This document shows positions 1 through 32,000 of a DNA stretch of 32,000 bases, in pieces. The stretch is taken from positions 15,365 through 47,364 of the forward strand of contig NZ_PJIZ01000018.1 of the NCBI RefSeq assembly GCF_021596505.1, written 5' to 3'. The DNA is from Nostoc sp. CMAA1605. GTDB lineage: Bacteria; Cyanobacteriota; Cyanobacteriia; Cyanobacteriales; Nostocaceae. A program made the translations under genes and the position numbers. Below the pieces are notes generated by a model. It did no database searches. It saw nothing but the letters and a program-made list of their open reading frames with translations, and had not been told where the DNA came from. The number at the start of each line of letters is the position of its first letter. Within the stretch, counting starts at the first letter, position 1.

Positions 1-1
1 T

Positions 2-730
2 GTGTTTAAATTTGAGTCTCTTGTCCCTGGCGAACGACATATATTTGGCTGGAAAGCACAAGTGGAAGTACGGGGGATTAAATACCGCATTACACCCAAA
101 GATGTGGAAGAGATTCCCGAAATTTCCCCAGAAATTGAAACCCGCTATCTGGTGGACAATGATGATTTAGCAATGGATACAGCCATTGTGCGGCGTTCCG
201 CCCGTGAAGCCATCGGTACGGAAACAAATCTCCTGCGGAAAATGTACAGCATCCGCAACTATGTCTATGATGAACTTTCCTATGGCATCAAACCCTATAT
301 TGATACGCCCGATATAGTTTTAGAAAGGGGTGTAGGTTCTTGTGGGGAGTATGTAGGGGTACTTTTGGCACTGTGTCGCTTGAATGGCATTCCTTGCCGT
401 ACTGTGGGTAGATACAAATGTCCCCCAAATGGCGAACATCAAGGAGTTCCCCTGCAACCAGATTTTAATCATGTGTGGTTAGAATTTTACATACCTGGTA
501 TGGGATGGTTGCCAATGGAATCAAATCCCGATGATTTAGGTGATTATGGCCCCTATCCCACGCGCTTTTTCATGGGTTTATGTTGGTATCACATCGAAAT
601 TGGTAAAGGCATATCCTTTGAAACATTAAGCAGTCAAGGTAAAAGGGTAACTAAAGAGGATATTCCTCTAGGTGATTTGGCGATTAATCATATCCGCTTC
701 ACCATTCTTCAGGAATTACCACCGTTTTAA
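2..730 (+). CDS. transglutaminase-like domain protein (N-terminus cut by window edge)
   Basis: The ORF is open from the window edge. It has a Cys-His-Asp transglutaminase-core context: GVGSCGEYVG, FNHVWLEFY, ESNPDD. Confidence 0.75.
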   Translation: MFKFESLVPGERHIFGWKAQVEVRGIKYRITPKDVEEIPEISPEIETRYLVDNDDLAMDTAIVRRSAREAIGTETNLLRKMYSIRNYVYDELSYGIKPYIDTPDIVLERGVGSCGEYVGVLLALCRLNGIPCRTVGRYKCPPNGEHQGVPLQPDFNHVWLEFYIPGMGWLPMESNPDDLGDYGPYPTRFFMGLCWYHIEIGKGISFETLSSQGKRVTKEDIPLGDLAINHIRFTILQELPPF

Positions 731-738
731 GGGAATAT

Positions 739-768
739 GGGGACTGGGGATTGGGGATTGGGGATTGG
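739..768. repeat. STRR1-type heptamer array (GGGGACT/GGGGATT x4)
   Basis: Read directly: ggggactggggattggggattggggatt, just after the stop of the upstream gene. Confidence 0.9.
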
Positions 769-864
769 TTGGTATTAATTTGGGGTTTTGCTAGAGTGGC
801 GGAACTTAACCCAACATGAATATTGACGTTACAATAAGGCTAAAACGACGAAAGTAATTGCAAA

Positions 865-1113
865 ATGCCTGCCATTGTTAAAGTACAACTTTCCTTAGAA
901 GATTTAGCACAAGTAATATCTTCTCTTAATTTAGAAGAAAAACTACGATTACAACAGATGATTGAGCAACAAATTTTTGAAGCTGAAGAGTCTTTGTATG
1001 AGGATGATGCGGAGACACAAGTAGAAATTCAAGCAGTTCGTAATGAATACGCAGTTGGCGAATATAGAACTGTGGATGAGTATATCGCTAGACGCTCAAA
1101 GCAGAAATCATGA
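865..1113 (+). CDS. putative type II antitoxin (family not recognised)
   Basis: An 82-aa ORF whose stop overlaps the toxin start (ATGA at 1110-1113). The C-terminal half is acidic. The call rests on position upstream of a RelE/ParE toxin. Confidence 0.6.
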   Translation: MPAIVKVQLSLEDLAQVISSLNLEEKLRLQQMIEQQIFEAEESLYEDDAETQVEIQAVRNEYAVGEYRTVDEYIARRSKQKS

Positions 1114-1376
1114 GTTATGCTGTCATTATTTCCAAGTCGGTACAAAAACAAATAGACATTCTACCAGATGATGTGAGTATGCGTGTTTTGGAGAAAATTC
1201 AAAACCTCGCAGATGAGCCACGTCCTGATGGAGTTGTAAAATTAAAAAATTTTGATAACGAATACCGCATCCGAGTTGGTGATTATAGAATACGGTATGA
1301 GATTAATGATGAAAGTCAACTAGTACGGATTTTACAATGTAAACATCGGAGAGATGTTTATAAAAATCACAAATGA
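1110..1376 (+). CDS. RelE/ParE family type II toxin
   Basis: 88 aa with the family signature YRIRVGDYRIRYEI...VRILQCKHRRDVY. It has a 4-nt overlap with the upstream small ORF. Confidence 0.85.
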   Translation: MSYAVIISKSVQKQIDILPDDVSMRVLEKIQNLADEPRPDGVVKLKNFDNEYRIRVGDYRIRYEINDESQLVRILQCKHRRDVYKNHK

Positions 1377-1513
1377 TGATGGGTATTATTGAGCATCTAC
1401 AAAGGAATTTCCGAAACGCAAAATTACATTTTTACTGCTTTAATACACGAAGTATTGTTTAGGAAATAGCCCGTGTATTTAAACAGTATAAATCACCGAT
1501 TTCAAGTTAGTAA

Positions 1514-2581
1514 TTACAAATTACTTGTTCGCAATTGTCCGCAGGCGGCATCAGCTTCTAAACCACGGGAATAGCGGACGCTAACGGCGATTTTTTGCTG
1601 TTGCAGAACTTTCACAAAAGCTTGAATGCGATCGCTCTTCGGTCGTTTATAATCAACTTCCTGAATGGGATTATAGGGGATTAAATTGACGTGACTTTGA
1701 AAGCCTCGTAGACGCTTGGCTAGTTCTAGGGCGTGTTCTGGTAAATCGTTCACACCAGCTAGTAAAATGTATTCAAAACTCACGCGTCTACCTGTAATTT
1801 CTACATATTCTCGACATTCAGCTAGTAAATCCTCAATGGGATAGGGGCGCGCACTAGGTATAATTTTTTCTCGTAGGGCTTGGTTAGGGGCGTGGAGACT
1901 CACAGCCAGAGTTACTTGTAGATGGTTTTGCGCTAACTCACGAATACGATCGCGAATTCCCACTGTAGAAATTGTCAGCGATCGCTGTCCAATTCCCACA
2001 TCTTGATTTAAGGATTTTACCGCATCTAAAACACTTTCCGTATTTAACAACGGTTCACCCATGCCCATAAATACCACATGACTCACCCGTTGTTGAAAAT
2101 CTTCCTGTACTGTTAAGACTTGATCAACAATTTCATGTCTGCCTAAATTCCGCTTGTAGCCACCTTTACCAGTAGCGCAGAAATCACACGCCATCGGACA
2201 TCCCACTTGAGTAGAAACGCAGACAGTTAATCGTTTCTCGGTGGGAATTCCTACTGTTTCTACAATCTGCCCATCGGATAGTTGCAAAAGATACTTAACT
2301 GTGCCATCCGGTGCAACGGAACGATAATGAATCTGAGAACGCCCGACGGGGATATCTGCGACATCGGTGCGCCATTGCTTAGGAAATACGGAAATATCCG
2401 CTAGCGATCGCACTCCCTTGTGATATATCCAATCATGGAGTTGCTTTCCTCTGTAGGCGGGTTGTCCTTGCTGTTGTACCCATGCAGTTAACTCCGTCAC
2501 TGAAGCACCAAGTAACGGAGGTAAAGTTGCGGTTTCTGGAATGGTTGAGTTAGCTGAGGAAACAAGGGGCGTAGCAGACAT
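1514..2581 (-). CDS. rlmN: 23S rRNA/tRNA (adenine-C2)-methyltransferase RlmN, radical SAM
   Basis: 355 aa. It has the radical-SAM cluster [19 protein letters not shown], and a C-terminal catalytic Cys context (DAACGQL). Confidence 0.9.
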
Positions 2582-2729
2582 AAAAAATCACAAGTTCAAG
2601 CTCTGAATCTCTATACTACAACCTTCAACTTAATTTAGTCGGGAATCCATCCTCAAACCATAAGGTAGCGATCGCCATTTTTCTCTGATTTACTGAGAAA
2701 CCCTGAGTAAATCAGGGGATTAGGGAGTT

Positions 2730-3617
2730 TCAAGCTGCTAGCCAGAGGGCGGCGTTATGCACGTAGGTTTTGATGTCTTTTAAGGCTTGTGGTTCGGTTT
2801 TCATGCCTGTTCCTGGTGCTTCATCGACGAAGGAAGGACAACCTTTGTCAATGTCCCAATTGTAATCAACAAAGTGATGGAAACTGGAATGAGCGATCGC
2901 TCTTCCTAATCTGTTTCCTGCGGTGTCTATGTAATGTTCCATCGCCACCACTAGGTTAAATTTCCGCCCTGTAACTATACTTTCACCAAAAGCAATGACA
3001 CTTGCTGTTGAGTCTGGTTGCACACCTATGCCGCCTTCGTGGGGATGGGATGGAAACAATTCAACTAACTCAGTTGGTGAATCAGGATTCTGTAGTAGGG
3101 GATGATTTGGTTCGGCGGGGATGATTTTTTGGTAGTCACCATTTGCACCGGAATGATAATTCGGCCAGGAAATATAAGTAGTGTGGGGATCGTCGCGAGT
3201 CCAGCGAGAATCATCAGGGTCGGGATTTTTGGTATTAAAATAATGCAAATCGCCAATGTCTACAATGCCACACATGGAACAGCCCATATCTTGATGATCG
3301 CGTGTGGAAAGAATTCCCCCACCCCGCTTTCTAAAGGCGTTAATTCCGGCAATATCTTTGGCTGTTAACCCATCACCAATATCTAGGGCAAATAACCATA
3401 ATTGATTAAAATCTGATTGGTCTAAACTACTTAAAATCGGATCATCTCCTGCTGCATCTGACAGGCGATCGCGTCCTGTGACTATAAATAATTGTTGTCC
3501 TGTTTCATCTTTAATTGATTCTAGATATTCTTTTAGCAGAGAGAATCTAGAAATATTCCAGTCATCCTCAACTGAGGGAATTGTGGTTTGTAGCAGAATG
3601 TGGATTTGTCTAGACAT
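2730..3617 (-). CDS. conserved hypothetical protein (possibly ThuA / class-I amidotransferase-like fold; uncertain)
   Basis: A long 295-aa ORF with normal codon texture. The antisense ORFs inside it are low quality. No diagnostic motif was recognised. Confidence 0.55.
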   Translation of the reverse strand: MSRQIHILLQTTIPSVEDDWNISRFSLLKEYLESIKDETGQQLFIVTGRDRLSDAAGDDPILSSLDQSDFNQLWLFALDIGDGLTAKDIAGINAFRKRGGGILSTRDHQDMGCSMCGIVDIGDLHYFNTKNPDPDDSRWTRDDPHTTYISWPNYHSGANGDYQKIIPAEPNHPLLQNPDSPTELVELFPSHPHEGGIGVQPDSTASVIAFGESIVTGRKFNLVVAMEHYIDTAGNRLGRAIAHSSFHHFVDYNWDIDKGCPSFVDEAPGTGMKTEPQALKDIKTYVHNAALWLAA

Positions 3618-3790
3618 AGTTGTTGTGAATATTATTCCTAATACTTATATTTTATGGAATACTGTACAACAAATTTTTTCGTTAAAAAAATCCCCAATTT
3701 TTTTGAAAAATCAGAGAAGTTAAAATCAACTATTATTGCTAAATACAGAGCAAGAACAGACTAGATATTTTGAGTGCAAGATGATAATTA

Positions 3791-4291
3791 TCAAAGTATT
3801 TCCAAGTTCTCAATAGTCAGATATATTTCTTCATCAGCTATTTGAGCATTGTAATCGACATTAATTTGGGTGGGATAACCATATTGAGGATTGTAACTTA
3901 TATCTAAACTTGCGGCTTGCCGTTGAATGGCATCGCCAATCACATTAAAAAGTTTGGGGATTGTATTATAATTTTGGAAAAATTCGGGATTACTCACTGG
4001 CTGACCTGTAGCTACTGAAGTAACAGAAACTGTTCTACCGTTGCGAACTTCAATTACTACAGGGCCTCTGGCATCAGGTATACAAAAACAACCATTACTA
4101 AATGTGTAGCGATAGTTAACAACATTTCTGCTATTCCATAAAGTGCGGTTAAATCTCAATCTTCTGGCTTCTAAGTTCAGTTTTCTATTCGCTGATATCT
4201 GGGCTACCTCTACGGTAGATTGAGACATCACAGGTAAATTCATTCCTAAAGAAAATAATAATCCGGCACTAAGAATCAGGGGTAATCGCAT
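3791..4291 (-). CDS. secreted small protein (DUF6174-like guess)
   Basis: 166 aa with an N-terminal signal peptide (MRLPLILSAGLLFSLGMNLPVMS). The CFC motif followed by GPVVIEVRNG resembles DUF6174-type proteins; this is from memory. Confidence 0.55.
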   Translation of the reverse strand: MRLPLILSAGLLFSLGMNLPVMSQSTVEVAQISANRKLNLEARRLRFNRTLWNSRNVVNYRYTFSNGCFCIPDARGPVVIEVRNGRTVSVTSVATGQPVSNPEFFQNYNTIPKLFNVIGDAIQRQAASLDISYNPQYGYPTQINVDYNAQIADEEIYLTIENLEIL

Positions 4292-4443
4292 AGTTATCCT
4301 CTGTGATGTTAATAGGGAAATTTAGAATATTTCGCTGGATTTTTGAGTACAATCTCTATTTTTTATGAGATTATTTAAGCTGATATTATTTTTTGATTAA
4401 AAATAATACCGAATTAAGAACTAAAAATTCATCAGTAAAATCG

Positions 4444-4472
4444 GGGTGTGTTATGCAGTTATTAACGCACCC
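4444..4472 (-). terminator. hairpin downstream of the desaturase-SDR gene
   Basis: The arms gggtgtgtta / taacgcaccc form a 10-bp stem (one G-U pair) with a 9-nt loop. A short U-rich stretch follows on the minus strand. Confidence 0.4.
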
Positions 4473-4507
4473 TCAAAACACTTAATATTTCGTAAAATTT
4501 CTATATT

Positions 4508-5743
4508 TTAATTCGCAGCTTTCTTACTAAAAATTCGGTAGTAAAGCCAATTGCTCATTTCCTTGATAGGGAATAGTAAATAGGTGATGGGATTGATAGT
4601 CACGATAATATTGCGGAAATCACGCCGGGCTAAAAACAAAATTGCACGGGCTACCTGTGGTGCGGACATTACGCCATAGGGGTTAAGTTGACTTTTAAAA
4701 GGCCCTAAAATTAATTTGCGAATTACACAATCACTATTTAAGCGTTTCAGCGTGACTAAATCTCCCAAGGTGCGTTTGCTGAGTTCATAGAGTGGACTTA
4801 ACGCCGGATTTACCTCAGCCTCAGATGTATTCACCCAAATTTCTTTAGTGGCTTTAGCTTGTGGCCCGGTGATAGTAGCAATAAATATATCCATTAACCG
4901 CAGTGCAGAAAAGGTATTGATTTCATAGGAAGAGTTAATGGCTTGTGATGTGCGATCACTATAAACATTCACACCGTGGTTAATAATCAAAATATCGACT
5001 TTTTCTAGACTGGCTTTTAGCTCCGCTTCATTACCTAATTGCCAAGAAATTACTTTGACACCGTTATCCGTTGGTAATTTATCTGGGTTGGTAGTTAAAG
5101 CCACAACTTTAGCATTTTTCTTCAGTAATTCTGCTGTTAATGCTTGTCCTAAAGCACCTGATGCACCAGTAATAGCAATGGTTTTACCTTTGAGAGATAG
5201 GGCTGTTCCCAAAACCTTATCTACCAAAGAAAATACACCACTATAGTAAGCATTAACATCATCAAAATGGTGTCGCCAGTGATAGGAACGATTCACCAAC
5301 CACATGGAAGGTATGGTATCTAAAGGCCCTGGTTGGTGATTATAGTCTGTATCAATTGTGCCTTGGGAATATCGCAAGTATGCAGCAGACAAAAACACAA
5401 TGTTGTAACCTACCCCCAACCATAAACCCCATTGCCGGAAAATTAGGGCAATTAAAATTGATGCCGTGAATAAAATACCTGATTCTAAAACGTCGTGATA
5501 CAGCTGAGATTCCTGATAAGCCTTGAGGGAAACTATAGATAAATCACGACGATATGCAGTGTGATGTTTATTGTGGAATTTACCCAGCCAAATAATTTTA
5601 TGACACAAAGCATGGTAGATATCTCTAAGTATTTCCGTGAGGAAGAGGGAAAATAAACCCCAGCTAACAAACTGTAAACCAGTGTTTACCAGATCCCAAT
5701 TGACTTGTAATTTGTTTGTAATTTCAGTGAAGCTTTCCAGCAT
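4508..5743 (-). CDS. fusion protein: fatty-acid hydroxylase/sterol-desaturase-like membrane domain + short-chain dehydrogenase/reductase
   Basis: The N-terminal half has histidine boxes (HKIIWLGKFHNKHH, HWRHH). The C-terminal half has the SDR Rossmann motif TGASGALG. Confidence 0.8.
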   Translation of the reverse strand: MLESFTEITNKLQVNWDLVNTGLQFVSWGLFSLFLTEILRDIYHALCHKIIWLGKFHNKHHTAYRRDLSIVSLKAYQESQLYHDVLESGILFTASILIALIFRQWGLWLGVGYNIVFLSAAYLRYSQGTIDTDYNHQPGPLDTIPSMWLVNRSYHWRHHFDDVNAYYSGVFSLVDKVLGTALSLKGKTIAITGASGALGQALTAELLKKNAKVVALTTNPDKLPTDNGVKVISWQLGNEAELKASLEKVDILIINHGVNVYSDRTSQAINSSYEINTFSALRLMDIFIATITGPQAKATKEIWVNTSEAEVNPALSPLYELSKRTLGDLVTLKRLNSDCVIRKLILGPFKSQLNPYGVMSAPQVARAILFLARRDFRNIIVTINPITYLLFPIKEMSNWLYYRIFSKKAAN

Positions 5744-5831
5744 TTTTTTTGCTCGCCACTTGTCTTAATCTTTTTTCATATTGTGATCAGGATAGATTAA
5801 GAACAAGTTACAAAGCAAACTAAAATTTGGT

Positions 5832-5892
5832 GGGGATTGGGGATTGGGGATTGGGGACTGGGGATTGGGGACTGGGAGACAAGGGAGACAAG
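5832..5892. repeat. STRR1 heptamer array (six GGGGATT/GGGGACT units) followed by GGGAGACAA 9-mers
   Basis: Read directly. Several overlapping ORFs in the track are just translations of this array. Confidence 0.9.
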
Positions 5893-5914
5893 GGATATTC
5901 TTTCCCCATATTCT

Positions 5915-6006
5915 ATGCCCAATGCGCCATACCCAATGCGCCATACCCAATGCGCCATACCCAATGCGCTATGCCCAATGCGCCATGCCCAATGCGCCAT
6001 GCCCCC
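5915..6006. repeat. 14-nt tandem repeat (CCCAATGCGCCATA, about 6.5 copies)
   Basis: Read directly: cccaatgcgccata repeated, with A/G and T/C variants in the last copies. Confidence 0.9.
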
Positions 6007-6148
6007 CTGCGCCCTGCCCCCTGCACCAATTCCTCTTCGCGTTGGGATAGACTGTACAATTCTCTTGTTAGCATTAACTTAAGTTTAAGTGTCATCTGTG
6101 GACAACTGAACTGTACAGGTGGCGTTTTATTAGGAGAATAACAGTTTC

Positions 6149-6604
6149 ATGAAGCTCGGAAAACCTTCCCAAGAATGTGCAGTTAGAGTGATGGACACAA
6201 TTCCATTGTTGATGCGGTTTATCCGAGCTGATATGCGGAGTCATAGTGCTGATTCTCTTTCAATACCACAATTGCGATCGCTGGCGTTTTTGAAGCGTCG
6301 TCCCGGTGCTTCACTATCGGAGGTAGCAGATCATCTCGGTGTCACCTGTGCGACAGCTTCAACCACTATTGAGCGACTAGTGCAGCGTCATCTGGTACAG
6401 CGTACTGATCATCCCCAGGAACGGCGGCGGATAGTCCTCAATTTAACACCGGCAGGTAAGGATTTATTAGAGCAGTCTCAAGATAAAACTCGCGCCCACA
6501 TCTCTGATATTTTAGAGGATTTGACACCAGAACAGATCATCCAAATTGAACATAGTTTGATGCTGTTAAAAAACGTTTTTGAGAAAACGGAACTATCTCC
6601 CTAA
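6149..6604 (+). CDS. MarR family transcriptional regulator
   Basis: 151 aa with winged-helix wording: LSIPQLRSLAFLKRRPGASLSEVADHLGVTCATASTTIERLVQRHLVQR...RRRIVLNLTPAG. Confidence 0.85.
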   Translation: MKLGKPSQECAVRVMDTIPLLMRFIRADMRSHSADSLSIPQLRSLAFLKRRPGASLSEVADHLGVTCATASTTIERLVQRHLVQRTDHPQERRRIVLNLTPAGKDLLEQSQDKTRAHISDILEDLTPEQIIQIEHSLMLLKNVFEKTELSP

Positions 6605-6660
6605 GTAGAACGACTTGAAAAAACCAACCTATGTGAAGTAATGTAAAAAGATTGGAATCT

Positions 6661-6781
6661 AGTTCGTAGTAAGGACTACCCTTCGGGAACGCTTCGCGAA
6701 CAGTCCTTATCAGAGGACTAAAGTCCTCTCTTTGAGACGCTTGCGCGTAGCTTGCTTCTCCGGAGGGGTACACTACAAACC
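6661..6781. mobile_element. MITE-like small dispersed repeat (AGTTCGTAGTAAGGACT ... ACTACAAACC), copy 1
   Basis: It shares its termini and an internal ACTAAAGTYCTC hairpin with the element at 12637-12712. The imperfect terminal inverted repeats are gttcgtagtaag / ctcactacaaac. It sits inside a 12-nt inverted repeat (6602-6612 / 6797-6807). Confidence 0.6.
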
Positions 6782-6829
6782 TTGAATTATTTACACCGTT
6801 CTACTTAATCGCAGGATGATATTAATTGG

Positions 6830-7471
6830 TTAACGATACATGGACAATCTTTTTTTTAACATTTGAATTTTTTCTTCAACTATTACAACCTCTATGCTAT
6901 TTTTCTGATATCTTGTCTGTAGCTGTGTCAGTTCCCCTTTGAGGGTGAGTATTTTCTTTTGAATTGCTTGAGAAACAGCATTATTCAATGTGCTTTTACT
7001 TTTAGAACCAATAACTTTTGACCAGCGATCGCGCAAATTTTTCACATCTAGTTCAGCTACCGTAATTTGTGGCGATACTTTCGGATATCTGGCATACAGT
7101 AACGCTGTTTCAACTTCTAAATTAACAACTTTATTAACTAAATGATTGGCTAATATCTGATTCAACATCTCTTTACTTCCACCAACTTTTAAATAGTGTT
7201 GATGTAGAGCTTTAATCTTACTATCAATATTTACAACTTGAGGTGAATTGTCCCAATAACGGGATAGCAATAAAGCACGCTCACCCTCTAATTTGGCGAT
7301 TTCTGATGCTAATGAATTCCTAGACGATTCAGCATTAATAGGCAAACTTGCTACAGCAGTTTGTGACGTAATATGATGATCATTGGTAATTGCTGCTTGA
7401 GCGTCGCCAATCATAGGAATCATGCCCAACATCATCAAACCAGATGTAAATATTTTTATATAGATTCGCAC
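6830..7471 (-). CDS. secreted coiled-coil protein with three internal repeats
   Basis: 213 aa with a signal peptide ending GDAQA. The module L..RY....SP.......I..L recurs three times: LLSRYWDNSPQVVNIDSKIKAL, LLYARYPKVSPQITVAELDVKNL, LQTRYQKNSIEVVIVEEKIQML. Confidence 0.6.
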   Translation of the reverse strand: MRIYIKIFTSGLMMLGMIPMIGDAQAAITNDHHITSQTAVASLPINAESSRNSLASEIAKLEGERALLLSRYWDNSPQVVNIDSKIKALHQHYLKVGGSKEMLNQILANHLVNKVVNLEVETALLYARYPKVSPQITVAELDVKNLRDRWSKVIGSKSKSTLNNAVSQAIQKKILTLKGELTQLQTRYQKNSIEVVIVEEKIQMLKKRLSMYR

Positions 7472-7649
7472 AAAATACTCCTTTTTGGGGAAAACTGTAA
7501 ATTTAATCTATCATACTAGTTTTTCTATAGGACTTATATTTGACTTCTGAAAAAAATCAGTAAAGTTTTCTTCACCTGTTCCTTGTTCCCTGATTACCTA
7601 GCTTCAAGTTAAAATTTTTATTTATATTCTGTCAATATAAATTACTCTA

Positions 7650-8585
7650 ATGACACAATTAACAGCTAAAGATTGGATATCGATTAAACGGCAGTTAACT
7701 CCTTATATATTTTTACTACCGGCTTTACTGCTCTTGAGTTTAACTGTATTTTGGCCTGCACTACAGGCGTTTTACCTTAGCTTCACTAGCTATGAAGATA
7801 TTAGTCAACCAGCACAGTGGATAGGAATGAAGAATTTCCTGCGTTTGTGGGAAGACAAAGTTTTTTGGAAAACTTTAGAAAATACTTTCCTCTATCTTGT
7901 GGGTGTAGTTCCTGTTTTAGTTATCTTACCTCTAGGATTAGCAATTTTAGTGAACCAAAAACTGCGCGGAATTAATTGGTTTCGCGCCGCATATTACACA
8001 CCAGTAGTAATTTCTATGGTAGTTGCGGGGATAGCTTGGAAGTGGCTATACGCAGAGAAAGGATTGTTAAATGAATTGCTGAAAAGTTTCGGTCTTTTTC
8101 CAGAAGGTATCCCTTGGTTAACTGATGGTGTTCCCCCAATTAGGTTATTTGGCGTTGTACCTATTCCCTTAGCTAGTGTCATGTTAGTTACTATCTGGAA
8201 AGGATTAGGCTATTACATGGTAATTTACTTAGCAGGACTACAATCTATTCCGGCTGATGTGTATGAAGCCGCAGCAATTGACGGTTCAGATGGTATTCGT
8301 AAACATTGGGATATTACTGTGCCTTTAATGCAACCTTATATTGCTTTAGTAGCGGTAATTTCTGCAATTTCTGCAACTAAAGTCTTTGAAGAAGTGTACA
8401 TTATGACTCAAGGCGGCCCTTTAAATAGATCCAAAACAATTGTTTACTATTTATATGAGCAAGCGTTTAGTAATTTGGAAATTAGTTATGCTTGCACCAT
8501 TGGTTTAGTATTATTTCTCATCATTTTAGGATTATCTGTTTTGCGACTAATAGTTAGTCAACCAGGGGGCGATAATCTAGTTTAA
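7650..8585 (+). CDS. carbohydrate-type ABC transporter permease (MalF/UgpA-like)
   Basis: 311 aa and multi-pass hydrophobic. The EAA-loop region is VYEAAAIDGSDGIRKHWDITVPL. Confidence 0.85.
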   Translation: MTQLTAKDWISIKRQLTPYIFLLPALLLLSLTVFWPALQAFYLSFTSYEDISQPAQWIGMKNFLRLWEDKVFWKTLENTFLYLVGVVPVLVILPLGLAILVNQKLRGINWFRAAYYTPVVISMVVAGIAWKWLYAEKGLLNELLKSFGLFPEGIPWLTDGVPPIRLFGVVPIPLASVMLVTIWKGLGYYMVIYLAGLQSIPADVYEAAAIDGSDGIRKHWDITVPLMQPYIALVAVISAISATKVFEEVYIMTQGGPLNRSKTIVYYLYEQAFSNLEISYACTIGLVLFLIILGLSVLRLIVSQPGGDNLV

Positions 8586-8818
8586 AATTACGAATTTTAG
8601 ATTTTAGATAGATAATTTTTGAGTCACGCCCCTACACATTTGATGACTCCTATGTTACATTAAGTAGTGGAATAGTAATACATCAGCCAAGCTATAGGGT
8701 GGGTTCTGGATACCTAACTGGTGCGCCAACCTCTGGATTGAGTGTATACCGCAAAGCAGATGCGTCACTACTCCCGCCCCGTTTGATAGGAGTGGGTTTT
8801 TGCCTACATCAAACGCCC

Positions 8819-8891
8819 TGAAAGTAAGCTCGTTGGATAGAGCGATCGACTCATAATCGATAGGTTGTAGGTTCGAGTCCTGCACTTTCTC
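8819..8891 (+). tRNA. tRNA-like element with CAU anticodon, non-canonical (possible pseudo-tRNA)
   Basis: Manual cloverleaf: acceptor tgaaagt/actttct (6 bp plus a U1-U72 mismatch), D arm gctc-gttggata-gagc, anticodon arm atcga-ctCATaa-tcgat, a 5-nt variable loop, and T arm gtagg-ttcgagt-cctgc. Position 8 is A and position 14 is G, instead of the near-invariant U8 and A14. Confidence 0.45.
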
Positions 8892-8950
8892 CCCCGTCCG
8901 AAAGGACACTACTCTGTAAAAGTAGCAAATTCAACGAATTTGATTTGATT

Positions 8951-9210
8951 AAAAACTCTGCAATGTAGGCTTACTGCTGAATTATCAGTGGTAGCAGTGA
9001 AGAAGCTAGAGTGATTGTTTCTCTCCCTAACTTGAGTATGTCCCTTCAGTTCCGGTCTAAAACCGATAAACTGAACGGTATATTTGATGACTGTTATCGA
9101 TAGTAAAATTACCTTTGGGTAGTTTTGGCGATCGCAGTTATCTTAATCCAGTTTTGGAGACGCACTTCACCCGCAACTAAACTGTAAACGCCTACATTTG
9201 CAGAGTTTAA
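8951..9210. mobile_element. about 260-bp element bounded by 19-20-nt terminal inverted repeats (MITE-like, or a long structured RNA)
   Basis: The left end is aaaactctgcaatgtaggc (8951-8970). The right end is gcctacatttgcagagttt (9190-9208). They are reverse complements apart from one extra A. There is an internal 8-bp hairpin near the left end. Confidence 0.35.
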
Positions 9211-9281
9211 AAACATAATGTAGTATATGTAGCATAATGTTTTCTATGGTTTACTGATTTCCCGATGAACAAGTTTTAGTC

Positions 9282-9872
9282 ATGTCAAAATTCGAGAACC
9301 AACTAGAAACGTTTCACGCTGCAAATCGTCAAGCATGGCGCGAATGGTTAGAGGAGAACCATCAAAGTTCTGTTGGTGTATGGTTAATTTACTATAAAGT
9401 CAAAAGTAAAAAACCAAGCATTAGATATAGTGAAGCAGTTCAAGAAGCTTTATGTTTTGGTTGGATTGATAGTAAAGTTAAATCTCTAGATGCAGAGCGT
9501 TATATGCAAATATTTACGCCGCGTAAAACCAAAAGTGTGTGGTCAAAATTAAATAAGCAATATATAACAGAATTAATTGCCCAAGGTTTAATGACGGAGG
9601 CTGGTTTAGTAAAAATTACAGCCGCCCAACAAGACGGTTCATGGACTATTTTAGACGCGATTGAGGAATTAATTATCCCAGAAGACTTACAAGAAGCATT
9701 AGCAGTGAATGAAGTTGCAAATAATTACTTTGTAGGCTTTAGTAACTCAACCAAAAAGAATATTCTCTTTTGGATTACTAGCGCGAAACGTCCAGAAACA
9801 AGAAAGAAGCGAATTGAGCAAACCATAAATTCAGCAGCACAAAATAAAAGTCCCTTATCAGTAATTTTCTAA
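9282..9872 (+). CDS. YdeI/OmpD-associated family protein
   Basis: 196 aa. The pattern WREWLEENH...GVWLIYYK...YSEAVQEALCFGWIDSKVKSLD...FTPRKTKSVWSKLN is typical of this family. Confidence 0.7.
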   Translation: MSKFENQLETFHAANRQAWREWLEENHQSSVGVWLIYYKVKSKKPSIRYSEAVQEALCFGWIDSKVKSLDAERYMQIFTPRKTKSVWSKLNKQYITELIAQGLMTEAGLVKITAAQQDGSWTILDAIEELIIPEDLQEALAVNEVANNYFVGFSNSTKKNILFWITSAKRPETRKKRIEQTINSAAQNKSPLSVIF

Positions 9873-9903
9873 GTTTTAACTTTGATTAGTAGGTGAAAAT
9901 TAT

Positions 9904-11429
9904 ATGTGGAAAACATTTTACATCAAGCCTCATGAAATTGGGGTTCTGTATCATCGCAGTGATTTTAAGAAAATCTTGACTCCTGGAACTTATTTTTATT
10001 TAGGGGTGAATTGGCAGGTAAAAACCTATGACCTCAATTATCCAGAGGCCAATATAGAAAATTTAGAACTTTTATGGCGGAATCACAGTGAGGAATTACA
10101 GAGACACTTATTAGTAGTGCGTACAGCATTTAATCAAGCGGCTTTAGTGCGGTGCGGTCAAACTTGGGTGAGTGTTGCCCCTAATCAACTAGTAGCTTTT
10201 TGGCGTGGTTTTATTGAAGTCGAATCTCATGTTTTCAACTTAAATGAAAGCTTAGAATTACCTGCTGAATTTGTGCAGCAATTACGGGGAATTTATTTAA
10301 GTGGAATTCAAACTTTTCAAGTTTCTGAACATGAAATTGGATTGCTGTATGTGCAGAATAACTTTGTTCGTCCACTAGAACCAGGAGAATATGCTTTTTG
10401 GGATGTAAATAGAAGTGTGGCGGTGAAAACTCTCAGCCGGATTTTACCGAATCCAGAATTTCCCCTAGAGGACGCGCTAATTCAACGACATCCTGAATTT
10501 GTGGCGGCTTATTGTGAAATAGTGCAATTACAAAATCACCAAGTTGCGATCGCCCGTTATCAAGGCAAAGTCATCTCTATTCTACCGCCATGCAGCCGCA
10601 AACTATTTTGGCGGGGTGTGGAAGTGGAAGTAATTGACATCAGCACTGAGACTAAATTGTCTTCTCGCTTAGTGACAGAGTTAGTTTCTGGTTTACCAGA
10701 GACTTTAGTCTTGAGTCGCAATTTTCTGCATATCTGCGAAGTGCGCCCGCAAAACATCGGGTTACTATATATCAATCAAGAGTTTCAAACACAACTACAA
10801 CCAGGAAAACACGCTTGGTGGCTATTTGGACGTTCCTTACAAACGGAAGTCTTTGACTTGCGTCAGCAAACTCTGGAAGTCTCTGGACAAGACATCCTCT
10901 CCAAAGATAAAGTCCCCTTACGTTTAAACTTAACAGCAGGCTATCGTATTGTAGACCCCTCACCGCGAGGAATGGACTAGTAGATATTACTGGATATCTA
11001 TATAAAGAATTACAGTTTGCTCTACGTGCTGCCGTGGGTGAAAAAGCTTTAGATGCTTTATTGGAAGATAAAGGTGTAATTGACCAGAGTATTTTTGAAT
11101 ACATTAGTCAAAAAACTTCCGCCTACGGAATTGCAGTAGATTCCGTAGGTATTAAAGACATCATTCTCCCTGGCGAGATTAGAACAATTTTGAGCAAAGT
11201 AGTAGAAGCGGAAAAAGCCGCCCAAGCCAACGTAGTTCGTCGTCGTGAAGAGACAGCTGCTACTCGCAGTATGTTAAATACAGCCAAGGTGATGGAAGAT
11301 AACCCCATCGCGTTACGATTGAAGGAATTGGAAGTATTAGAAAGGATTGCTGAAAAAATTGAGAAAATTCAAGTTAATGGGAGTTTAGATAGTATTTTGA
11401 CCGAATTAATTCAGATTAACCGCAATTAA
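9904..11429 (+). pseudogene. SPFH/band-7 (slipin-like) protein, frameshifted as sequenced
   Basis: ORFs 9904..10980 and 11034..11429 are two halves of one SPFH domain: ...LRLNLTAGYRIVDP | LTARNGLVDITGYLYKELQFALRAAVGEKALDALL...IILPGEI...AEKAAQANV. The frame changes in the C4 run at 10956-10959. Confidence 0.8.
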
Positions 11430-11555
11430 TCATTGGTCATTAGTCATTAGTCAGTTGAGGCGGGTTATGTGAGATATTCACCCTAGAAAAAAATATTTTG
11501 GTCAAACCCGCCCCTACATTTAGTTATTAGTCAGTTCATGTTATTTTCATATATA

Positions 11556-11592
11556 AATTAAACCTTGGATTCATAAAAACCAAGGTTTAATT
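11556..11592 (+). terminator. 13-bp perfect hairpin downstream of the SPFH gene
   Basis: aattaaaccttgg-attcataaaaa-ccaaggtttaatt, followed by gtttg. The U-tract is weak. Confidence 0.45.
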
Positions 11593-11914
11593 GTTTGCCC
11601 TCTCACTTACTAAAAGTAAGTGTAGGTCTTTTACCCCGGATATTTGGTTTAACGTACTAATTGCTGGCCAATGTACGTAAATTAAGAACTCCTCACACAC
11701 CTCACACACTATTGATCTGACCACGAAAACAAGTACACAACTCTCTTACTGATGATGATGGATTTCAGCCATTCATCTGCTTTAAAGTTAGCTGTTTACT
11801 AGTTAGTATTTATCGTCCTGGAGATTGAAAGATACATCAGCAATGACTAATCTTTAGATAGAGACTCAATTTATTTTTATAGTTAAAACTCATAGAAATT
11901 CCCATGAGCAACCA

Positions 11915-12586
11915 ATGACAATTAGAACACTGGGATTAGCATCAAATCTATATGATTACTTGATATCTGTTTCCTTACGTGAAGCCGAAATACTAACTAA
12001 ATTACGCCAAGAAACAGCCCAACATCCAATGGGGAGAATGCAAATTGCACCAGAACAAGGACAATTTATCACTTTATTAGTGCAATTATTAGGAGCAAAG
12101 AAAACCTTAGAAATAGGAGTATTTACAGGTTATAGTTCCCTAGTAGTGGCGTTAGCGTTACCACCTGAAGGGCAGATAGTAGCTTGTGATACTAGTGAAG
12201 AGTTTACAGCGATCGCCCGCCGTTATTGGCAACAAGCAGGAGTAGACCATAAAATTAACCTCCACATCGCCCCAGCCCTAGAAACTTTAGATAATTTACT
12301 TGCCGCAGGACAAGCAGAGACATTTGACTTTGCTTTTATAGATGCAGACAAAAGCAACTATGAAAACTATTATGAGCGATCGCTGCAACTAGTCCGCCCT
12401 GGTGGACTAATAGCCATTGATAATGTTCTGTGGTCAGGAAGAGTTGCAGACCCCCAAATCCAAGATAATCGCACCAAAAAAATCCGCGCCTTCAATGAAA
12501 AACTACTACAAGACCAGCGAGTTAATATCAGTCTCGTCCCCATAGGCGACGGCTTGACTCTAGCCTTAAAGCAAGGGAACAAGTGA
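11915..12586 (+). CDS. class I SAM-dependent O-methyltransferase (caffeoyl-CoA OMT / Methyltransf_3 family)
   Basis: 223 aa with LEIGVFTGYSSL (SAM motif I), FDFAFIDADKSNY and GGLIAIDNVLW. Confidence 0.85.
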   Translation: MTIRTLGLASNLYDYLISVSLREAEILTKLRQETAQHPMGRMQIAPEQGQFITLLVQLLGAKKTLEIGVFTGYSSLVVALALPPEGQIVACDTSEEFTAIARRYWQQAGVDHKINLHIAPALETLDNLLAAGQAETFDFAFIDADKSNYENYYERSLQLVRPGGLIAIDNVLWSGRVADPQIQDNRTKKIRAFNEKLLQDQRVNISLVPIGDGLTLALKQGNK

Positions 12587-12636
12587 TAGGTGATACTGAA
12601 CCTGAATTTTCACGCTATGTAAAAATACTAGGATTC

Positions 12637-12712
12637 AGTTCGTAGTAAGGACTTTAGTCCTTTTCTGTTCGCGGAACATCTCGGAAAGAGAACTAAAGTT
12701 CTCACTACAAAC
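12637..12712. mobile_element. MITE-like small dispersed repeat, copy 2 (shorter)
   Basis: agttcgtagtaaggactttagtcc ... gagaactaaagttctcactacaaacc. It has the same termini as the element at 6661-6781. Confidence 0.6.
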
Positions 12713-12808
12713 CTCTGACTTTTCAATCATAATTTGCGCTTTTTTCTCTGTTGAGAAACTGTTATGCTGAGGAAAATCAGTATAATCTCGTAATATTATT
12801 GTTAAGTT

Positions 12809-13267
12809 ATGGAACCAGTAACCTTAACAGCCGTAGGAACTGCGATCGCTACTATAGTTTTAACTAAGGCTTTAGAAAAAACAGGCGAAAAGCTGGGAGA
12901 AGCAGCAATAGAAAAAAGTAACGAGTTAATCGCCAAGCTACGCCAGAAAAATAAGCTGCCCTTGTTAGCCAATACGTCACAGGAAGACACACAGCAGCCG
13001 TTAGATTATGGTCAAGCCTTGTTGGAGTTGAAAGCCGCAGCCGATAAAGATGACGATATTGCTCAATCGGTGCGGGAAGTAGAAGCGACAATCAATCAAG
13101 ATAAATCCCCCAAGGCTGAGGAAATTCAAAAATTAGCCGCAGAAATTCAAGCGCAGCCATCAATTGTTAATAACTTTGCCAAGTTAGCAGAAAGTATCCA
13201 AGCTGAAAAAGGGGCAATGGTTGCCCAACAAATTACAATTGGGGAACAGCACAACACATACAACTGA
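12809..13267 (+). CDS. 152-aa all-helical N-domain protein; in frame with the downstream NB-ARC ORF and ended by a single TGA
   Basis: ATG at 12809. There is a hydrophobic small-xxx-small helix (EPVTLTAVGTAIATIVLTKAL) followed by charged helical sequence. The stop at 13265-13267 is the only interruption of a frame that continues into 13337..15931. Confidence 0.65.
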   Translation: MEPVTLTAVGTAIATIVLTKALEKTGEKLGEAAIEKSNELIAKLRQKNKLPLLANTSQEDTQQPLDYGQALLELKAAADKDDDIAQSVREVEATINQDKSPKAEEIQKLAAEIQAQPSIVNNFAKLAESIQAEKGAMVAQQITIGEQHNTYN

Positions 13268-13336
13268 CTACAGTCGCCCAGACAGGAACGGGTAAAGTTA
13301 AATCCTGAAATACCGCAAAATTTACCCCTGAGTGGA

Positions 13337-15931
13337 GTGGTGAAATTTGTCGGACGTGATGAAGAACTGCAACAACTCCATAAACTATTGCAGGAAAATA
13401 ACCAAGTGCTGACTGAGCGTAGTCGAAGTGTAGCCATTGCGGCTATTTTGGGAATGGGTGGACTGGGTAAAACAGAACTCGCCTTGCAATATGCCATGAT
13501 ACAGCACGAAAACTACAAAGGTGGACTGTGCTGGTTACAGGCGAAAGTTGAGGACTTTGGCGTTCAAGTGGTGCAGTTTGCCAGAACTCAGCTTGATTTA
13601 AAGCCACCAGAAGAATTTGATTTACCTGCACAAGTACAATACTGCTGGCGGAATTGGCGTGAGGGTAATGTGCTGCTGGTGGTGGATGATGTTACAGATT
13701 ACCAGCAAATCAAACCTTACCTACAGGGCGCATCTTCCAGATTTAAAGTGTTGATGACTACGCGCCAAAAGTTGGGTGCAGCCATCAAGCAATTATCTTT
13801 AGATGTATTACAACCAGATGCAGCGTTGGAGTTGTTACGGTCTTTGCTGGCAAAAACACCAGGGCGAATTGAGAGAGAATTAGATGTAGCAAAACAGTTG
13901 TGTGAATGGCTGGGGTATTTGCCTTTGGGTTTAGAGTTGGTGGGGCGATATCTGGCGCGGAAGCAGGATTTGTCTATATCGAAAATGATGGGGCGATTAA
14001 AGGAAAAGGAAAAGCCGCTAGAACAACCTGCACTTGTCAAGCCAGAAGCCGATATGACAGCACAAAGGGGAGTGCAAGCAGCCTTTGAGTTGAGTTGGCA
14101 GGAATTAGGAGAGAATGATAAATTATTAGGCTGTGTACTCAGTTTATTTGCATCTGCACCCATACCTTGGGAATTAGTAGAACAGAACTTAACAGAGGAA
14201 TATGAGGGCGAGTTAGAGGAAATTCGGGATGATAAATTACTGAATCTGCATTTACTCCAGCGCAAAGGTGAGGGAATTTATCAACTACATCCCTTACTGC
14301 GGGAATTTTTCCAATCTAAGTTTACAGGTTTAGAGCAAGCAGAGGAATATAAGGGATGGTTTTGTCAGGTAATGGTAGCAGTTGCTCAAGAAATTCCTCA
14401 GACTCCTACCCTTGAGGAAATTAACGCTGTTTCCCTTGCCATACCACACATAGCTGAAGTAGCAAACAATCTCATTCAATACGTCAGTGATGAAAATTTA
14501 ACTTTGCCTTTCGTCGGCTTGAGTCGCTTTTATAAAGGACAAGGATTATATACCCAAGCCGAACCTTGGTGTCAGCAGTGTTTATCAACACTACAAAACC
14601 GCTTGGGAGACAATCATCCCGATGTCGCCACTAGCCTCAACAACTTGGCTGAAGTCTACTATTTCCAAGGAAAGTACGACCAAGCCGAACCCCTGTATCT
14701 CCAAGCTTTAGCACTCGATAAACGCCTGCTGGGAGACAATCATCCCTCAGTCGCCACTAGCCTCAATAACTTGGCATTACTCTACAATTCTCAAGGAAAG
14801 TACGACCAAGCCGAACCCCTGTTTCTCCAAGCTATAGAACTCTATAAACGTCTGCTGGGAGACAACCATCCCGATGTCGCCACTAGCCTCAACAACTTGG
14901 CACTATTCCACGAATCCCAAGGAAAGTACGACCAAGCCGAACCCCTGTATCTCCAAGCTTTAGAACTCAGACAACGCCTGCTCGGAGACAATCATCCCTA
15001 TGTCGCCAGTACCCTCAACAACTTGGCATTACTCTACAAATCCCAAGGAAAGTACGACCAAGCAGAACCCTTGTATCTCCAAGCTTTAGAACTCAGACAA
15101 CGCCTGCTCGGAGACAATCATCCCTATGTCGCCAGTACCCTCAACAACTTGGCATCACTCTACTATTCCCAAGGAAAGTACGACCAAGCCGAACCCCTGT
15201 ATCTCCAAGCTTTAGCACTCAGACAACGCCTACTGGGAGACAATCATCCCGATGTCGCCACCAGCCTTAACAACTTGGCATTACTCTACTATTCCCAAGG
15301 AAAGTACGAACAAGCCGAACCCCTGTATCTCCAAGCTTTAGAACTCTATAAACGCCTGCTGGGAGATAATCATCCCCTTGTTGCCCTAAGCCTCAACAAC
15401 TTGGCATTACTCTACTATTCCCAAGGAAAGTACGACCAAGCCGAACCCCTGTTTCTCCAAGCTATAGAACTCTATAAACGTCTGCTGGGAGACAACCATC
15501 CCGATGTCGCCACTAGCCTCAACAACTTGGCACTATTCCACGAATCCCAAGGAAAGTACGAGCAAGCCGAACCCCTTTTACTCCAAGCTTTAGAACTCTA
15601 TAAACTCCTGCTGGGAGACAATCATCCCAATGTCGCCCTAAGCCTCAACAACTTGGCTGCACTCTACCGTTCCCAAGGAAAGTACGACCAAGCCGAACCC
15701 CTGTATCTCCAAGCTTTAGAACTCTATAAATGCCTGCTGGGAGACAATCATCCCAATGTCGCCCTAAGCCTCAACAACTTGGCATTACTCTACCATTCCC
15801 AAGGACTTTACCAGCGAGCCGAATTTCTGTATTCCCAAGCTTTGAATATTTTGGAGCGCAGTTTAGGAGGGAATCATCCTCATACTGTGACTGTGCGTGA
15901 GAATTTAGCAAATTTACGCGATTATCTCTAA
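13337..15931 (+). CDS. NB-ARC (STAND) NTPase with C-terminal TPR array; frame is open from 13268
   Basis: Walker A [11 protein letters not shown], Walker B LLVVDDV, MTTRQ, and a GLPL-type motif [11 protein letters not shown], followed by 10.5 TPR units of 42 aa. The listed GTG start has no well-spaced SD. The first ATG lies inside the P-loop. Confidence 0.85.
   Translation: [864 protein letters not shown]
14603..15928 (+). repeat. 126-nt tandem coding repeat (42-aa TPR units, 10.5 copies) with very high inter-unit identity
   Basis: Units of the form [42 protein letters not shown]. The stretch 14821-14931 is identical to 15451-15561, an offset of 630 nt (5 units). Confidence 0.9.
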
Positions 15932-15982
15932 TGAGAACAGGAAAATTTACCTTCCCAACCTCATCACTCTAGCTTTTATCTC

Positions 15983-16190
15983 CAAGTTTCGTGCTTTGAA
16001 CTCAAAGTTTCATGTTCAGAACCCGAACTTTCGTGTTGCAAACGAGAATGTTCCTGTTTTCAACTAAAGTATTCTTGTTTCCAGTGAGAACGTTCTTGTT
16101 CTAAAGGAGAATGTTTTTGTTTCAAACGAGAACTTTCCTGTTTCCAGTGAGAATGTTCCTGTTTCAACGGAGAATCTTCTAGTAAGTAGG
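15983..16190. repeat. tandem array of about ten degenerate 21-nt units (consensus GAGAAYGTTCCTGTTTCAAMN)
   Basis: Units read at 16044, 16066, 16086, 16107, 16128, 16149 and 16170, plus three more degenerate units upstream. No ORF runs through the array. Confidence 0.85.
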
Positions 16191-16250
16191 GTGCGTCAGT
16201 GCGAGAAAACCTAACTATACCAAGGGATTATTCATACTGACGCACCCTAC
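16186..16250. terminator. repeat-family hairpin GTAGGGTGCGTCAGT-loop-ACTGACGCACCCTAC between convergent genes
   Basis: A perfect 15-bp inverted repeat with a 35-nt loop. A second copy lies at 21581-21645. Confidence 0.5.
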
Positions 16251-16273
16251 CAACTAATGACTAATGACTATCT

Positions 16274-16885
16274 TCACTTCTTCGGCCAACGCCAATTGTA
16301 GCGATTCCACTCATACATACCTTGAATCTCGTATTCAGTACCGTTGTAGAAACGCACAACGCAGCTAGTAGAAGTATCTTCCTCCTGATGAACTTCATTA
16401 ATCTGAATCACAATCGAAAGAAACCATTCGCGTTTGCAAGGGCCATCATCTTGCACCCATTCCCATAGGGCATTGGAAACTTCAATGCGATCGCCTATTC
16501 TGAGTTTTAAAGCATCCTCAAAATAGGCATACTTATCGAAGTGATACGACTCGACACGATTTAACCATTGCAAACCGTAGCGTTCTCGGATAAACTGCAC
16601 CTTACCTGAGTCGTTGTTATTTAACCAATCGTTGAGTAACTGCACCTTCCAAGTCCGGTTTTGCTGTTCCTCCGTCTTGACAAACTCTAGGAATATCTCT
16701 AATTCCTCTGGAGTCAGTTCATCTAGAGGGTTAGGCGCATCTGATTTGCCAGACTTAGACTGCTTGTAAATTTCCTCGACTAATTGTAGTAAAATTTCCT
16801 TCTGCCTATCAGTGAGAGGACAGCTGGCTGCATCACAACGATTAAAAGCTGCTAGCAAAGCTGTTGTTATCTCATCTGGTGTCAT
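16274..16885 (-). CDS. conserved hypothetical protein
   Basis: A 203-aa ORF with good coding texture. No family motif was recognised. Confidence 0.6.
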   Translation of the reverse strand: MTPDEITTALLAAFNRCDAASCPLTDRQKEILLQLVEEIYKQSKSGKSDAPNPLDELTPEELEIFLEFVKTEEQQNRTWKVQLLNDWLNNNDSGKVQFIRERYGLQWLNRVESYHFDKYAYFEDALKLRIGDRIEVSNALWEWVQDDGPCKREWFLSIVIQINEVHQEEDTSTSCVVRFYNGTEYEIQGMYEWNRYNWRWPKK

Positions 16886-16960
16886 AAGTTAATACTAATC
16901 GAGAAGCTGATTTAATAATTATTACAAAAGTTAAATAGAAGTTTCTAGTTATTAGGGAGC

Positions 16961-17106
16961 AGGTTATGGGGAATAGGTTATAGATTATAGGTTATGGGTT
17001 ACAGGGAACAGGGAACAGGGAACAGATGATAATAGTTGTTCTCTTCCAGTCCCCAGTCCCCAGCGATGCACTGAGCTTGTCGAAGTGTCCCCAATCCCTA
17101 TCCCCA
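16961..17106. repeat. heptamer arrays (GGTTATG-like, GGGAACA x3, CCCCAGT/CCCCAAT) enclosing 30-nt core copy 1 (17061-17090)
   Basis: Read directly. Confidence 0.85.
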
Positions 17107-17150
17107 ACGTTATAAAGTTTAACTATGTTTCCTTGCTACCTTATACAGTT

Positions 17151-17615
17151 ATGGAAAAGAAAATCCGCCTAGCACTCAATTTCAAATACTCAAGACTGAT
17201 TACAGCCATCTTGATGTCCTGTCTCATCGCATTGATTTCGTGGGTATGGACTCCTGTGGCTGTAGCGTTAACACAGATTAAACTCTCTAATTTATCTTAT
17301 AAGGAGTGTCCAGCCGAATTGGCTCAAGGGGCTGTAACTAGTAGTGGTAGCGGGGCTGCTAATTGCTTTATTGTTACTGGTAAAGCCGAAAATAGCACTC
17401 GTAAAACTGTCTACGATGCAGATATTTATGGGCGCATATATGATGCAAACAATGATGCCATATTACAAAATCGTTCCCGCCTTGGTTCTATTCCAGAAGT
17501 TCCCCCAGGAACCAGTGATTTTGAATTGAGAATTTCTGTACCTGCAATTCAACCTTTACCTTTAAAACTCAAGCAATTCAAAGCTTCTGGATTTAGCGCG
17601 CAAATTCGCAAATAA
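17151..17615 (+). CDS. membrane-anchored hypothetical protein
   Basis: The track ORF starts at 17085, inside the repeat array. The ATG at 17151 (MEKKIRL...) precedes a single TM helix (LITAILMSCLIALISWVW) and is the more plausible start. Confidence 0.6.
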   Translation: MEKKIRLALNFKYSRLITAILMSCLIALISWVWTPVAVALTQIKLSNLSYKECPAELAQGAVTSSGSGAANCFIVTGKAENSTRKTVYDADIYGRIYDANNDAILQNRSRLGSIPEVPPGTSDFELRISVPAIQPLPLKLKQFKASGFSAQIRK

Positions 17616-17632
17616 TCTCAAATCCCAAAATT

Positions 17633-17670
17633 TAGAGACGTAGCACCGCTAAGTTTGTGATACGTCTCTA
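17633..17670. terminator. 10-bp perfect hairpin between convergent genes
   Basis: tagagacgta - 18-nt loop - tacgtctcta. Confidence 0.45.
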
Positions 17671-17692
17671 ATACGTCTATTTGAGCTACGGA

Positions 17693-17968
17693 TTAAAATC
17701 CCACTGCTGGCAATCTGCCGAGTGTTTCCAATGCACCAGTGAGTAAATTTAGCACCACAAAAGCGAGGATGGGGGAAAAGTCCATACCACCCAAGGGAGG
17801 AATAATAGAACGAAATAGGTTGAGGTAGGGATCTGTGACTTGGCTTAAAGCGGTAAATGGTTGGTTATACCAATTGATGCTGGGAAACCAAGTCAATAAA
17901 ACCCGAATAATCAACAGGTAGCTGTAAATAGTGATGAAAGTAACTAATGTATTAATCAGTAAAGACAT
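17693..17968 (-). CDS. yggT: YggT family membrane protein (Ycf19-like)
   Basis: 91 aa with the pattern LLIIRVLLTWFP...TDPYLNLFRSIIPPLGGMDFSPILA. Confidence 0.85.
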   Translation of the reverse strand: MSLLINTLVTFITIYSYLLIIRVLLTWFPSINWYNQPFTALSQVTDPYLNLFRSIIPPLGGMDFSPILAFVVLNLLTGALETLGRLPAVGF

Positions 17969-18058
17969 GGATGGGTTATTTTCCTATTAAGTGTCAAAAG
18001 CGGTCTTATTATAGATTTTAATTTAGTCTAGGTCATAGCGTATGGAGATCATAACCTT

Positions 18059-18131
18059 GGGGACTGGGGATTGGGGATTGGGGACACTTCGACAAGCTCA
18101 GTGCATCGCTGGGGACTGGGGACTGGGGACT
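18059..18131. repeat. STRR1 heptamers flanking 30-nt core copy 2 (18082-18111, inverted)
   Basis: Read directly. Confidence 0.9.
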
Positions 18132-18210
18132 AATGAATTCAAAATTCACGCATACTTTACGGTATCTTGCTACAAAATTCAGAATAAAATGATTCTGTTC
18201 CCTGCTCCCT

Positions 18211-18255
18211 ATTGACTATTGACTATTGACTGTTGACTGTTGACTAATGACTAAT
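18211..18255. repeat. STRR3/STRR2-type heptamer array (ATTGACT / GTTGACT / AATGACT)
   Basis: attgactattgactattgactgttgactgttgactaatgactaat. GTTGACT arrays contain the reverse complement of CAACAGT. Confidence 0.9.
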
Positions 18256-18605
18256 TAAGAATCTTGCTTGACGGAACGATCATTAACTGGTTGAGTAGAA
18301 CCGCCATTAACGTTCCCTAGATGCTTCCTGACTTCATCAATTGTGGCATTTAGCTGGGCGATTTTATCTTCTAGCGATCGCCTTGCGGTTTCCATCTCTA
18401 CGCCTTCACTCTCAGAAGATAGCATCTGACGGCGTTTGGTAGGCACTTTTTGATTTTCTTTGGAATTATTAATCATTTCTGTGCCTTCTTCCACTATTTC
18501 CTCGTTCTGGCGAGAAGTAATGACAGCACCTAAAATTCCGCCCACTACGCCGCCAAATATCGCCCCTACTAAAAAACCACTACCAAAACCATCACGCTGA
18601 CTCAT
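18255..18605 (-). CDS. YtxH-domain / glycine-zipper small membrane protein
   Basis: GFGSGFLVGAIFGGVVGGILGAVI followed by a coiled-coil tail. The internal ATG at 18605 (MSQRDGF) has an upstream AAGGGA and is preferred over the track start at 18674. Confidence 0.65.
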   Translation of the reverse strand: MSQRDGFGSGFLVGAIFGGVVGGILGAVITSRQNEEIVEEGTEMINNSKENQKVPTKRRQMLSSESEGVEMETARRSLEDKIAQLNATIDEVRKHLGNVNGGSTQPVNDRSVKQDS

Positions 18606-18680
18606 AACTTTATTCCCTTGAAGAAACACGGCTACTTTTAGATCATTTGAGTTATTTTCCTTCCCTAGCTGCATACTAGC

Positions 18681-19331
18681 CTATGTGCCGAAGATGCGAT
18701 CGCCTGCATCTCCTAATCCTGGTACAATAAACCCTTGATTATTGACCGTTTCATCAATTGTGGCAGTGTAAATTATTAGGTCAGGATAAACCTCACTCAA
18801 TTTTTTTAATGCTGGTGGTGCAGCCACCACACAAACAATCCGAATTAAAGCCGGATCAACACCCCGTCTTGTTAATTCAGACATCGCCATCATCATTGAA
18901 CCACCCGTGGCTAACATCGGATCGGTAATCAACACCCTAGTTTGAGGGTGAAATTGTTCTGGCAGTTTGTTGAGGTAACAGGAAGCTTCTAAAGTTTCCT
19001 CATTTCGCACCAAACCCAAGTGATAAATCGAAGCTAAAGGTAATATTGTTTGCGCCCCTTCTAGTAAGCCCAAACCAGCCCGTAAAATCGGCACAACTGC
19101 CACAGGTATTTCTGGACTAACCACCGTTCCAGGGCAATTATCCAAGGGAGTTTGTACCACAATATCTTGTGTTGGCAACCATTCCCGCGCTGCTTCATAG
19201 GTTAACCAACGCCCCAACTCAGTCATCGCACTCCGAAACAAAACTGAAGGCGTAGCAGCATCACGGGCAACTGTCAGCCAGTGCTTGATTAAAGGATGGG
19301 GAGGAACATAAACACGCAGTTGTGCCGCCAT
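18681..19331 (-). CDS. upp: uracil phosphoribosyltransferase
   Basis: 216 aa with HPLIKHWLTVARD, ILRAGLGLLEG, the PRPP loop LITDPMLATGGS, and GLGDAGDRIFGT. Confidence 0.9.
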   Translation of the reverse strand: MAAQLRVYVPPHPLIKHWLTVARDAATPSVLFRSAMTELGRWLTYEAAREWLPTQDIVVQTPLDNCPGTVVSPEIPVAVVPILRAGLGLLEGAQTILPLASIYHLGLVRNEETLEASCYLNKLPEQFHPQTRVLITDPMLATGGSMMMAMSELTRRGVDPALIRIVCVVAAPPALKKLSEVYPDLIIYTATIDETVNNQGFIVPGLGDAGDRIFGT

Positions 19332-19393
19332 ACCTAAAAATAGCCTTTTTTATTCTATGAGAACTGAAACATCATCATACTCTTTCCTGGGCA

Positions 19394-19636
19394 TTAGTCA
19401 TTCATTAGGGCATGGGGAATAGGGAATGGGGCATGGGGAATAGGGAATAGGGCATGGGGAATAGGGAATGGGAATGGGGCATAGGGAATAGGGAACAAAG
19501 AACATTGTTCAAGTAACTGATAACCCAATGCCCAATGCCCAATCCCTAGTCCCCAGTCCCCAGCGATGCACTGAGCTTGTCGAAGTGTCCCCAGTCCCCA
19601 ATCCCCAATCCCCAATCCCCAATCCCCAATCCCCAA
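19394..19636. repeat. compound heptamer region (GGGAATA/GGGCATG G-rich arrays, then CCCAATG and CCCCAAT/CCCCAGT arrays) with 30-nt core copy 3 (19561-19590)
   Basis: Read directly. The 80-aa ORF in the track is a translation of the repeat. Confidence 0.9.
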
Positions 19637-19662
19637 TTATTGCAATAAATTTGCATTAACAG

Positions 19663-19692
19663 TTGACATCTATTCTCAACCAAGGTTATATT
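19663..19692 (+). promoter_or_regulatory. sigma70-type promoter candidate (TTGACA - 18 nt - TATATT)
   Basis: ttgaca at 19663-19668 and tatatt at 19687-19692. There is an inverted repeat tgcaa/ttgca just upstream. Confidence 0.45.
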
Positions 19693-19698
19693 ATCTAT

Positions 19699-19768
19699 CA
19701 GTGTTCTCCTCTCTTTAAGGATCGGCAGACGGGATTAGCCGGCGGTAGCAGGCTTGTCCCTCTTTTTT
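19699..19768 (+). ncRNA. candidate ~70-nt sRNA (orphan promoter + intrinsic terminator)
   Basis: The terminator stem pairs 19731-19743 with 19748-19760 (11 pairs, 2 mismatches) and is followed by TCTTTTTT. The 5' part is pyrimidine-rich and unpaired (GUUCUCCUCUCUUUAAGG). There is no ORF. Confidence 0.4.
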
Positions 19769-20018
19769 GTGTTTAAGAAACTTAAACAAAGTTCATCACG
19801 CACATTTTTATTTATTCTCCAGCCAGCTTTAACACATTCCACCAATGACTGTGGTTAAACCTTGAGTATTTATCTAGGTTGAAAAGCCAAACGACACATT
19901 TGGGATCATCTCCATTGGCTTTCACTCAAAATGATTTATTGAATTAACCCTGATTTCTACTGACAAAAGTAATATAAAATACGATTCTCTGCGTTAATTT
20001 TATTTACTTGCTGTTCCT

Positions 20019-21545
20019 ATGGCCTCAAATTTTAGGACTACCTCATCCCTTGATCATTCATTTGATGTCATCGTGATTGGATCTGGTATTGGTGGTTTAG
20101 TCACAGCCACCCAGCTAGCAGCAAAAGGTGTAAAAGTGCTAGTGCTGGAAAGTTATGTCATTCCTGGTGGGAGTGCTGGCTACTTTGAACACGAAGGTTA
20201 TCGCTTTGATGTGGGGGCCTCAATGATCTTTGGCTTAGGAAACAAAGGTACTACAAATCTCCTAACTCGCGCCCTCCAAGCAGTAAATATTAATTTGGAA
20301 AGTATTCCTGATCCCGTACAGATTCATTACCATCTACCTGACAGTTTAGACTTAAAAGTTGATAGGAATTATGACAAATTTTTGCAAAATCTTATTGCTT
20401 ACTTTCCTCATGAAGCTACAGGGATTCGTCGTTTTTATGACGAATGCTGGCGAGTATTTAATTGTCTTAACAAAATAGATTTACTGTCTCTAGAAGAACC
20501 TCGGTATCTCCTGCGAGTATTTTTGCAACAGCCTCTAGCTTGTCTTGGTTTAGCTAAGTATCTCCCTCAAAATGCTGGAGATGTTGCCCGACGTTATATT
20601 AAAGACCCTCAATTATTAAAATTTATCGATATGGAATGTTATTGCTGGTCTGTAGTCCCGGCCAGTATGACACCAATGATTAACGCTGGGATGGTTTTTT
20701 CCGATAGACACTATGGCGGCGTAAACTATCCCAAAGGTGGTGTAGCACAAATTGCCCAGGCTTTAGCACAGGGTTTAGAAAAAGCAGGTGGTAAAATTAA
20801 ATACCAATCTAAGGTTACAAAAATTCTTACTCAAAAAGGTCGCGCAGTAGGTGTGCAGCTAGCCAGTGGCGAAACTTATGGGGGTAAACGCATAGTTTCT
20901 AATGCTACACGGTGGGATACATTTGAAAAATTATTGCCAGTGGAGCAAATACCACATAATGAGAAAAAATGGCAACAAAGATATCAAAAATCTCCCAGCT
21001 TTCTCAGCTTGCATATGGGTGTAAAAGCTGCGGTCTTACCTACGGGGACGGAGTGCCATCATATTATTTTGGAAAATTGGCAGGAGATGATGACACCGGA
21101 AGGTACTTTATTTGTGTCGATTCCCACCTTGCTTGACACAGATTTAGCTCCCAGGGGACATCATATCATTCATGCGTTCACACCCCACTGGATTGATGAT
21201 TGGCAGGGAATGTCTGCAAAAGAGTACGAAGCGAAGAAAGAAGCGGCGGCTTGGCGAGTTATTGACCGACTAGAAAAGATTTTTCCTGGTTTAGATGCAG
21301 GTTTAGATTATTTAGAAGTGGGTACACCGCGCACTCATAGACGTTTTTTGGGGCGTGTAGATGGGACTTATGGGCCGATACCCCGGCGTAAATTGTGGGG
21401 ATTAATAGGAATGCCCTTTAACCGTACATCTATTCCAGGGCTTTACTGTGTGGGGGATAGTACATTTCCTGGACAGGGTTTGAATGCGGTGGCGTTTTCT
21501 GGGTTTGCTTGCGCCCATCGCATCGCAGTAGATTTGGGAATGTGA
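20019..21545 (+). CDS. crtH: carotenoid cis-trans isomerase (prolycopene isomerase, CrtH/CrtISO type)
   Basis: 508 aa with the FAD motif [22 protein letters not shown]. Long stretches match what I recall of Synechocystis CrtH: [49 protein letters not shown]. Confidence 0.85.
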
Positions 21546-21580
21546 GGTCAATTCAAAATTCAAAATTCAAAATTAAGGCA

Positions 21581-21645
21581 GTAGGGTGCATCAGTACAAA
21601 TATTTTCTAGATATTTCCAGGTTATTTCTAACTGACGCACCCTAC
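21581..21645. terminator. second copy of the GTAGGGTGC(G/A)TCAGT hairpin element, between convergent crtH and pgk
   Basis: gtagggtgcatcagt - 35-nt loop - actgacgcaccctac. It is preceded by an ATTCAAA x3 heptamer array (21551-21574). Confidence 0.5.
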
Positions 21646-21664
21646 TAAAACTATTCCCTGTTAA

Positions 21665-22872
21665 TTACGCATCGTTTAAAGCAGCGATACCGGGTAATAC
21701 TTTGCCTTCGAGTAATTCTAAGCTAGCACCGCCACCGGTAGAGATATGGCTCATTTGATCAGCCAAACCTACCTTTTCTACAGCTGCTACAGAGTCACCG
21801 CCACCGATGATGGTGGTTGTACCAGTTTTACCAATTTCTGCTAGAGTATGAGCGATCGCTTCTGTACCTACAGCAAACTTATCAAACTCAAATACACCCA
21901 TAGGCCCGTTCCAAATTACGGTTTTGCAATCAGCTAAAGCTTCTTGGAAAACTTTCACAGAGTCAGGGCCGATATCCAAACCCATGCCATCAGCAGGAAT
22001 ATTTTCAATGCTGACGGTGGTAGCATTGGCATCGGGAGCAAATTTATCAGCAGATACGATATCGGTAGGTAACAAGAAGGTAACACCTTTTTCTTTGGCT
22101 TTAGCTTCCAAAGTTCTCGCTAATTCCAGCTTGTCTTCTTCTACCAAAGACTTACCAACACTCAAACCACGGGCTTTATAGAAGGTGAAAATCATCCCCC
22201 CACCGATGATGAGTTTGTCGCACTTCTCTAGCAGGGTTTCAATAACACCGATTTTGCTAGAAACCTTAGAACCGCCAATAATCGCAGCTAAAGGACGTTG
22301 GGTTGTTCGATTGCGCTTTGCAGATACTGCAATTCCTTTTCAATCAAATAACCACCAACAGCAGGACTCAAATAATGAGTTACACCTTCAGTGGAAGCAT
22401 GGGCGCGGTGTGCTGTTCCGAAAGCATCATTGACATAAAAATCGGCATTAGCTGCCAGTTTTTTAGCAAATTCTGGATCGTTTTTTTCTTCTTCTTTATA
22501 AAAACGGACGTTTTCAAGCAGCAGCACTTGACCATTTTGTAAAGCAGCCACTTTCGCAGCTACATCATCGCCAATACAGTCATCAGTTTTGACAACCTCT
22601 TGACCCAACAACTCAGACAGACGCTTTGCAACGGGGGTTAGGCGCAATTTGTCGTCCACACCTTTGGGACGACCAAAATGGCTTGCTAGAATGACCTTAG
22701 CACCCTTCTGCGTTAAATCTTGAATGGTTGGTAGAGCAGCGCGAATGCGGGTATCATCTGTGATGTTACCTTGGTCATCCACAGGTACGTTAAAATCAAC
22801 CCGCACAAAGGCGCGTTTACCGGAAATATCAGCCGCAGATAAACTTGCTAAAGTTTTTTTGGACACTGCCAA
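21665..22872 (-). pseudogene. pgk: phosphoglycerate kinase, frameshifted as sequenced (probable sequencing artefact)
   Basis: The N-terminal ORF is 22288..22872 (...[14 protein letters not shown]). The C-terminal frame reads [39 protein letters not shown]... from 22297 downwards. The frame switches at the G3 run 22300-22302. The start codon is TTG. Confidence 0.85.
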
Positions 22873-22956
22873 ACCCTCCTGATTGCCTTTTTGTTATCGT
22901 TTTGAAAGTATCACCATCAAGATTTTACCGGAGTAGGGGGTGCTGAGGAGACATAT

Positions 22957-23364
22957 ATGTTCAAGACAGTATTATTTCCAATTGATCAAAGTCGGGAAGC
23001 ACGGGAAGCTGCTGATGTTGTGGCTAATGTTGTGCAGCAATATGCTAGCCGTCTAGTGCTGTTGTCTGTGGTGGAAGAACCAGCCACCGATGAAGCGAAA
23101 GCTGACCCAATGGTGTCACCGGAAGCGGTGGCGAAACTGTTGGCTGATGCTCAAGCTTTATTTTCTGGACAAGGGATTCCATCGGAAACTATAGAAAGAC
23201 AAGGTAAGCCAGCCTTTACCATCTGTGATGTCGCTGATGAAATTGGGGCTAACTTAATCATTATGGGCTGTCGGGGTCTAGGTTTAACTGATGAGGGTGC
23301 AACGGATAGTGTGACTACTCGCGTGGTTAACCTTTCGCCTTGTCCTGTGTTGATTGTGCCTTGA
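22957..23364 (+). CDS. universal stress protein (UspA family)
   Basis: 135 aa with MFKTVLFPID.S, ADLIIMG-type sequence (ANLIIMGCRGLG), and the C-terminal SVTTRVVNLSPCPVLIV. Confidence 0.85.
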   Translation: MFKTVLFPIDQSREAREAADVVANVVQQYASRLVLLSVVEEPATDEAKADPMVSPEAVAKLLADAQALFSGQGIPSETIERQGKPAFTICDVADEIGANLIIMGCRGLGLTDEGATDSVTTRVVNLSPCPVLIVP

Positions 23365-23488
23365 GAGTGATGAGTGCTGAGTGCTGAGTGGGGAAAAAGA
23401 GACAAGGTAGATAAGGTAGACAAGGGAGGAGAAAAAATAATCAATATTGACTATTGACTGTTGACTGTTGACTCTTGACTGTTGACTT
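23365..23488. repeat. three adjacent short tandem arrays (GAGTGMT x4; GACAAGGTA-type 9-mers x3; NTTGACT x6)
   Basis: Read directly. Confidence 0.9.
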
Positions 23489-23520
23489 CTCACCTAGTCG
23501 CCTAGCAATGGGGGAGATCC

Positions 23521-23560
23521 AAAAAACTAAAAGCCAGAGTATGTGTAACGTTACTCTGGC
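23521..23560 (-). terminator. intrinsic terminator downstream of the IF-3-like gene
   Basis: The stem gccagagta/tactctggc (9 bp) has a 10-nt loop. A U-rich tract follows on the minus strand (plus-strand aaaaaactaaaa, 23521-23532). Confidence 0.6.
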
Positions 23561-23596
23561 TACTTAGGTCTAATAATAATATTCCGACAAAATTTT

Positions 23597-24100
23597 CTAG
23601 GCGGGAACGACTTGAGCGACTAGTGAACGTTTATCCAGCGATTGGACTTTACCAACTTGAGCTAAAGCAGTAACGATTTTCTCTAACAATTCTGCCGCTT
23701 GTTCACGATATTGGTGTTCTCGACCCCGTAAACGAATCACAAACTTGACTGAATCACCTTTACTCAACCATCCAACAGCTTGTTCGATGCGTAAGTTGTA
23801 ATCAGCTACACCTACGTTCGGACGAAGCCGGACTTCCTTGACTGTGGGTTTAGCACTGCGTCCCTGACGCTTTTTCTTTTGATACTGAAGCTTACCAAAG
23901 TTGACAATCTTGGCAACTGGAGCATCTTTGCCTTCGGAAACTACAACTAGGTCAAGTTCTAAACTCTCTGCTAGCTGTAAGGCTTCACGTGTATCTGTGA
24001 GTCCTCGGTTATTATTTTCATGGTCAATCAAGAAGACTTGAGCTGACTTAATTTGTGAGTTAATTAGTTGCTTTTGGATTGCGATAACGGTTTCTCTCAA
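23597..24100 (-). CDS. infC: translation initiation factor IF-3 (divergent; possibly a paralogue)
   Basis: It has N- and C-domain wording of IF-3: INSQIKSAQVFLID...EALQLAESLELDLVVVS...APVAKIVNFGKLQYQKKK...KEVRLRPNVGVADYNLR...KFVIRLRGRE. The start is TTG at 24100 or in-frame ATT at 24109. An in-frame stop lies at 24116-24118. Confidence 0.75.
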   Translation of the reverse strand: MRETVIAIQKQLINSQIKSAQVFLIDHENNNRGLTDTREALQLAESLELDLVVVSEGKDAPVAKIVNFGKLQYQKKKRQGRSAKPTVKEVRLRPNVGVADYNLRIEQAVGWLSKGDSVKFVIRLRGREHQYREQAAELLEKIVTALAQVGKVQSLDKRSLVAQVVPA

Positions 24101-24162
24101 TAGATTAATGCTTGACTAGTGCAAGCACTGCCAATATAACACAACACTGGAGTGAAGTTTTA

Positions 24163-24203
24163 GAACAAAAAATTAAGAAGGAGAAAGCGATCGCTCTTTC
24201 TCC
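24163..24203 (-). terminator. HIP1-centred palindrome plus U-tract downstream of phoD
   Basis: ggagaaag-cgatcg-ctctttctcc (24180-24203). On the minus strand it is followed by ttcttaatttttt. Confidence 0.55.
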
Positions 24204-24216
24204 CCATTATTAATTA

Positions 24217-25776
24217 TTAAACTTTTTGCGCTCCTGGTTTGCCGTTTTCTACCACAAAGGATGCTAAGGTACTCACAGTAGCATTCTGGTCAAGAATACT
24301 AGAAACAACTCGATAATCACTCTGCCAATTATTTCTCGTCAATTTACACCGCACATAACCACGGTTAGCACCATCAAAGAATTTTGTATGAGGATTAGCC
24401 GGAACTGCGGCTTGTACTGGGGCAATAAAACTTGTGGGAAAATCGGAAGTGATGGAAGTACCGACAAACTCAGTACCCACTGTTGCTGACAGGGGATTAT
24501 TAAAATCAGCTTTTACATCAAATACCCAACTGGAATGGATATCACCAGTAATGACTACAGGGTTGGATGGTTGGCGTTGTTCTAAGAAGTTTAACAACCG
24601 TTGACGAGCTGCTACATAGCCATCCCATTGGTCAACGTTAAATAGTTGTACTGTAGGACTGGGGTTAAAATCAAACTGAGATAATATTACTTGCTGGGCA
24701 ATAACATTCCAGCGTGCTTGTGATTTGTCTAGTCCTTGGAATAACCAGCTTTCTTGTGCTGTGCCTGTGAGTGTGGCATTGGGGTCTAAAGCTGCGGCAC
24801 ATAGGGGTTTAAGTCCATCATTACAAGGTTGGTCTGTGCGGTACTGGCGGGTATCTAAAACGTTGAACTCGGCTAAATCACCAAAGGTAAACCGCCGATA
24901 CAACTGCATACTAGCTCCCTTTGGTAACGAAGATAAGCGCAATGGCATATGCTCATAATAAGCTTGGTAAGCATTGACTCGTCGCTGTTCAAAGGCTGCT
25001 GGTGTTTGACTATCTTCGGGGATTAAGTTGGCGTAGTTGTTATCTACTTCGTGGTCATCCCAAGTGACTATCCAAGGGAAATTGGCATGAACAGCTTGTA
25101 AGTTTGCGTCGGTTCTGTACAAAGCATAACGGTTGCGATAGTCAGCTAGGGTGATGATTTCGGGGCCGATGTGTTGCCTTGGTGCGCCAGCTTGCGGGCC
25201 ATATTCATAGATGTAATCACCTAGATGCACCACTAAATCTAGGTCTTCCTGTGCCATGTGTTTATAGGCTGTATAAAAGCCGTTTTGCCAGTCTTGACAA
25301 GAAGCAAAGGCAAAGTTGAGTTGGGAAATGGAACTATAGATGGCGGGTGCTGTGCGGGTGCGCCCGATGGGACTGACTTCGCTACCCACTGCAAATTGAT
25401 ACCAGTACCAACGGTTAGGTTCTAACCCCTGCACATCAACGTGGACAGAATGACCGAGTTGTGGTGTTGCTAAAACTGTGCCTCTTTGTACCACCTGTCT
25501 CATGTTTTCGTCTCGTGCAATTTGCCAACGCACAGGTACATTTACAGGTGACATTCCGCCGCCATTTACGGGTTGTGGTGCGAGACGAGTCCATAAAACT
25601 ACGCTATCGGGAAGAGGATCACCAGAAGCAACACCTAACTTGAAGGGATAGTCAGAAAATCTTCCCCGCGCCATGACAGGCTGTAACTGGCTAGTTACCG
25701 CTAACCCTGTGAAAAAACTTGCACCCAGTAAAAAATTACGCCGTTTGAGTAGGCGATCGCTATTCATAAATTCCAT
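24217..25776 (-). CDS. phoD: PhoD-family alkaline phosphatase, Tat-exported
   Basis: It has a twin-arginine signal (LLKRRNFLLGAS) and the motifs GVASGDP, GDYIYEY and WDDHEV. The ATG at 25776 (MEFMNSD) is preferred over the upstream track start at 25830. Confidence 0.85.
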   Translation of the reverse strand: MEFMNSDRLLKRRNFLLGASFFTGLAVTSQLQPVMARGRFSDYPFKLGVASGDPLPDSVVLWTRLAPQPVNGGGMSPVNVPVRWQIARDENMRQVVQRGTVLATPQLGHSVHVDVQGLEPNRWYWYQFAVGSEVSPIGRTRTAPAIYSSISQLNFAFASCQDWQNGFYTAYKHMAQEDLDLVVHLGDYIYEYGPQAGAPRQHIGPEIITLADYRNRYALYRTDANLQAVHANFPWIVTWDDHEVDNNYANLIPEDSQTPAAFEQRRVNAYQAYYEHMPLRLSSLPKGASMQLYRRFTFGDLAEFNVLDTRQYRTDQPCNDGLKPLCAAALDPNATLTGTAQESWLFQGLDKSQARWNVIAQQVILSQFDFNPSPTVQLFNVDQWDGYVAARQRLLNFLEQRQPSNPVVITGDIHSSWVFDVKADFNNPLSATVGTEFVGTSITSDFPTSFIAPVQAAVPANPHTKFFDGANRGYVRCKLTRNNWQSDYRVVSSILDQNATVSTLASFVVENGKPGAQKV

Positions 25777-25913
25777 ACTCACCCCTACTAAGATTGATAT
25801 ATAGTTGGCAAGGTATAACCTGACTTGCAACCAAGCACACAGAACTTACCAACCTAGAATCAAAGCGGGATTAAGGAAATGTTAAGACAGTAGAAAATTG
25901 TGATATCTACTAA

Positions 25914-28559
25914 TTAATTCAGGCAAGTTTTTAAACGTTGTGCCAATACTTGTACATGAGGTTCTAACACAAACGAGTAATGATTTCCCGACACATCAAT
26001 AATATTGATTTCCTCTGCTGCCATTACAGAAAATAACTCTACCCAAACTAAGGTCGGGTCAGGAGCCATAATATGTTTTTCTCTAGCACGAAAAACAGTG
26101 ACTTTGCCAGGATACGGTTGTCTTTGATAGCTATAAGTAGCTTTTAAAGTCCCTACCAATACATCTAAAATACGGCGATTATTTTGACGTTCTACATCAG
26201 GCGGAAAGATTCTGGCTGTTCTAGCTTTATCGATGATGTAGTTAATTTTTGCTTCTAAAGATAAATGCTCAATTTCTGCTGGCGTAACTAAATTATCTTG
26301 ACCAAACATCCCCCCAAATACCCTAGAAAGTACACCCACTAAATAAACATCATCAATGGGTTTTTGTTTATCTAATAGAATGGGAACATAAGAGTCAAGG
26401 ATAGCTAACAAAGAAACTTCCTGTCCTTGTCTTTTTAGTTGTTGTGCTACCTCATAGGCGACAACTCCGCCAAATGACCACCCACCTAATTTATAAGGCC
26501 CTTGGGGTTGAAATTCTCGGATAGTTTTAACATAGAGGCTAGCCATGTCTTCCACTTTAGTTAAAGGTTCTTCATCCCCATAAAAACCTTGAGCTTGTAA
26601 GCCATAAAATGGGTGTTCGTTACCAATATAATGAGCTAATTTAAAATAGCAAAGAACATGACCACCGGCAGGATGAATACAAAAGAAGGGCTGATGAGTT
26701 CCTTGTGGTTGAATGGGAACTAAAGGGGAATGATGAATTTGGCTATCATTATTTTGAATTACTGTAGCTAAATCTGTGATAATTGGATTTTTTAATAGTG
26801 TTGCTAAAGGTATTTCTTTTCGGAAATTTTCCTCGATTTTGGCAATTAAATGTAATGCTTTGAGAGAATCACCACCAAGAGCAAAAAAGTTATCTGTCAC
26901 CCCAATTTGTGGTAAATTTAAAATCTCTGCCCAAATTGTCACTAATTGTGATTCTACTTGATTGCGAGGAGCGATAAAATCACTGCTTTCTGAAAAGTGA
27001 GAAATATCCGGTTTGGGTAAAGCTTTTCTGTCTACCTTACCACTAGGAGTGAGGGGTAAAGCTTCCAGCGTCACAAAAGCGGCGGGAATCATAAAATCTG
27101 GTAATTTAGCTTTGAGAAAATCACGCAGATGCTGAATTTGTGGTGTTTCTGAGTTGTAGGTAATATAGGCAACGAGTTGTTTTTCTAAATTGCGATCGCT
27201 ACGTGTGATAATCACAGCTTCTCTAACTTCTGGATGTAAAGCCAAGACATTTTCAATCTCGCCAATTTCAATCCGATAACCGCGAATTTTGACTTGATAA
27301 TCTACTCTACCTACATATTCAATATTACCATCAGGTAAATAACGCCCTAAATCACCAGTTTTATACAGACGTTCTGATGTAAATTCGCTACTTCTAAATG
27401 GGTTAGGAATAAATTTTTCCTGAGTTAATTCGGGACGATTCCAATAACCACGCGCCACACCTACACCACCGATGTAAATTTCCCCCACAACGCCAACATC
27501 AACAGGTCTTAAATCTTCATCAAGAATGTAAATTTGCACGTTAGCAATGGGACGACCGATAGGTACAGTTTTTAAATTACTGTGCTTTTGACACTGCCAA
27601 AAAGTGACATCAATAGCTGCTTCGGTAGGGCCATAGAGATTATGTAATTCACAATTAAAATGCTCAAAGAAGCGATTTTGTAAATCTACAGGTAAAGCCT
27701 CCCCACTACAAATTACTCTCCTAATGGAAGTACATTTTTCTACACCACGACTAGCTAAAAATATTTGCAGCATGGAAGGGACAAAATGCAATGTCGTAAT
27801 TTGCTCTTGAGTAATAATATTAATCAGGTAATTACTATCTCGATGTCCCCCAGGTTGAGCTATAACCAACCGCGCACCCGTTAATAAAGTCCAGAAAAAT
27901 TCCCAGACGGAAACATCAAAGCTAAAAGGAGTTTTTTGTAAAACACTATCTGTAGAATTGAGTTGATAGGTTTCCTGCATCCATAGCAAGCGATTACATA
28001 TACCTTTATGGGTGTTCATTGCACCCTTGGGTTTACCAGTAGAACCAGATGTGTAGATGACATAAGCTAGATTCTCTGGTTGTATATCACTTTGAGGATT
28101 AGTATTTGGTTGGGTAGAAATTTTCTCCCATTCTGTATCTATATAAATAGTTTGAGCTTGATTTTCAGGGATTGTATTCACTAACTTTTCTTGGGTTAGT
28201 AATACCTTGACCTGAGAATCTTCTAGCATATAAGCTATGCGTTCTTGGGGATATTCTGGGTCAATAGGTACATAAGCACCACCGGCTTTAAGAATTCCCA
28301 ATAAACTCACGACCATTTCTAAGGAACGTTCTAGACAAACACCTACTAATGTTTCTGCTTTAACGTCTAGTGTTTGTAGATAATGTGCTAGTTGATTGAC
28401 TCTAAAATTTAATTCTTGATATGTTAATTGTTGGTTTTGAAAGGTGATGGCTATGGCGTTGGGGGTGCGTTCTGCTTGTGCTGTAAATAGTTCGTGTAAG
28501 CTTTGAGATAGGTTGTAATCTCTGTATGTGGCGTTGGGATTTATGGGTGTGATTTGCAT
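25914..28559 (-). CDS. mysE: NRPS-like enzyme (adenylation - PCP - thioesterase), MAA cluster tailoring ligase
   Basis: 881 aa with A-domain cores [32 protein letters not shown] and [15 protein letters not shown], the PCP motif GGDSLKA, and the thioesterase motif GWSFGG. It lies immediately downstream of mysABC. Confidence 0.85.
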
Positions 28560-28615
28560 TTTTGGATGAGGGGAAAATTTCGGTTAATGGCTGTGTGGAA
28601 TGGGGGGTGATTTAC

Positions 28616-28699
28616 TCACGCAAAGGCGCAAAGGCGCAAAGAAGCAAAGAAGAAAAGAAGAGAAGAAGAAATTAAGTTTTCCTCTGCGCCTCTGCGTGA
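28616..28699 (-). promoter_or_regulatory. long intercistronic hairpin between mysC and the NRPS-like gene
   Basis: The arms are tcacgcaaaggcgcaaagg (28616-28634) and cctctgcgcctctgcgtga (28681-28699). In the minus-strand (operon-sense) RNA they pair over 19 positions, with G-U pairs at the two variant positions. In the plus-strand RNA those positions are A-C mismatches. Confidence 0.4.
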
Positions 28700-28814
28700 T
28701 ACCAATTCACGAAAATCTTGATACAGACGTAAACCATGAAAGCTTTGCTGCATCTAAGTTTTTTAATTGCGTTAGCGTAGCGGGACGTTCGCGTTAGCGT
28801 CTCGGAGAGAAGTC

Positions 28815-28848
28815 CATTGCGAATTGCGAATTGCGAATTGCGAATTGG
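28815..28848. repeat. heptamer array (ATTGCGA x4)
   Basis: ccattgcgaattgcgaattgcgaattgcgaattgg, read directly. Confidence 0.9.
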
Positions 28849-28864
28849 TACGAAATAAAACTTC

Positions 28865-30243
28865 TTAATCTCCCCCCAATTCGACTAATTTACCGATATT
28901 GAAATCTATCCTTGTCCAGCCTTTGAGTTGGCGGAGATTGTTCAACAACAGCAGGGGAATTTGCCAGTGATGTACCATCAAGAATGGTAAGGGATCATCT
29001 AGTTTTAAAATTGCATCTGTCCCGCGCCAAATGTTGTGTACCCATGTCTTCAATTGGGTGAAGGAACGAATCCCCGTCAACCGCCAAACTTCGTGATAAG
29101 TCCAATAGGTTGGTTTACTGGTTAGTAATGGCTGTAAGGTTTCTGTTACAGAACCAATGTAAGCTTCTGCAACTAAGGGGTGGTTGTAAAAGGCGGTAAT
29201 GGCGGAATGTGTGCGGGGGTTACACTCGATAGCGTATACTTGTCCGTCTTCTGTTTGGATGAAGTCAAAGGAAATCTGTCCTGTAAGTTTGAGTTCTTTG
29301 ACGAAGTGTTTCACCCATTCCAAGATTTGCGGATTTTCTACGTTCTCATAGTTGACTTGAAAGGCTGATGATTCACAGCAGCAGTGTAGTTTGATTTCTC
29401 CATCTCTGACTGTGCTGTGGGTGCAGAATTCTTTTCCAGGAATGAATTCTTGCATAATCCACGGTTTTTCAGGACTGATGGGTAAATTACTCACAAAATC
29501 TGCTGTTTCCTCTGGGGTGGCGCAGGGGAGTTTGGTTAAGTCCAAACGTCTCACTGAGTCGTAGGGAATGCTTTTGAGAATGTATTTGCGAGTCTCACCG
29601 GAAAAGTCAAAGTTAATGACTTGTTCGCTAGAGGTGATTTTAAAGGATTTGGGTACAGATAAACCAAGCGATCGCGCTTTTTCTGCCATTGCAAATTTAT
29701 CATCCAACATTTGGGTGATCTCTGCATCAAAATGCAATACTTCGCAATGGGGAGATAATTTCGGTTTGGCGAGGGAGTCGTAATAACTCCCCACTGGACT
29801 GGTAACGGGATATATACATCGATGTTTTCCCGTTTGACTATCTCCTCTAAAGCCTGGATGTAGGCTTCTGGGTCTTTTTGGGGTGCGGGAGTTGTGTAAA
29901 ATTTATCTACCGCTTGGGAAAATCGATGACCAGTTAACCAGTATTTATGGGTTTCTACCAATACTACCCGATGTCCAGCCGCATGGAATGACCTTGCTAG
30001 TTGCAAAGCTTTGGTCATTTTTCCGCCACTGATGAGGATGTTTTTGGGGTTGCTGGTTTTGCTGGTTTGGGTACGAAAAATCGCACCCACAACCAAATAT
30101 ATAAAAACAATCGCAGTATTAATTGGCAGTGCTAATAATAGCAAAGTCAAAGTCAGTATGTTTTGGATAATTGCGGCTATTTTCGTCTCTAAACCTAAAG
30201 ACGGTGTAGCAGGTGAGGAATCGAATGAAATAGATTGTGCCAT
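28865..30243 (-). pseudogene. mysC: MAA ATP-grasp ligase, frameshifted as sequenced
   Basis: The ORFs 29551..30243 and 28865..29794 overlap. The good sequence runs ...EEIVKRENIDVYIP | VTSPVGSYYDSLAKPKLSPHCEVLHFD... The frame changes in the G3 run at 29807-29809 (C3 on the coding strand). Confidence 0.8.
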
Positions 30244-30246
30244 AGT

Positions 30247-31080
30247 TTACACTCGGCGGATAATCGTCAAACCATCGCGCAGGGGAAGTAAAACCTGTTC
30301 GACACGAGTATCTAAAGCTACGGCGCGATTAAAGTCAGCAATAGCTTGGCCGTTAGCACTACGTTTGGCGGGAGGTAAATACACTTCTCCCTGTAGAAGT
30401 GTGTTATCAACACAAATAAAGCCTTGTGGTGCTAACAAGTTAGTATCTAGCAGCGTTTCTAGATAAGCTGTGTACTCTTTTTTATCGGCATCAATAAATA
30501 CCAAATCAAAGGTTTCGCCAGCCGTGACTAATTTCTCTAGAGTTGCTAAAGCTGCACCTAATTCCACACGTATCTTTCCCCCGTGAGGAGATTGGTTAAA
30601 AGCCTTCTGTGCAACTTCCGCCGCATAAGGATCTACTTCACAAGCTACCAATACCCCATCCTCTGGTAAAGCTTCCGCCATTGCTAAGGCTGAATAACCC
30701 GTGAACATCCCAATTTCCAGCACTCTCCGTGCTTTGGTCATATGAACAAACATCTTTAAAGTTTGTCCTTCAATATGACCAGAAAGCATTTCCTGTTCTA
30801 GAGGACGCACCGTCGCACCGGCTGTAAAATGCTCACCCCAAGACTCTTTTGCAGTTATCTTGGCGAGTGCTGCTAAAGCCTCTGATTCTGGGGTAGTACA
30901 TTCCTCTAGATAAGGGTCAATACCTGCTGCTAACTCCCAAGCTTGGGTAATCTCTGCTACCAAATCAGCAGATAAATCTTGATGCTGCTTAACTTGTTTG
31001 ACAACAGCCTCTAACTTCTTAGTTAAGATTCCCAAAGGTGTGACAGGTCTAGCTGTCGGTATGTCTATCAAATTCGTCAT
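30247..31080 (-). CDS. mysB: O-methyltransferase of the MAA pathway
   Basis: 277 aa. The C-terminal part has an OMT fold (LEIGMFTGYSALAMA, FDLVFIDADKKEY). Its stop is 3 nt from the mysC start. Confidence 0.85.
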   Translation of the reverse strand: MTNLIDIPTARPVTPLGILTKKLEAVVKQVKQHQDLSADLVAEITQAWELAAGIDPYLEECTTPESEALAALAKITAKESWGEHFTAGATVRPLEQEMLSGHIEGQTLKMFVHMTKARRVLEIGMFTGYSALAMAEALPEDGVLVACEVDPYAAEVAQKAFNQSPHGGKIRVELGAALATLEKLVTAGETFDLVFIDADKKEYTAYLETLLDTNLLAPQGFICVDNTLLQGEVYLPPAKRSANGQAIADFNRAVALDTRVEQVLLPLRDGLTIIRRV

Positions 31081-31140
31081 AATTACTCTAACTCCGCGTA
31101 CCTCTGCGTTTACCTCAGCGAACCTCCGGGTTTAAACTCA

Positions 31141-32000
31141 TCACTTCCCGACAGCACTCCCTACCAGTTCCTTCTGACTGCTGAGAGGATACATATCTAC
31201 ACCTTCACCACCACGGGGATACTGACTGCAAAGTTCCTTATGTTCTGCTAAAGCTGCGGCTGCTTCGGCTTTGGTAAAATCATTGACAAAGAAACATTCC
31301 CCGATAGGCCTTGGCATGGCGGCTCTCAATAAACCATCTCTAGTTAAGGTGATAGACTCAGTAGCACGCCACAATAACTCCTCATCCAAGAGGGGATGGT
31401 CTAGTGCTAGACCGATACGACTCATTAATCCTAAAATGCGATCGCGCTCTTGAATTGTAATGTAGCCTCTGCGTGCAGCAATTGTCGCTGACAAGGCCAT
31501 ATCAATATTCACAGCATGACCGTGGAACATGGGTATATGTGGCGCGAGTTCCAAGGTCGGACTCCAGGTGTGACCATAAGCAATTACCCTATCTAGGTCT
31601 AACTCGTGGAGGTTGGGAACTTCTAATTCCAACATCTTTTTGATGGCTTTGTAGGTCAGTTGATGCGCTACTTCTTTGATTTCTGGTGTAGCGTCAAGAT
31701 TGCCGAAATGAGTATGTAGTAAGTCTTCGCCGTACTTCTCCAACAATTCAAATACTTCTTTGTGTCCTACTACAGCGATTTTGACTAACTCCGCCATTCC
31801 GTTGCGTACTTGGTCTGTTGGTAAAGTCCCCAGCAAGGAAAAGTCTAGGAAAACTTTGCGGGAAGCATGATACGCACCCAGGCGGTTTTTCAGCTTTTTA
31901 TGGTTGACTGCGACTTTAATCGCCACACTAGCATCAATTAAGCCAATTAAGGTAGTAGGAATACGGATGTAGTTACTACTGCGGCGGTATGTAGAACAAG
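31141..32000 (-). CDS. mysA: demethyl-4-deoxygadusol synthase (DHQS-like sugar phosphate cyclase), N-terminus beyond window
   Basis: I translated upstream of the listed GTG. The frame stays open to the window edge: ...[33 protein letters not shown]... It has DHQS-family metal-site wording (HTWSP, HGHAVN). Confidence 0.85.

Follow-up and report, generated by a model that had tools for sequence, protein, structure and literature searches.

A putative cassette for programmed readthrough of UGA between effector and NOD in a cyanobacterial NLR-type gene family

Why should a small effector-type open reading frame and a large STAND NTPase occupy one and the same reading frame with a single TGA between them? 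The question is raised by a locus within a 32,000-nucleotide stretch of DNA from Nostoc sp. CMAA1605 (hereafter the window), where an ORF of 152 codons on the forward strand begins with ATG, extends from 12809 to 13264 and is closed by TGA (13265-13267), after which the frame stays open to the stop at 15929-15931, an arrangement pointed out in a previous sequence-only reading and confirmed by translation. The small ORF encodes WP_236141726.1 (100% identity) and ends in an N/Q/G-rich C-terminal tail that is predicted to be disordered (13205..13264, the EKGAMVAQQITIGEQHNTYN region). The NB-ARC/TPR STAND NTPase body is annotated from a GTG at 13337 (13337..15931), such that an in-frame linker (13268..13336) separates it from the TGA, and annotation pipelines call the locus as two genes. 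The NTPase motifs that had been recognized by eye, namely Walker A GMGGLGKT (13451-13474), LLVVDDV and MTTRQ, are all seen in the translated post-TGA frame, where Pfam places the NB-ARC module at residues 46-233 (about 13403-13966; E 2.2e-14), and the TPR array, also noted earlier, comprises 10 TPR_12 units (about 14510-15907; E = 3.7e-190). The effector-type ORF would share a chain with the NB-ARC and TPR modules only if UGA readthrough occurs. A terminator-like hairpin (12647..12662, forward strand) lies 3' of the upstream O-methyltransferase gene and suggests a separate transcription unit for the small ORF plus the NTPase body; a consensus scan showed no promoter-like site between the two. 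Immediately 5' of the P-loop an insertion of 24 nt is present in the window copy, which may hence be only partly functional.

The locus belongs to a large NLR-type family of cyanobacteria. Its layout with the in-frame TGA does not arise by chance, since it recurs at 77 of 79 homologous genome loci, including every intact one, and at a further 46 or so distinct junctions from metagenomes. The junction stop is TGA in all 78 junctions compared, which come from many genera, and the +4 base is C in 77 of them. At their own 3' ends, in comparison, these NTPase genes stop with TAA (35), TAG (16) and TGA (9), with TGAC at just 1 of the 60, and TGAC closes 7 of 268 background ORFs. UGA followed by C at +4 is a documented inefficient termination signal in bacteria (PMC5289835). 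Comparison of orthologues at the position corresponding to 13265-13267, which the sequence-only reading had recommended, showed that TGA is kept throughout, and no homologue with a sense codon at the junction was found among 154 close homologues and 367 profile matches from protein databases of billions of entries. The sole sense-codon candidate, an apparent W in P0076, proved to be a gene-caller artefact, as its DNA has TGA.

The frame downstream of the stop is conserved as strictly as the stop itself. Within the spacer, frame 0 contains stops in none of 77 loci, compared with 77 of 77 for frame +1 and 68 of 77 for frame +2, and the spacer lengths (75, 78, 81 or 84 nt and 138, 141 or 144 nt) show that all indels are multiples of three. 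In its second half (IPQNLPLSG) the linker consists of the conserved segment at the N-terminus of the NB-ARC module, a segment that sits internally in relatives with fused TIR, PIN, EAD or MmeI-N domains. The part of the spacer upstream of the candidate start codons evolves like coding sequence, with a pN/pS of 0.31 versus 0.25 in the body for the NB-ARC class and 0.48 versus 0.50 for the NACHT class. In the first 12 spacer codons pN/pS is about 1 and pS is halved, so that constraint at the RNA level dominates there.

That RNA-level constraint coincides with a predicted hairpin (13265..13300, from the RNAalifold consensus) in which the stop codon itself takes part. The outer helix pairs 13265-13269 (UGACU, stop included) with 13296-13300 (AGUUA), and the inner helix, which begins 8 nt past the stop, pairs 13276-13280 (GCCCA) with 13289-13293 (CGGGU), with four pairs and one A-C mismatch in the window. 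Across 78 sequences 97.9% of the hairpin cells are paired, versus at most 46% when the partners are slid, and in 46 independent metagenome junctions, for which the search pattern left the 3' strand unconstrained, 230 of 230 inner-helix cells are paired. Compensatory changes (CG/UA/UG and GC/CG) are partly confounded by shared ancestry and coding constraints; they include a synonymous CCC>CCU change that is matched by CGG>CAG in the partner strand, and TTA (Leu) and TCA (Ser) are the sole codons seen opposite the G of UGA. The hairpin is weak (−6 to −10 kcal/mol, z-scores −0.1 to −1), the outer helix is absent from the single-sequence MFE fold of the window, and because the single-sequence folding energies are no better than those of shuffles, it is covariation on which the claim of a conserved hairpin with compensatory changes rests.

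Considered together, the stop context, the reading frame and the hairpin pairing favor the leaky-stop gate that had been one of three earlier readings, and we consider it likely, from this comparative evidence, that the locus holds a cassette for programmed readthrough of the UGA, placed where effector and NOD meet. The chief alternative, which we judge to be unlikely, is an ordinary two-gene operon in which the NTPase is always a separate protein, started at GTG/TTG or at a non-canonical codon through coupled translation or reinitiation, with the shared frame a relic of an ancestral fusion and the hairpin serving mRNA processing, stability, coupling or a recombination joint for module swapping. 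Initiation in the absence of a Shine-Dalgarno (SD) sequence is common in cyanobacteria, and a constant junction amid shuffled modules would also fit a recombination joint. Moreover, Bell and NLR proteins are as a rule encoded by distinct cistrons a short distance apart (Dyrka et al., 10.1101/2020.01.06.895854). The first in-frame ATG past the TGA of the window is the P-loop Met (codon 63), and the GTG at 13337 is the first GTG past the TGA and directly adjoins a GGAG, both as described before. Since GTG or TTG candidates are present at codons 20-27 in every locus of the NB-ARC class, to which the window belongs, the window NTPase may be initiated independently at such a codon. The two-gene system created by the stop, another of the earlier readings, agrees with the annotators' call, yet it leaves the conserved frame, the constraint upstream of the starts and the loci that lack a start unexplained. 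A relic of fusion would not be expected to keep TGA-C in 77 of 78 junctions, to undergo five or more independent 3n indels with the frame kept, or to keep frame 0 free of stops with both other frames closed. Seven loci (L022, L057, L062, L072, L104, L116 and L133) have no in-frame ATG, GTG or TTG from the TGA to Walker A and nevertheless keep intact ORFs of 660-1195 codons. Among the junctions compared there is also no conserved start or SD sequence within or adjoining the hairpin, and no start codon lies at a usable distance from the SD-like GGAGG in the hairpin loop of the NACHT class. Reinitiation at an overlapping YTG and a +1 frameshift in the style of prfB were both rejected because those frames run into stops.

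Two further explanations for the in-frame UGA fare much worse. A bacterial SECIS element has a hairpin immediately after the UGA, and the conserved hairpin at this junction is placed accordingly; we regard it as highly improbable, however, that the UGA encodes selenocysteine. The junction has no Rfam match, SECIS models included, at E values up to 10 (in the whole window Rfam finds no relevant RNA family, its sole match being a tRNA-Met elsewhere), there is no Cys homologue at the UGA position among the homologues compared, the position falls in a variable interdomain linker rather than a redox site, and the literature reports that Cyanobacteria are without the Sec trait. A base-calling error or a freshly inactivated NLR, as the sequence-only reading had also envisaged from the stop within an otherwise open NLR-like frame, and to which the insertion before the window P-loop might be added, can for practical purposes be dismissed, because the TGA is invariant and has no sense-codon counterpart, recurs in 77 other independent assemblies of many genera and in the metagenomic junctions, and is flanked by coding regions whose pN/pS is 0.30 in the small ORF and 0.32 in the body.

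What kind of protein would such a cassette release? The small protein, which starts MEPVTLTA, is predicted to fold into a helical bundle over residues 1-135, of which the first helix, MEPVTLTAVGTAIATIVLTKAL, is hydrophobic and contains Glu2, and its close homologues (n = 154) are all stand-alone proteins of about 140-153 residues. A first AF2 model from 40 close sequences was unusable (pLDDT 47), and one built from 111 diverse sequences (pLDDT 71) has seven helices, with the tail (residues 133-151) at pLDDT <50. The tail is hypervariable between loci, with five types among the close homologues and many more in metagenomes, and it is a candidate amyloid-signalling motif by its sequence. Searches of Pfam, NCBIfam and PDB sequences with the small protein gave only noise, as did Foldseek against the PDB with the pLDDT-71 model (best E 2.6, TM <0.31; Rx-CC at E 3.9), and an assignment to HeLo, MLKL or CC domains was dropped because Foldseek finds no significant PDB neighbor. 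Of the earlier suggestion of a HeLo/Bell-type domain there remains, as a candidate, the Bell part, to which the size, the hydrophobic helix with Glu2 and the disordered N/Q/G-rich tail point, together with homology of the first 50 residues to the effector of L084, a relative with a canonical motif pair (hhalign probability 95.5%; a comparison made through L084 rather than with a reference Bell sequence directly).

We propose that the gene architecture runs from the effector ORF through UGA-C and the hairpin to the linker, the NOD (NB-ARC or NACHT) and the repeats. Most ribosomes would stop at the weak UGA-C and release the effector-type protein of 152 aa, variable N/Q/G-rich tail included, as a free product, and a minority would decode the UGA, probably by a near-cognate tRNA such as tRNA-Trp, and stay in frame to produce a full-length NLR of about 1040 aa that begins with this effector and its tail. 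The hairpin, with an inner helix that starts 8 nt past the stop, would set or tune the frequency of readthrough, and we know of no 3' structures apart from SECIS that stimulate readthrough in bacteria. Readthrough itself, the amino acid inserted and stimulation by the hairpin are features that we infer from sequence comparison. More speculatively, the rare full-length NLR, once activated, may oligomerize such that its N-terminal tails nucleate an amyloid-like fold, which could then convert the abundant free effector bearing the identical tail, and a single codon stretch would in this way supply both halves of a Bell/BASS-type motif pair.

The cassette is portable. A scan that used the junction alone as the query found it behind TIR ORFs (Pfam TIR_2, 3.9e-16) and alpha/beta-hydrolase/DUF676 ORFs, and ahead of NB-ARC-TPR, NACHT-HEAT and other bodies, and the types of tail and of body are shuffled among loci around a constant junction. 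The canonical relative L084 has instead a TAA stop, a 4-nt gap and its own ATG in another frame, and one amyloid-like motif is common to its effector tail and its NLR N-terminus; the window NLR has no motif copy between the TGA and NB-ARC and no conserved start. Distant fused relatives (P0264, P0252 and P0201) exist and are without the cassette; no encoding contig is on record for P0001. We put forward, tentatively, a broader possibility, that UGA-C plus a hairpin of 36-39 nt is a portable recoding cassette placed between effector and NOD in many NLR genes of cyanobacteria with Bell-like, TIR or lipase-like effectors, that one ORF in this manner yields plenty of free effector and, rarely, a copy tethered to the sensor, both with the same prion-like tail, that the activated NLR templates its own effector pool with no need for a second co-evolving motif gene, and that readthrough perhaps increases under translational stress or infection. 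These ideas are directly testable in Anabaena/Nostoc sp. PCC 7120 because it has a 95%-identical orthologue, BAB75480.1, with a downstream NB-ARC/TPR gene, a pair that we take to be all3781/all3780. The junction peptide in the window frame is GAMVAQQITIGEQHNTYN-X-LQSPR, where X is the UGA position, and in the PCC 7120 orthologue (P0003) Q replaces G at ...ITIQEQHNTYN.

Programmed readthrough in bacteria beyond selenocysteine and phage Qbeta is, to our knowledge, very rare, and our literature searches turned up no description of readthrough at Bell or NLR loci of bacteria. If confirmed, the cassette would represent conserved, family-wide programmed stop-codon readthrough in bacterial chromosomal genes by means of a dedicated cis-element. 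It would also represent a new wiring of NLR immunity or cell death, in which an effector and an effector-NLR fusion arise from one frame in a fixed ratio. Half of 117 Bell C-terminal motifs were left with no NLR partner in the screen of Dyrka et al. (2020, 10.1101/2020.01.06.895854), and the proposed mechanism, if true, would account for such 'orphan' motifs as well as for the free diversification of the tails. In genome annotations, arbitrary internal GTG/TTG codons probably serve as the starts of hundreds of NLR genes in cyanobacteria.

The closest known systems are the Bell/BASS gene pairs by bacterial NLRs (Dyrka et al., 2020, bioRxiv 10.1101/2020.01.06.895854) and Bab/Agp of E. coli (10.1101/2024.11.07.622273). 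As in Bell/BASS pairs, a small ORF lies just 5' of an NB-ARC or NACHT NLR gene of filamentous cyanobacteria and is collinear with it, and its product is short and helical, starts with a hydrophobic helix that has Glu at position 2, and ends in an N/Q/G-rich tail. At 152 aa and with Glu2, the window protein agrees with the Bell pattern of some 120-140 aa and an acidic residue at position 2-3. The differences are that the NLR of this family has neither an N-terminal copy of the motif nor a conserved start and that a single frame runs through both ORFs, broken by the invariant UGA-C with its hairpin. The small protein is a candidate member of Bell. Because the NLR has no N-terminal motif copy, the paired-motif screen that defines BASS would miss the cassette loci. 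The proposed logic, in which oligomerization of an NLR templates the C-terminal motif of an effector, is that of the fungal HET-S/NWD2 and HELLP/PNT1 pairs, where the templated effector is a separate pore-forming or other protein. The fungal pairs consist, however, of two genes with two co-evolving copies of the motif, whereas here one codon stretch would serve both products by readthrough, and no similarity to the HeLo fold was found for the small protein.

With regard to recoding, Qbeta makes its coat and A1 proteins at a UGA, MuLV gag-pol uses an 8-nt spacer and a pseudoknot, and alphaviruses and coltiviruses use UGA-C with a 3' stem-loop. The present locus resembles these phage and viral cases in having a putatively leaky UGA with C as its +4 base, a structure that starts about 8 nt further on and, as we propose, two products with a common N-terminus in a fixed ratio, and is different in being a multi-copy bacterial chromosomal family, known here from sequence comparison, with a helix of only 5+5 bp and the stop within the outer helix. 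It shares with bacterial SECIS recoding a UGA that adjoins a conserved hairpin, and departs from it in the lack of an Rfam match and of Cys homologues, in its linker position and in a phylum reported to be without the Sec trait. The autoregulatory site of prfB (RF2) likewise has a weak UGA-C that splits ribosomes between termination and recoding, as we propose here, but prfB employs a +1 frameshift with an upstream SD sequence, whereas in the cassette it is frame 0 alone that is open.

We propose that the junction between a small effector-type ORF and a STAND NTPase in Nostoc sp. CMAA1605 probably directs programmed, low-frequency UGA-C readthrough, giving a free effector and a rare fusion whose ratio an RNA hairpin would tune; among the explanations considered this is the best supported. 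The small ORF (12809..13267, plus strand) has an ATG start, encodes a 152-aa protein identical (100%) to WP_236141726.1 of this strain, and ends in a TGA at 13265-13267. As the sequence-only reading had it, the frame stays open past this TGA up to a stop at 15929-15931, the first in-frame ATG lies inside the P-loop (Met of GMGGLGKT, codon 63 counted from the TGA), and the first GTG, at 13337, is abutted by GGAG without a spacer. Neither Pfam nor NCBIfam has a family that matches the N-protein; the post-TGA part comprises an NB-ARC module and then 10 TPR_12 units (Pfam), and also passes the NCBIfam model for FxSxx-COOH TPR protein. A consensus scan found no promoter-like site between the small ORF and the NTPase body, and a terminator-like hairpin is located 5' of the small ORF.

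The neighbours are ordinary genes (O-methyltransferase, SPFH protein, UPRTase, amine oxidase). The window also holds a single-module NRPS-like enzyme (25914-28559, minus strand), a stand-alone protein with AMP-binding, PP-binding and Thioesterase domains, and a tRNA-Met (CAT) gene at 8819-8893, the sole RNA gene detected. A 24-nt in-frame insertion (13407-13430), not present in three close orthologues, adds LTERSRSV just 5' of the NB-ARC beta1 strand and P-loop and may impair the function of the window copy. Its 18-nt core, ACTGAGCGTAGTCGAAGT, recurs at unrelated sites in two other Nostoc loci (L014:1081-1098; L064:743-760, minus strand); it looks like one of the very small dispersed repeat elements of Nostocales.

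The N-protein has 154 homologues among 5.8 billion proteins, all stand-alone at ~90-199 aa and none fused (0/154); Nostocales supply most of them, Coleofasciculus and Limnofasciculus some, and paralogues coexist in several genomes. When 1.84 billion cluster representatives were searched with a profile, 367 matched; almost all are 120-160 aa long, and just four distant members are joined to other modules. Junctions were compared in 79 fetched genome loci. In 77 of these, as in the window, a TGA closes the small ORF, and beyond it the frame remains open over 300-1300 codons and enters a STAND NTPase; the remaining two are decayed copies. The base 3' of the TGA is C in 77 of 78 junctions (consensus TGA-CTR-CAG-TCG-CC), while the 3' ends of the same NTPase genes, an internal control, are TAA (35), TAG (16) or TGA (9), with TGAC once, and TGAC ends 7 of 268 other long ORFs of these loci. 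UGA followed by C is a documented inefficient termination signal in bacteria (Wei and Xia 2016, PMC5289835, citing Poole et al. 1995). A sense codon at the TGA position, sought among the homologues, appeared only as a 'W' in P0076 (L083:169-765), where a public metagenome gene call reads the junction TGA as Trp; the DNA is TGA, and the apparent fusion is an artefact of the genetic code that the gene caller used, which could mislead hunts for fused homologues. One contig, L085, carries two TGA cassettes within 10 kb, at 4004 and 9648, the second a decayed copy with only 25 open codons behind it; the cassette family is multi-copy, with turnover.

An ordinary operon with independent or coupled initiation of the NTPase, akin to the stop-created two-gene system suggested earlier, is a rather unlikely alternative. 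It draws on the GTG or TTG that is always present at codons 20-27 in the NB-ARC class, but it leaves unexplained why the weak stop is invariant and the frame maintained, why codons 5' of the candidate starts are under coding constraint, and why some loci lack a start. The spacer that runs from the TGA to the first conserved NTPase motif was compared in 53 NB-ARC-class and 24 NACHT-class loci: it contains a stop in frame 0 in 0/77 loci, in frame +1 in 77/77 and in frame +2 in 68/77, and since all spacer lengths (75, 78, 81, 84 nt or 138, 141, 144 nt) are divisible by three, so is every indel. The ten codons 5' of the usual GTG candidates in the NB-ARC class have a pN/pS of 0.31 versus 0.25 in the next 30 codons; for the 21 codons ..DDWREVCREILAERRKLTTNP in the NACHT class the values are 0.48 versus 0.50. 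Orthologues do not share a consistent start of their own for the second gene: the first in-frame ATG/GTG/TTG ranges from codon 1 to codon 147, and no canonical start exists between TGA and Walker A in four intact genome loci (L022, L057, L062, L072) and three metagenomic loci (L104, L116, L133). Relatives of this NB-ARC clade carry fused N-domains (TIR, PIN, effector-associated domains, MmeI N-terminal domain) or an N-terminal amyloid-like motif of their own, and because a P.NLPLSGV.KFVGRE-type segment is internal in all of them it is part of the translated module; in TGA-type loci no start codon can reach it.

The first ~12 codons past the TGA have a pN/pS of ~1-1.7 and halved synonymous diversity, a sign of nucleotide-level constraint. 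The structure that RNAalifold predicts at the junction is a hairpin of two helices, in which an outer helix pairs UGACU, containing the stop, with AGUYA ~35 nt downstream, and a 5-bp inner helix (GYCYN with NRGRY) begins 8 nt 3' of the stop; in the window these are five outer pairs (13265-13269 with 13296-13300) and four inner pairs (13276-13279 with 13290-13293) on the plus strand. Over 78 sequences 97.9% of hairpin cells are paired versus at most 46% with partners slid, and none of 500 shuffles attains the observed score. The covariation comprises CG/UA/UG, CG/UA and GC/CG exchanges, some of which may reflect common descent or coding constraint. A silent CCC>CCU exchange in a Pro codon covaries with CGG>CAG, an Arg>Gln change; the codon facing the G of UGA is nearly always TTA (Leu) or TCA (Ser). 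A protein-level explanation for these patterns is difficult. In 46 distinct metagenomic junctions, retrieved with a pattern that left the hairpin 3' strand unconstrained, 230/230 inner-helix cells are paired versus at most 44% when slid. Energetically the helix is weak: at -6 to -10 kcal/mol it does not outperform shuffled sequences. A UGA-plus-hairpin layout is also that of selenocysteine insertion, yet this decoding is very improbable here: the junction matched no Rfam family, SECIS models included, there are no Cys homologues, the UGA lies within a linker, and the Sec trait is reported absent from the phylum. A pseudogene (the freshly inactivated NLR first entertained) and a sequencing error are both excluded by the invariant TGA-C junction across homologous loci.

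The junction is also constant across different partners. Close homologues have five tail types (e.g., AMVAQQITIGEQHNTYN, FQGNTFTGTNNF, GGIAGQSINIGTYNN, NLNQAQNITINQTNTF) combined with at least four body types, namely NB-ARC-TPR, two NACHT-HEAT-NCC-H types, and NB-ARC-DUF7779 with a phycobilisome-protein-like domain. Scanning metagenome contigs with the junction motif alone gave 80 stretches, ~65 of them real junctions, in each of which an upstream ORF ends at the TGA and an NTPase follows in its frame. The upstream ORFs are mostly members of the same N-domain family, and their N/Q/G-rich tails are even more varied; that of L116 is a TIR domain (TIR_2, 3.9e-16), those of L097, L114, L131 and L135 are alpha/beta-hydrolase/DUF676 putative esterases, and that of L119 resembles the latter in sequence without a Pfam hit. 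TIR and alpha/beta-hydrolase domains are classical NLR N-terminal effector domains, which places the cassette exactly at the boundary between effector and NOD. Two cassette NLRs (L072:5436-7421 and L133) end in a phycobilisome-protein (PF00502) domain after NB-ARC and DUF7779, an unusual 'sensor' for a STAND NTPase in place of TPR/HEAT repeats. Rare true N-domain fusions among distant relatives (P0264, P0252, P0201), to a NACHT-like NTPase that ends in a multi-pass membrane region, a dynamin-like GTPase and HEAT repeats, show that NTPases of several kinds use the N-domain as a module at their N-terminus.

AF2 with a diverse alignment models residues 1-135 of the N-protein as a seven-helix bundle (pLDDT 71) with a disordered tail, and Foldseek found no significant neighbour of this model in the PDB. 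The HeLo/MLKL fold once suggested for the N-domain is thus unsupported; we infer that the protein is 'Bell-like' from its size, N-terminal helix, tail, genomic context and partial homology to a canonical effector.

The leaky-stop gate is accordingly the earlier suggestion that we favour, on the invariant weak stop, the kept frame, the coding constraint 5' of the starts and the start-less loci. Termination at UGA-C would yield abundant free effector, occasional readthrough would yield a rare effector-tail-linker-NOD-TPR fusion, and the hairpin would tune the ratio of the two. More speculatively, and as a tentative extension, NLR oligomerisation may let the N-terminal tails of the fusion nucleate an amyloid-like fold, which would convert the pool of free effector. 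This idea fits how extremely the tails have diversified (any tail would by construction match itself), the C-terminal Bell motifs left as 'orphans' in Dyrka et al., and the natural fusion P0264, which joins N-domain, FQGSTFVNPTFNF tail and NTPase. Readthrough reporter assays exist for Anabaena PCC 7120, where deletion of the repressor TrcR increases readthrough (PMC10272220), and by conjecture the effector/fusion ratio could therefore respond to stress. The orthologue in that strain is BAB75480.1 with its downstream NB-ARC/TPR gene, a pair annotated as two genes (L081, Nostoc sp. PCC 7120, BA000019.2 4562649-4575107) with an NTPase start 70 or 82 nt after the stop depending on the annotation. 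The accession numbering and the description 'similar to kinesin light chain' suggest that the downstream gene is probably all3780, whose induction on nitrogen step-down is SigC-dependent (PMC4390870).

A canonical relative, L084, is organised like the Bell/BASS pairs of Dyrka et al.: the ORF of a 153-aa protein (MEPVTLTA...) stops at TAA, and the NLR has its own ATG four bases past it in a different frame, with an N-terminal motif (ITVGRITQIVNQG) that echoes the effector tail (ETINQIVIKGVQV) and is followed by the P.NLPLSGV.KFVGRE segment. The first 50 residues of the window N-protein are homologous to the L084 effector (hhalign 95.5%). In contrast to this pair, TGA-type loci lack both the NLR-side motif and the start codon, and their effector tail sits, relative to PQNLP, where L084 has the NLR-side motif. 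In the literature searched, bacterial NLR or Bell loci are nowhere reported to have an in-frame stop or to undergo readthrough. Each component is known on its own (NLRs, genes for an effector with an amyloid motif, the leakiness of UGA-C); their combination into a conserved, portable and probable recoding cassette is not.
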